From NCBI RefSeq assembly GCF_963921235.1, contig NC_086097.1:126544001-126608000 (forward strand): a stretch of 64,000 nt of DNA, read 5' to 3'. The translations under genes were made by a program, and so were the position numbers. The notes below the pieces were generated by a model. It did no database searches, was not told the DNA's origin, and saw only the letters and a list, made by a program, of their open reading frames with translations. Below, piece by piece: positions 1-64,000 of the stretch. The first letter of the stretch is position 1. Each line of letters starts with the position of its first letter. The stretch comes from Mobula hypostoma (taxonomy: Eukaryota).

Positions 1-2090
1 TATAACTCAGGTCCTCAAGTCCTGGCAATATCCTTGTAAATGTTCGTCTTTCAATTTTAGTGATATCTTTCCTGTAGGTGGGTGAACAGAACTGCACACA
101 ATACTCCAGATTAGATGTCACCAATGTCTTGTACAACTTCAAGACAACATCCTAATTCCTTTACTCAATACAGGTTTCCCCCGCCATCCAAAGGTAGAGC
201 GTTCCTATGAAACGGTTCGTAAGCCGAAATGTCGTAAAGCGAAGAAGCAATTACCATTTATTTATATGGGAAAATTTTGTGAGTGTTCGCAGACCCAAAA
301 ATAACCTACCAAATCATGCCAAATAACACATAAAACCTAAAATAACAGTAACATATAGTAAAAGCAGGAATGATATGATAAATACACAGCCTATATAAAG
401 TAGAAATACCTTTCCATGATCATTACTGCACTGTTCACCGAAGCGAAAATCTCACGCAAGCGCCGTCAGCAGAAAATCTCACGCAAGCGCTGTTGGCAAA
501 AACAGGGCGCAAGCGCTCTCCAGTAACCTTTAAGCTATGAAGCTCCCAAATCATACCAAATAACACGTAAAAATACACAGCCGACATAAAGTAGAAATAA
601 TGTATGCACAGTGTAGTATCACTTACTGGAATTGGGAAGACAGCGCAGAGCACACTGATGATGGTGTGTTAGACTGAGTCGTCGCAGGTTGAGTGGTGCA
701 GTGGCCCCCAGCCTCCAGGCCGCCGACCCCATACATTGCCGCGAAGCATGCAGGGCTCCAGCGGTAGCCGGGACACATCCAGCCCATCTTTAAGAAAAAA
801 GCCGAAATAAACATGCTAATTAATTAGGTGCTGCCCGGCACGTAATTGTCGGCAAAGATTAGAGGCAATTGCCGATTGCATCGCCTTTGATCTGGGCCAA
901 CATTTACGTGTGGGGTGGCACCTAATTAATTAGCGTGTTTATTTTGGCTTTTTTCTTAAAGATGTGCTGTGTGCCTCCCGGCTACTGCTGCATTCTTCGC
1001 GAATCGGTACAGTATCTGTCCGTGGCCTGGGTGTTGGGGTGGTGGGACACTGGGGTGTCATCTCGTCGTCTGTTTCCATTAGAGCAGGCAGCTCATCTTC
1101 TCCTATGACTGCCCGCCTCGATGTCAAAGGTTGAGGTTCGTTGTCTGCTGTGGCTGATGTGGAAGGCTTGCTTGACTGCTGAGCCTTGCGCATTTTTCTA
1201 TCACACAGTTCTTTGTAAGGACTCAAACCATCTTGTAAATATCCCCTAAACCTATGAACCCTTTCAAAATTAAAGTCGTACCTTATCATTGCAGTGAAAA
1301 TCTCACGTAGTTGCTTCACTTTTGCTACTGCATTCAGTTTCGATTGTTACTACTGCATTTGGTTTCGATTGTTATCCTTTCCTCTTCCAATTGCATCAGC
1401 TCTTCATCTATCAGTTCTTGGTCATGGGATGCCAAAACCTCTTCAACATCATCTTTGTCAGCTTCCAAAGCCAAACTCACTTTGTCCTTACTTTGTTCAC
1501 CACGATCGAAACGCTTAATTATGTCTAGTTTTAAGCTAAGTGTAACACCCTTACAAGCTCTTTTAGGCTTTTCCGACACCATAGAACCCATCTTGCAAAC
1601 GGCTGCTCACAGGCACGTGTTAAAGCAATGCAGTTCCGAATCCGGGGGAGAGTGGCTGCTCGGGGCGCGTGCTGCCTTTTATCGCCACTGAGTTTTTTCG
1701 CGTGCTGAATTTTTTATCGCACGCTGCTTTTTTTTCATAACAGTGAGGTTTTGTGAAGCGAACACCTGAAAAGCAGGGGACACCTGTACTTTTATTTATG
1801 CAGGCCAATTTGCCATAAAACTCTCTTTATGATCCTGTCTACCTATGACACCACTTTCGAGGAATTACGGATCTGTATTCCCAGAACTCTTTTGTCTACT
1901 GCACTCCTCAGTGCCCTGCCATTCACTGTCTAAGTCCTACCCTGGTTTGTCCTCCCAAAGTGCAACACCTCATACTTATTGTTAAATTCTATCTGCCTTT
2001 TTGCAGCTGGTCCGGATATCTCTGCAAGCTTTGGTAGCCTTTCTCACTGTCCACTACTCCCCCAGTCTTGGTGTCATCTGCAAATTTGCT
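1..2090 (-). mobile_element. Degenerate CR1-type LINE RT fragment, split by the Tigger insertion
   Basis: 1-170 and 1789-2090 join across the TA site and resemble the CR1 copies at 9160-10760 and 56146-57699 (e.g. CKFAD region at 2075-2092). Confidence 0.7.
171..1786 (-). mobile_element. pogo/Tigger DNA transposon, internally deleted non-autonomous copy
   Basis: TA TSD (169-170, 1787-1788); TIRs CAGGTTTCCCCCGC / revcomp CAGGTGTCCCCTGC; minus ORFs encode a CENP-B-like HTH start (VTLSLKLDIIKRFDRGE) and Tigger C-terminal segments, with no DDD core. Confidence 0.88.
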
Positions 2091-2159
2091 GATGCATACA
2101 TCAGGATGCTCTCTATCAACTACAATTTGGCATTCAATACTATCATCCCCTCCAAGCTA

Positions 2160-3345
2160 ATCAATGTCAATAATCAGCTCCTTGGTCTTGCTGACATTGA
2201 GTGAGAGGTTGTTGTTGTGGCACCATTCAGCCAGATTTTCAGTTTCATTCCTGTATACTGATTCGGCCAATAGCAGTGGTATCGTCAGTGAACTTAAATA
2301 TGGCATTGGAGCTGTGCTTAGCCTTGCAGTCATATGTATAAAGCGAGTAGAGCAGAGGCCTAAGCACATAACCTTGTGGTACACTTGTGCTGATGGGAGA
2401 TTGTGGAAGAGATGTTGCTAATCTGAGCTGACTGATGTCTGCAAGTGAGGAAATCGAGGATCCAATTGCACAGGGAGGTACTGTGGCTAAGGTCTTGAAG
2501 CTTATTGATTAGTTTTGAGTGGATGATAGTATTAAATGCTGAGCTGTAGTCAATAAGAGCATCCTGTTAAGTGCATCTTCGCTGTCCAGATGTGACAGGG
2601 TTGAGTGGAGAGCCAATGAAATGGCACATGCTGTGGACCTGTTGTGCTGCTGGGCAAATTGGAGTGGATCCAAGTCACTTCTCAGGCAAGAGTTGATAAT
2701 GTTTCATCATAAACCTCTCAAAGCACTTCATCATAGTGGATGTAAGTGCTACTGGAGAGTAGTCATTGAGGCAGGTCACCATGTTCTTCCTTGGTGCTGG
2801 TGTAATTGAAGCCTGTTTGAAGCAGCTGGGTGCTGCAGGGTGCTGAAGTGAGAGGTTAAAGATAACAGTGAACACTTCAGCCAGTTGGTCGGCATAGGTC
2901 TTTAGTACTCAGCCAGGTACCCCATCTGGGCCGGATGCTTTCTGTGGGTTCATCCTCATGAAGAATGCTTTCTCGTCGGCTTCAGAGACTGAAATCACAG
3001 GGTCATCGGGGACTGCAGGAGTTTGTGAAGATTCCTCAATGGTCAAAGCAAGCATACTGATCCTCTGTTGTCACAATTACGGCAAACTCAGGTTGGAGGA
3101 GCAACACCACACATTGAAAGTTCAAAGTGCATATATTATCATAGATGGAGCTATATATATTGAGCTCTTCGGGAAGTGAGGCCCTCTCATCAGCTATGTT
3201 GCTTGGTTTCATTTTGTAAGAGGTAATGGCATTCAAGCCCTGCTGCAACTGTCGAGCATCCTTCGTTGATTCAGATTTGGTCCAGAATTGCCACTTCACC
3301 TATGAGATGGCTTTCTGGAGATCATTCTGGACTTCTTGTATCATA
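2160..3345 (-). mobile_element. Rex1/Babar LINE RT fragment
   Basis: Peptides NNLSLNVSKTKELIID and PSCFKQASITPAPRKNMVTCLNDYSPVALTSTMMKCFER are typical Rex1 RT; frameshifted. Confidence 0.8.
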
Positions 3346-3960
3346 TTTGGAAGAAGTCATAAGATGTTTTTTGAATTTAATGATGTGGCCTCTCTTTTTT
3401 AAAGATAGTAGGTTCAATCATGCCAAATAATTCTTCCAGTTGAAAATCAATAAAGAAAAAAGAAACTACAAAAGTTGGAAATCTAAAATAAAAACTGGGC
3501 GTGCTGGAAGTATTCAACATGTCAGTACAATTTCTGGAAAGAGAAACTGACGTAATGTTTTAAGTCAAAGAATTGTTTTAGGTCGGGTCACATGTTTCAG
3601 GGCTCAAAAATCTGGGAGCATATTACAATAACAATTGTTCCAGTCATTGTGATGTGGCCCATGAAGTAATTCAAAACCTTGGGGACAAAACCCTAATTAT
3701 TTGACACAACATTGGTATTCTCTTAGACATCATAGAGATTGATATCAAATCTGCCATTTACATTGTTGGTACATAAGCAATAGATGCTAACACTTAAATG
3801 TGATCATGTTATATATTATTAATTCAGACAAAAGCTGATGACCTGTTTTAAATTAGCAGAGAGTATTTCAATACGTATGCTGAATGTATTCAGCACATTC
3901 GAGTTGTAAATGTTCCATTTAACAAAAGTAAAATGTAATACTGTTCATTTTTTGTTATAG

Positions 3961-4047
3961 GTTGCAGACAGCAGAAATACCTTGCCCGGAGCCAATCATG
4001 CTCAGGAGTCATGTGCTTGTTATGGGCTTTATTGGTAAAGATGACAT
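3961..4047 (+). CDS. RIOK1: RIO kinase 1, internal coding exon (first visible in window)
   Basis: ttatag|G...GACAT|gtgagt; translates (R)[29 protein letters not shown], matching the RIO1 kinase domain; splices in frame to 6809. Confidence 0.95.
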
Positions 4048-4489
4048 GTGAGTTTTTTTTCTGTGGAATTAAAGCTATTAATATTGAAAATCGATAAAAT
4101 GTTTAAAAGAGAGCCTTGTTGTTGTGTTCCGTAAATAAACTGGGTTATTCTGATGGGTTTTGTATGTGAGGAGTGCTAAGGGTAAAGTATAAATTTTACA
4201 GGACCAGACAAGACCCATTTGTAGAATTGAAGATCTGCTCAGAAACTAGCTGTATCCCTTAACCAAGCTGTTTCAGTGCCATTACAACACTGGGATCTAC
4301 CTGACAATGTGGTAAGTTGTCCATTTCCCATGGACCTATGCCCTTGTCTTCCTTGGTGATGAGGATGCAGCTGATGCACTCATCTGGATGTGTGCAATAC
4401 ATCTCATCGTACTCTGGACTTGTGCCTTGTAGATTATGGAAAGGCCTTGGGCTATCTTGAGTCACTAGCTACATCTTCCCAACCACTGA

Positions 4490-5350
4490 AATCAGGCTAA
4501 CTGTGCTATAAGTAAGGCTAACTTTTCTTCTATCTCTCCCTTCTTAAAGAGTGGAGTGACATTTGTACTTTCCCAGTTCTTCGGAATCATTCCAGAATCT
4601 AGTGATTTTTGAAAGCTCATTGCTAATGCCGCCACAATTTCTTCAACTATCTCTTTCAGATCCTGGGTGTAGACCATCTGGTCCAAGTGACTTATGTACC
4701 TTCAAACTTTTCAGCCTCCAAAGCACCTTCTCCTTAGTTATAGCAACTTCACTCACTTCTTCCCTCTGAACTCTCAAATTTCTGACAAACTGGTAGTGAC
4801 TTTCACAGTGAAGACTGATGCAAAATAGTTATTCATTTTGTCTGCCATTTCTTTGCCCCATTACTATCTCTCCAGCATCATTTTTCAGCGATCCGATATC
4901 CACTCTTTTAGTATCTTTTATATTATTGTCAAGCTTACCTTCATATTTCATTCTTTCTCTCTTTATCATTTTTGAAGTTGCTTTCTGTTGGTTTTTATGG
5001 CTTCCTGATCTTCTAACTTTCCACTAATTTTTGCTATATTATATGCTCTCTCTTTTGCTTTTATGCTGTCTTTTACTTCCTTCATCAGCCACGGTTGTAT
5101 CATCCTCCCTAAGCATACTTCATCTTTGGGGTGTATCTATCCTGTGCTTCTTGAGATGAGCTGATCCTGCATCTTCCAAGTTACTCTTAGAAAGTCCACC
5201 AGTTGCTGCTCTGTATTATCGTGCTAGCGGCCCCCTCCCATCAACTGGTCAGCTTCTCTTTCGTGCCTCTGTGACTGTCTTTATTCCACTGTAGTAATGA
5301 TACATCTGACTTTAACTTCTCCCATTCATTCAAACTGCAGGGTGAATTGT
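4490..5350 (-). mobile_element. Degenerate CR1 LINE ORF2 fragment
   Basis: LKEIVEEIVAALAMSFQKSLDSGMIPKNWESTNVTPLFKKG is homologous to the N-terminus of the CR1 RT at 57699. Confidence 0.75.
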
Positions 5351-5479
5351 TTTAACTCCTCAGACTTAAATTTTAGTCTGCATCTATTCTTGCCTAAACC
5401 TGCTGAGCCAAATCCTGTCCACTCCAACACTATACACACCAATAGTGGCCACTCTGCTTACACCTCTTTTTTTTTGTTC

Positions 5480-6339
5480 TGTCACGTACCCTGTGACAAG
5501 TTAAAGAACCAGCAGAAATAGAAAACACCTTGGAGTCCAGTATTGCTATTAACTAATGGTATTTAGTAGTAACTATGCAATACAGTAATATAAATGCAGA
5601 TACGTCAAACAGATTAACGATGATTATATATAAGTAAGTATATCAGTAAGTGTGGAAATATATGAAAATCAAGCTTCTTCAAGTCTGGAGGTAAAAAGAT
5701 ACAATCTTACAATGATGAGTAAAGTTCAGTTCAGTTCGTGGTATTGAGTTGAGTAGTGATGAGAGAGAGAGAGAGGGAGAGATTTGAGTCTTCAGGTGAG
5801 CTGACGCTGTCGATCCTCCCGTTGTCCTCCAAAATCCTTTAGAAGTCTCCGACTGTGACCACAACGAAGGGGACCATTCTTCTGTGGTGGAGCTATCAAC
5901 CCAGGCAAGGGTTGGACACACAGATAACTCCCCACCAGTCACACCCTGTTCTCACTGCAAGAGCCACTGATTGATCCTCCAAAACCCACTTTTTCTGTGG
6001 GCACAACAAAGCTCATTCAGTGTCCAAAACCATGTGTCTGAGGTCTATCATCTGACCTTCTATTTATCTGCCCGTGCTGAATACCAACTGCCACTCAAAC
6101 AGCTCTTCCCTTCTCTGTCTGTAAGAATTTCTAAGCAGGCAGCGACCTTGTAGAACTGTAAACATACTGTGAGCAGTCTTTGCACCTCTCTCTCCCCCCC
6201 CACCCCCCTCTCCCCCTCTCCCCCCCCTCCCCCCTCTCCCTCTCCCCCCCCTCTCTCCCTCCCTCTCCCCCTCTCTCTCTCTTAAAAACAAGATGTCGGT
6301 GTTAAATAACTCTATTTTTGACAAGGTGCTTGTGTTGGG

Positions 6340-6370
<31 letters not shown>

Positions 6371-6410
6371 TCAAAAGCAGTTTTTTGGGGTAATTCAGGA
6401 CCCCGTCACA
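5480..6410 (-). mobile_element. Solo LTR
   Basis: TGTCA...TCACA termini, perfect 4-bp TSD GTTC (5476-5479, 6411-6414); its left end is the reverse complement of the 3' end of the LTR at 43328-44216. Confidence 0.82.
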
Positions 6411-6808
6411 GTTCCCTGATTTGTTATGATTTCAGCCCACTGAAAAGTTCTGAAAGTCCCTGAGCTCTTTCTAAATCTTGTGCTACCTCACCAACGAATG
6501 ACCTCTTGCATGATTACAGCCCACTGTTTTATTTTGTTTCATTAAATAATATAAGAAACTGGCTTTCAGAGAAACAGTGGTATACAGCAGGTATAGTTAA
6601 AATAGTAGCAAAGCTGCCAATGTGCGAATGGCTTTATTTGGATTAGAGTCTTGCTTTAAAACTTCAAAGTTTCTTGTGTTCATAATGAAATTATCACATG
6701 TTTATTTTTGCAGCTCCATTTTTATTGTTTTAAAAAAACCTGTCTCATCAGTTTCAATGTAAAGGAATTGAGAAATTGTACTTACTCACCATCCTTTCTA
6801 TCTTCTAG

Positions 6809-6946
6809 GCCAGCACCACTGTTGAAGAATGCTCATTTGTCTGAATCCAAGGCAAGGGAGCTTTATCTTCTTCTGATTCAATATATGCGAAGAATGTATA
6901 AGGATGCTCGGTTGGTTCATGCTGATCTCAGTGAATTTAACCTGTT
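6809..6946 (+). CDS. RIOK1: RIO kinase 1 exon, catalytic loop
   Basis: ttctag|G...CTGTT|gtaagt; [46 protein letters not shown] contains the RIO catalytic motif HADLSEFN. Confidence 0.97.
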
Positions 6947-8761
6947 GTAAGTTCCTTTCAATGCACCTATTAATCATTGGACTTTTTATCTGTTCTTCAC
7001 AACCAGAGCCACGATCTACAAGAAGTTGCTTTGTTCAGAATACATTTATTATCAAAGTATGTATAACCTTGAGATTTGTCTGTTTACAGGCAGCCATAAA
7101 ACAAGAAACCCAAAAGAACCCATTTAAAAAAGACCAACAAACACTGAATGCGCAGAGAGAGAACAAAAAACACACGTTGAGCAAACAGTAAAAGCAAGCA
7201 ACAGCATTCAGAACAAAAGTAACTCCATAGACACAAAGCCCAAAGTAGGCCCACAGCCTCAGCTTCAGTTGCTCATACTTAAAATGCAAATTTCTGTCAC
7301 ATAATTCACTTATCTTGAAATGACCAACATCAACTTGTAATGTTGTAAATATTACACATTAACTATAAACTTCGACATTGTATATTTTAAAATATTTCTC
7401 AACAGTAACTGAAAGCATTTTTGTGCTTAAGCAATTTCTTTGTTGGAAAGCGTAGCCAGGCACCACTCAAAAGGTTGACATAGCCAAGTAAAGAGATGCT
7501 GTAATATTAGGATGTTTGACAAAAATGTTGAATTGGGATTTGAAAAAAAGATCTTGGAGGAGGGCAGATAGATGTGACTCTTGTGATTGCACACGGTCAT
7601 TAGTATTAAGTTGTGTGAAGACAAGAAATGGAGAGCCTGGAAACAGCCGATCGTATGAAATGAGAATGGTGGGCATGGATATATCTGAGGGTATAGAAAT
7701 TGACATTGAATTATCAACTTTGTAAATTCAATTCCTACCTTGTGTTTTCCGTGGTGTGTAGTTTTGTGTGTAACAGTATATGAGCTGGACAAGGATGAAA
7801 CATAATCACATAAATTTGACATTACACTGACATGCTGTTTAGCTCAACTGCTCTGTGTTGTTCTACAAGAGACAGCATTAAGAAATAGAAACAGAGATCA
7901 GCCACTTGACCCCTTGGACTTCCTCCATCATTGACATTGGGACTGATCATTTATCTCAACACGACTATTGCACTCGCTCTCTCTCCCTGATTCCCTGAAT
8001 ATTTAAAACACTCAATTGCAGGTGGAAAATTCCTCCCCTCTGGGTGAAGAAATGTGTCTTGTCTGCCTTGCATGGCAGACCTGTATTGTAGTTCTAGATA
8101 CACCAGCAAGAAGAAACTTCACTCATCTAACCTGTCAAGCCTTTTATCAACCATGCATTTGAAGGAAGCATTGCCTCATTACAAACACACCATCCGTTGA
8201 ACCAATCTGGTGAACCCTCAAGTATATTCTTCCTTGGGAAGAGAGGTTGGGCCTGTACTCAGTATCCCAGACATCACCTTGGATTTAAGTTATTGTGGCC
8301 AGATGTATTGCAATAAAGACAGCTTTTCTGATTGCTTATTGAACCTACATGTTCAAATAGTGATTTAGCTACAAAGGGTACGTAGGTCTCTTTGAACATC
8401 AACACTTTGCGGTCTCTCAACATTTTCTGCTCACTGCTCCACGACGTTTGCTCCACTTTGTGCGGTGCTAAGACTGTGAGACTGCTCCAGGCTGGGAGCT
8501 TCGCAGTGGTTTGTTCCACTGTGTGATGAACTGAGGCGGTGGCCTGCTCCTGCTGCTCCAGGCTTCGTGTCCATGGACTCACTTCCGTTCTAAACGCTGC
8601 TGCTTGCTTTTATTGTTTATATGATGTGTTTTTTTTTTCTCTGCGCATTGGGTGTTTGTTGATCTTTTTTTTAAATGAGTTATTTTGGATTTCTTGCTTT
8701 GTTGCTGCCTGTAAACAGACAAATCTCAAGGTTGTATAATTTATAGATACTTTGATAATAA

Positions 8762-8987
8762 CTCGCCAGTTGGTGGCATAGTGGCATCAACGCTGGACTT
8801 TGGGGCAGAAGGTCCCAAGTTCGAATCCAGCCGGCTCCCGTGCACGCTTTCCTTTCGTGCTGGGTTGAGCGTCGAGCTAGCAACTCGACCTCATGGAAAA
8901 GAAATTGCCTGCTACAGAAACATCAACAGCAAAAAGTTGATGGCCTATGCTCTCCCGTGAGTTTAAAGGCAATTTCTTTTCTCTCTC
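8762..8987 (+). mobile_element. tRNA-derived SINE
   Basis: A box TGGCATAGTGG (8774) and B box GTTCGAATCC (8819); 10-bp TSD TTGATAATAA (8752-8761, 8988-8997); inserted into another dispersed repeat. Confidence 0.82.
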
Positions 8988-9159
8988 TTGATAATAAATG
9001 TACTTTGAACTTTAAAAACAAAACTTTGTCTATTGTCTCTAGCAAGGCAGAGATAACACATTTTTCTAATTGTATCTCATGTTCCATGCTTTCACCCATC
9101 ATCTTAATCTGTTCCTATCCACTGAAGTTTCCACATAGCACCCTCACAGTTTACAATTA

Positions 9160-10760
9160 GTGTCATTGAATCATAGAGCACTACAGCACAGAAGTAGGCC
9201 TTTTGGCATATGTAGTCCTTGCCAAACTTACTCTGCCAAGTTCTATTGGCTTAGAACTGGATCACAGCCCGTCATTCCACCACCATCCATGTCCTTATCC
9301 AAACATCTCTTAAATCTTGCAGTAGAACCCAAACTTAACAGTTCCACTGGCACCTCATTTCACACTCTCACCACCCTTTGAGTGAAGAAGTTCTTACTCA
9401 GATTCTCTGTAAGTGTTTCATCTTTTATCCCTAACTCATCCAACCTTAATGGAAAAGTGTGTTTTCATTTATCCCTCGTAATTTTGTGTACCTCTAACAA
9501 ATCTCCCCTTCATTCTCCTACACTCCAGAAAATAGTCCAACCTATTCAATCTCCCTATAACTCGGGTCCTCAAGTCCTGCAACATCCTTGTAAATTTTCT
9601 CTATATTCTTTCAATCTTGTTGATTCCTTGGTGACCAGAATTGCACCATATTTGACTTCACCAATGTCTTGTATATGTATAACAGCATCTCAACTTCTAT
9701 ACTTGGGACTTCAATTTATGAAAGCCAGTTTGCCAGAAGCTTTCTCTTTGACCCTGTCTACCTATGATGCCATTTTCCAGGAATTGTAGATCTGCATTCC
9801 CAGATCCCTCTATTCTACCACTGTTTTTAATGCCCCACTGTTCACTATGTAGGTTCCACCCTGACTTGTCTTCCCAAAGTGCAACGCCTCATACTTGTCG
9901 GCATTAAATTATATCTCCCATTTTGTAGGTGGTCCAGATCCCGCTGCAAGCTTTGGTAGCCTTTGTTGTCCATTATTAAAAACCTCCAGCACTCAGGACA
10001 TGCCCTTTTCTCACTGTTACCATCAAGTAGGAGATACAGAAGCCTGAAGGCACACACTCAGTGATTCAGGAACAGCTTCTCCCCCTCTGCCATCCGATTC
10101 CCGAATGGACTTTGAAGCTTTGGACACTACCTCACTTCTTTTAATACACAGTATTTCTGTTTTTGCACATTTTAATAATCTGTTCAATACACATAATTAA
10201 TTTACTTGTTTATTTAATATTATGTTTTATTTTATTTTTTTTTCTCTCTTTCTGCTAGATTATGTATTGCATTGAACTGCTGCTGCTAAGTTAACAAATT
10301 TCATGTCACATGCCGGTGATAATAAACCTGATTCTGATTCTGTTGTCCCCAATCCTGGTGTTATCTGCAAATTTGCTAATACAGTTTATCACATTATCAT
10401 CTAAGTAGAAGACATAGGTGACAAACAGCAACGGACTCAGCACCAGTTCCTGCGGCACACCACTAGTTCCATGCCTCCAGGAAGAGAGGCAACCATCTAC
10501 TACCACTCTCTGGCTTCTCCCACAAAGCAATGTTGAATCCAGTTTACTACCTCATCCTGAATGCCAAGCAACTGAACCTTGCGGATCTGCCTGTTCTGTG
10601 AGACTTTATCTTCAGCCTTGCCTAAAGTCCCTGAAACCTCTAAGATTGGATAGATACAACTTCACATGCAAACTATCCTTAACCAGGCCCTATTTATCCA
10701 AATACTTATGTATCCAGTACCTTAGAATACTTTCCATTAATTTATGTCAGGCTCACTGGC
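9160..10760 (-). mobile_element. CR1 LINE 3' fragment interrupted by a Rex1 tail
   Basis: Minus peptides RSQRVVVDGCLSSWRHGTSGVPQELVLSPLLF and ISKFADNTRIG; CR1-like 3' UTR at ~9165. Confidence 0.75.
9972..10340 (+). mobile_element. Rex1/Babar LINE 3' end, 5'-truncated
   Basis: Ends in AATAAACC(TGATTC)n tail; 8-bp TSD TGTTGTCC (9964-9971, 10341-10348). Confidence 0.75.
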
Positions 10761-10949
10761 CTTTAACAATAAGGAAACTGGATCTGCATGCAAATCTGAC
10801 AGGAATGATTAATATATCCTACATTATTAATCAAACACTTAGGAGATGTAATTTTATAAACAGATATGCAAATTTAAAAATAAATAGCGATAAATATATA
10901 TTACAAACGCATGCATGCATGCTCACACGCCCACTCCCTCTCCCCTTAG

Positions 10950-11476
10950 GTACATGATTGTACTTAATAAAGTAGCCACATGAGTGGAACCCAGTGTGGT
11001 CTTTTGCTGCTGTAGCCCATCCACCTTAAGGTTCATGATGTGTTGTGCATTCAGAGATGCTCTTCTCCACACCACTATTGTAATTTGTGGTTGTTTGGTT
11101 TACTGCAACCTTGCGGTCAGTCTGGCCAGTCTCCTTTGACCTTCTTTCTATTAACAAAGTATCTGCACCCACAAAGTTGCCACTTGCTGGATGTTTTTTG
11201 GTTTTCTCACCATTCTCTGTAAACTTTAGAAACTGTTGTATGTGAAAATCCCAGAGGATCAGCAGTTTCTGCAATGCTGAAACTTCCCCTTCTGGCACCA
11301 ACAATCATTCCACGGTCAAAGTCACTTAGGCCACATGTCTTTCCCATTCGAGGTTTGGTCTGAACAACAACTTGAACCATTTGATTATGCATGCTTTTCC
11401 GCATTGAATTGCGATCACATGATTGTCTGATTAGATATTTGCATTAACGAGCAAGTATACTATTGGTCACTGAGTG
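10950..11476 (-). mobile_element. Non-autonomous Tc1-like DNA transposon
   Basis: Minus peptide MGKTCGLSDFDRGMIVGARRGSFSIAETADPLGFSHTTVSKVYREW is a Tc1 N-terminal HTH; no catalytic domain; ends approximate. Confidence 0.75.
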
Positions 11477-11528
11477 GGTGTGTGTGTGTTGTTCAAGCTT
11501 CGTTTTTTTCCCTAATTTCATCATACAG

Positions 11529-11632
11529 GTACCATAATGGGGGTATTTATATAATTGATGTATCACAATCAGTAGAACATGATCATCCATGTGCTTTGGA
11601 ATTTCTCCGAAAAGACTGTCTCAATGTTAATG
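11529..11632 (+). CDS. RIOK1: RIO kinase 1 exon, metal-binding loop
   Basis: atacag|G...AATG|gtaggt; [34 protein letters not shown] contains the RIO1 IDVSQSV motif. Confidence 0.97.
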
Positions 11633-11778
11633 GTAGGTCAAAACCACAACTAATCTTGTTATGCTTAGATTTTTCCTTTGATTTGTTGGAGACTATGATC
11701 AATTGTTATGTAACAAATCTATAATATTTAGTGTTAAGCACTGAATATTTATATAGATGTTAAGTAAATCTGTTTGAG

Positions 11779-11858
11779 CAGGGGTTCCCAGCCTTTTTAA
11801 TGCCATGGACCCCTACCATTAACTGAGGGTTCCATGGACCCCAGGTTGGGAACTCCTG
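11779..11858. mobile_element. ~80-bp hAT (Charlie-type) MITE
   Basis: TIRs CAGGGGTTCCCA / TGGGAACTCCTG; second copy at 19713-19793. Confidence 0.75.
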
Positions 11859-12242
11859 TTCTAGAGCTTTCACTGTAAGTTGAGAGTGCCCTCATATGCT
11901 GAGAATATAGACTAAGTTGATAGCTGATACAATGCTGGAGACCTAAATTGTTGATCTGCCATCAAATAGTTTCCATAAAATTAAAAATATTATCTATTAT
12001 ACATTCCTAATCTCATAGTTGTCAATGGTTTATGGGAAATCTTATCACAAGAATATTTTGAGATTTTGGAATGAGATATGCTCAAAATAATTGTTACTTT
12101 AAGCTAATGTTCTTCCATTAAAGTAGATTTTTTTAAATTCACTCATATTTGGATGTCATTTTAGAATGCATGGCTCGTCTAAGTGTTTCATTTTTACAAA
12201 TAAACTCTTCTTGGGCTTCCAGCCAGATATAAGTATCGATTA

Positions 12243-12290
12243 TAACTGACATTTCAATGACAGACTCTGCCATCTTCTTCAGGGATGATG
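12243..12290 (-). ncRNA. Hammerhead ribozyme-like motif (type I, Penelope pLTR)
   Basis: Minus strand CTGAAGA-ag-ATGGCAG-agt-CTGTCAT-t-GAAA-TGTC; 7-bp stem II; stem I weak. Confidence 0.55.
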
Positions 12291-14024
12291 CCTGGGTATG
12301 TCTAGACCGGTGATATTTATACCTCCATAGTCTGTCCCTCCTGATTGGTTAGTCCTTATCCAATTAGGTTTCTGCTCTCCCACCTTGTTTACAATCAAAT
12401 TCCAGTTCTTAGAGTGAGACCTTCATCTTTGCTAAAATTCTTTTCCTCTAGTTTTATTTCAAATGCTTCCTTTACCAGGTGGTCCCAAAAGGCAATGGCA
12501 TGGCACAGTAGTTTTGTACCATCAAAATCAATGCTGTGGTTATTGCGAATGCAGTGCTATGTTCTGCTTCCGCCGATTTCTCCGAGTAATCCAAACAGCT
12601 ACACCTGCTGTGCTCCTTGTTGCGGGTTTCCACCATGCGTCCTGTCTGGGCGATATACACTGCTCTGCATTCACAGGGAATCCTGTAAACAGCAGATGAC
12701 CTGAGTCTCAGGTCATCTTTGACCCGCATAAGCAGTAACTTGAGCTTCCGTACGATTTGTGGATGGTGTTAATCCAGTATTTCTTCCAGATCCTGGCTAT
12801 CCTTCCAGAAAACATGGAAAGATAGGGAAGACCGGTGGTAGTGACAGGTTCCTCCTCATCAGGTTTTCAGGTTTTTCTGTCAGCCCTTTTAAGGGCCCGA
12901 TTGATTTCTTTCACCTTGTAGCCATTCCGTAGGAAAGTCATGTGTAATCGTCTTATTTCCTCAAGGAGACTCCTCAGGTCTGAAATAGTTTTCGTACGGT
13001 TAATCAAAGTAGAAAGAACTGCTCTACATTGGGAGGCGTGATGGTGGCTGTTGTTGTGAGGTATAAGTCCATGGAAGTGGGTTTCCAATTAAAGCCCTGT
13101 CCAAGGCTACCATCTGGTTTGCATCATGTTAGAATGTCCAGGAACGGGAGGCAGCCATTCTTCTCCATCTCCATCGTAAATTGAATGTTTGGATGTATAC
13201 TATTCAGATGGTAGTGAAACTGTTGGAGAGCTGGGAGTCCATGAGGCCACACTACGAAGGTGTCATCGACGTATCTGAGGTTGTTCCCCTTCTAGAGAAG
13301 GTACGTCAATGTAAGGGGTGTTCAGAAAGGTGAATGGTACCCTTGTCAAACCTAAAGAGGGACACCATGTCGAAACTGACCATTATGTCCTCCGGATTCA
13401 GCTGGATGTTGGTTGTCGTTCTAATGAAGTCGGTCATATTTGTGATGTGATGCCCACAGCCCCTAACAAAGGGAGACAAGCACGGTCATTAAATGCTTAG
13501 CGAGGTAGTAAGTCGGAGAATCTATCCCACTGACGATAGCCTCAGGGGAGAACCCTCCTTGTGTATCTTAGGGAGCTCGTAAAGTCTTAGTGGTACTGGC
13601 GCCTGAGGTGGAAGTGTCTTACATATGTTTACTGGCAGTCCAGATTTCTTCAGACAAGTGGGGCTCCCTGTGAATGCAAAGCAGCGTATATCAGCCAGAC
13701 GGGTTGCACAGTGGAAACCCACATCAGGAAGCACAGTAGGTGTATCTGGAGAAATCAGCAGAAGCAGAACACTGCATTTGCAATGATCACCGGATTGACT
13801 TCGATGGCACAAAACTACTGTCCACACTAATGGCTTTGGGACCTCCTGGTAAAGGATGCCATTGAAATAGAACTAGAGGAAAAGAATTTTAACAAAGACA
13901 AATGTCTCTTTCTAAATAAGAACTGGATTTGATTGTAAAGAAAGTGGAAGAGTGGAAACCTGATTGTATGAGGAGGAACGGACTATAGGAGTATAAATAC
14001 CACCAGTCTGGACATACCCAGGCA

Positions 14025-14080
14025 TCATCACTGAAGAAGATGGGAGGGTTTGAGGGTTTGTCATCGAAACATCTGTTATA
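14025..14080 (+). ncRNA. Hammerhead ribozyme-like motif (inverted pLTR copy, degenerate)
   Basis: CTGAAGA (14031-14037)...GAAAC-ATC (14066-14073); stem II carries a GAGGGTTT duplication. Confidence 0.45.
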
Positions 14081-14534
14081 ATCGATACCTGTACACGGCT
14101 GGAAGCCCAAGAAGAGTTTATTCATCATATCTACCAGGAAAGCAGTAGATCCTGTTACATTATAGCTATTTTTATTGTTTTTTCTAGAATATAATTATGC
14201 ATACATTTTTTTATTTTAGTTTAAATTTTGAATAATTTTTAAAAATGTAACATTCTATATGTATTCAATGCATACCTAGTTTAATTTTGACTCCTTGGTG
14301 TTTTTTTTAATCAAATGGTTTGATGCATTATTAGTATTATGGATGAGTTTCTTCACTTGACACAGTGGGCATTGCTTATCAAATTTGAAGGAATGAACAC
14401 ATGCAATTTTATACAAATTGTCTAAGTTTATAGATTGTTGAGAATGTATATTCTTGATTAAACAATTAACAAAGTTTTTAAAACATTTGCAGGATTCCCA
14501 TTATTACTATTCAGATCATCAGGGAATTCTTTCA

Positions 14535-15045
14535 GAATCTGAATCAGAATCAGGTTTATCATTGACATATGTCATAAAATTTATTGTTTTGCAGCAGTGA
14601 TACAATACAATAGGTAAAGTTTACTGTACATTACAACAAAAATATGTTTAAAAAATAAATAATGCAAAAAAGAAAACAAAATAGTGAGGTAGTGTTTGGG
14701 GATCATGGACCGTTTGGAAATCTGATGGTGGAGGGAAAGAAGCTGATCTTAAAACATTGAGTGTTCATCGTCAGCTGTACCACCTCCCTTTAGAAGAGAG
14801 CATGTCGTGGATGGTGAGGGTCTTTCATGATGGTTGCTGCCTTAAGGTATCACCTTTTGAAGATGTCCTTGATGTTGGGGAGTCTTATGCCCATGATGGA
14901 GCCGGCTGAGTTTATAACCCTCTGCACTTTTAATGATGCTGTGGATTGGCATCTCCATACTAGACAGTGAAGCAACCAGTGAGAATTCTCTCCACGGTAC
15001 ATCTCGAGAATCTGCTAGAGTTTTAGGAGACATACAAGATCTCAA
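14535..15045 (-). mobile_element. Rex1/Babar LINE 3' end
   Basis: (GAATCA)n tail reverse complement at 14535-14553 followed by degenerate Rex1 RT C-terminus. Confidence 0.7.
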
Positions 15046-15098
15046 ACTGTATATTTTTTAAAAATATGATAAACTTCATTCTTTATTCTTTGTGGTAG

Positions 15099-15205
15099 AA
15101 TTTTTCCGTAAACACAATGTCGCCGTTATGACTGTGCGGGAGCTCTTTGAATTTGTCACAGATCCTTCCATTGCAGAAGATAACCTTGATGCTTACCTTC
15201 AAAAG
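15099..15205 (+). CDS. RIOK1: RIO kinase 1 exon
   Basis: tggtag|AA...AAG|gtaaaa; [36 protein letters not shown]; phases consistent with neighbours. Confidence 0.95.
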
Positions 15206-15862
15206 GTAAAACAAAATTATAATTTTCTTGAAGTAGCAGAAAGGCATATCAAGTTTCTGATATTTGGCTTTAATCAGTAGTGTCCAATCAGCAAGCTCAG
15301 TTTATATCCCCTTTCTCTGATGTTTTACGGTTAATTTATATGCTTGCTCCATCTGCATTGACAGCTGTTTCACTCACCATAAGAAATAAATGACATTACC
15401 TGACCAGGAGTATTTATCATGTGCTACAAAATTGTTAAAATATTGCTTATCCATTGTTTTGATATTTTCTCATATTAAATTATAAGGTATTCGAACACAG
15501 TGCAAGCTGAAGTATGTTGTAGTGTAATTACAGTTGCACACTTCTGGTGGAGCTGTAGCAATTTGCAGTATTAGACTGTACTGCATAAGCCCTTGTACCT
15601 GAGGCAATACTACTTTCTGAATCATTGTATTTTGTTGTTTCATTATAACTTTAGAAAAAATTATAAATATAAACCTGAATGTTTGACTCTTATAACTGTG
15701 GCTTAATATCAAAGTCAAATTTGAATTTGTTGTTGTATGTGCAAGTACGTGTATGCACAAGTGCAGTGTAAAATTTGCAGCAGTATCATAGGCATGTAGC
15801 ATTGAAAGAAAGCAGCATTCAAAAGAAATCATAAACACTATACCCAGTTTTTCAAGTGATTC

Positions 15863-16703
15863 TGTAATCGAAAATTTGCTGGATCAAATAACGACAGCAC
15901 AAAAAGATCGTTACTTATCTTTTCACTCGTTTATTTCTTCGAGCTCAGCCGGCGAGTGAACTTGGTCCGGATATCAGGGAGAGAAGAGTTCTCATCTCTC
16001 CGGCGGTTCAACAAGTTCACTGCCTAATGTCAGAATTGTTAGAAGTTATACGGCCACTGATACAAAAGAACAATCAATTTGATAAGCATTCCAGCCAAGT
16101 CAGTGGACTATTGATACAAAAGAACGATCAGTTTGATAGACACTCCAGCCACCTTAATTAAAGGAAGGAATGTCCTACCTGGTTTGTTGGAGCCACAACT
16201 TAATTACAAAGATAAGAACATCCATCAAATTTATTCTTTAATTAAGAAAGGAATGTCCTATCTAATTTCCATCAGGTACTGCCTTTTGTCAAAACCAAAA
16301 GGTGTGAAAAGCCAGGAGACATCTTACGTGGGTCTTTAACCCTTATCTTGCTTTACGTGGGTCTTTAACCCTTATCTTGCTCCAAAGAAAGCAGCTGTGA
16401 GACATTATTCAAATCCACTGCAGTCACCCACAAAATACACAAATGTAGTCGGTACTTAACCCATTGTTTACAGGAATCTGAGAATCCCCCATTCCCTTAA
16501 ACTTTATCAATTCAATAATTATAACATAAAAATTCCATGTGAATGCAAAGTGACTAAAGTTGTACCAGTTGGTTCAGGAACTTGAATCTGGTTGCAATAA
16601 TCCCTAGTTTACTGTACCCGAAGATTACACTAGAACGTAACTCGTACTACATTCTTCTGTGTTTTAAAAGCTTAATTTAAAATATAAATCGTAATTTCCA
16701 ACA
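15863..16703 (-). mobile_element. Probable solo LTR (ERV-like) with internal tandem duplications
   Basis: TGTA...AACA ends, minus-strand start TGTTGGAAATT, minus AATAAA at ~15929, three pairs of 24-42 bp direct repeats; no TSD found. Confidence 0.5.
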
Positions 16704-16754
16704 AGCTTCCAGATGGTTTTTATTTGGAGTTTAATACTGTTGAAGATAGATCTT

Positions 16755-18360
16755 CATTGCAAGAAAAAGTTTGTGAACTCTTTGCAATTACCTGGTTTTC
16801 TGCATTAATTGCTCAATATGTAATCTGATCTTCATCGAAGTCACAATAATAGACAAACTAATAACTAATGCCTAAACTAATAACACAAACAATTGTACTT
16901 CTCGTCAATACTGAGTACACCATTTAAACAATCACAGTCTAGGCTCAAAGAAGTATGTGAACCTCTGGGATAATGCCTTCTACCAGAGCTATTTGGAGTC
17001 GGGTGTTCCAATCAATGAGACGAGATTGGAGGTGTGGGTTGTAGAAGTGGCCTGCCACAGTCAGGTTACTGACACTGCCTGCTCTTCTCAAAAAAGATCT
17101 GTTTGTGTGCAAAGCTCGATCAAAACAACTTTCAGAGGACAGACCTTCGAAGAATTGTAGAGATCCATAAAGCTGGAAAAGGGTACAAAAGCATTTCTAA
17201 AGTCCTGAGTGTTCATCAGGCCACAGTAAGGGAAATTGTGTACAAATAGAGGAAATTCAGTACTGTTGCTACTCTCCCGAGGAGTGGGCATCCTGCAAAG
17301 ATCACACTTGAGAGCACAAGGTGCAATGCTGAAGGAGGTGAAAAAGAACCCAAGGGTAACAGCAAAAGACCTGCAGTAATTTCTATAACTTGATAAAGTC
17401 TCTGTTCGTGTGCCTACTATAAAAAAATTACTGAACAAGAATGGTGTTCATAGAAGGACATCATGGAGGAAACCACTGCTCTCCAAAAAAAATATTGCTG
17501 CACTTCTCAAGTTTGCAAAAGACTACTTGAATGTTCTACAATGCTTCTGGGACAATATTCTGTGGACAGATGACACAAAAGTTGAACTTCTTGACAGAAA
17601 TGCACACCGACCACAATGTTTGGAGGAAAAAGGGCACTGCACATCAACACCAAAACCTCATCCCAACTGTGAAGCATGTTGGAAGGAGCACCATGGTTTT
17701 GGGGCTGTTTTGCTGTCTCAGGGCCTGGACAGCTTGCAATTATTGAGGGAACAATGAATTCAAAATTGTATCAAGACTCTTTACAGGAAAATGTCAGGGT
17801 AGCAGTCCATCACTTGAAGCTTAATAGAAGTTGGACGATGCAACAAGACAATGATCTGAAACACAAGAGTAAATCAACAACAGAATAGTTAAAAAAAGAA
17901 GAAAATTCATCTTTTGGAATGGCCAAGTCAGAGTCCAGATTTTAACCCAATTGGGATGCTGTGGCTTGACCTGAAGAGGGCTGTTTATGCAAGGTAATCC
18001 AGAAATATTGATGAACCGAAACAGTTTTGTACGGAGGAATGGTCTAAAATTCCTCCTCACCATTGTTCCAAGTCTGATCAACAGCTACAGGAAGCATTTG
18101 GCGGAGGTTATTGCTGCTAAAAGAGGTTCTACCAGTTATTAAGCACAAGGGTTCTCATTCTTTTTCCAGCCTGGACTGTGAATGATTAAACAATTTGTTC
18201 AATAAAGACATGAAAAGTACAATTATATGTGCTATTAGTTTAGGCAGATTGTGTTTGTCTATTATTGTGACTTAGATGAAGATCAGACCACATTTTATGA
18301 GTAATTTAGTGCAGAAAACAAGGTAATTGCAAAGGATTCACAAACCACCTCTTGCAACTG
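16755..18360 (+). mobile_element. Full-length Tc1 transposon, decayed DD34E transposase
   Basis: Long TIRs (ca(g)ttgcaagaaaaagtttgtgaa.../...ttcacaaaccacctcttgcaactg-TA); frameshifted motifs [26 protein letters not shown]. Confidence 0.92.
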
Positions 18361-19138
18361 TACATATAGTGCAGCCACTGCTCTAAAATGTACAAGTGGC
18401 AAACAAGGAGAATCTTGAGTTTGGACATCGCTACCTTTTACCAAGGTGATAGACCTAATAAAAAGATAAAATCAAGTCATGCTTTGTATTGATAGCCAAA
18501 ATGCCCTCATTCTATAAGCTAAAGAGAAAGGGAAATATTCCAGTAGATATTTTGTATAGATGGATCTGGAAAGATTGTGAAATCATGACTGTAATTAGAT
18601 TTTTAAATAGCATCGTTGCAAGTTAAGTTCCTCAAATATGCAGTTTGGTTTGTGCTCAGTGAAGCACCTGCATTCCAACCACCAGAAAAAACAGCTGTCT
18701 GTCATGCTAATTTTCCAACCTACTCTGCCTCCTGTGTCGCTGAGGCTCAATCTATTCTTGAGAAACACCACATCCTCTTCCATCTGGGCATTGTAGTCTG
18801 AACTGATTCAAATTTGATAGGTGAGTCACTTTCTCCGTTTGTATCAGAATTAAGCAGTTCTGCTATAAAAGATATCCATCTGTACTATTAAATCAGTTAT
18901 CTCACTTTACACACTGCCTATTTGCTTGGCATTTCCTTTTGATCTGGGACTCCAAACAGCTTTGCAGCTATTACATGAACATTTGTTTATTTTCTCTTTC
19001 TCTAACTGTTCTCTTTAATCTATCAACCAGTTGGCTCTGTAAACTTTGGAAACACCTTGGCAACTCTACTTCTCTATAACAGAAGTGCACCCTTTGTTTT
19101 ATCCAAAGTTTTATTCCTGAGCTGTTACTTCACTTTTC

Positions 19139-19177
19139 CAGTTCTGATGAAAGATCTTTGATCTGAAATGTTAACTG
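19139..19177 (+). ncRNA. Minimal type I hammerhead motif in an old Penelope-like relic (~18700-19240)
   Basis: Stem I CAGTT/AACTG, CTGATGA, stem II AGATC/GATCT, GAAA, ATGT stem III, GTT cleavage triplet; decayed GIY-YIG tail (LEKHHILFHLG) at 18740-18800. Confidence 0.6.
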
Positions 19178-19712
19178 TTTCCCTTTCTGCAGAGACTAAC
19201 TGACCTGCTCTTTCTAGCAATCTCTGGTCTATTTGTTTGCATTTTAAAGGTTGAGCTATTAAGACAAAAATAATTCATTATTTTCCATGTCCCCTCTGTT
19301 CTGCCAATTGAAATAGATTCCCCCAACTACTCTTATCAGAAATTCCAATCATTCTGAACAGCCCTGTTATAGGTTAACTTTGCTCACTATTTGTAAATAT
19401 CTGAAACTCCTTGTCATTCTAGTAAAATTTCATTGGCACTTCAAAATTCTTAGTGGTCTTTTAAAATGTACAATTCAAGAAATGAAGCCAGAGTGATTTA
19501 TAAAGAATTTTGGGATAGGAAATTTGGTTTTGTACTCCATTACTCAAAGCAAATGCATTTTATTGGCAGTGTCGACTTAATCATTATATGAATCCTATGC
19601 TCTCCATTTTCCTCAACCTCTAAAATTTGTATGATTTAGTTTAAACTGTTGGTATTGCCACTGAAAATGCTCATTCTTTGCAGCAGTAAATTTCATCTAA
19701 CATGTTCTAGGG

Positions 19713-19793
19713 CAGAAGTTCCCAACCTTTTTTTATGCTATGGACCAATACCAATAAGCAAGAGGTCCATGGATCCCAGGTTGGGAACCCCTG
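19713..19793. mobile_element. ~80-bp hAT MITE, second copy
   Basis: CAGAAGTTCCCAACC ... GGTTGGGAACCCCTG; homologous to 11779-11858. Confidence 0.72.
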
Positions 19794-20045
19794 GCATTTC
19801 ACCAGGCTGTTTATTTTCCAAAGTCTTTAAGTTATTTGATATCGTTTGTGAATTTTTCCAAATATGGTTGAGAGTATTGAGCTCTTTAGATGCAAACTTT
19901 TCTCAGTTTTGAATAGTTTTACTGAACAAAGTGCTGCAAAATAATAATTCTATTCTTGGAATATTTAATAAGTGAATGAGCAATGAAAGAACTTCCTAGT
20001 TTGCTGTGTGTCTAACATTACCAAATGTTTCACTTATGTTATTAG

Positions 20046-20111
20046 GCAATGGAATTAGCTGCAAATAGAACAGAGGAGGAAAGATCCAACCAGGATAAAG
20101 TAGACGAAGAG
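20046..20111 (+). CDS. RIOK1: RIO kinase 1 exon
   Basis: attag|GCA...GAG|gtgtgt; AMELAANRTEEERSNQDKVDEE. Confidence 0.93.
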
Positions 20112-22380
20112 GTGTGTATCTTCTGTGGGATATTGATTGTCTATATTTTCACCTTCTACAGATCTTTGAATGTACTTCTGGTGCAGTTTTGCCCAGAACA
20201 CATTTATTTACCTTGCTTTGCACCTTATGTATTAGTACACTGTTCAGTGTTACTGTCTGAGTGGGCTAATTACATTAAACTAGGGGTGTAGGTTAACTTG
20301 TGATGATCACTATTGTCATTATGCTTAACTGCTCTGTGAAGCCATAATGGCATTTCAAAGGTTCATTTATTATCAAGACATGTATCCATATACAACTCTG
20401 AAATTTATTTTCTCCAGATAGCCGCAAAACAAAGAACATGAAAGTCATTCAGAGAAAACATCAAACCCACCCACCCCCCAACACACAAAAAAGAGCAGCA
20501 TCCCAGTCAACAACCCCCATAAGCCCCACTGCTACCCGCATAAAAGAGAACAGGAACATCACCCCATTCTCCCAAAAAAAACAACTCCTCTCCGAACAAA
20601 AAAGCTAACAGAACTGAACAGAACATCAACCTCCAAACACCCTTTCTTCACACAGCTAAATGGAAAAGGAACAGGCGATTAAAAAACACAAATCAAAAAA
20701 AAAACTTGAGTCTGAAAAAGTCCACAGTCCATAAATGATGTAGTCCAATCCATAAACGCAGAACCATGATACCATCCTATGATATCACCAATATTTATCG
20801 AAAGAGAGGGACACCACACGAGGGAGTGAGGACTACCCACCTGCCACAACAAGCCACACAGTGATAGGCCACTCACAGACTCCTTCTCCAGTACCAATCA
20901 AAAGGTACACAAGTTTACACAAGTTCCTGTCACCCTTGTGAGGGGCCAGTTCAATTTACTCAGCTGTAGAGCAGCTGCATTCTGGTCCAGTAGGCCCAAC
21001 GTTAAAGTGAGGAGTTTCTGATGAAATAATATTATTCAACTGCATGGTCAATCCCTCCTACATGTTGTCCCATGGAGACAATACTGTAGTCATAGGATTA
21101 GCTTTCATATGTACTGTAAAGTCACCCATTTCTACCTCCTGATGACCTCCCTATCACATTGCTGGTCCAGCATGAGGATTTTCCACAGTTTTCACCAGAT
21201 GATCTTTAGGAAGACCAAAGTCTTTGTCTTCTGGCCTTGTCAGACACTGCAGTAGTGCTGATAACGTAATCCTACTCCCAGGTTACACATGGGCTAAATC
21301 AGACCGTTCACTAGTTGAGTTACTATCGCCAAATGCTGTCTGATATAGATACCCTGAATATCCACCAATGCAAAATCATGCAGATCTTTCCCAATCCAGA
21401 GGCAAGCATTTACTGCCTGTAGTTTCCAGCACTGCAGTGCTCTCCTGCCTCAACTCATTCTCATCATTCTTCACGGATTTCATCACAGCCAAAGTTCTGC
21501 TATATGTATAATTTGGTGTGCCAGGTTCCATCCATTAATCATCCTTTCCCTGCCTATAGGTATTGATAGCATATCATCTTAAAGAGCATATTTTCATTGA
21601 ATTTTTTGTGTAATTCGTTCTTCATTGATTTTGTAACCTTTGCTAGAACATACCCTGAACTTGTTTCTGGACAAGCTTGCACATAAAGTTCATACAAAAA
21701 TCTCATCAAATTTCTAAACACAAGAGATTCTGCAGTTGCTGAAAATCTTGAACAACACACAGAGTGGTGGAGGAACTCAGCATCTATGGAGGGGAATAAA
21801 TGCTTAATGTTTCAGGCTGAGACCCCATCAAAATTCTATTTGTTTCTGATGAGATTACTTGGGAAGAATGTTGAACAAAATGCAAGGGAAACTCCTTGCC
21901 ATTCCTCACTGGGTGAGGGAACATTTGAATTAACGGGCGCATCGATACAACATCTCACTTAAATTTCATTTCACAGCATTCCTGTGGTTCAATGGTTCTT
22001 CAAATTCTTGACTGGGCATTGATCCTGCAAACTTCTGACTTAGAAATGAGGGTGCAGTTTTGCATCCATGCTATTATTGTAGGTGTATTGTTTAAAGTTA
22101 AATAGTGAGAAACAATTATTGCATATTTTATATTGCATACAAAATGATGGATTTCCTCATGTTTGCAATATAAAAATATTGCTATTTTGTATTTTCATTT
22201 ATATTGTCTATTAAATGTTCTTCCCAGCAATTATAAAGTAATTTAGTAGATTGGAAAGATAGAAGTATTAACTTTGACAGCAAGAAACGGATTATTAATT
22301 TAATAATCCCTTACTCTAGATGGTTCTATACATTTAAACACATGATTAAGTTGGTTTTATATATGCTGCTTTCTGTGTAG

Positions 22381-22497
22381 GTGTTTAAAAAGGCCTACAT
22401 TCCCAGGACGCTGAATGAAGTGAAGCATTATGAACGAGATGTTGACATTATGACCAAGTCCAAGGAGGAGAATGTTTTAGATAAACAGCATGACAAT
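22381..22497 (+). CDS. RIOK1: RIO kinase 1 exon
   Basis: tgtag|GTG...AAT|gtaagt; [39 protein letters not shown] (RIO1 C-terminal YIPRTL motif); absent from the ORF track. Confidence 0.95.
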
Positions 22498-24581
22498 GTA
22501 AGTGGTTATGCTTGTGATGTGCTTTAGGAAAAAGGAAGTCTGTTTTATATGAAGATATTTACTGCTTATTAAAATAATGAATCCACAGGAAGGCATAGGC
22601 TTCATCCTTGGGTATTTGTGGAAATCCACCCAATTATTTTTTTTATATATAATTTCTCCTCCAAAGTAGCTATTCCTTAAGTTAAAGTTTATAGTTCAGC
22701 TAGAGCACTGAAACTGCTTAACTGTGAATGTCAATACACTGGCTTGAATTTTGACATAAGAATGACAAAGCAATCCAAATTCACGACTATTACAGCATTT
22801 ATCCAACAGTCTAGTTTCTGTCAGGAACCCCTGGCTGTTTTACAATGAAGATTTTTGCGGTTTCACTGAACCAACAGATCTGTCTTTAGTGGTACAAACT
22901 TACGCTGTTTATCCACTGGTTCCATACTAAAAGACAGATGCAAAGTTTATTTAATCTGATGTGATTGACTTTTTAAACAGCATAATGAATAATAATTAAT
23001 TTTGAGCAACTTTCTGACCCCAAAGAATCAACTGCAAAATGTTAATATTCCTTCAGTAGAAAATTGATGTTAGACATTAAATAGAAGTGCATTTAGTTTT
23101 TCTGATTGCCCTTTTTCAGATTTCTCCTTCAATTATATTTGCGTGCCCCAGTTTTTATTTCACTTCTGGTATAATGATTTAAATACAACGTATCTGTGTT
23201 GCTATTTTTTACAAATTAAATTCATAGGTTAATTTTTTTTTAAAAAAGCTCTTTACAAGAGTAATTTAGATCCCTCTTCTAGACAATATGACTTGCCCAA
23301 GCTTGATGCAACTGACATGTTGGCTCTATATATACACACACCTTCTAAGAATTTGTATACCTTCAGAAAATGATACTTGACACCTTCGCTGAAGAATAGG
23401 AAAAGATGAGCCTTGTATTAAACATGTGGACAACCTAGATCATCTGCTCCTGCCACAAATCACAGCCCCTCAAAAATCAAAATCATGACAAAATCTTTCA
23501 GCGTGGATATTTCCCATATTTTGTGAGCTGAATATATACATCAGTGCTGATGTTTTCCTCTGCTGTTTATTTCAGAGGTATGGATAGCCTGTAGTAGACG
23601 CCTCGTAGCATTGGAGACTTCACCATTGTGCATCCATGATAACCAACAAACCCATGTAAAAATGGGCAGAGTAATGTCATTTCCTTCTCCCAGGCTGTTA
23701 TCCCCATCATCGACACTCTCTCTGATCATGCTTTACCAGCTGTGGTGAGCAAGTTGTTGAGAAGTTGTTGTTTCCACAATGGCAGCTCAGGTTCAAAGGT
23801 TCATTTTATTATCAAAGTATTACGAAGAATACAACACTGAGATTCGTCCCCGCCCTAACCCTCCCTTGCACAAAAAACTAACAGATTGCCCACCCAGACA
23901 CGGCAGCTAAAACATCAAGCCCCTCCCACGCAAAAGAAGTGTCAATACCGTCAAACCCCCCCCACCCCTCCCTCAACCAAAAAAAGGTAACATATTGCTT
24001 ACCTGCCAATCAGCAACAAAGAAAGAAAATGCAGAAAACCTGTGTCCACTCCAATAATCATATATGTTTTGGAATTTTGAAAACATCCTCCATCAGCATC
24101 AAGGAGAGCTCAAACTCAGTCCTTCCATGGGGCCTTCGTCAGCCGAGACATGGCTTCCCTACTTCCAGTCCGACACGGCCTCCCGGGGGGGGCGCGATCT
24201 CAAGCCCGATAGGGCCTCTCACGTCAGATTGAGAGGTTACTTGCAATGAGTTAAAAGAGTACACAACTCAACTACTTACACACCAGATGACAGATGAACA
24301 TCACCTTCGAGCCCACGAAAATGAGCTGGAAACAAATGATCCTTGACCGGGGGGACTACTGAGGAAAAACAAAAGAACCAGTTGTCCATATTATAAAATC
24401 AATGTCTTTCAGATGTTATGAATCTATTGAAATTCTTAATATTTTTAGAAAATGCCACAGGTAGAAGTATGTTCAGTGTGATTAATTCCAGTTTATGTAA
24501 ATATGCCTTCAAACAGCATGTGTTTTACATTTGTTTTAAAACAATATACTTTAGGACATTATGATTTATGATTTTGCTTAG

Positions 24582-24635
24582 ATTCTGTACCAGACAGTAA
24601 CAGGAATGAAGAAGGACTTGACAGGTGTACAACAG
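24582..24635 (+). CDS. RIOK1: RIO kinase 1 exon
   Basis: cttag|ATT...CAG|gtaaga; ILYQTVTGMKKDLTGVQQ. Confidence 0.93.
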
Positions 24636-25164
24636 GTAAGATTTGTTTTTTGGCAAATGAGTTGGATGTAAGGATTCTTTAATTCCTGGTCTCTTTTCTA
24701 GGGTACCCAGAATCTTGTCTAAATTGCAAAAGAAGTTTGAGAAAGGTGGCCATTTTGTGTGTTCTTCCTAAGTACATTTTCAAGATTTAAATAAGATTGT
24801 CAGAATTGATGTGGGTAAACTTCATTTATGTTTCTTTTAAAAAATGCAGTTTGAGGAAAAAGGGAGATGAAATGAATGCCTTGAGAAGAGGTTTTGTCTA
24901 CTTTCTTGGAAGGCTACATTTGACAGGATTTAGCCAGGGATATGATATCTAAAGATGTACTGAATGGGTGAATTGAGATCAAACAAGGAGTGATGGACTT
25001 AAGATGTCATTTTTCCCATTTTGTTTCGGTATTTGAGTAATACTTCACATCCTATTGAATTTGTTGGTGATTAGTGATTTGTACTTTTTAATTTATTGCG
25101 TTAACTTTGGATGGTGGATTGTCTTAATCCAAACCTTGAATTTCATTTTAATTTGTTGTTTCAG

Positions 25165-25308
25165 GTACCTGCTCTTCTCGAGAGTTCAGAAGAAAGTGAT
25201 GAACAATCTAATTCTGATGATGATGACTCTAAATCAGACCTCAATCCTGAAGAAGGAGAAAAGACTCCTTCAAAAAAGCATATCGAGGAAGATGAAACTA
25301 ACAAAAAG
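25165..25308 (+). CDS. RIOK1: RIO kinase 1 exon, acidic region
   Basis: tttcag|GTA...AAG|gtgacc; VPALLESSEESDEQSNSDDDDSKSDLNPEEGEKTPSKKHIEEDETNKK. Confidence 0.9.
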
Positions 25309-26101
25309 GTGACCTTACGATAGTCAACAATATTCCCTTACTTCTTAGTAACTGAGTGGGAACTTAGATTGTTGGTTTTCCTGACAGCCTGTATTATGAT
25401 ATGGTCATGATACCTGTACAGAATGGTGCAATGTAGTAATTGGAAGCCTTGAATGGCTATTTATTGTTAATGCTACACAACCACGGATGGACTTCAAGCA
25501 CATTTAGAAACAGGGTCTTAGTTTGAGGATCAATGGAGAGAGACTGGGTACTGAAAGAGGTATATAATACACAATTATATACAAGGAGGTATATAGTAAC
25601 TTTTGATAAAAATGTTACCACAGTAAAATGGATTCTGCCAAAATATTGTTCTCATCTAAAACTGGCAGTATTACACTGGATTTGTGGGGGGGGGGGGTGG
25701 AGTGTGGTGATGTGTCTGTTACTAGAGACAGGTGGCTGAAATGAAGTTGCATCATACTGACTGATGGATTTGATTGCTTCCCTTTAGCTGTAATCAGAGA
25801 CCAATCTTCTAGGTTTCGGAATCCTCGATCACCACTGAACAATGCCACTCAAAAATTTAACATGATTAAAAGAAACATGTACTTGGAGCAGTGATGAGCA
25901 TTATATCATTTGGCAGTGAACTTAAATTCATGCATATATTGCTTCCATTGATGTAATTGTAAATTACATTAATTGCACCAGTGAGTTAATGCAAATGTGA
26001 GTTGATGCAAAATTGGCAAACTGTGTAGGATAACGAGAAGTTAATATTGAGTCATTGATGCATTTCATGTTTCTGAACAATGCTGTTCCTTTTTTCCATA
26101 G

Positions 26102-26215
26102 GATAGGAAAAGATTAGTTAAAGAAGCCCAGCGAGAAAAACGAAAAAACAAAGTGCCTAAACATGTCAAAAAAAGAAAAGAAAAGGTTGCTAAAATGAAG
26201 AAAGGGAGAGCTTAG
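26102..26215 (+). CDS. RIOK1: RIO kinase 1 last coding exon, basic C-terminal tail and stop
   Basis: ccatag|[43 protein letters not shown] at 26213-26215; typical RIOK1 lysine-rich tail. Confidence 0.95.
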
Positions 26216-26506
26216 ATGTTTGAATGACTGTTTTACATCAACTGGCGTATGTTGATTGATGGTCGTCACAAGTTTACAGAATGAAGAGTTCCATTTTCTA
26301 ACTTGGTTCATCTGTCCTGTGAGATCTGAAACTCCATGTTCCAGTGCCTATTATTTCTCAGATAACTTCTGTTTCTTCTTTCAAGTCCTAGTCTCTCTCT
26401 ATCACCTCAGTCCTTGTGTAAATAGAGATGTGTTCTGTTATTATCCAAAAGTTATCTTTACTAATTATGAATGCTGCTGCATAAATTATTTTCCCAGTGT
26501 AAAAAT

Positions 26507-26512
26507 AATAAA
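26507..26512 (+). promoter_or_regulatory. Candidate RIOK1 polyadenylation signal
   Basis: AATAAA ~290 nt after the stop; ATTAAA variants at 26531 and 26583; actual usage unknown. Confidence 0.45.
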
Positions 26513-27164
26513 TCTTAACATGAATGAAAGATTAAATATTATTCAAGACTTTAGTGAATATGCACCACATCCTGTCTTGTAAATTAAAGGAATTCGAATT
26601 TTGTAAATGTTAATGAAGCCATCAGTAAGAAATTAGTAAGAAACCTGTGATGTTAATGTTTTAGAAACATATTCAAATATAGAATAGCTTAAAGAAAAAC
26701 AAAACTGAATTTAGGAAACAGATTAGGTGCATTATTGTAGAAGCTGAAGTTGGGTCCGCAATACAGCTATTAATCTAATCAGTTCATCAGGATTTGGCAG
26801 ATTCAAATTGTCAGAATTTTCTAAACCACAGCACAAATTCAACACCATGTTTCAGAGAGCTTAGGTCAGAATTGTAATTGTCTTACATTATGATATTGCA
26901 ACAGAGTTGAGAGTTATTAGCCAATATTACATTTGCTTTAGAATAATCTAATTCTAATATGAAGTTACCAAAGTAAGTCTTTCCTAACCACTGGCATCAC
27001 CTTACCTTAGTGAGAGTGTTAAAATATTGGGAACATACTGCAGAGTGTGTGTTCAATCATGTATAGATCTTCAACGTTTCTGGAGAATCTTGTATAGTCC
27101 ATAAGACATAGGAGCAGAATTAGGCCATTCAGCCCATCAACTCTGCTTCATAAATGCACAGAAG

Positions 27165-27760
27165 AGATTCTATTATAGACTTCAGGGAGAGTAAGCCAGG
27201 AGGATATATACCTGACCTGATTGAAGGATTAGCAGTGGGAAAGGTGAGCAGCTTAAGATGCCTTGGTTTCAACATCATGGGCCAAACACAATGATGCAAT
27301 CACAAAGAAGGGATTCCAGCCTTTATTTGGACTCCTGCAAATGTCTACAGTGGAAGGCGTTCTGACTGACACTTCCCTACCAGGTGATGATGCAGCCAAT
27401 GCACAGGATCAAAAGAGGCTGCAGAGTCTGCTCACTCCATCACAGGCACAAGCATCCTCACCATCAAGGACATCTTCAAAAGCTGGTGCTCAAGAAGATA
27501 GCATCCATCATTAAGGACGGTTACAAAATGAGGCACACCCTCTTCTCAATATTCCCATTGGGGAGGAAATAAGGAGTCTACAGAGACACTCAACATTTTA
27601 GGAACAGCTCCTCTGCCATCAGATTTGATTAGTCCATAAACACCATCGTTATTCCTCATTTGCACTACATTTATCTCTATAACTTGTAGTAGTTTTTATC
27701 TTTCACTGTACTGCTGGAAGTCAAATTTTACAACATGTCAGTAATAATAAACTTGATTCT
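27165..27760 (+). mobile_element. Degenerate Rex1/Babar LINE 3' end
   Basis: Similar to the other Rex1 3' fragments (AQDQKRLQ, IASIIKD), ending in AATAAACTTGATTC. Confidence 0.65.
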
Positions 27761-30700
27761 ACAGGTTGAATAGGTTCTTTTACTTTTTATATGCGGTATA
27801 TAGAGAAATTATTTGTCACTGAAAATGCATTTCAATCTTTATTTCAACAGTAAACCATACTTGTGTAAAGTAACTATAATCATTCTGTTTAAATATGAGA
27901 TTATTTTCAACTCTTACTCATCATTTAAATTTCTGGCTGAAGTATCAAATAAGAAGATGAGGGACAATGATGTAATCTAGTCTTCAGTATAAACTTTTTT
28001 TTACTGGTTTTTACTGATAATCTTTTAAACTTGTAGTTAAATTAGTTTGATGACTCACTCTACCTCCTGTGTTTTCTAACTCTGTGAAGGCAACCGGTAT
28101 TGGTTTCTTTTGTAATGGTGGTTGCTATGGCAACTATGTAGAACAATATTACCATAAAGTTAGTTCCAGGCATTAGTTTTTCAGAATATATTTGATCTGC
28201 ATACATCAAAAATAGTTGTTCAAGCCTTGATGAGGTTTAAACCATTATAAGTAAGGCTGATTCATCATGCATAGCAATTACAATAGAGAAGCAGAATTAT
28301 GAGTTCCTTTTGCAAAATGACCCAAAGTACCTTTTAGACTTGTTTTATGTCTCGCTCTGGCCTCTTATATTGTACGTAGAAACATTCTATATGTCTACCC
28401 TATCAAATCATTTCCGGTCACCCTACAGACTTTTTGAGAGAGAAGAGCCTAAATCATTTCATTTGTATAACTTTTAAATTTTAGCAATGTCATAGTGAAT
28501 CTTCTTTGCACATTCTCCAAAAGCTCTATATTACCATGTCATAAGACCATAAGACAAAGGAGCAGAAGTAGGCCATTCGGCCCATCGAGTCTGCTCCGCC
28601 ATTTTATCATGAGCTGATCCATTTTATCCTATTTAGTCCCACTGTCCCGCCTTCTCACCATACCTTTGATGCCCTGGCTACTCAGATACCTATCAATCTC
28701 TGCCTTAATGACACCCAATGACTGCCACGTACATGATCTCGAAGACTCCAGTCTATAAGGGTGAAATATATCAAACTGCAACCCTTCATTTCAGGACAAG
28801 GCTCCACTACCACACTGAATGCAGAAGAACATATTTAACTTTAACCTACCTTTGGCACGTCATTACCATTGCCCAGTACTTCACCAGCGAACAGTTGATA
28901 TGGCTACATAAATACTATGGCTATATGACCGAAACTGGATATCCTGCAGCAGTCAACTTAACTCATGGCAGCCGGAAAATTTTTCACCATCTACAGGACA
29001 CAAGTCAGGACTGTAATGGAATACTGTCCTTTTGCCTGGATTGTGTGTAGCTTTGGCAATGAAAGCAAAGTTTAAGCAGCATATAGACAATGCCAAAGGT
29101 ACTGTCTTCGGGGCATCGGGGTGCGGTTTTAAAATGTGGTCACATTTACCCTCAGGAGTACAAAATGCAGAATACAAAATAATTTTTGAATATTGATAGG
29201 GAGTACCATGGGCAGGCAGATGTGTGGTTTAAATTGGCATCCTAGTCAGCACAAATGTGATGTCAGCACAAGTGCGATGTAAATAGGCTTTTACTCCAAG
29301 AATGATTGAACCAAAATTCTATATGGATTTAATACAACTTTTACACTACGAAGGACCTCTGTTTGTTTTTGATGGATTAACCCATTTCATTCTTTTCAGT
29401 AACTTGACGACCCTCCCTCTCCTCTCTTTAATTTCCCATTCAGACGCTAAATTCCCCAAATTTCCTCAATGAAAATGCAGCATGGTGCCACTATCACTTT
29501 ATCAAATTTGGTTCAAATAAATTTGATCTTTCCCCAAAATCAAAGTATTCTGTTATTTACATTTTAATTCTTTGGACAAGCTGTCATATATTTAAGATAG
29601 TCTGTGGGCTCCTCTCTCTACAACACTACGGCTGTGAGACTGCCCCCGGCTACTGTGCTTTGTGTTTGCGAACTTTGCGGCAACTTGCCTCGACAATGAT
29701 CTGAATACTGAGGTTTTGGACCTACTCCCGAGCTGCTCCGGGCGTTTGGACCCGAGGACTCAGTTTGGTTTGGAATGCTGTTGTTGTTGCTCGCATGATT
29801 TGTTTTGGCTTTTCTCTTTCTCTGTGGGCATAGGGTGTTGGGTGTTGGTCTTTTTTTTAAATTGGGGTCTTTTGGGTTTCTTGCTTTGCAATTGCCTGTT
29901 AATCAAACAGATTTCAAGGTTTTATAATTTAAACATTCGTTGTTAATAAATGTTCATTGAATATTTTGTATATTAACGTAAAACAATGCTGAACTTGATG
30001 TCATTAATGCCTTCAGCATGTTTTCCAAATGCTTTTTAGATAATTCATGTCTTGTGATGTCTATTGCCCATGTAGGGAACTTGAGCAGCCAATTTACACA
30101 CAATGAATTCTTACAAATAAATGAGGTAACTGATCAAAAAACAATTCTTCAAAAGATATTGGTTGTAAGACAAATATTGGTTAAAGATCTAGGGAGGCTC
30201 CATCTCTCTTTGTTCTGATAATTGCACAAAGTTTTTATGCCCTCCTTTCAGGGTAAATTGGACCATATTTTAACACCTCATTCAAAGAAAGTATCCTTCA
30301 CATTCAATCTAATCCAAAATAATGCAGTAGGTGTGCCTTGATTGTGTACTGAGACCCTCAAAGTGGCACAGAACCAAAAGTTTTCTAATACAGGAGTAAT
30401 AATTCCAACAAAACCATGGCAGTCCTTTCATGGGGGAGGGGGTTGGGCTTAGGCAATCACTTGTAAGATCAGGGATGACTTCCTACCTTTCAGGTTTGTT
30501 GCCTTTTAAGTTTGCAGCTAGAGGAAATCGTTGAGGTAGGTACAATTACAAACTACAAAAGACATTTGGACAGGTACATGGATAGGAAAGGTTTAGCGAG
30601 AGATGGGCAAAATGCAGGCAAGCAGACTAATTCAAGTTGGCACCTTGGTCGCATGGATGCATTGGACCAAAGGGCCTTTTACTGTGCTGGATAATTATTT

Positions 30701-32234
30701 TATGACCACTTCACCATGCACCTATGCTCCATCCACCGTGCCAGCCAAGATTTCCTGATGGCCAGCCATTTTCATTCTATTTCCCATTTCCATATCAACA
30801 TGTTTATCCACAAAGTTCTCCACTGTCAGGTCAAGGCTACACAATTTAGAGGAACTGCACCTCATATTGTGTCTGGTGGCATGAACATCAAATTCTGCAA
30901 CTTCTAGTAACCACTCTCCCTCCTTCCAACCTCTCTTCTCCTTCTGATCCAACTAACCCCATTTACCCCATCTCTTTCCCTTCCTGCATCCTCTCCACTG
31001 CCCATCACCCACACACTCCCTCCCCTAATTGTCACCCCAACAACTCAGTCCTTTTATTCTGTTCCACCCTCCCCTCCTCACAGCTTCCATCATCATAACT
31101 TCCAGGTTCTGACATCATTTCCACTTTCCCCCCACCCTCAACTGCTTATCCATCCCCTCTCCTCTTTCAGTGCAGATAAAGGGTCTCAACTGGAAACTCT
31201 GAATGTCCATTTCTCTCTAGAGATGCAGCCTGACCCGATGAGTTCCTCCAGTAGTTTGTAAGTGACTCTATTTTACATACGTGTTGGGAAAGCGGTAAGT
31301 GGAAGGTGATTCTCTGGTCGTCAGTTGTCCAGCTGCAACAGGAATAAAATGGTAAAATATGTTGGACCTGAAGAAAAAAAGGGAAATAAGGAGTTAATAT
31401 GTTATGGAAACTAGGTTTAATTCCTTACTGAATCATGGAACAGTGCAGGTACCTGGGACCCCAGTATGATTCTGGTGACACCACTCTCAAGGACGAACCT
31501 GGAATCTGAAATTAAGAAAATGCTTAGTGACACTGAAAATCTCGTACTTTTACTATCCTGCTTAAACCGTGAGGGCACACCCTTGCAAGTAATACTTTGA
31601 ACAAAACTAGTTTGCCTCTTACATAATGCTGTTCATCTACCTTTCTTTTGTCAGATTCTAACAGAACTGTGCCTAGAGGATAAGCAACAAACTTGCCCAG
31701 TGTTTTAACGGAACAGCCTGGAAATAGCACACCTTTTAATTTTCCTTCCTTGTTCCAGGAGATATCAGATCTTTTCTCAGCCCCTCCCTGTGCAGGTGTG
31801 GTTTGGGCCAGGAACTCCGCCAAGAATTGTAATAAAACCTGCATGCCTCAAGGTTAGATGCTTGTGTATTCATGTTCACATGAATACACAAGCATACACT
31901 CAATACACAATTGATGCATTCTGAGGGCGAGGGGAAAAAAGAGTTGCGGCAATCTCTCCTAGTGAGATTATGTTTAAACAAACCAGGCTTTAGCATTCCT
32001 ACTAGATATTGTGCTGCATTATCTGTATGCTATGTAGTGATACAGACCAGCCAAGCCTTAGTTTTAATAGGTCTTGTGCTGAGTTAGTTGAATGTTACTG
32101 GATACTTCCCAGTAAACTAGATTTAAGATTTTCTCTGGGGTTCACACTTTTGTAGATTATTCATTGAAATTGGATATACTGTGAGAACTCTAACATCTCA
32201 CTTAAACTCCCCCTAGTGTATCTGATTATGCTAT

Positions 32235-32790
32235 GGGGTGTCAGGGAGGGGTAGCACCTCAGTTGGGGGGGGCATGTCGCATCCTTTTCAAGGCGGTTAG
32301 CCCACCTTTGGTCCCCACCTGGCACTCAGCTCTCACCTGTGGCTCCCCGTAGCTGTTTCCATGCGACAGCGGCCATGCCCCGGGCAACGGCTTCGACAAG
32401 CCGGCTAAACCAGGTGAGGGTAGCTGACGGGTCTCAAACCCTCGGTGAGATAGGGAGTTGTCTATCCCAGCATGTGAAGACAGTCTCCGGCGGATTGAGC
32501 GGACGAGACCAATGGTAGGTCCAACGGTCAAGAAGGCGGTCTCTGCAAGCGTCGTGGAACATGTAGAGCAGGATATGACACAGAAGATGTCCTGGTCATC
32601 CACTTCGCCTAGTTCCATCTCCAGCCGTCTTGACTCTGTCTTGCCACTGGATCCAGATGGGAATTGGGAAGAGAGAGTGAGGCTGACGCTGCGCAACTCT
32701 CCCTCACTTAAATCCAAATCAAGCGCTAGTCTCAACACCATCATAATGGTGTCGAGGTCCTCATTGACATCGACGATGGACGAACACCAG
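32235..32790 (+). mobile_element. Non-autonomous non-LTR retroelement (Vingi/Ingi- or RTE-derived, bipartite) headed by an HDV-like ribozyme
   Basis: GC-rich ~550-bp island in AT-rich DNA, no Pol III boxes, ribozyme fold at 5' end; resembles from memory marsupial WALLSI4-type elements; TSD not identified. Confidence 0.55.
32269..32420 (+). ncRNA. HDV-like self-cleaving ribozyme (predicted)
   Basis: P1 GGGGCAT/ATGCCCC, P2 CTCACCTG/CAGGTGAG, P3 GGC/GCC, L3 starting TCCCC, P1.1 CC/GG, GCAA then P4 CGGCTT/AAGCCG, J4/2 GCTAAA with candidate catalytic C32405, all in HDV order. Confidence 0.78.
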
Positions 32791-33029
32791 AATACGCAGG
32801 CCCACATTAAAGTCAAGCTTATATCATATGCACAAGTACATGTATGCACAGATGTAATGAAAAACTTACTTGTAGCAGCATCAGAGGTATATAGCATTTT
32901 ATAAGCAGCATTCATGCACAATTTTTACAAGAAAACACAAATTAGAGCAAAAAAAACAAGTCCATTCTAATGTAAAAATGATTGAAGTAGTGATAGTGTT
33001 GCTAAACTGTAGTGATTAGGGTTCCTTGC

Positions 33030-33730
33030 CTCAATTCGGGGCCCCAAACAGTCCTTCAAGGTGAGGCAACACTTCACCTGTAAATCTGAAGTGGTCGTCT
33101 ATTGTGTCCATTGCTCCCAATACAGCCTCTTCAACACTAGTGAGACCCGCCATAAATTGGGAAACTGCTTTGTAGAGCACCAATGCGCCATCCGCCCAAA
33201 GTGGAACTTCCCGGTGGCCAAACATTTTAATTCTGATTCCCATTCCTGTTCCAACATGTCAGTCCATGGCCTCCTCTGGTGCCACGATGAGGCCACCCGC
33301 AGGCTGAAGGAGGAACAGCTTGTATCGATTTCCCTTCTTGTAGAAAAAAAATTCCCTCCCTCCCCCTCCCCCTCCCCTCTTCTTCTTTTCCCCACACTGG
33401 CCTCTTACCTCTTCTCACCTGCCTATCACCTCCCCATGGTCCCTCCTCCTTCATTTTCTCCAATGGCCACTCTCCTCTCTTATCTCTCCAGCCTTTTATC
33501 CTTCCTACCCACCTGGCTTTAGCTTTCATCTTCTAGCTATCCTCCTTCACCTCCTCTCTCCTCTTTATTCTGGTGTCTTCACTCTTCCTTTCCAGTCCTG
33601 AAGAAGGGTCTCAGCCTGAAATGCCAACTGTTTATTCATTTCCATAGATGCTGCCTGACCTGACGAGTTCCTCCAGCATTTTGTGCATTGCTTTGGATTT
33701 CCCGCATCTACAGAATGTCTCGTGTTTGTG
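33030..33730 (+). mobile_element. Penelope-like element 3' part (GIY-YIG + pLTR) inserted in a Rex1 3' end (32810-34375)
   Basis: QHFTCKSEVVVYCVHCSQ...ETRHKLGNCFVEH...PVAKHFNS GIY-YIG; pLTR with CTGAAGA...GAAA at 33598-33621. Confidence 0.8.
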
Positions 33731-35196
33731 ATTGGGGTTGTATCAGATGGTTCAGGAACCAAATGGTTGTGGAATTAGCTGTCCTGATGTGGGACTCAAG
33801 TTTCTGTACCTATTGTCTGATGGTAACTGTGAGAAGATGACGTGGCCTGGATGGTGGGGATGGTGGCGATGGATGATCCCATCTTGAAGCAGTGCCTGCT
33901 GTAAGTACTTCTGATGGTGAAGAGAGATCTGTCATTGATGTATTGGGCTGCGACCACCATGCTCTTTCGCTTGTTGCCTTCCTGCAAACTGAATTGCTGT
34001 ACCAGTCAAGACACATTCAACAGTGCATCTGTAGGAGGCTGTTAAGAGTGTTTGCTGGCATGCCAAACTACTTCAGCCTTTTAAGAAAGTAAAGATCTTA
34101 ATGTGCCGGGCCCAGAACGAGTCTACCCAGGAATTTAAAACTGCTGACCCTCTCCACCACTGATCCACCAAAGTAGACTGGTACATTTTCACCATTCTTC
34201 CCCTTCTTAAAGTCAACGATCAGTTCTTTAGCTTTATTGACGGTGACCAAGAGGCTGTTATTGTGGCACCAGACAACCAGGTGTACTAGCTAACACCTGC
34301 ATGCTGACTCATCACCACCTGGTGATTCATTCAAAAAGCATAGTATCATCAGTGGACTTGTGTATGGCATCATAGCAGAGATTTTAACAACTAAACCAAC
34401 TGGTTTTTTTAAGAAAGCAAGGTTTGGGTAATCAATAAACCTGTTCAGAGTTGTGACCTATTCTTAAACCTTTATCTAGCCTCGTTGCCATGGTAATGGA
34501 CATACTTGGAATGTGTCAGCTCTCCCAGACACTGCAGAGCACTCAGCTGTCAAACACATGAGATAAGAATCTCACCAGATAAGTGTTAAAACCAAGGAAT
34601 CAATTTTCAGAAGCAAACATTGAAAACATCCAATATTTATTAAGATGTACCAATAGTGTATGTTTAACACAAGTGAATAAAGTACCACATGGTGAAAACT
34701 AAACTGTTTTAAATAGAAAGCAATATTTGTGTTGAATTAACAACTTTCTCTGATTAGAAATTTTAATTCTAATTTGCTGATAGGAATTGTCTTTTTCAAG
34801 TTAAAAGGAACCTTTAAATGCTCTATAAGAATTCCAGAGATAAGTGAGGCAGTGGGATTAACTAATTCCTAATGGAGAAATGTCTGTCCCGTGCAATATA
34901 TTTTGACTAACACTGAACAGACATGGCCGAGTATAACTGGTCTTCTGAAATAAAAGGAAGAAGTATGGTCTAAAATCATATTAAGATCATATAAGGTTTT
35001 ATCATCAAGTATCTGTCCAGTTCCCTTTTAATTTGTGACTTCAGCTCCCATGGCCTTTACAGAAGAAGCAACAACTGTCTGTTGATAGATAACTCATCCC
35101 AAGTGTTGCCTGATCATACGTATATCCCTGGTAACACCCCAATAAACCTCTTCTTTAAGGCCTTCATGACTTTCCTGAAATCTGGTGCTTTCAAAG

Positions 35197-36060
35197 TTCA
35201 AAGTAAATTTATTATCAAAGTACATATAACCCTGAGAATCCTTTTCCTGTGGACAATCACAGTAAATACAAGAAATGCAATGGAATCAATGAAAGACCAC
35301 ACCCAACAAGACAGACAATAACCAACAAGCAAACAAAAACGGCAAACTATGCAAATACAAAAATAAAGAGAGGAAAAAAAAGAAATAATAATAATAATTA
35401 GTAAATAAGCAATAAATATCGAGAACATCACATGGAGAGTTATTTAAGGTAGGTCCATAGGTTGTGGGAACAATTCAGTGATGGGGCAAGTGAAGCTGAA
35501 TGAAGTTATACACTTGGTTGAGGGGTAATAACTGGTCCTGAACATGGTGTTGTGGGTCCTGAGGCTCCTGTACTTCCTGATGGCATCAGTGTGAAGAAAG
35601 CATGGCCTCAGTGTTTGGTGTGCTTGATGATGGAAGCTGTTTTCCTGTAACAGCAGTCCAGATCGATAGATGTGCTCCATGGAGGGGGAGGGCTTTATCT
35701 GTGATAGGCTGTATCCACTACTTTTTATTGGCTTTTCCAATCAAGGGCTTTGGTGTTTCCATACCAGGCTGTGAAGCAACCAGTCAATATACTTTCCACC
35801 ACACATCTATATAAGTTTGTCAAAGTTTTAGATGACATGCCGAACCTTCACGAACTTCTAAGGTAGAGGCACTGCTGTGCTTTCTTTGTAAAGGCATTTA
35901 CTTGCCGGACCCAGGACAGGTCCTCTGAAATGATAACACCACGGAATTTAAAGTTGCTGACCCTCTCCACCTCTGATTCCCCGGCGAGAGCTGGCTCTTG
36001 GACGCCTGGTTTCCTCCTCCTGAAGTCAATAATCAGCTCTTTTGTCTTTCTGGCATCACT
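35197..36060 (-). mobile_element. Rex1/Babar LINE 3' end
   Basis: KTKELIIDFRRRKPG...VERVSNFKFRGVIISEDLSW...KKAQQCLYLR; its tail motif TTTATTATCAAAG also starts dispersed repeats at ~7035, 20360, 23795, 61455 and, reversed, ~9010 and 29960. Confidence 0.8.
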
Positions 36061-36739
36061 TAGCCAGATTTTCATTCTTGCCTTGCCCCTCATCACCTTC
36101 CACTGTATCACAGATCTCCAACTTTGATATCCTCTCCTTCGTCCTACATCCCAACCCTCTTTCACTTCACAGGCAATCTTGAAATGTCCACAGATTAATG
36201 GACACAGAAATATTTAAACAGTAAGTACTTTTAGTTTACAGGGAAATCTTGCGTATCGATTGGTGTACTGAAGAAGCATTGGCCATGTCGTGTTTACATG
36301 ATGACATTAAAAATAAGAGTCCAGAAGTTTGAAATGGAGAATAAAGACAGGAAATGACAGAAGCACCCAATAGGTCAGGCAGCATCTGTGGAGAAAGAGG
36401 CAGCATTGTTTCAGGTTGAAGACACTTTGACAGAGATGGAAAAATGTGATTTAAAGCAAGTACAGAAGCAGTGAAAGTGGGTTAGGGACGTAGGAACAAG
36501 GAGAGGAAATCTATCAGGAAGATCTGTGACACTGCCGAAGGTGATGATGGGCAAGGTAAATGGGAGAGTGATTGGATGGATAAACAAAATATTTAATAGT
36601 CATGGAGGGAAGGCCTGCAGAGGACAATGGCGCCTCACCTCAAACACTATCACTCATTTGCATCAATACTCCACAGCTGGAGACCATTCAGCCCGTCAGG
36701 TCTGCACTAACTCCTTGCAGTGCCATCTCTCCAGTTCAA

Positions 36740-37050
36740 CTGGTACTGTGGCACAGCTTGTGGACCGGCTGCTTTGTAGCACAAGCAAGCTGGTTCAATC
36801 CACCTCCACGAGTCAGTGTGGACTTCGTGCATTCTGCCACATTCCCCCTGTGACCCCATGAGTTTTCCCTGGGTGCTCCAGCTTTTTCCCACATCCCAAA
36901 TGCAGATGGGGGCGGCACGTGAATTGGCTGCTGCAAATTGCCCCAGTGATCAAGTGATGGGGGATGTAAAGAGAATGCAGGGAAAATTAATGAGAGAATG
37001 GGACTGCTTGTGAGCTGGCATAGACTTGATGGGCTGAATGACCTCCAAAA
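36740..37050 (+). mobile_element. Degenerate tRNA-derived SINE (V-SINE/HE1-like)
   Basis: Decayed tRNA-like head and the TTTTCCCTGGGTGCTCCAGCTTTTTCCCACATCCCAAA core; related minus-strand copy at ~45570-45845. Confidence 0.55.
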
Positions 37051-37357
37051 GAAATTTGGAATATGAAATTTCCTTTCTTCTTATTCCTCTGTCACTCTTA
37101 ATAATATCTTTTTTTTTTGTCACAGGTCCATCAAATTTTCCTTCTGATTCTTTAGCCACTTCCTGACATTAAGGGGTAAATTACTATGATGTATTCATGT
37201 ATATTTTCACCCTTATGGGTTGCTATCAAGCTTCCCATTGTGTTACATACTGAATGTAATGTGAGAGGGCATTCTGGGAGATGGGCCTCACAGGCTGAGC
37301 CAGCATTTAATTGCCCATTCCCAACCACCCTTGAGAAAATGGTGGTGAGCTGCCTCC

Positions 37358-37779
37358 CGTCACCAGGTGTGAACGAGGCCCAAGTGCGGAGTGAGAGACA
37401 CTGAAGCAGGTTGATAGTTCACAGACTTTAATGCGAACAGTGATAAAAGGAAAAGAAAACAATAAACACCAGGCCCGACAGAGCTGTTAACTAAAACCCT
37501 CAAATGGAAGACAAAGCCTACACTGTGGCTGAAAAGAACAACTAAGAATAAAACAAATACTACTAGTCTTCAGAGTCAGTTGACTCGACAGTCCAATTTC
37601 TCTGGCAAGGCGGAATGCAAGCAGACAGCGAAGCGTTGCTGTGTCCAAGTCTCAACAGATACTAAGACGGAATGAATGGAGTTAAATGCTATCATAATGA
37701 AATAATAATTAGCTGACATGTGCATATTCACCGGTGCAATTGCCGAATCTGCTGCGCTGCCGAATCTGTGTTTGTGACA
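37358..37779. mobile_element. Solo LTR nested in a LINE-tail fragment inside the Gypsy element
   Basis: CGTCA...TGACA inverted termini; near-perfect 5-bp TSD CCTCC/CCTTC; the host fragment is continuous across it. Confidence 0.6.
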
Positions 37780-40702
37780 CCTTCTTCAATTGTTGCAGTC
37801 TTCAAGGTGTGAGCATACCCACATGCCTGAAGGTAAGACCTGTCCCATACACCCTCAAACCAAAGGTAGAGGCTGAATTGGAAAGACTGGTTCAGAGTAA
37901 GAGAATAGAAATAGTGTGTATAAGTCAATGGGCAACCCCAGTGGTTCTTGTTCTAAAGAGGGATGGATTTTTAAGGCTTTGTGGAGACTTGAAGGTAACC
38001 ATGAACCTGATTCTTATGACTGAACAATACCCTCTTCCCCTCATTTATGACCTTTTTTCAAAATTGGCCGAAGAAAAGACATTTAGTGAGATTGACTTGT
38101 GTTAAGCATACTTGAAGATGCATGTGAGGCCAGAGTCACAGGAACTGGTGACTATAGTGACTCGCAAAGGAACGTTCAGGTACCGAAGTCATCCGTTTAA
38201 CATCACCTCTCCTTCTGTACTTTCACAGCGAGCGAGGGACCAGATCCTGACTGGGTTGACAGGGTGCAATGCTGCTTGGATAGCTTACTCATTATTGGGA
38301 AAAAAATGAGCGTGGGCATCTACAAAACTTGGGTGCTACACTATGAAGGCTTAAGGCACATGGGTTAGGGATCTAGAAAGGCAAGTTCTTCCAACCTTCA
38401 ATTGAATACTTTGGTCATGTGATCAAGAACCCAGGGCTTCACAAGGCACCATCAAAGGTGAAGGCAATCATGGAGGCTCCACCACCGCAGAATGTAAGTC
38501 AATTAAGATCTTTCTGAGGACTATAAACATACTGTGCAAAGCTTGTTCCTAACCTAGCTAGCATGCTGAAACCTCTTCATGAGCTTTTAAATGAATCAAC
38601 ACACTGGTGGTGGACAGATCGCTGTGAAGAGGCTTTTAAAAAGGCCGAAGCAGCTTTGTCAGCATCTGAAATACTCACACACTTCAGCCAGTCATTGCTC
38701 ATACAATTGGTCTGCGATGCATCACTCTATGGTGTGGGGCAGTTATCTCACACATCATGCCATTAGATGAAGAGTGTCCAATCGCTTTCACATCAAGGAT
38801 GTTAAGCAAGGCAGAAAGCCACTGTGCCCAGGTTGCGTCGGAGGCACTCACAATTGCCTCTGGAGTTAACAAATTCCCCTTTTGTTGATGACTTACAATT
38901 CTGACAGATCATCATTCCTTGATGTCAACTTTTGGTCTACACGTGGGCATTCCTTTCCTGACTGCTAGTCGAATGCAACATTGGGCTCTGTTACTATCTA
39001 GACATCAGTATGATACAAAGTACAGGAGGTCCAAGCACCATTCGAGTGCTGATGAACTATCCAGAGTTCCCCTTAGCTGATACAGCTCCAGTGCCATCCC
39101 CGAAAGACATCTTTTACTTCAAGGAAGTACCAACAACTCTGATAACTGTGGTGCAAGTCCGGAAACACCCACATACTGACCCAATTCTATCTAAAGTGGT
39201 GGACATGGTAACTCAAGAATGGAAAGGAGAGCCAACCATAGAATTGAAACCTTACCAGGTTCGATGGAAGGAGCTTACAGTGCAATCAGGATGTTTATTT
39301 CAGGGCCACTGTGTTGTCAATCCTCCACCATTCGGAAAGCTAGTGCCTGACGAGCTAAACGCGGGACACTGTGGTGTCGTGCACATGAAAGAAATCACAT
39401 GCAGCTAGTTCTGGTGGCCGGGACTGGATGCAACCACTAAAGAGAAGATCAAAGCATGTCCACATTGTCAGTGAGTGAGAAATGCTCTCAATTTGCTCCT
39501 TCGCATCCATGGGAATGGCCTGAAGAATCGTGGCAGAGTCTCCACTAAGATTGTGTAGGACCTGTAGAAGCCCTCATGATCTTGGTCGTAGTGGATGCAC
39601 GCAACAATCAGCCTGAGGTTGCCATACCGAAGAGCACTATGTCTGAAATAGGCATTGAGGAGTATCATTCCATCTTTAGCTGTTTTGGGCTTCATCAACA
39701 GCTTGTAAGTGACAATTGCCCACAACTCTTGTCTGAAGAGTTCAAGGCATTTATGGAAACAAACAGTATTCAGCACAGCAAGTGAGCAATATATCATCCA
39801 GCCACTAATGGCTTTGCTGAATGATTCATACAGACAATGAAACAAACCCTCGAGACTTCAGTGGGAAGTAGATCTCCCAACCAGTGTCCTAGCACTTTCT
39901 TACTGACATACCGCAACACACCTCACACCACCACCAGAATGGCTCCAGCCACTGCACTGATGAAAAGACAGCTTTGCACATGTCTTGACCTGCTTAGATT
40001 CCTAAACACATACAGATTGTGCAAAATGAACAGAACCCCCAAGCAGAAAGATATACCAAAGTTGAGTGCAATAGTTTCACAGGAGGGGAGAGAGTACTCG
40101 CCCAGATCTACATGTCTGGAACAAAGTGGATTCCCGCTACGGTGGTGGTACAAACTAGTCCTGTGTTGTACACGACAGAAACTAGTAACCACTACATCTG
40201 GAGAAGGCATGTTCTCAGCTGTTGCCCACTTCTGAGGCTACTGAAAACCAACACAAACTGACCAATCCGGATCCAGTTGTAGAAGTGGGACAGAATTCTG
40301 AGAACCTCCATTAAGATCAAATGACACGGCCAGTGCTCCCCCATCACCTGAGGTGCCCCCTACTGACTATGCCGTACCCAAGCCAAGATATACCACCAAG
40401 AGATAAAATGACTTTGGAACCATCCCCAGTTCGTCGGTACCCTCACAGAAAGAGACTGCCTCCAGACAAATTGAATCTCTAGTTTAGTGACTAAACCTCA
40501 GCACCTGGGGCAGAATAATCCCCAGGGTTATGTCTGGGAACAGAGGCAGTCTACCCTCTTTCCTTCATTTAGAATCAAATGTTTTGTTGTTGAATTTAAA
40601 AACGCAAACACGAGGAAATCTGCAGATGCTGGAATTTCAAGCAACACACATAAAAGTTGCTGGTGAATGCAGCAGGCCAGGCAGCATCTCTAGGAAGAGG
40701 TA

Positions 40703-40740
40703 CAGTTGACGTTTCGGGCCGAGACCCTTCGTCAGGACTA
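40703..40740 (-). ncRNA. Minimal type I hammerhead ribozyme motif
   Basis: Minus: TAGTC-CTGACGA-AGGGTCTCGGCCC-GAAAC-GTC-AACTG; first stem I pair mismatched. Confidence 0.65.
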
Positions 40741-41288
40741 ACTGAAAGAAGAGCTAGTAAGAGATTTGAAAGTGGGAGGGGGAGGAGGAGATCGGAAATG
40801 ATAGGAGAAGACAGGAGGGGGAGGGATGGAGCTAAGAGCTGGACAGGTGATTGGCAAAAGGGATATGAGAGGATCATGGGACAGGAGGCCTAGGGAGAAA
40901 GAAAAGGGGAGGAGGGGAAGCCCAGAGGATGGGCAAGGGGTATAGTGAGAGGGACAGAGGGAGAAAAAGGAGAGAGAGCAAAAGAATGTGTGTATATAAA
41001 TAAATAACGGATGGGTTACGAGGGGGAGGAGGTGGGGCATTAGTGGAAATTTGAGAAGTCAATGTTCATGCCATCAGGTTGGAGGCTACCCAGACGGAAT
41101 ATAAGGGGTTGTTCCTCCAACCTGAGTGTGGCTTCATCTTTACAGAGAGGAGGCCTCTCATATCCCTTTTGCCAATCACCTGTCCAGCTCTTGACTCCGT
41201 CCCTCCTCCTCCTGTCTTCTCCTATCATTTTGGATCTCCCCCTCCTCCTCCTCCCACTTTCAAATCTCTTTCTAGCTCTTCTTTCAGT

Positions 41289-41326
41289 TAGTCCTGACGA
41301 AGGGTCTCGGCCTGAAACGTCGACTG
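41289..41326 (+). ncRNA. Minimal type I hammerhead ribozyme motif (intact core)
   Basis: TAGTC-CTGACGA-AGGGTCTCGGCCT-GAAAC-GTC-GACTG; stem I AGTC/GACT, palindromic ACGT stem III, GTC cleavage triplet at 41319-41321. Confidence 0.75.
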
Positions 41327-41593
41327 TAACTCTTCCTAGAGATGCTGCCTGACCTGCTGCGTTCACCAGCAACTTTGATGTGTGTTGCTTTGTTGTTGGT
41401 TGACCTTGATGATTATTCCATTGAATGTTAATAGTTCAGCAGCTGGTCTGTGTATGGGAAGGGATATGTGATGTATTCATGTATATTTTGACCCTTAAGG
41501 ATTGCTGTCCAGCTTCTCTGTGAGTTACGTACTGAAGGTAATGTGAGAGAGCACCCTGGGTAGACGACTTACAAGCAAAATAAACAGCAGCAC

Positions 41594-41909
41594 CACACAT
41601 AAAAGTTGCTGGTGAATGCAGCAGGCCAGGCAGCATCTCTAGGAAGAGGTACAGTCGACATTTCGGGCCGAGACCCTTCGTCAGGACTAACTGAAGGAAG
41701 AGCTAATAAGAGATTTGAAAGTGGGAGGAGGGGGAGGGGGAGATCCAAAATGATAGGAGAAAACAGGAGGAGGAGGGACAGAGTCAAGAGCTTCCAGCAG
41801 ATTCATCAGATGAATTTCCAGCATCTGCAGAATTCTGCTGCATTCACCAGCAACTTTTATGTGTGTTGCTTGAATTTCCAGCATCTGCAGAATTCCTGTT
41901 GTTTGCGTT
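41594..41909 (-). mobile_element. Short Penelope-like pLTR insertion in the Gypsy 3' LTR
   Basis: 13-bp TSD TAAACAGCAGCAC (41581-41593, 41910-41922); hammerhead motif on minus at 41652-41689. Confidence 0.85.
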
Positions 41910-42315
41910 TAAACAGCAGCACATTTGTTTCTCATCCCTCCATCTCTGGTGTGTGTTATTCACAGCCACGAGGCTTCACAGTACCACAAATATAACAATA
42001 TCTGTGGCCAATTAACCTACCAGCATATCACTAGGATGTAGTTATGGATCCATACAGTCATGGGGAAAACATGTAAACTCTACAAAGTCAACATCACCAA
42101 GGTCATGATCAAACTCAGATCACCGGCACCAAGGGCAACAGTGCTAATCATGGCCCCAGTACGACAAAAGAACCATTCATAAGAACACAGGATATGAGAG
42201 ACAGGAGAGATTCCTGAAGACCTTCAAGCCTGCCTCACCATTTGATAAGATCTGATCATGGCCTCAGCTTTAATTTTCTATCTGTTCTCTATTGCCATTG
42301 ATACATTATATATAG

Positions 42316-42603
42316 GCATCTGTTAGTCTCGTGAGACAATGGATTTACGACTTGGAAGGTGTCCAGGGCGTAGGCCTGGGCAAGGTTGTATGGAAGACTG
42401 GCCGTTGCCCATGCTGCAAGCCTCCGCTCTCCACGCCACCGATGTTGTCCAAGGGAAGGGCACTAGGGCCGATACAGCTTGGCACCGGTGTCGTCGAGAC
42501 AGAGCAATGTGTGGTTAAGTGCCTTGCTCAAGGACACAACACACTGAATAGCGACCTTCAGATCACTAGACTGACGCCTTAACCACTTGGCCATGCGCCA
42601 ACA
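42316..42603 (-). mobile_element. tRNA-derived SINE
   Basis: Minus head TGTTGGCGCATGGCCAAGTGGTTAAGGCG (A box), body GTGTCCTTGAGCAAGGCACTTAACC, TA-rich tail. Confidence 0.75.
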
Positions 42604-43327
42604 TATTGACACACAGATTCATAGTTATACACATGGAAACAGCCCAACGTCCATTCTAACCAAGGTGTTACTAGAGCTAGTCCCATTTGTTCTATAAACT
42701 AAATATCTGCCTATGTCAACTTTGCATGGACTCAAAGATTCACCTTCCACATAATTCTAAACATTCAGTAATCCTGAGGGGGTTAAAAAGCCTTCTTTGT
42801 GAAGATGGATTCAGAGTGCTGAAGACTTCTTCAATCCATTTTCATGATGTACAGCTTCCATTTGGTACACCATTTTAGTTCTCTGTCCATGTATCCCTCC
42901 TCGGCTCTCTGTCCTGAACCCCTGAAGCTCAAAACAAAACTCAAGTAACACAACACCTTATCCTTTACAAGTTTCCAAAGTTGCTAATAAAGCTGACAAC
43001 TTCAGATGAAGATCATCTCTTCCATTTTTCCCCAGGGAGCAGATCTTTATACAAACTTCACAGCTTCTGGTTACATCTATTCTCAGCCCCGCTTAAGCGC
43101 CATTTAGACAGACACAAGGCAGAGAAGGAGAGATACTGAAAATACGTGTGCAAATGGGATTAGTTCGATTAGCATCGTAATCAGCACAGACATGGAAGGC
43201 CAAAAAGCCTGTCCTGCGCCTTGACTTCCACAAGAGGTGAACGTGTCCCTGTTGACCATCACCTGTTTTTTATAGATGCATCGAGGAGAGTATCATATCC
43301 GGATTCAGGACGGCTCAGTACTCTCCC

Positions 43328-44216
43328 TGTGACGAGAATACACATAAATTAAGATGTTTGCTGGCCTGGGATAGCACCAGTGGCATCAGCAGTTGGTCTG
43401 CCACCTGTCCTCAGGGGAGGGAGAGATAAGGAACACAATGAAGCAGCATTTGGAGATGTTAATGAAGGAGCCATCAGTCTGGGTATTGTCAAGATCGGCT
43501 CCTCCTTTGAACCCTGAACTGTTTGAAGTGTGATGGACAGGCGATACCCCAGCAGGGGGATAAAAAGGGACAGGTTCGCTAAGGCAAGATACAGACGACA
43601 CCACGAGGTAACGAGACCCTGGAAGCGATGCCCCCCCCCCGCAAGTCGGTGGGAGTCATTTGTAAGGCTGGTTGTGGAACCAAGCCTTAGACGCACAGGG
43701 TGGAAAGGTACGATCAGCGGGAACCCGGTGTGTGTCCACCCTCGCTTGGGTGCCGGGTTCACTGCAGAGGATCGACCGCATCTGGAGGAGGGGTCACAGT
43801 CGGTGACCTCAGGTGACATCACAAAGGACTCACCCGAAAGCTGTTTGCGAGCAATATCGCAGGTCTGTGTGTGGAAGCCGTTTTGAATGATCATTCGTTC
43901 TTGTTCTCTCTCTCCTTCCCCCCACATTGTCCATCGCCACGGCAACGAATACTGCAAACTGAACTAAATCGGACTGAACTTTGCGTCACTTTGAAATTGG
44001 TCATTTACCCCTAGACAACGGTAGAGCTTGATTGATCCTGTTATCTTAATTCTGTGCACATGTGTGTTTATCATTGCTGAACTGTTGCATTTATTATCCT
44101 TTCGATTACTGTGTTGCTTGTTTCTTTAATAAAACTTTCTTAGTTCTAGTAATCCAGACTCCAACTGAGTGATCCATTTCTGCTGGTTTGGCAACCCAGT
44201 TACGGGGTACGTAACA
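43328..44216 (+). mobile_element. Solo LTR (889 bp) inserted in a Rex1 fragment
   Basis: TGTGA...TAACA termini, perfect 4-bp TSD TCCC (43324-43327, 44217-44220), TATA-like GGATAAAAA (~43558), AATAAA 44128-44133. Confidence 0.88.
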
Positions 44217-46219
44217 TCCCCAAGACCTCAAAACACAGCAGAGGGTTGTGAACACAGTTCAGCACATTGCAAAGACCAGCCATCTCTTCATGGACTTTGT
44301 CTACACTTCTTACAGCCTTGGTAAGGCAACCAATGTAATCAAGGACGCCACCCACCCCAGCCGTTCTCTCTTCTCTCCTCTCTTGTCAGGCAGAAGATAC
44401 AAAAGCATGTAAGCATGTACCACCAGGCTCAAGGACAGCTGTTGCAAGACTATTGGAAGGACCTCTTGTACACTAAGATGGACTCTTGACAATCTACCTT
44501 GTAATGGCTGTGCAGCTTGTCACCTGCCTGCACTGTATTTTCTCTGTACCTATAGCATGAGATTTTGCATTCTGTTGTTGCTTTTCCCTTGTACTAGCTT
44601 GCGGTACTGATGTGATGAAATGATCTGGATGCGTGATATGCAAAACAAAGTTTTTTCCTGTGACAATAATAAACAACTTACCATTTTAGTTTTCACTGTT
44701 CTATGTTTATTACCCTTTCTTTTTACCTTGCACCACAAGTCTGGGACTTCATCACATCTGTCAAACCCTGCACCCCACTGAAACAAACCATCCCCTTTTG
44801 TTCCCTGCACCTCCCCTGAACTTACATATTCTACTTGCTTTAAAAACATTCAACTTCTAACTTCTTCCAGTTCTCACGAAGGTCACTGACCTGAAACATG
44901 CTGCCCAGGCTGATGAGTATTTTCAGCATCTCTGGTCATTATTTGAATGATTACACAGGGTTCATACAATTGTAAATATTGATAATCCTGACTTAGCTGC
45001 TTCAAGGTCAGGGAAGCAGGGTGAATCTTGTTATTACTTCTCTGACAAGCATGCCTCCTCAGCAAAAGGACACTGGAACAACTCAATGGGTCAGGCAGCA
45101 TTTGTGGAGGCAGAAGAGGTGGTTGGCGTCTCAGCTTGAGACCCTCCATCAAGGCATGTATCCTAACTGCTGAGGCGGGGTGGGGGGGGGGGATAGGACT
45201 TTAATTCATCTGGGGAAGAAGCAAATGCAGGCTCCTGGTCACCAAAACGTGCAGCTCAGACTATCCTGTTCCATTGGTGACCACTCCATCACTGGGGAAA
45301 CATTTGTCACAATGTTGGCCAAAGGTTTGGTTGTGTCTCCAGTTCTTCCCCAGTGATTGAATCTGGGGCAGGATATGTGGTCCTGTGCCAATGTATCTAA
45401 CATTTAACTGAAATGTTCATGAAGTTTATTTCTCATATTTCCTGTGTGCATAGGCTATTCAGCCATCAAATCTACGCAAACCTCAGAGCAATCACATCCA
45501 CCCTACTACTACTTTTCTTGTTGTTCCTGATTACAGCATCTGGAGCTCCTTGTGTCTATATTCCTACACTTACTTCCCTGTAACCAATTCCCATTAACTC
45601 TCCCCTGTTTCTCCTACCACCCAGCTTGAACAGGGATAACTCACAGTGGCCAACTAATCTACCAACCAGTATGCTTTGGGGACATGGCAACACAAATACA
45701 GTACAGCACCTGGGGAAAACCCAGCACCCAAGGAAATTCCACACGTTCAGAGGGCAACCTCTACACAGGCAGCACCCGGGGGTGGGAATGAGCCCTGTTC
45801 ACTGGAGCTGTCAGGCAGCAGTCCTACCTGCAGTGCCACTATCTGGGTACGGCATGCCCTGGGTATGGTATGAAATTATGCTCACAGCAAAATATTTTAT
45901 CACCTGCTTTTTGCTAGACATCTTTTGCTATGTTTTACTCTTGTCATTCGGTGATTTGAAGTTCAATCCCAAACATCTCTGGGGAGTTTAGTACAGTTTG
46001 CAGAGGTGACCTGACAGCAGCCACTCAGTTGATGATACAAATAGGGGTACATGAGGTTGGTAACCAGTGCATCATTGCAACAGTGCTTGACTTCATAGTC
46101 ATCACGTTGGGATGTTATCTTGCAACTGGTTATGCTACACTTGGAATATATTGTGTACAGTTCTGGTCACCAAACTACAGGAAGGATATGGTAGCAATAC
46201 AGCGAATATAGAAGATCCC

Positions 46220-46555
46220 TCTGTGATTCCCTTGTCCCTCCCCACTCATCTCCCTCCAGGCAGTGGCCTAGGTGCTACATCTGCCCATACGCCTCCTCCC
46301 TCACCACCATTCAGGGCCTCAAACAGTCCTTCCAGGTGAGGCAACACTTCACCTGTGAATCTGCTGGGGTTGTAAATTGGAGGACCGCTACATCGAGCAC
46401 CTCCACACCATCCACCACAAATGGGACTTCCCTGTGGCCAATCATTTTAATTCCGATTCCCATTCTTGTTCTGACATGTTGATCCATTGCCTCCTCTTGT
46501 GACAAGATAAGGCCACCCTCGGGGTGGAGGAGCAACACCTTATATTCCATCTGTT
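46220..46555 (+). mobile_element. Penelope-like GIY-YIG fragment
   Basis: Homologous to 33040-33330 (CAGGTGAGGCAACACTTCACCTG; GGTGGAGGAGCAACACCTTATATTCC). Confidence 0.75.
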
Positions 46556-47819
46556 TATAGGACACCTACTTAGACAGAAAGGTAGAGAGGAAGAAGAGCC
46601 TAATACAGGCAAATGCTGATAGGCATCATGGTTGCCGTGGCCAACATGGGCAGTAAGGGTCCATTTTGTATTGTATGATTCTATGAATCTATATTTATAA
46701 TGAATTAGCTATTTGTGAGTCACTACAGTTGGTTTCAGCACACTTGAACTAGGCAGGGTGAAGAAGGCAAGGGAAATTATTGGACAAGTTTTCCACTCCT
46801 GTTGATCTTCAGGCAAATCCTAAACAAACTGAACATTTTGTGAAAACAGATTAGGATTAGCTGCAAAATTGAGTAGTGTTGTCATTGTCTGACTGGACCT
46901 ATAAAGTTACTTAGAGAAAATCCAGAAGTCACAGTGACCCAGAGGTGGAAAGGCTGGGATTATACATTGAAGTAATCAGTCGTGTCTATTTTACTGATAG
47001 GATTGTTTAACTAAATGATATATCAAGCAACAACGAGAAGATAATTTGCTGTAATTTATCATTAGGCGAATTTACAAATTTGATTTAGTTTTGATCAAAC
47101 AATTATTGTCTGGGCAATTAAGTTGATATATGTGTGTAACCAAGACAACATAGGTGGGGTTGGGCGGCAATAGTCAGAATGCAAGTTATCCACCTAAAGA
47201 AGGATAAAAGACCTGTATGAAATGGAAAACAGGTGAGTCACTGTGAGAACATTACACTATATGATGTAGCCACAATCAGAGGTGCAAAGGGACTTGGAAG
47301 TCCTTGTGCAGGATTCCTTAGAGGTTAATTTGCTGGTTGAGCTGGTGGTAAGGAAGGCAACAATAAGTACTGTCTTTGGAAGTGAATAAAATAAAAACAA
47401 GCATCACTTTTAAAGATATCTTAATTGATATTAATGCCAACTGAGTGATATTTTCTGATAAACTCCAGTACATTTTCTTTCCATGTTTGCGTTTGTGTGT
47501 TGCTGAGAGGGGAGAGGGTGACGTGTTTTCTTCAATGCACAGTAACAGAAATTATCCCTGTGAAAATTTCCCGAATGAACACGATGTGAATTTTATTTAT
47601 TTTTACTCATTTCAATCTCTATGAAACCAAAAGCAATAAATGAAGAAGGGAGATAATTGGTGGTTTTATACACTGTCTGGTTATTATTTTAATTAGGGTT
47701 AGGTAGTTGACAAATTCTGCTGACTGTTTTCCCCAGAGTTTTAGAATGGATGCTTAGTCACAAGGAACATGATCACATCCTTTACTTCACAGTCTGTCAT
47801 GTTAATGTTTCTCTTAATA

Positions 47820-48775
47820 ATAGAAACATAGAAACACAGAAAACCTACAGAACAATACAGGCCCTTCGGCCCACAAAGCTGTGCCGAACATGTCCTTACC
47901 TTAGAAATTACCTAGGGTTACCCATAGCTCTCTATTTTTCTGAGCTCCATGTACCTGTCCAGGAGTCACTTAAAGACACTATCATTTCCGCCTCCACCAC
48001 CGTTGCCGGCAGCCCATTCCATGCACTCACCACTCTCTGTGTAAAAAAAATTACCCCTGACATCTCCTCTGTACCTGCTTCCAAGCACCTTAAACTGTGC
48101 CCTCTCATGCTAGACATTTCAGCCCTGGGGAAAAAAGCCTCTGACCGTCCACACGATCAATGCCTCTCATCATCTTAAACGCCTCTGTCAGGTCACCTCT
48201 CATCCTCCATTGCTCCAAGGAAAAAAGGCCAAATTCAGTCAACCTATTCTCATAAGGCATACTCCCCAATCCAGGCAACGTTCTTGTAAATCTCCTCTGC
48301 ATCCTTTCTATAGTTTCCACATCCTTCCTATAGTGAAGCGACCAGAACTGAGCACAGTACTCCAAGTGGGGTCTGAACAGGGTCCTATATAGTTGCAACA
48401 TTACCTCTTGGCTCCTAAAATCATTCCCATGATTAATTTTCGGATTTTCCATTTTCGGATCTCCCCCTCCCCCTCCCACTTTCAAATCTCTTACTATCTC
48501 TTCTTTCCGTTAGTCCTGATGAAGGGTCTCAGCCTGAAACATCAACTGTACCTCTTCCTGTAGATGCTGCCTGGTCTGCTACATTCACCAGCAATTTTTA
48601 TGTGTGTCCCATGATTGATGAAGGCCAATGCACCATATGCTTTATTAACCACAGAGTCAACCTGTGCAGCAGCTTTGAGTGTCCTGTGGACTCGGACCCC
48701 AAGACCCCTCTGATCCTCCACACTGCCAAGAGTCTTACCATTAATGCTATATTCTGCCATCATATTTGACCTGAC
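47820..48775 (-). mobile_element. CR1 LINE 3' end interrupted by a Penelope pLTR
   Basis: LQLYRTLFRPHLEYCAQFWSLHYRKDVETIERMQRRFTR; (TAGAAACA)n tail reverse complement at 47820. Confidence 0.85.
48435..48606 (+). mobile_element. Solo Penelope pLTR fragment with hammerhead motif
   Basis: 10-bp TSD TCCCATGATT (48425-48434, 48607-48616); TAGTC-CTGATGA-AGGGTCTCAGCCT-GAAAC-ATC at 48511-48543. Confidence 0.8.
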
Positions 48776-49012
48776 ATATAGCTGGGGTCACTATAACGTT
48801 AAGGGATTTTGTTTCCTGGGAGCCAAAATATTTTATGGCAGAGAATTGGAAAATTCTCAAGCATCTCCTTGCATGGTGTACTTCCCAAAGGTTTATTTCT
48901 ATAAGTTTTATTTTGCAGGAGTCCATTTTGTACCATATGGCGGCACAGTAGCATAACGCCATTACAGCACCAGCAATCGGTGTTCAATTCCCGCTGCTGT
49001 CTGCAAGGAGGT

Positions 49013-49560
49013 TGACCACTTTTAATTCCACTTTCCATTCCCATTCTGATATGTCTGTTCATGGCCTCCTCCACTGTCATGATGAGGCCACACTTAGGTT
49101 GGTGGAATAACACCTTATATTCCGTTTGGATAGCCTCCAACCTGATGGCATGAACATCGATTTCTTGAACTTCTGGTAATGCCTCCACCTCACTCCCCCA
49201 ACTTCACTATTTCCATTTCCCATCCTCTTTCACCTTATCTCCTTATTTGCCCATCGCCTCCTCCTCCATTTTTCTTTATCCTATGGCCTTCTGTCTCTTT
49301 CACCAATCAGCTTCCCAGTTCTTTACTTCATCCCTCCCCCTTCAAGTTTCACCTCTCACCTTGTGTTTCTCTCTCCCCTCCCCCCCCCACCTTTTAAATC
49401 TACTCCTCAGCTTTTTTTTCTCTAGTCCTTCGGAAGGGTTTCGGCCTGAAACGTCAACTGTACTCTTTTCCATAGATGCTGCCTGGCCTGCTGAGTTCCT
49501 CTAGCACTTTGTGCCTGTTGCTTGGATCTCCAGCATCTGCAGATTTTCTCTTGTTTGTGA
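49013..49560 (+). mobile_element. Penelope-like 3' fragment (GIY-YIG tail + pLTR, hammerhead core mutated)
   Basis: Homologous to 33230-33730 and 62412-62977; core reads CTTCGGA instead of CTGAnGA. Confidence 0.78.
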
Positions 49561-52500
49561 TTGGTCGTCCAACGTGCCTGTCATTCATCCTCAAGATTAC
49601 ACATTCCATCATTATCAGGTAAGTTCTCAGATCTGATGATCCTAAGATGTTGTGTTCCTTCCGTAAAGCCCTCTGCCTTAGCACCCCACTTCCCTTCTTT
49701 AACATGTTCCATAAAACCATGCTCTATAATTGACCATTTATGGTAGGTTTCTACCCTGAGATAATTTTCTTTGAGAGCATCCAACTGAAACACAATGAGA
49801 CATTTTAAAGCCATGTCATTAATGAAAACTACCTTTGCTGTGCATCATAGTAGCAGTTATACATCTTGGAAAGGGGCCCTTTGGCGCAACTCACGATACT
49901 AACAACGATAACTTTCTCAGTTAGTCCCATTTGCCTGCATTGGCCTCTCTAGGCTTTTCTTATCCATCAAACTCCCAAATGTCTTTTCAACAATGTAATT
50001 GCATCCATGTCTACCGCTTCCCTATAGCCCACCATCACCATACCAAATAGAGATATGGTGTTCATAATCTGGCATGACAAATTTTAGTTTTAATAATCTA
50101 TTTCGACATGATGATATGAATAGGTTACAGGGAACTAAGTATAACAAAGAGTTTTGATGTGATTACTGGAGAGCTAGCATTGGCTGCATAGTCTAAATGG
50201 CTTTCTATGTCATAAGGAAAATGTAGAGAAGAGACCTGGTTTATCTCACATTCCTTGCCTGTTTAGACAACTTGTCCTCTCTCACTGATTACTTTTGTAA
50301 ATAGTGCAAGAGGAAACAGAAAATCAGCAATATAAATCCTATATGTTAATGAGTGTGTAAATTCTGGTGTTTATCCACTTGTGAACAACACTACATCTCA
50401 TGCATATGTTGCTCAAAATGTTAGGACACCCAAGGGCAAAATCAGAATCAGAATTAGGTTTAATATCACTGGCATATGTTGTGAAATTTGTTGTTTTGCA
50501 GCAGCGGTACCTTGCGATACATAGTAATAAAATCTATAAATTACAGTAAGTATATATATTTTAAAAATTAAATTAAATTAATAGTGCAGAAAGAGAGGGA
50601 AAATAATGAGGTAGTGTTCATTGCCCATTCAGAAATCAGATGGCAGAGGGAAAGAAGCTTTTCCTGATACGCTGAGTGTGTGTACCTCCTTGATGGTGGC
50701 AATGAGAGGAGGTCAAATCCTGGATTATGGGGGTCCTTAATGGTGCCTTTTTGAGGCACCACCTTCTGAAGGCATCCCAATGCTCTGGAGGCTAGTGCCC
50801 AAAATGAAGTTTGCTGAGTCCTTTTTCCAACCCTGTGCAGTGGCCCCTCATCACCAGACAGTGATGCAACCAGTTAGAATATTCTCCACAGTACCTCTGA
50901 AGAAATTTGTAAAAGTCTTTGGTGACTTACCAATTCTCCTCAAACTCCTAATGAAAAATAACCGCTGTCATGTCTTCTTTGTAATTGCATAAATATCTTG
51001 GGCCTAGGATAGATCCTCAGAGACGTTGACACCCAGGAACTTGAAATTGCTCACCCTTTCCATTTCTGATCCCTTGATAAGAACTAGTGTGTGTTCCTTC
51101 GACTTCCCCTTCCTGAAGTCCACAATCAATTCCTTGGTCGTACTGACATCATGTGTCAATACTTATAAGATCAAGTTTGTTATTATGATACGACTCAACC
51201 AGCAGATTCTGTCTTGCTCCTGTATGCCTCCTCATCACCATATGAAATTCTGCCAACAATAGTTGTGTCATAGGCAAATTTATAGATAGTGTTTGAGCTG
51301 TGCCTAGCCACACAGTTGTGGGTGTAGAGTGAATAGGTCAGTAGGCTAAGCATGCAGCCTTTGAGGTGCGCTAGTGTTGATTGTCAGTGAGGAGGAGATG
51401 ATATTCCCGATCTGCACTGATTGTGGTCTCCTGATGAGGAAGTCAAGTATCCATTTGTAGAGTGAGGTACAGACGCACGGGGTTTGGAGCTTATAGATTA
51501 GAACTGAGGTTATGATGGTGTTAAACACCAAGCTGTCATCAATAAGGAGCAGCCTGAGGTGTGTATTACTATTATCCAGGTGATTCAAGGCCAAGTGGAG
51601 AGACAATGAAATGCCTATTGTGTAATAAGCAAGTTGCAGCAGGTCTGCATCCTTTTTTAGGAAGGAATTGATTTTGGCCATGGCCAATCTCTAAAAGCAC
51701 TCTAATGTCAATCAGAATTGTTTTCTTGCCCATAAAATAGCCTCCCATAGGTTGTACCTGGACCTCTTGTATATTTCTGGATCATCTGTCTTCAATGCCA
51801 CAGATACAGACATCATCATCAGGTGCCGTGCTCAGTTTGAGCTTTGACTGCCATGGCCCACACACTCCTGTTTCCGGTCAAGTGGATCAATTCATTGGTA
51901 TTCATTTCCAGTTCTCTGGCTGCTGTCTCCATCATCATTTGTCTTTGTCTTCCTCTTGCTTTCTTCCCTTTAATCTTTCCCATAATTACCGTGCATTCTA
52001 ACTCCTCTTTCTTAATCACATGTCCAACGAAGTTACGTTGCCTTTGCATGATCTCATACATTATTTGTCTTTTTGTGTTTGCTCTGTTCATGACATCCTC
52101 GTTAGATATTCGTTTCATCCGTGATATTCTTTGCATCTTCTTCAAAAACCACATCTCTGCTGCTTCAGTTCGTTTCCTCATGTTACTAGATATTGTCCAA
52201 CATTCTGAGCCATATGACATAACTGGATAAACATAACATTTCAGTACTCTGAGGCTGGTTGTCATGCCTAGTTTAGTGTTGGGCATTATACCCTTCATTC
52301 TCGTAAAGGTGTCTTTTGCCATCCTTATCTTCTTTTGATGTCCATATCGCACCTGCCATCTGATGTCACCCAGCTTCCTAAGTAGCAAAAGTTCTTTACT
52401 TGTTTTATGTCTTCCTCATATATTCTCAGCCTACAGATAGGATTCTCCTTCTTTTTGGATATCACCATACATCCTGTCTTTTTGCAGTTGATAGATAGAC

Positions 52501-53749
52501 CCATTTTTGCACTTTCTTCAACAACTATATCAATTAAGTTCCTCCATACTTGCAATTAACACAGTGTCATCTGCATATCTGAAATTATTGATGTTTTCAC
52601 CACCAACTTTGATTCTGAAGATGTCTCTTATTTTTTGTAATATTGTTTCACTGTACACATTAAATAAATCAGGGGAGAAAATGCACCCTTGTCTAATGCC
52701 TGTCTTGATTTTTGTAAACTGACTCACTTCTCCATCTATTCTTACAGTGGCAGTTTGTTCCCAGTACAGATTTCTGATTAGGTGGAGGTCTTTCGAATCT
52801 AGATCTAGAGTTTCCTGTAATATTTCAATTAACTTATTGTGCTTCACTTTATCAAATGCTTTTGTGTAGTCGATAAAACAAATAAACAAATCTTTTTGCA
52901 CTTGAATAGCTCATTCTGATAGTATCCTTAACATCAATGTTGCATTTCTTGTACCTTTGTCTTTCACAAAACCACATTGTTCTTTGCCTATTTCAGCTTG
53001 TATCTTACTTTTAGCTCTTGTCATCAAAATTCTTTGAAGTATCTTGGGGATATGACTCATTAAACTTATGGTCCCATGTAATTCACATTCTATTGCTCCA
53101 GCTTTCTTAGGAAGAGTGATAAATACTGATTTTTTTCATCTCTTCTGGTATTATTCCAGTCTCATAAATGTCATTGATTAAATCAGTAAGTTTTTCAATT
53201 CCATAATCTTCAAGGGTGATAATTTATTCTATTACTAATTCATCAGGACCTGCTGCCTTTCCTTTCTTCATCTTATTTATTGCATTACGAACTTCAGATT
53301 TAAAAATACTTGGACCTTCAATGTTTTTCTTAATTTCTGGTTTTTCAGCTCGACTGTCTTCAAACAATTCCTGAATATACTCAGTCCATCTGTTCATAAT
53401 CTCCTCTGTTTCCATGATAATGGTACCGTCTTTTGCTTTCAAACATCCACCTGAAGAACAGAGGAGCTTTTTACCAGTGATATTCTTGATTTGTTGATGT
53501 AACCTTTTTGGATCAGTTATAGGAATTCTTTCTATTTGCTCACATTCCTGATTTAACCATTCTTCTTTGGCTTTTTGACATAAGCTTTTAACTTTTTATC
53601 TAAGGACTTATATTCTATAGAATTTGCTTTCTTCCGTCTCCTTTCTTCCATTAGATTTTTGATTTCATCTGTCATCCATTTATCCTTTGTGTTTTTTTCT
53701 TTTTTAGGAATTACTGACTTTGCTCATTCTACCAAAGCACCCTTTAGAG

Positions 53750-54964
53750 CAGCAGTCCCCAACCACCGGGCCGCAAAGCATGCACTACTGGGCTGCGAGG
53801 AAATGATATGATTTGGCGATATGAAAAAGCTTTCCTCATTTTGGCACCTTTCCTCATTCCCTGTCACGGCCACTGTTGAGCCATTACGCATGCGAGGTCA
53901 TTACCCGCGCGTCATCCATGTCAGCGCGGGAAGAGGATCAACTCCTCGAGCTTGCAAATGACGGCGGGCTGAAAAGTATGCTTGACATAACATCTCTGCC
54001 GGCATTCTGGATCAAAGTCAAGGCTAAATATCCTGAGATAGCCACGAAAGCACTGAAAACGTTGCTTCCATTTCCAACATCATATCTCTGCGAAGCGGAG
54101 TTTTCTGCAATGAATGCAATAAAAACTAAATCACGGAACAGACTGGACATAAGGAACCCCCTTCGAGTATCGCTGTCTCTCATCACCCCTCGATGGGACC
54201 GTGTTGTTGCAGGAAAACAAGCCCAGGGCTCCCACTGATTCAGCGATATTGGTGTGTTGCAATGATTTTATATGTTCATATGGGGAAAATATGTGCTGTG
54301 TGTTTAATATCCAAACGTTACTTAAAATGTTATGATGCTATTGACTTACTTATATCACCATATAACAATTACAGCATGGAAACAGGCCATCTCTGCCCTT
54401 CTAGTCCATGCCGAACGCTACCCTCACCTAGTCCCACCACCCTGCACTCAGCCCATAACCCTCCATTCCTTTCCTGTCCATATACCTGTCCAATTTTTCT
54501 TTAAATGATAGTATCGAACCTGCTTCTGCCACTTCTAGTGGAAGTTCGTTCAACACTTACTTCAAGCTCCCCTGTCCTCCCCTGATAATTGACTTATCAC
54601 TATATTCATGCGAGGAAAATATGCGCTGTGTGTTTAATATTAAATTCGTTAGATAAGCCCTTTTAGAAATGAAATTGTGTATTAGCCACTTATCACCTAT
54701 ATTCCGGTCGTGATTAACACCACCACCCCTCCCCCCCGGAACAGAATTGGCAAAAACGATTTGTAGAAAAAAATCCGCAGGCAGACGCATGCACACTGGT
54801 GCCTGTGCAAGGCTTCATGGTCATTGTAGTCTTTCTTGGGTAAACACAACGTATTTGACTGCTACTCTTGTCCGTTGGCAACCTCACCCACCGGGTCGGC
54901 CGGTCTGCAAGAATATTGTAAATATTAAACCGGTCCACAGTGCAAAAAAGGTTGGGGACCCCTG
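53750..54964 (+). mobile_element. Non-autonomous hAT (Charlie/Buster-like) transposon
   Basis: Perfect 8-bp TSD CTTTAGAG (53742-53749, 54965-54972); TIRs CAGCAGTCCCCAACC / GGTTGGGGACCCCTG; ORF 53876-54238 encodes the hAT C-terminal dimerisation region (FWIKV...PFPTSYLCEAEFS...QAQGSH). Confidence 0.93.
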
Positions 54965-55338
54965 CTTTAGAGTGTTAAACTTCATTTCCACATGATTGCT
55001 ATCATCTTCATCAGATTCTATTTCTAGACTTTGAAATCTATTCCTTACTTCAATTGTAAATTTTTGTCTTAAGTTTTCTTCTTTAACTAATTGCGAGTAG
55101 TCAAGCGATTGTTCAGATTTTTGCTTCTTTAGTTTTTTAAGTTTTACTTTTACATGATATACTACTGGGCTATGGTCACTATTACAGTCTGCACCTGGAT
55201 ATGTTTTGCATTGAGTCACTGAGTTTCTAAATCTTTGGTTTATAAGAATAAAGTCAATTTGATTTCTAGTATTATCACCTGGACTTTTCCAGGTCCACAA
55301 GCGTCTTGGATGGTTTTTAAAGTAGGTATTCATAATGA

Positions 55339-57826
55339 ATTTGTTGACTTGTTTGATGTTCGTATTTCTGATCTTGATCACACATTGTGGGATGTTTGTC
55401 TTTCTGGAGATGACCATGCTTTCTGGCTTTTTGGTGTTGATTGGGAGACCTCTGAGATTACTTTCTGCTGCCACCATAGTGAGTAGTTCTTGAAGTTTTG
55501 TCTCTGAGTCAGCTATTAATACGATGTCATCAGCATATCTGATGTTATTTATATTATGGCCTCCAATTGTGAATGCTTTGATGTCTTTGATACTTCTCAA
55601 GATATTTTCACTATACAGGTTGAAAATATCTTGAGAAGTATCAAAGTATCAAAGACATCAAAGGAAATATGAACATCAAACAAGTCAACAAATTCAAATA
55701 TCTTGGCAGCCTAATAACAAGTGATGGCAGGTGCGACACAAATATCAAATACAGAATAGCAATGGCAAAAGAAGCTTTCCAAAAAATGAAGACCCTATTA
55801 ACAGACAGAAAGATGAGCACGTACACTAAAAACAGAATACTGCAGTGCTACATTTATTCTATCCTGACTTATGGAAGTGAATGCTGGACCATTTCCCCAG
55901 CAATGGAAAAGAGACTAGAAGCAGCTGAATTATGGTTCTACAGGAGAATGTTAAAAATATCATGGACCACACACACATCAAATGAAGAAGTTCTCAGAAG
56001 AGCCCAAGCAGTTCGATCACTCATACCAACAATAAGAGAAAGACAACTCAGATTCCTAGGACAAATCATGCGGAAAGATGAACTAGAAAAACTCATTCTC
56101 TCTGGAAAGATTGAGGGGAGGAAACCTAGAGGAAGACCTTGGCTTATAGAAACATAGAAACATAGAAAATAGGTGCAGGAGTAGGCCATTCGGCCCTTCA
56201 AGCCTGCACTGCCATTTATTATGATCATGGCTGATCATCCAACTCAGAACCCTGCACCAGCCTTCCCTCCATACCCCTTGATCCCCGTAGCCACAAGGGC
56301 CATATCTAACTCCCTCTTAAATATAGCCAATGAACCGGCCTCAACTGTTTCCTGTGGCAGAGAATTCCACAGATTCACCACTCTCTGTGTGAAGAAGTTT
56401 TTCCTAATCTCAGTCCTAAAAGGCTTCCCCTTTATCCTCAAACTGTGACCCCTCGTTCTGGACTTCCCCAACATCGGGAACAATCTTCCTGCATCTAGCC
56501 TGTCCAATCCCTTTAGGATTTTATACGTTTCAATCAGATCCCCCCTCAATCTTCTAAATTCCAACGAGTACAAGCCTAGTTCATCCAGTCTTTCTTCATA
56601 TGAAAGTCCTGCCATCCCAGGAATCAATCTGGTGAACCTTCTTTGTACTCCCTCTATGGCAAGGATGTCTTTCCTCAGATTAGGGGACCAAAACTGCACA
56701 CAATACTCCAGGTGTGGTCTCACCAAGGCCTTGTACAACTGGAGTAGTACCTCCCTGCTCCTGTACTTGAATCCTCTCGCTATAAATGCCAACATACCAT
56801 TTGCCTTTTTCACCGCCTGCTGTACCTGCATGCCCACTTTCAATGACTGGTGTATAATGACACCCAGGTCTCGTTGCACCTCCCCTTTTCCTAATCGGCC
56901 AGCATTCAGATAATAATCTGTTTTCCTATTTTTGCCACCAAAGTGGATAACTTCACATTTATCCACATTAAATTGCATCTGCCATGAATTTGCCCACTCA
57001 CCCAACCTATCCGAGTCACCCTGCATCCTCTTAGCATCCTCCTCACAGCTAACACTGCCACCCAGCTTCGTGTCATCCACAAACTTGGAGATGCTGCATT
57101 TAATTCCCTCATCCAAGTCATTAATATATATTGTAAACAACTGGGGTCCCAGCACTGAGCCTTGCGGTACCCCACTAGTCACCGCCTGCCATTCTGAAAA
57201 GGTCCCGTTTATTCCCACTCTTTGCTTCCTGTCTGCTAACCAATTCTCCATCCACATCAATACCTTACCCCCAATACCGTGTGCTTTAAGTTTGCACACT
57301 AATCTCCTGTGTGGGACCTTGTCAAAAGCCTTTTGAAAATCCAAATATACCACATCCACTGGTTCTCCCCTATCCACTCTACTAGTTACATCCTCAAAAA
57401 ATTCAATGAGATTCGTCAGACATGATTTTCCTTTCACAAATCCATGCTGACTTTGTCCGATGATTTCACTGCTTTCCGAATGAGCTGTTATCACATCTTT
57501 GATAACTGACTCCAGCAGTTTCCCCACCACCGACGTTAGGCTAACCGGTCTATAATTCCCCGGTTTCTCTCTCCCTCCCTTTTTAAAAAGTGGGGTTACA
57601 TTAGCCACCCTCCAATCCTCAGGAACTAGTCCAGAATCGAACGAGTTTTGAAAAATTATCACTAATGCATCCACTATTTCTTGGGCTACTTCCTTAAGCA
57701 TCAAAAGCATAGCCAGGTGGCTACACATCGAGGAAATGGAAGTCATCCAAAAAACGAAGGATAGATCTGCATGGAAAACCATGGTCACCGAAGTCCGCAT
57801 TGGATATGGTACCTAGACAGACAGAC
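55339..57826 (+). mobile_element. RTE-clade LINE B, 5'-inverted (twin-primed) insertion, split by a CR1
   Basis: 11-bp TSD ATTCATAATGA (55328-55338, 57827-57837); inverted RT part 55339-55620 (RYADDIVL), sense part 55664-56145 + 57700-57826, (AGAC)n tail. Confidence 0.88.
56146..57699 (-). mobile_element. Young 5'-truncated CR1 LINE with an uninterrupted RT reading frame
   Basis: ~485 open codons: NYRPVSLTSVVGKLLE, YLDFQKAFDKV, GVPQGSVLGP, FVDDTKL, LVRPHLEYCVQFW; (TTTCTATG)n tail. Confidence 0.95.
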
Positions 57827-60684
57827 ATTCATAATGACCTGATTATTCATTTTGCACCATTCTACCCATTTCTCACCTCTTTCATTTCTTTCCCCTAGTC
57901 CAAATTTTCCTATGGTATTTCCATCAGCACCTTGTCCTACTTTAGCATTTAGATCTCCCATGACAATAACAATATCTTGAGATTTGCATCCATTCTTTGT
58001 TTGTTCAAGCTCTTTATAGAATTTATCTATATCCTCATTTGTTCCATCTGTTGTTGCTGCCTATACCTGTATAACTGCTCAATCAAATGGTTGTCCTCTG
58101 AATCTAACAAGGAGCTCTCTTTCTGATATTGCCCAGTGTCTGACCTAAAACACTTATGGGATGTTCCACAAGAATAAATTAGTGTTTTATTTCTATTCTG
58201 ACATGTTCCAGCGCCTATCCAATGAACTTCGCTAATTCCCATGGTGTTAATCTTTAGTCTTTCCATTTCATTTATCACATTGTCCAATCTTCCTGCTTGA
58301 TATAGGGTTCTTACATTCCAAATAATTTGCTTTTGTGTTACTTGAATTTTATGAGCAGTAGCTTGATGACGGTCGGGGATCCTCTGCTGCCCAGAATCAA
58401 TCCTACCGAGCAAAGCATCTTCAGAATTGTCTTGAAGATCCTCTTGACGCTGTTGTTGTGTGATAGATTTTGTGAGTTTGACCATGGTTTTCTTAACAAA
58501 TAGATTCCAGGAAACTTAGTATCTAGCAACGGTGGTTTGCTATTGCCTACCGTTGGGCGAACTAAAGAAATCACCATTTCTCTTCCCAAATGTTCATCGC
58601 CTGTACTATAGCCGTTGACATTTGAGGTCCTAGCTCATCCTCCTTCTCCGTCATAAGTTCAGTTCTGAACCTGCCGGATCTGCCGTTGGCCTTCACTCGT
58701 ATCCTGAGCAGGAACCCTTGCAGGTGCTACCATTCCAGGTCAGAGCGGCCCCAGGAGCAATGAATGACTAAGGGGTAACTCCACTTTCCCCAAAGCTCTG
58801 AAAGTCCCCATTCAGAGCCTCATCACCGGTTGCAGTTTAGAGTCATACCTAGAACTGTATAGCCCTCAGCAGACTACAAATCTCCTGGTTCATTCACAGC
58901 TTTTGGTTTGGGTTTGTCTGGTATGTTTTCAAAGGCACACACTCATCCACACAGACCTTGATGAAGTTGATGACAACTGTGGCGTATTCATTCAGACGCA
59001 AAGATGAATCCCCGAATATTGTCCAGTCCACCGACTCAATGAAGTCCTGCAAGCAGTGCTACACCTTCCTTGATCATACCTACTTGGTCATCATCACTGG
59101 TACTGTGGTCTTTAGTCTCTGCCTGTATGCCAAGTAAGAGGACTTTCCAAAGTGGTCGTGGGATGGTACAGTAAGCATGGTGTAATAGTGGTCAAATGTG
59201 TTGGCTCCTCTGGTTCCAAAGGCGATATGTAGGTGGTAGTTGTTCAGAGACTTCTTCCAGCTGGCCTTTTTGAAATCCCCCGCAGTGTCACGGATAGCAA
59301 CTAGGTGTGCTGCTTTGTGACTGCTGATCAGTGTTCTGTTCCTCCAGTGCCTGATTGATGACGGCTAAGGGTGGAATGTATGCCGCTACCAGGACGACGG
59401 CAGAAAACTCCCTCGGCAGATAAAATGAATAACACTTGACCGTTAGAGGTTCCAGGTTGGATGAGCAGGAATGAGACAGAACCACAACGAGTTAATCATG
59501 AAGCATACGCCACCCTTCTACCCTTAAAAGACTGAGCTGTTCTGTCTTTGCAGTGAACAATGCAGCCCTTGGGCTGCAGTACCACATCCAAAATGGTGAG
59601 GGTGAGCCTCCTTTCCATGAAGCAAAGTACACTGCAGTCCCTGATGTCCTTCCAGCACTGCAATCTTGGTCTTAGGTTTTCAGTTTTATTTCCAGAGGCT
59701 GTACATTTGTCAGCAGAATAGTAGGCAGTAGGGGTTTAAGGGCTCTGTGCTTCCATCGTACCAGCAGACCGGCTCGCTTTCCATGCTTCCTTTCTCTTAA
59801 AGGGAAACTGCACTCGCGACCTGAGTCTGCTGTCCAGGGTCTGCCAATTTTGAGAATCAATAGGTTTCTTAAACATCTTAAAGTGATGCAGCTTACTGAA
59901 GTACCCATGGGTAGTAGTCCTAACTGGGAATATTTGATGAGGTCCATTGGAGCTGCACGCATAAAAGTTGCCACTTAATGGAACATCTTACCGAATTGAT
60001 CTTTGACTGCGATATTGGCATCCGAATTTACACCACACCCAGATTTATTTAAAATGCAAAATCTGGTACTGTGGCACCCTATTACCGCTTTGAAAAGTGC
60101 ACTCAACCTAAGTAGTGGAGATCTCCAGTGTATTCCATGAGCAGTATGTCGTACATTCTCCAGATTCCAAACGTAACCCCGTTTACTGTAGCTCCATCCT
60201 GTGATTCCCCTCTGCTTGTATGATGACAGATCCCCTGACGTTCCCTGACTCAGAGTGGAGGATCTTCCAAACACCAGAGATGATCTCTGGTGTTTGGAGG
60301 TACAAATCCCATTCGCGCTCCAGGAGGAGAGAGGTTTAGTTTAAATTCAAATGACTTCCAATTTGATAGGCTGAACCTGTCATCCTGGCAACTCATAAAC
60401 CTTGGAAAGAATGTGTAGCAGTGGAAACATGGGAAAGTGCCAAGATATTACACCGATCTCACTCTGGAAAGCAGCAAAGAGACCAGTGGGGAACGTGGCA
60501 GCTCATATAGAAAAATCACTTATAGATAAATTTCCAAAGTGTTCAGTTGGTGGGAATAAACTTTTATTCAGAACTCTTGAAAACTCCCTGTGTAATTAGT
60601 GCAAGACTGAATCATCGAAAATGATAAGTAAGTTCCCTGACTTTGCACTTACAGCAATTAGTTACTGCAATAGACTCATAACAC

Positions 60685-61290
60685 ATCATATCCTTCTACG
60701 GATGTGCAGTAGAGAGCATCCGAACATGCTACATCACTGCTTAGTACAGAAACTGCACTGTGGCAGACAGGAGGGCTCTACAATGGGTAGTCAAAACTGC
60801 CCAACACATCACTGGTACCAGCCTACCCGCCATCGAGGATATATATACAGAAAGCCGCTGGTAAATGGACAGTAACATCATCGATGTTCCCACCCACCCT
60901 GCTCACGGACTGTTTGTCCTTCTCCCATCAGGGAGGAGGCTACATAGCATCCACGCCAAGACCACCAGGCTCAAAAACAGTTATTTTCCCCAAGCAGTAA
61001 GGCTGATCAACACCTCCACCCACTAACCCCCCGCCTCACACCTCCCACCAGCACTACTTTATCATTTCCTGTCAGTCATCTTATCTACAGACAATCCTGT
61101 GCCTAGCATCACTTGATGGACATACAATCAATCTATGTATAGAAGCTACCCTTTGTATTTATACTGTCTTAATTGTGATTTTTTATTATTGTGTTCTTTA
61201 TCTTATTTTTTTGTGCTGCATCAGATCTGGAGTAACAATTCTTTCATTCTCCTTTACACTTGTGTAAATGAAAATGACATTTAACAACAA
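60685..61290 (+). mobile_element. Rex1/Babar LINE 3' end
   Basis: Decayed Rex1 C-terminus (CTCCCATCAGGGAGGAGGCTAC, TTCCCCAAGCAGTAAGGCTG) and 3' UTR. Confidence 0.7.
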
Positions 61291-62411
61291 CCTTGAATAA
61301 TCATTACAGTTAATGCCAATTATCCGGACCTTAAAAGAGACTCCAAATGATCCTTCCACTTTGAACAGGGCAGTTTAGAATACTGTCTGTTCTAGTCAAA
61401 ACAATGCATGTGTATTTTTTATACAAAACCTCATGTTTCAGATTAAAAATTCAAGATTCAAAGTGTATTTATTATCAAAGAATGTATAAGTTATACAACC
61501 TTGAGATTTGTCTGCTTACAGGCAGCCACAAAGCAAGAAACTCGAAAGAACCCAACCAAAAATAAATAAAGACCAACACCCAATGTGCAGAGAAAGGAGA
61601 AAAATACACAATTCATGCACGCAATAGAAGCAAGCAACAACATTCTGAACCAAATTGAGCCCTTGGATCCAAATCCCAGGAGTAGGCCCAAGCCTTGGTC
61701 TCAGTTCATCATATTAGCGGGGCAAGTCGCTGTGAAGCTCACAGACATGAAGTACAACAAATGGGGCAGTCTCACAGCCTCAGCGTCACCGAGAGAGGAG
61801 TGAACATTGCAGGAGAGAGATGTAAATACAAATGCCTTCCAAACAATACCTACAGATCATTGTTGCCATCCCCCACAGATTCCTAATAGGCATACCACAG
61901 TAAAAAGGAAGACACAACAATTGACATACATTGCCGAAGAATGATGCAGATATAAATCTTTGAGCATATTATGCTGACTGGATCACTATGACTCACTTTG
62001 CCCTGCCCAGCATATAAAGACTTCCCTTCATAAAAAGAAACACCTTAATCAGCAATTTATGGTCCCTTTTGCAGATAGGCTGGGAAATACCTTCAGTAGA
62101 ATGCATAAATGCCACTTAATCCTGCAGACTTAAATGACAATTACCTGTAGAGTTTCTCTTTCAAGATTAATCAATGTCGTTTTAATTTACACAAGTGTAA
62201 AGAAGAACAAAATAATTGTTACTCTGGATCCGATGCACAAAAAACACAATAAAATAAAGAATATAAGAATAAAAAAACACAGTAACTATAAATATGTAAG
62301 ATAGCTTACATAAGCAGCAGAACACCCTTTCCAACAGGCTCACTCAGCTCCACCGTCACAAGGATTTTTACAAAAAATCTTTCCTACCAAATGCAGTAAG
62401 CATATACAACA

Positions 62412-62977
62412 ACATACATCAAAGTTGCTGGTGAACGCAGCAGGCCAAGCAGCATCTATAGGAAGAGGCGCAGTCGACGTTTCAGGCCGAGACCCTTCGT
62501 CAGGACTAACTGAAGGAAGAGTGAGTAAGGGATTTGAAAGCTGGAGGGGGAGGGGGAGATCCAAAATGATAGGAGAAGACAGGAGGGGGAGGGATGGAGC
62601 CGAGAGCTGGACAGGTGATAGGCAAAAGGGGATACGAGAGGATCATGGGACAGGAGGTCCGGGAAGAAAGACGGGGGGGGGGTGACCCAGAGGATGGGCA
62701 AGAGGTATATTCAGAGGGACAGAGGGAGAAAAAGGAGAGTGAGAGAAAGAATGTGTGCATAAAAATGAGTAACAGCTGGGGTACGAGGGGGAGGTGGGGC
62801 CTAGCGGAAGTTAGAGAAGTCAATGTTCATGCCATCAGGTTGGAGGCTACCCAGACGGAATATAAGGTGTTGTTCCTCCAACCTGAGTGTGGCTTCATCT
62901 TTACAGTAGAGGAGGCCATGGATAGACATGTCAGAATGGGAATGGGATGTGGAATTAAAATGTGTGGCCACTGGGAG
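62412..62977 (-). mobile_element. Young Penelope-like 3' fragment with intact hammerhead motif (62471-62508)
   Basis: 8-bp TSD ATACAACA (62404-62411, 62978-62985); PVATHFNS...DEATLRLEEQHLIFRLGSLQPDGMNIDFSNF; minus TAGTC-CTGACGA-AGGGTCTCGGCCT-GAAAC-GTC-GACTG. Confidence 0.88.
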
Positions 62978-63799
62978 ATACAACAGTTCATCTCTGTGTG
63001 ACAGAACATACATCACAGTACAATAGTCTCTGTTTTATTATTTTGTACATTATTATTGCACATTGGTAAATTATTATTGTGTATATTATTATTCTGCACA
63101 TTATTATTAGTTAAATCTGCACACTGCTAAGTGTGTTTTTAAATGTTGCTTGTTGTAACAAAAGAATTTCCTGCTTGGGATCAGTGAAGTATTTATTATT
63201 ATCATACATTGATTGATTGTACATAAAGTGACACTAAGCACAGGAATGTCTGAACATAAGATGACTGACAGGAAATGATAAAGTAGTAGTGGTGATTTTT
63301 TTGTTTGCCTTCTTAAAGTATTTTAGTGCAATCATATTGTTGCACTGCAGCCTCTTTAACAATACACCTTGTTTTTCTGAGCTTCAGAACAGAGAGCAAA
63401 CCCTAGAGGGAGACAAGGAATTTCTCTCCCACTTCATTGCTGTGTTTTGTCTGGCTGTTATTCCTGGAAAGTTTCCTCCAGAAAAACACCTTTGGCCATA
63501 AGTCCACAAGACCCCATGGTCAGCATGGAGCTTGCTGCAGGAGAAGGATGGTAGGTGGCTGATGCAGCACCCTGGAAGCACATGACCACAGCCGACTCTG
63601 AGTCCGTCCAAAAACTTCAAGCCTCCGACCACCCCTCCGACACCAAGCACCGTATCTGCCGAGCGCTTTGACCCCCGGCCCCGGCCGCCAAGCAACAGGC
63701 AAAGCCGAGGATTCGGGGCCTTCCCCTCCAGAGATTCTGGATCGCACAATTGCAGCGGCAGTGAAAAAGGCATTTCAGAAGTTTTTGAGTTCTATCCCC

Positions 63800-64000
63800 C
63801 TGCAACTCTAGTTTAACTCGTCCTCCCTACCCTGGAGCAGCTCTAGCAGAGCTTCCTGCAAGAATATTAGTCCCCCTCCAATCCAAGTGCAACCCGTCCC
63901 ATCTGTACAGGTCCTACCCTCCCTGAAGGAGAGCCCAATGATCCAAAAACCTGAAGCCCTCCCTCTTGCATCATTTTCTTAACTACGTATTAAACTGTAT
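63800..64000 (-). mobile_element. CR1 LINE ORF1 (esterase-like) C-terminal relic
   Basis: Minus translation CKREGFRFLDHW...DLYRWDGLHLDWRGTNILAG with stops and a frameshift; runs off the window end. Confidence 0.7.

Follow-up and report, generated by a model that had tools for sequence, protein, structure and literature searches.

The window, a stretch of 64,000 nucleotides of the Mobula hypostoma genome (NC_086097.1, positions 126,544,001–126,608,000), contains a copy of a short RTE-type non-autonomous (bipartite) retroposon of about 560 nt (32232..32787; positions are those of the window, and the element lies with all its parts on the plus strand). The head of this family is predicted to fold into the nested double pseudoknot of HDV-like ribozymes with a 20-nt insert in loop L3, and it probably is an active ribozyme, freeing the element from read-through RNA before its first G. 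A fold of this kind at the head of an RTE-type retroelement had been proposed in a first-pass annotation of the window and is supported by our analysis. The copy in the window itself lacks the first 6 nt of the family. The probabilities that we attach to this reading and to three alternatives discussed below are not mutually exclusive.

The element is abundant in the genome. A relaxed core pattern requiring the L3 insert gave 1,469 exact matches versus none for the reversed control, and a repeat search returned 3,968 first-look candidates, 40 of which were scored and were 94–95% identical. Family copies are about 560 nt long, have (AAC)n, (AACC)n or (AC)n tails, and in most cases are flanked by target-site duplications of 7–14 bp; the DNA upstream of the copies is unrelated. 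The window copy differs from the family majority at 25 of 540 positions (4.6%), compared with 6–18 positions in other copies (1.1–3.3% in 29 of them). Its possible target-site duplication (32788..32797) is degenerate: it matches 32222–31 in 7 of 10 bases by eye and is uncertain. In one case (L051/L052, C1:21776675-21777294), two full-length copies were found in tandem, 576 nt apart.

Downstream of the ribozyme-like head, the body of the element (32421..32730) derives from an RTE 5' UTR, being 70–76% identical in alignments to autonomous families of the genome. It is followed by a junction (32731..32756) and an RTE-type 3' terminal stem-loop with a short (AAC) tail (32757..32787), which ends as in the young autonomous family C; 24 of 29 nt are identical to the 3' end of this LINE. 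A part of an RTE 5' UTR, a LINE-like 3' end and a microsatellite tail are the features of bipartite non-autonomous RTE elements, and no coding capacity was found. Open reading frames over the element were rejected as genes, having neither a Pfam match on either strand nor a longer homologue; the frame within the body also had no Pfam match. A representative protein library yielded 17 scattered hits (best E value of 2e-12), which may be other predicted readings of the UTR. No tRNA or 5S head was identified on the element by the Rfam search.

Every segment of the helices named in the first-pass annotation was present letter for letter in the window: GGGGCAT (32269–75) and ATGCCCC (32375–81), assigned there to P1; P2 (32332–39/32411–18); P3 (32341–43/32372–74); P4 (32388–93/32398–403); L3 of 28 nt (32344–71) with GCTGT/ACAGC; GG (32382–83) followed by GCAA; and GCTAAA including C32405. 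P2 can be extended to 10 bp (32330–39/32411–20). Its 5' strand segment (32330..32340) includes a putative inner pair T32340–A32409, which, with C32410 bulged, would leave J4/2 as the 5-nt GCTAA. In the HDV numbering (PMC1874588, PMC6326823), segment 32341..32351 comprises the P3 5' strand GGC and an L3 core of canonical length (U20, C21, C22, C23, C24, G25, U26, A27). The insert (32352..32371) is followed by the P3 3' strand GCC, the P1 3' strand (ATGCCCC here, ACACCCC in the family), P1.1 GG and J1.1/4 GCAA (32372..32387), the 6-bp P4 hairpin (32388..32403), and J4/2 with the predicted catalytic C32405 and then the P2 3' strand (32404..32420). The J1/2 domain (32236..32327) is predicted to form a long P1.2 rod with its base at 32236–45/32318–27, according to folding (about −36 to −51 kcal/mol in six sequences) and compensatory changes between lineages.

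The relaxed-L3 descriptor search, which the annotation had proposed as a check, was run with a 7-bp P1, 6-bp P2, 3-bp P3, 4-bp P4 and L3 of up to 40 nt. Its sole match in the window was the annotated locus, where the P1 5' strand could lie at either 32235 or 32269. The same descriptor gave 10 hits on both strands of 552 simulated 64-kb windows; thus, the fold is beyond chance. Plain MFE folding of 32262–32425 was not distinct from shuffles (z of −0.12) and is uninformative because the method cannot model pseudoknots. The expectation that standard descriptors could miss such an L3 variant proved correct for the Rfam models. Nothing was found over the window at the gathering level, no HDV family matching it at threshold, and a search of its 30–35 kb segment revealed no HDV family at E values up to 10. 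With an intact copy, the sole match was the HDV family RF02682 (HDV-F-prausnitzii), over J1.1/4-P4-J4/2, at 13.2 bits versus a gathering score of 44 (E value of 5.3); J1.1/4, the base of P4 and J4/2 agree with its consensus, including a pyrimidine at position 76. A copy with a shortened L3 matched no Rfam ribozyme family.

The 5' ends of the copies mark the predicted cleavage site of the family. Among 30 copies chosen by the core pattern alone, 22 start exactly at the first G of GGGGTGT-AT-GGGGTGTCAGG, 27 start within 4 nt of it, and none starts at 32269, which contradicts the earlier placement of cleavage 5' of G32269. The first seven nucleotides, GGGGTGT, pair perfectly (7 bp) with ACACCCC, which was the P1 3' strand in 48 of 51 scored copies (51 of 59 loci matched were scored for this strand and for L3 length), and a G1-C pair is present at the foot of P1 in all eight aligned copies. 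The family has P1, P1.1, P2, P3 and P4 in the nested double-pseudoknot order, a G1-Y pair at the base of a 6–7 bp P1 and a cleavage site predicted at the first nucleotide, as is characteristic of HDV-like ribozymes. The short element (e.g., L011:1487-1502), the autonomous families A and B and a homologue from another host, L036, all carry GGGGTGY twice at their start, at a spacing of 9 nt; the second GGGGTGY is the base of P1.2. In 24 of 38 full-length copies (L002-L066), a T precedes the first G, mostly as the final base of the target duplication. Genomic HDV is fastest with U-1 (PMC1874588), and target preference would explain this T equally well.

In the window copy, the family P1 5' strand (element nt 1–7) is gone except for its last base, T32232, and the fold called complete in the annotation is complete only in the rest of the core, which is undamaged. 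Copy alignments show host sequence at 32226..32231 in place of the family GGGGTG, that is, the P1 5' strand and the predicted cleavage site; the latter would map near 32226. The energy of P1 was estimated with P3 and the L3 hairpin forced and the P2 strand held open. The native P1 was within the lowest-energy fold in three of three intact copies (penalty of 0.1–0.3 kcal/mol), whereas either substitute P1 of the window copy costs 7.2–7.8 kcal/mol because the P1.2 rod is broken. The substitutes are the second GGGGTGT repeat at the foot of the rod (32235..32241, about +7.8 kcal/mol), a fallback P1 strand, and the annotated strand inside the rod (32269..32275, about 7.2 kcal/mol). Having lost nt 1–6 and facing this cost, the window copy is likely crippled and, by these folding estimates, would probably cut poorly or not at all.

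Relatives of the element were searched for in the genome, in metagenomes, and in viral and prokaryote collections; the last two gave no matches. The metagenome scan returned four loci, of which one, L036, was real; the other three were judged by eye to be chance matches without P1 or P2. L036 is a metagenome contig of another host, in which a homologous head lies about 750 nt upstream of an APE endonuclease frame. The longer homologues of this frame, found in many aquatic animals, carry APE and RT in a single frame of about 1,060 aa. A search of the genome with L036 revealed 30 endonuclease loci; a homologous head was located upstream in 19 of them, with the hairpin arms in 18 of these 19. The head-bearing loci split into families A and B, and a further type, D, was found among the pattern matches listed (100 of 118). 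The partners have PF03372 and PF00078 in one frame of about 1,060–1,130 aa; architecture and by-eye likeness to RTE-1_PSi and RTE-3_AMi point to the RTE clade. The 20-nt insert, P2, P3, P1.1, P4 and the equivalent of C32405 are common to these APE+RT relatives and to L036. A second short family (L031, L117-L123, L125) combines the ribozyme head of family A with another 3' tail, which ends in (GAC)n or (GCGA)n; its sequence suggests an exchange of tails.

The 5' part of the short element is 70–76% identical to the autonomous 5' UTRs over about 500 nt or 280 nt, and no autonomous element closer than about 80% was found. Family C, which is young (open frames of more than 1,000 aa), is the nearest over the shared UTR, with 73–76% identity and 93% bootstrap on 279 nt. 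Its head is GC-rich and has no homology to the ribozyme in eight of eight copies; neither an Rfam ribozyme family in this head nor an HDV descriptor match upstream of family C was found. The null result of the descriptor is no evidence in this case because three of three decayed positive controls were also null. We infer that family C swapped its head and supplies the protein to the short element. In family C (L107-L116), some copies have ~36-nt tandem repeats in the GC-rich head, and the family occurs in two forms, one of which lacks about 300 nt of the 5' UTR from a point next to the 5' arm of the inverted repeat described below. Directly upstream of one family C copy, an intronless glyoxalase-family frame (PF13669, L107:195-749) extends into the head of that copy, which may reflect a 5' transduction.

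Structure was analyzed across lineages on eight copies from five lineages, chosen as well preserved; the structure was drawn on these same copies, and 95% of the cells of their alignment pair. Nine of 55 pairs are changed on both sides (four in P4, four in P1.2 and one in P2), compared with 0–1 in slid controls. Shuffles reached the observed values in 0–1 of 500 cases on four of five measures and in 22 of 500 on the fifth. Both-side changes were absent from P1, P3, P1.1 and the L3 hairpin in this set. Covariation in the helices that the first-pass annotation had named for this check is thus partial, being seen in P4 (4/6 pairs) and P2 but not in P1 and P3. The annotated catalytic C32405 is supported by the conservation of its C75 equivalent in all five lineages, where J4/2 reads GC(T/C)AA, i.e., C75 followed by NRA. 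U20, C21, C22, G25 and the P1.1 partners were also kept in all lineages. In HDV-like ribozymes, U20, C24 and G25 of L3 are conserved and C21/C22 pair with G39/G38, according to PMC6326823; all these features were found in the window's family, family B and L036. In families A and D, C24 is replaced by A, and L3 positions 23–24 are A. Family B has a C-A mismatch at the top of P1. Contigs from other organisms aligned to L002:1460-2080 contain further P4 variants, some apparently compensatory; they are unphased. Among the sequencing runs screened, 17 of 24 contained at least half of the sequence words searched for, in every case as contigs, in which RNA ends do not show; three raw DNA runs gave no aligned reads.

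The atypical length of L3 noted in the annotation was confirmed at 28 nt, with GCTGT/ACAGC, but the canonical loop is 8 nt (U20–U27, PMC1874588) and not about 7 nt; the insert is thus 20 nt. It is located at the 3' end of L3 and consists of a predicted hairpin of 5–6 bp (32352–57/32365–70) and one G. Since L3 deviates from about 8 nt, we class the ribozyme, pending assay, as a variant working like the HDV-like family. L3 was 28 nt long in 50 of 51 scored copies. Ten matches with a short L3 were all different single deletions and hence represent no amplified lineage without the insert; no short-L3 lineage was found in the genome. The annotated hairpin is present and conserved, but it remains a prediction because it shows no compensatory change at the lineage level. 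A compensatory subfamily was not found either: a compensating 5' change accompanied the 3'-arm change in 1 of 16 copies. When P3-L3 was folded without constraints, the insert paired with U20 or other L3 bases in each of the six sequences, which in these models indicates a risk of misfolding.

We weighed a different drawing of the same ribozyme, in which a canonical 8-nt L3 is closed by the next GCU and the 20 nt lie at the P3-to-P1 crossover without any L3 hairpin. In favour of it, position 27 is invariably followed by GC(U/C), whose pairing with GGC would produce the 8-nt L3 of HDV, and the hairpin has no compensatory changes. In one family A copy, the energy gap between the drawings is only 0.2 kcal/mol; however, the one with the hairpin was the lower in six of six sequences (by 0.2–3.7 kcal/mol) and leaves the P3 3' strand joined directly to that of P1. 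Moreover, differences between lineages are mainly in the hairpin loop, while the arms are still paired in 97% of cells. We consider the drawing without the hairpin unlikely and the hairpin within L3 likely, as far as folding models go. It is very unlikely that the window copy is an intact ribozyme with P1 at 32269–75, cut 5' of G32269. That P1 has seven of seven Watson–Crick pairs in the window copy, the remaining core is undamaged, and a transcript starting just upstream of 32269 would have no competing rod strand. However, the register is private to one copy: the 5' strand reads GGAACAT in the family (GGGGCAT in none of 29 other copies), and ATGCCCC in its context occurs once in the 3.48-Gb genome, in the window copy. 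Forming this P1 in a read-through transcript would break the P1.2 rod, and no copy among the 30 starts there.

A relic, an internal promoter or a protein-binding fold (cf. Pr77 of L1Tc) would also account for a conserved head, the sharp 5' end then being a transcription start. Family C retrotransposes with an unrelated head, and the ribozyme is therefore not required by every relative. Against this explanation, five lineages retain C75, U20, G25 and the P1.1 partners despite variation in P4 and the loops, the element starts precisely at the first G of P1, and there are no amplified lineages without the core or the insert. We regard this explanation as quite improbable and prefer an HDV-like ribozyme with a hairpin in L3.

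The junction of the short element is an 11-bp inverted repeat (32731–41/32746–56) at which its 5' UTR part meets its 3' end part. Autonomous relatives have an inverted repeat between the equivalent UTR position and their 3' end. In family A, it is 18 bp long and exceeds all 30 shuffles in four of four copies. In family B, none of three copies exceeded the 30 shuffles, and in family C two of six did, one of them at another site; the repeat of these two families is weaker and was identified mainly by inspection. By eye, the marsupial element WALLSI1A joins at the same spot as the short element. A 5'-3' duplex of RTE RNA was not found described in the literature searched.

We propose the following course of events for an intact copy. 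Host read-through RNA would fold the element head, in which P1 (nt 1–7 with ACACCCC), the ~90-nt P1.2 rod and the extended P2 would pinch the core as in drz-Agam-2. C75 would act as the general acid for cleavage before the first G, and the 20-nt hairpin would stand out between position 27 and P3, at the 3' end of an L3 that is canonical in its other parts. The freed RNA would then be reverse-transcribed by an RTE protein reading the 3' stem-loop; since the ending of family C matches that of the short element, the family C protein is probably the partner. As a hypothesis for its origin, the short element may have arisen when reverse transcriptase skipped across a duplex that the 5' UTR of the parent RNA forms with its 3' end. 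In a broader and more tentative generalization, which we hold with less than even confidence, a branch of RTE in this and other hosts would have an active HDV-like ribozyme with an undescribed L3 helix, missed by descriptors and Rfam, and its 5' UTR–3' end duplex would be a fixed deletion site, repeatedly yielding bipartite short elements here and in marsupials.

Non-LTR retrotransposons headed by HDV-like ribozymes, RTE among them (Ruminski et al. 2011, as cited by PMC6765202 and PMC5786205), have already been described, and so have bipartite RTE elements (PMC6765202, PMC5786205, PMC7761336). R2 ribozymes include variants with a long J1/2 or without P4 (PMC3774820), and the architecture of P1.2 and a long P2 speeds drz-Agam-2-1 (PMC4908430). 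With drz-Agam-2-1 and the RTE HDV-like ribozymes our family shares a nested double pseudoknot placed exactly at the 5' terminus of an APE+RT element, the structured long J1/2 (P1.2) with an extended P2, and many copies with conserved downstream and differing upstream DNA. It differs from them in the predicted 20-nt L3 hairpin, fixed in all five lineages, in the doubled GGGGTG start, and in A23/A24 of two lineages. Like WALLSI1/1A/2/3, RTESINE2, MAR4_MD and RTE-N2_Lch, the element combines a 5' UTR part with the last ~40 nt of an RTE (PMC5786205), and its body and tail resemble by eye RTE-3_AMi, RTE-1_PSi and the marsupial WALLSI (Kojima 2018 supplement, PMC5786205). Unlike WALLSI1/1A/2, in which the head is replaced, it keeps the full ~190-nt ribozyme head; it also differs from the elements listed in having no tRNA or 5S head and in its junction, a closed 11-bp hairpin. 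R2 SIDEs and L1Tc/NARTc have likewise been shortened by internal deletion, retain an HDV-like head and use the protein of the parent (PMC6765202). They belong to other clades, insertion is dispersed in our family, and an L3 insert is not mentioned for them in the available part of that source.

No L3 hairpin was found described in the literature searched, and figures or supplements of Ruminski 2011 and Webb 2009 may show one. Provisionally, we regard the L3-hairpin variant as new and the function of ribozyme-headed RTE as already known. L3 is part of the HDV active site and has been treated as fixed in length; a natural lineage-wide L3 hairpin would mean that insertions are tolerated at a third point in addition to J1/2 and P4. 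It would also offer an engineering handle and imply that searches under-count such ribozymes in animals. The family is easily testable, since its RNA is only about 200 nt long and five lineages supply natural variants. The sharply defined starts of the copies give genomic support to the view that ribozymes process RTE RNA in a vertebrate-type genome. The duplex at the junction offers a possible reason for RTE being among the few clades that spawn bipartite short elements, a question left open by Kojima 2018 (PMC5786205).

Some other features were found elsewhere in the window. Six copies of a repeat with a hammerhead-like core (CTGANGA...GAAA) were located at 33598, 41294 and 48516 on the plus strand and at 40735, 41684 and 62503 on the minus strand. 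Several of them form inverted pairs, and all are below Rfam thresholds; we take this repeat to be of the Penelope-like kind. Reverse-transcriptase fragments (PF00078) of other LINEs were identified at 56244–57812 and 54884–55648 (−).
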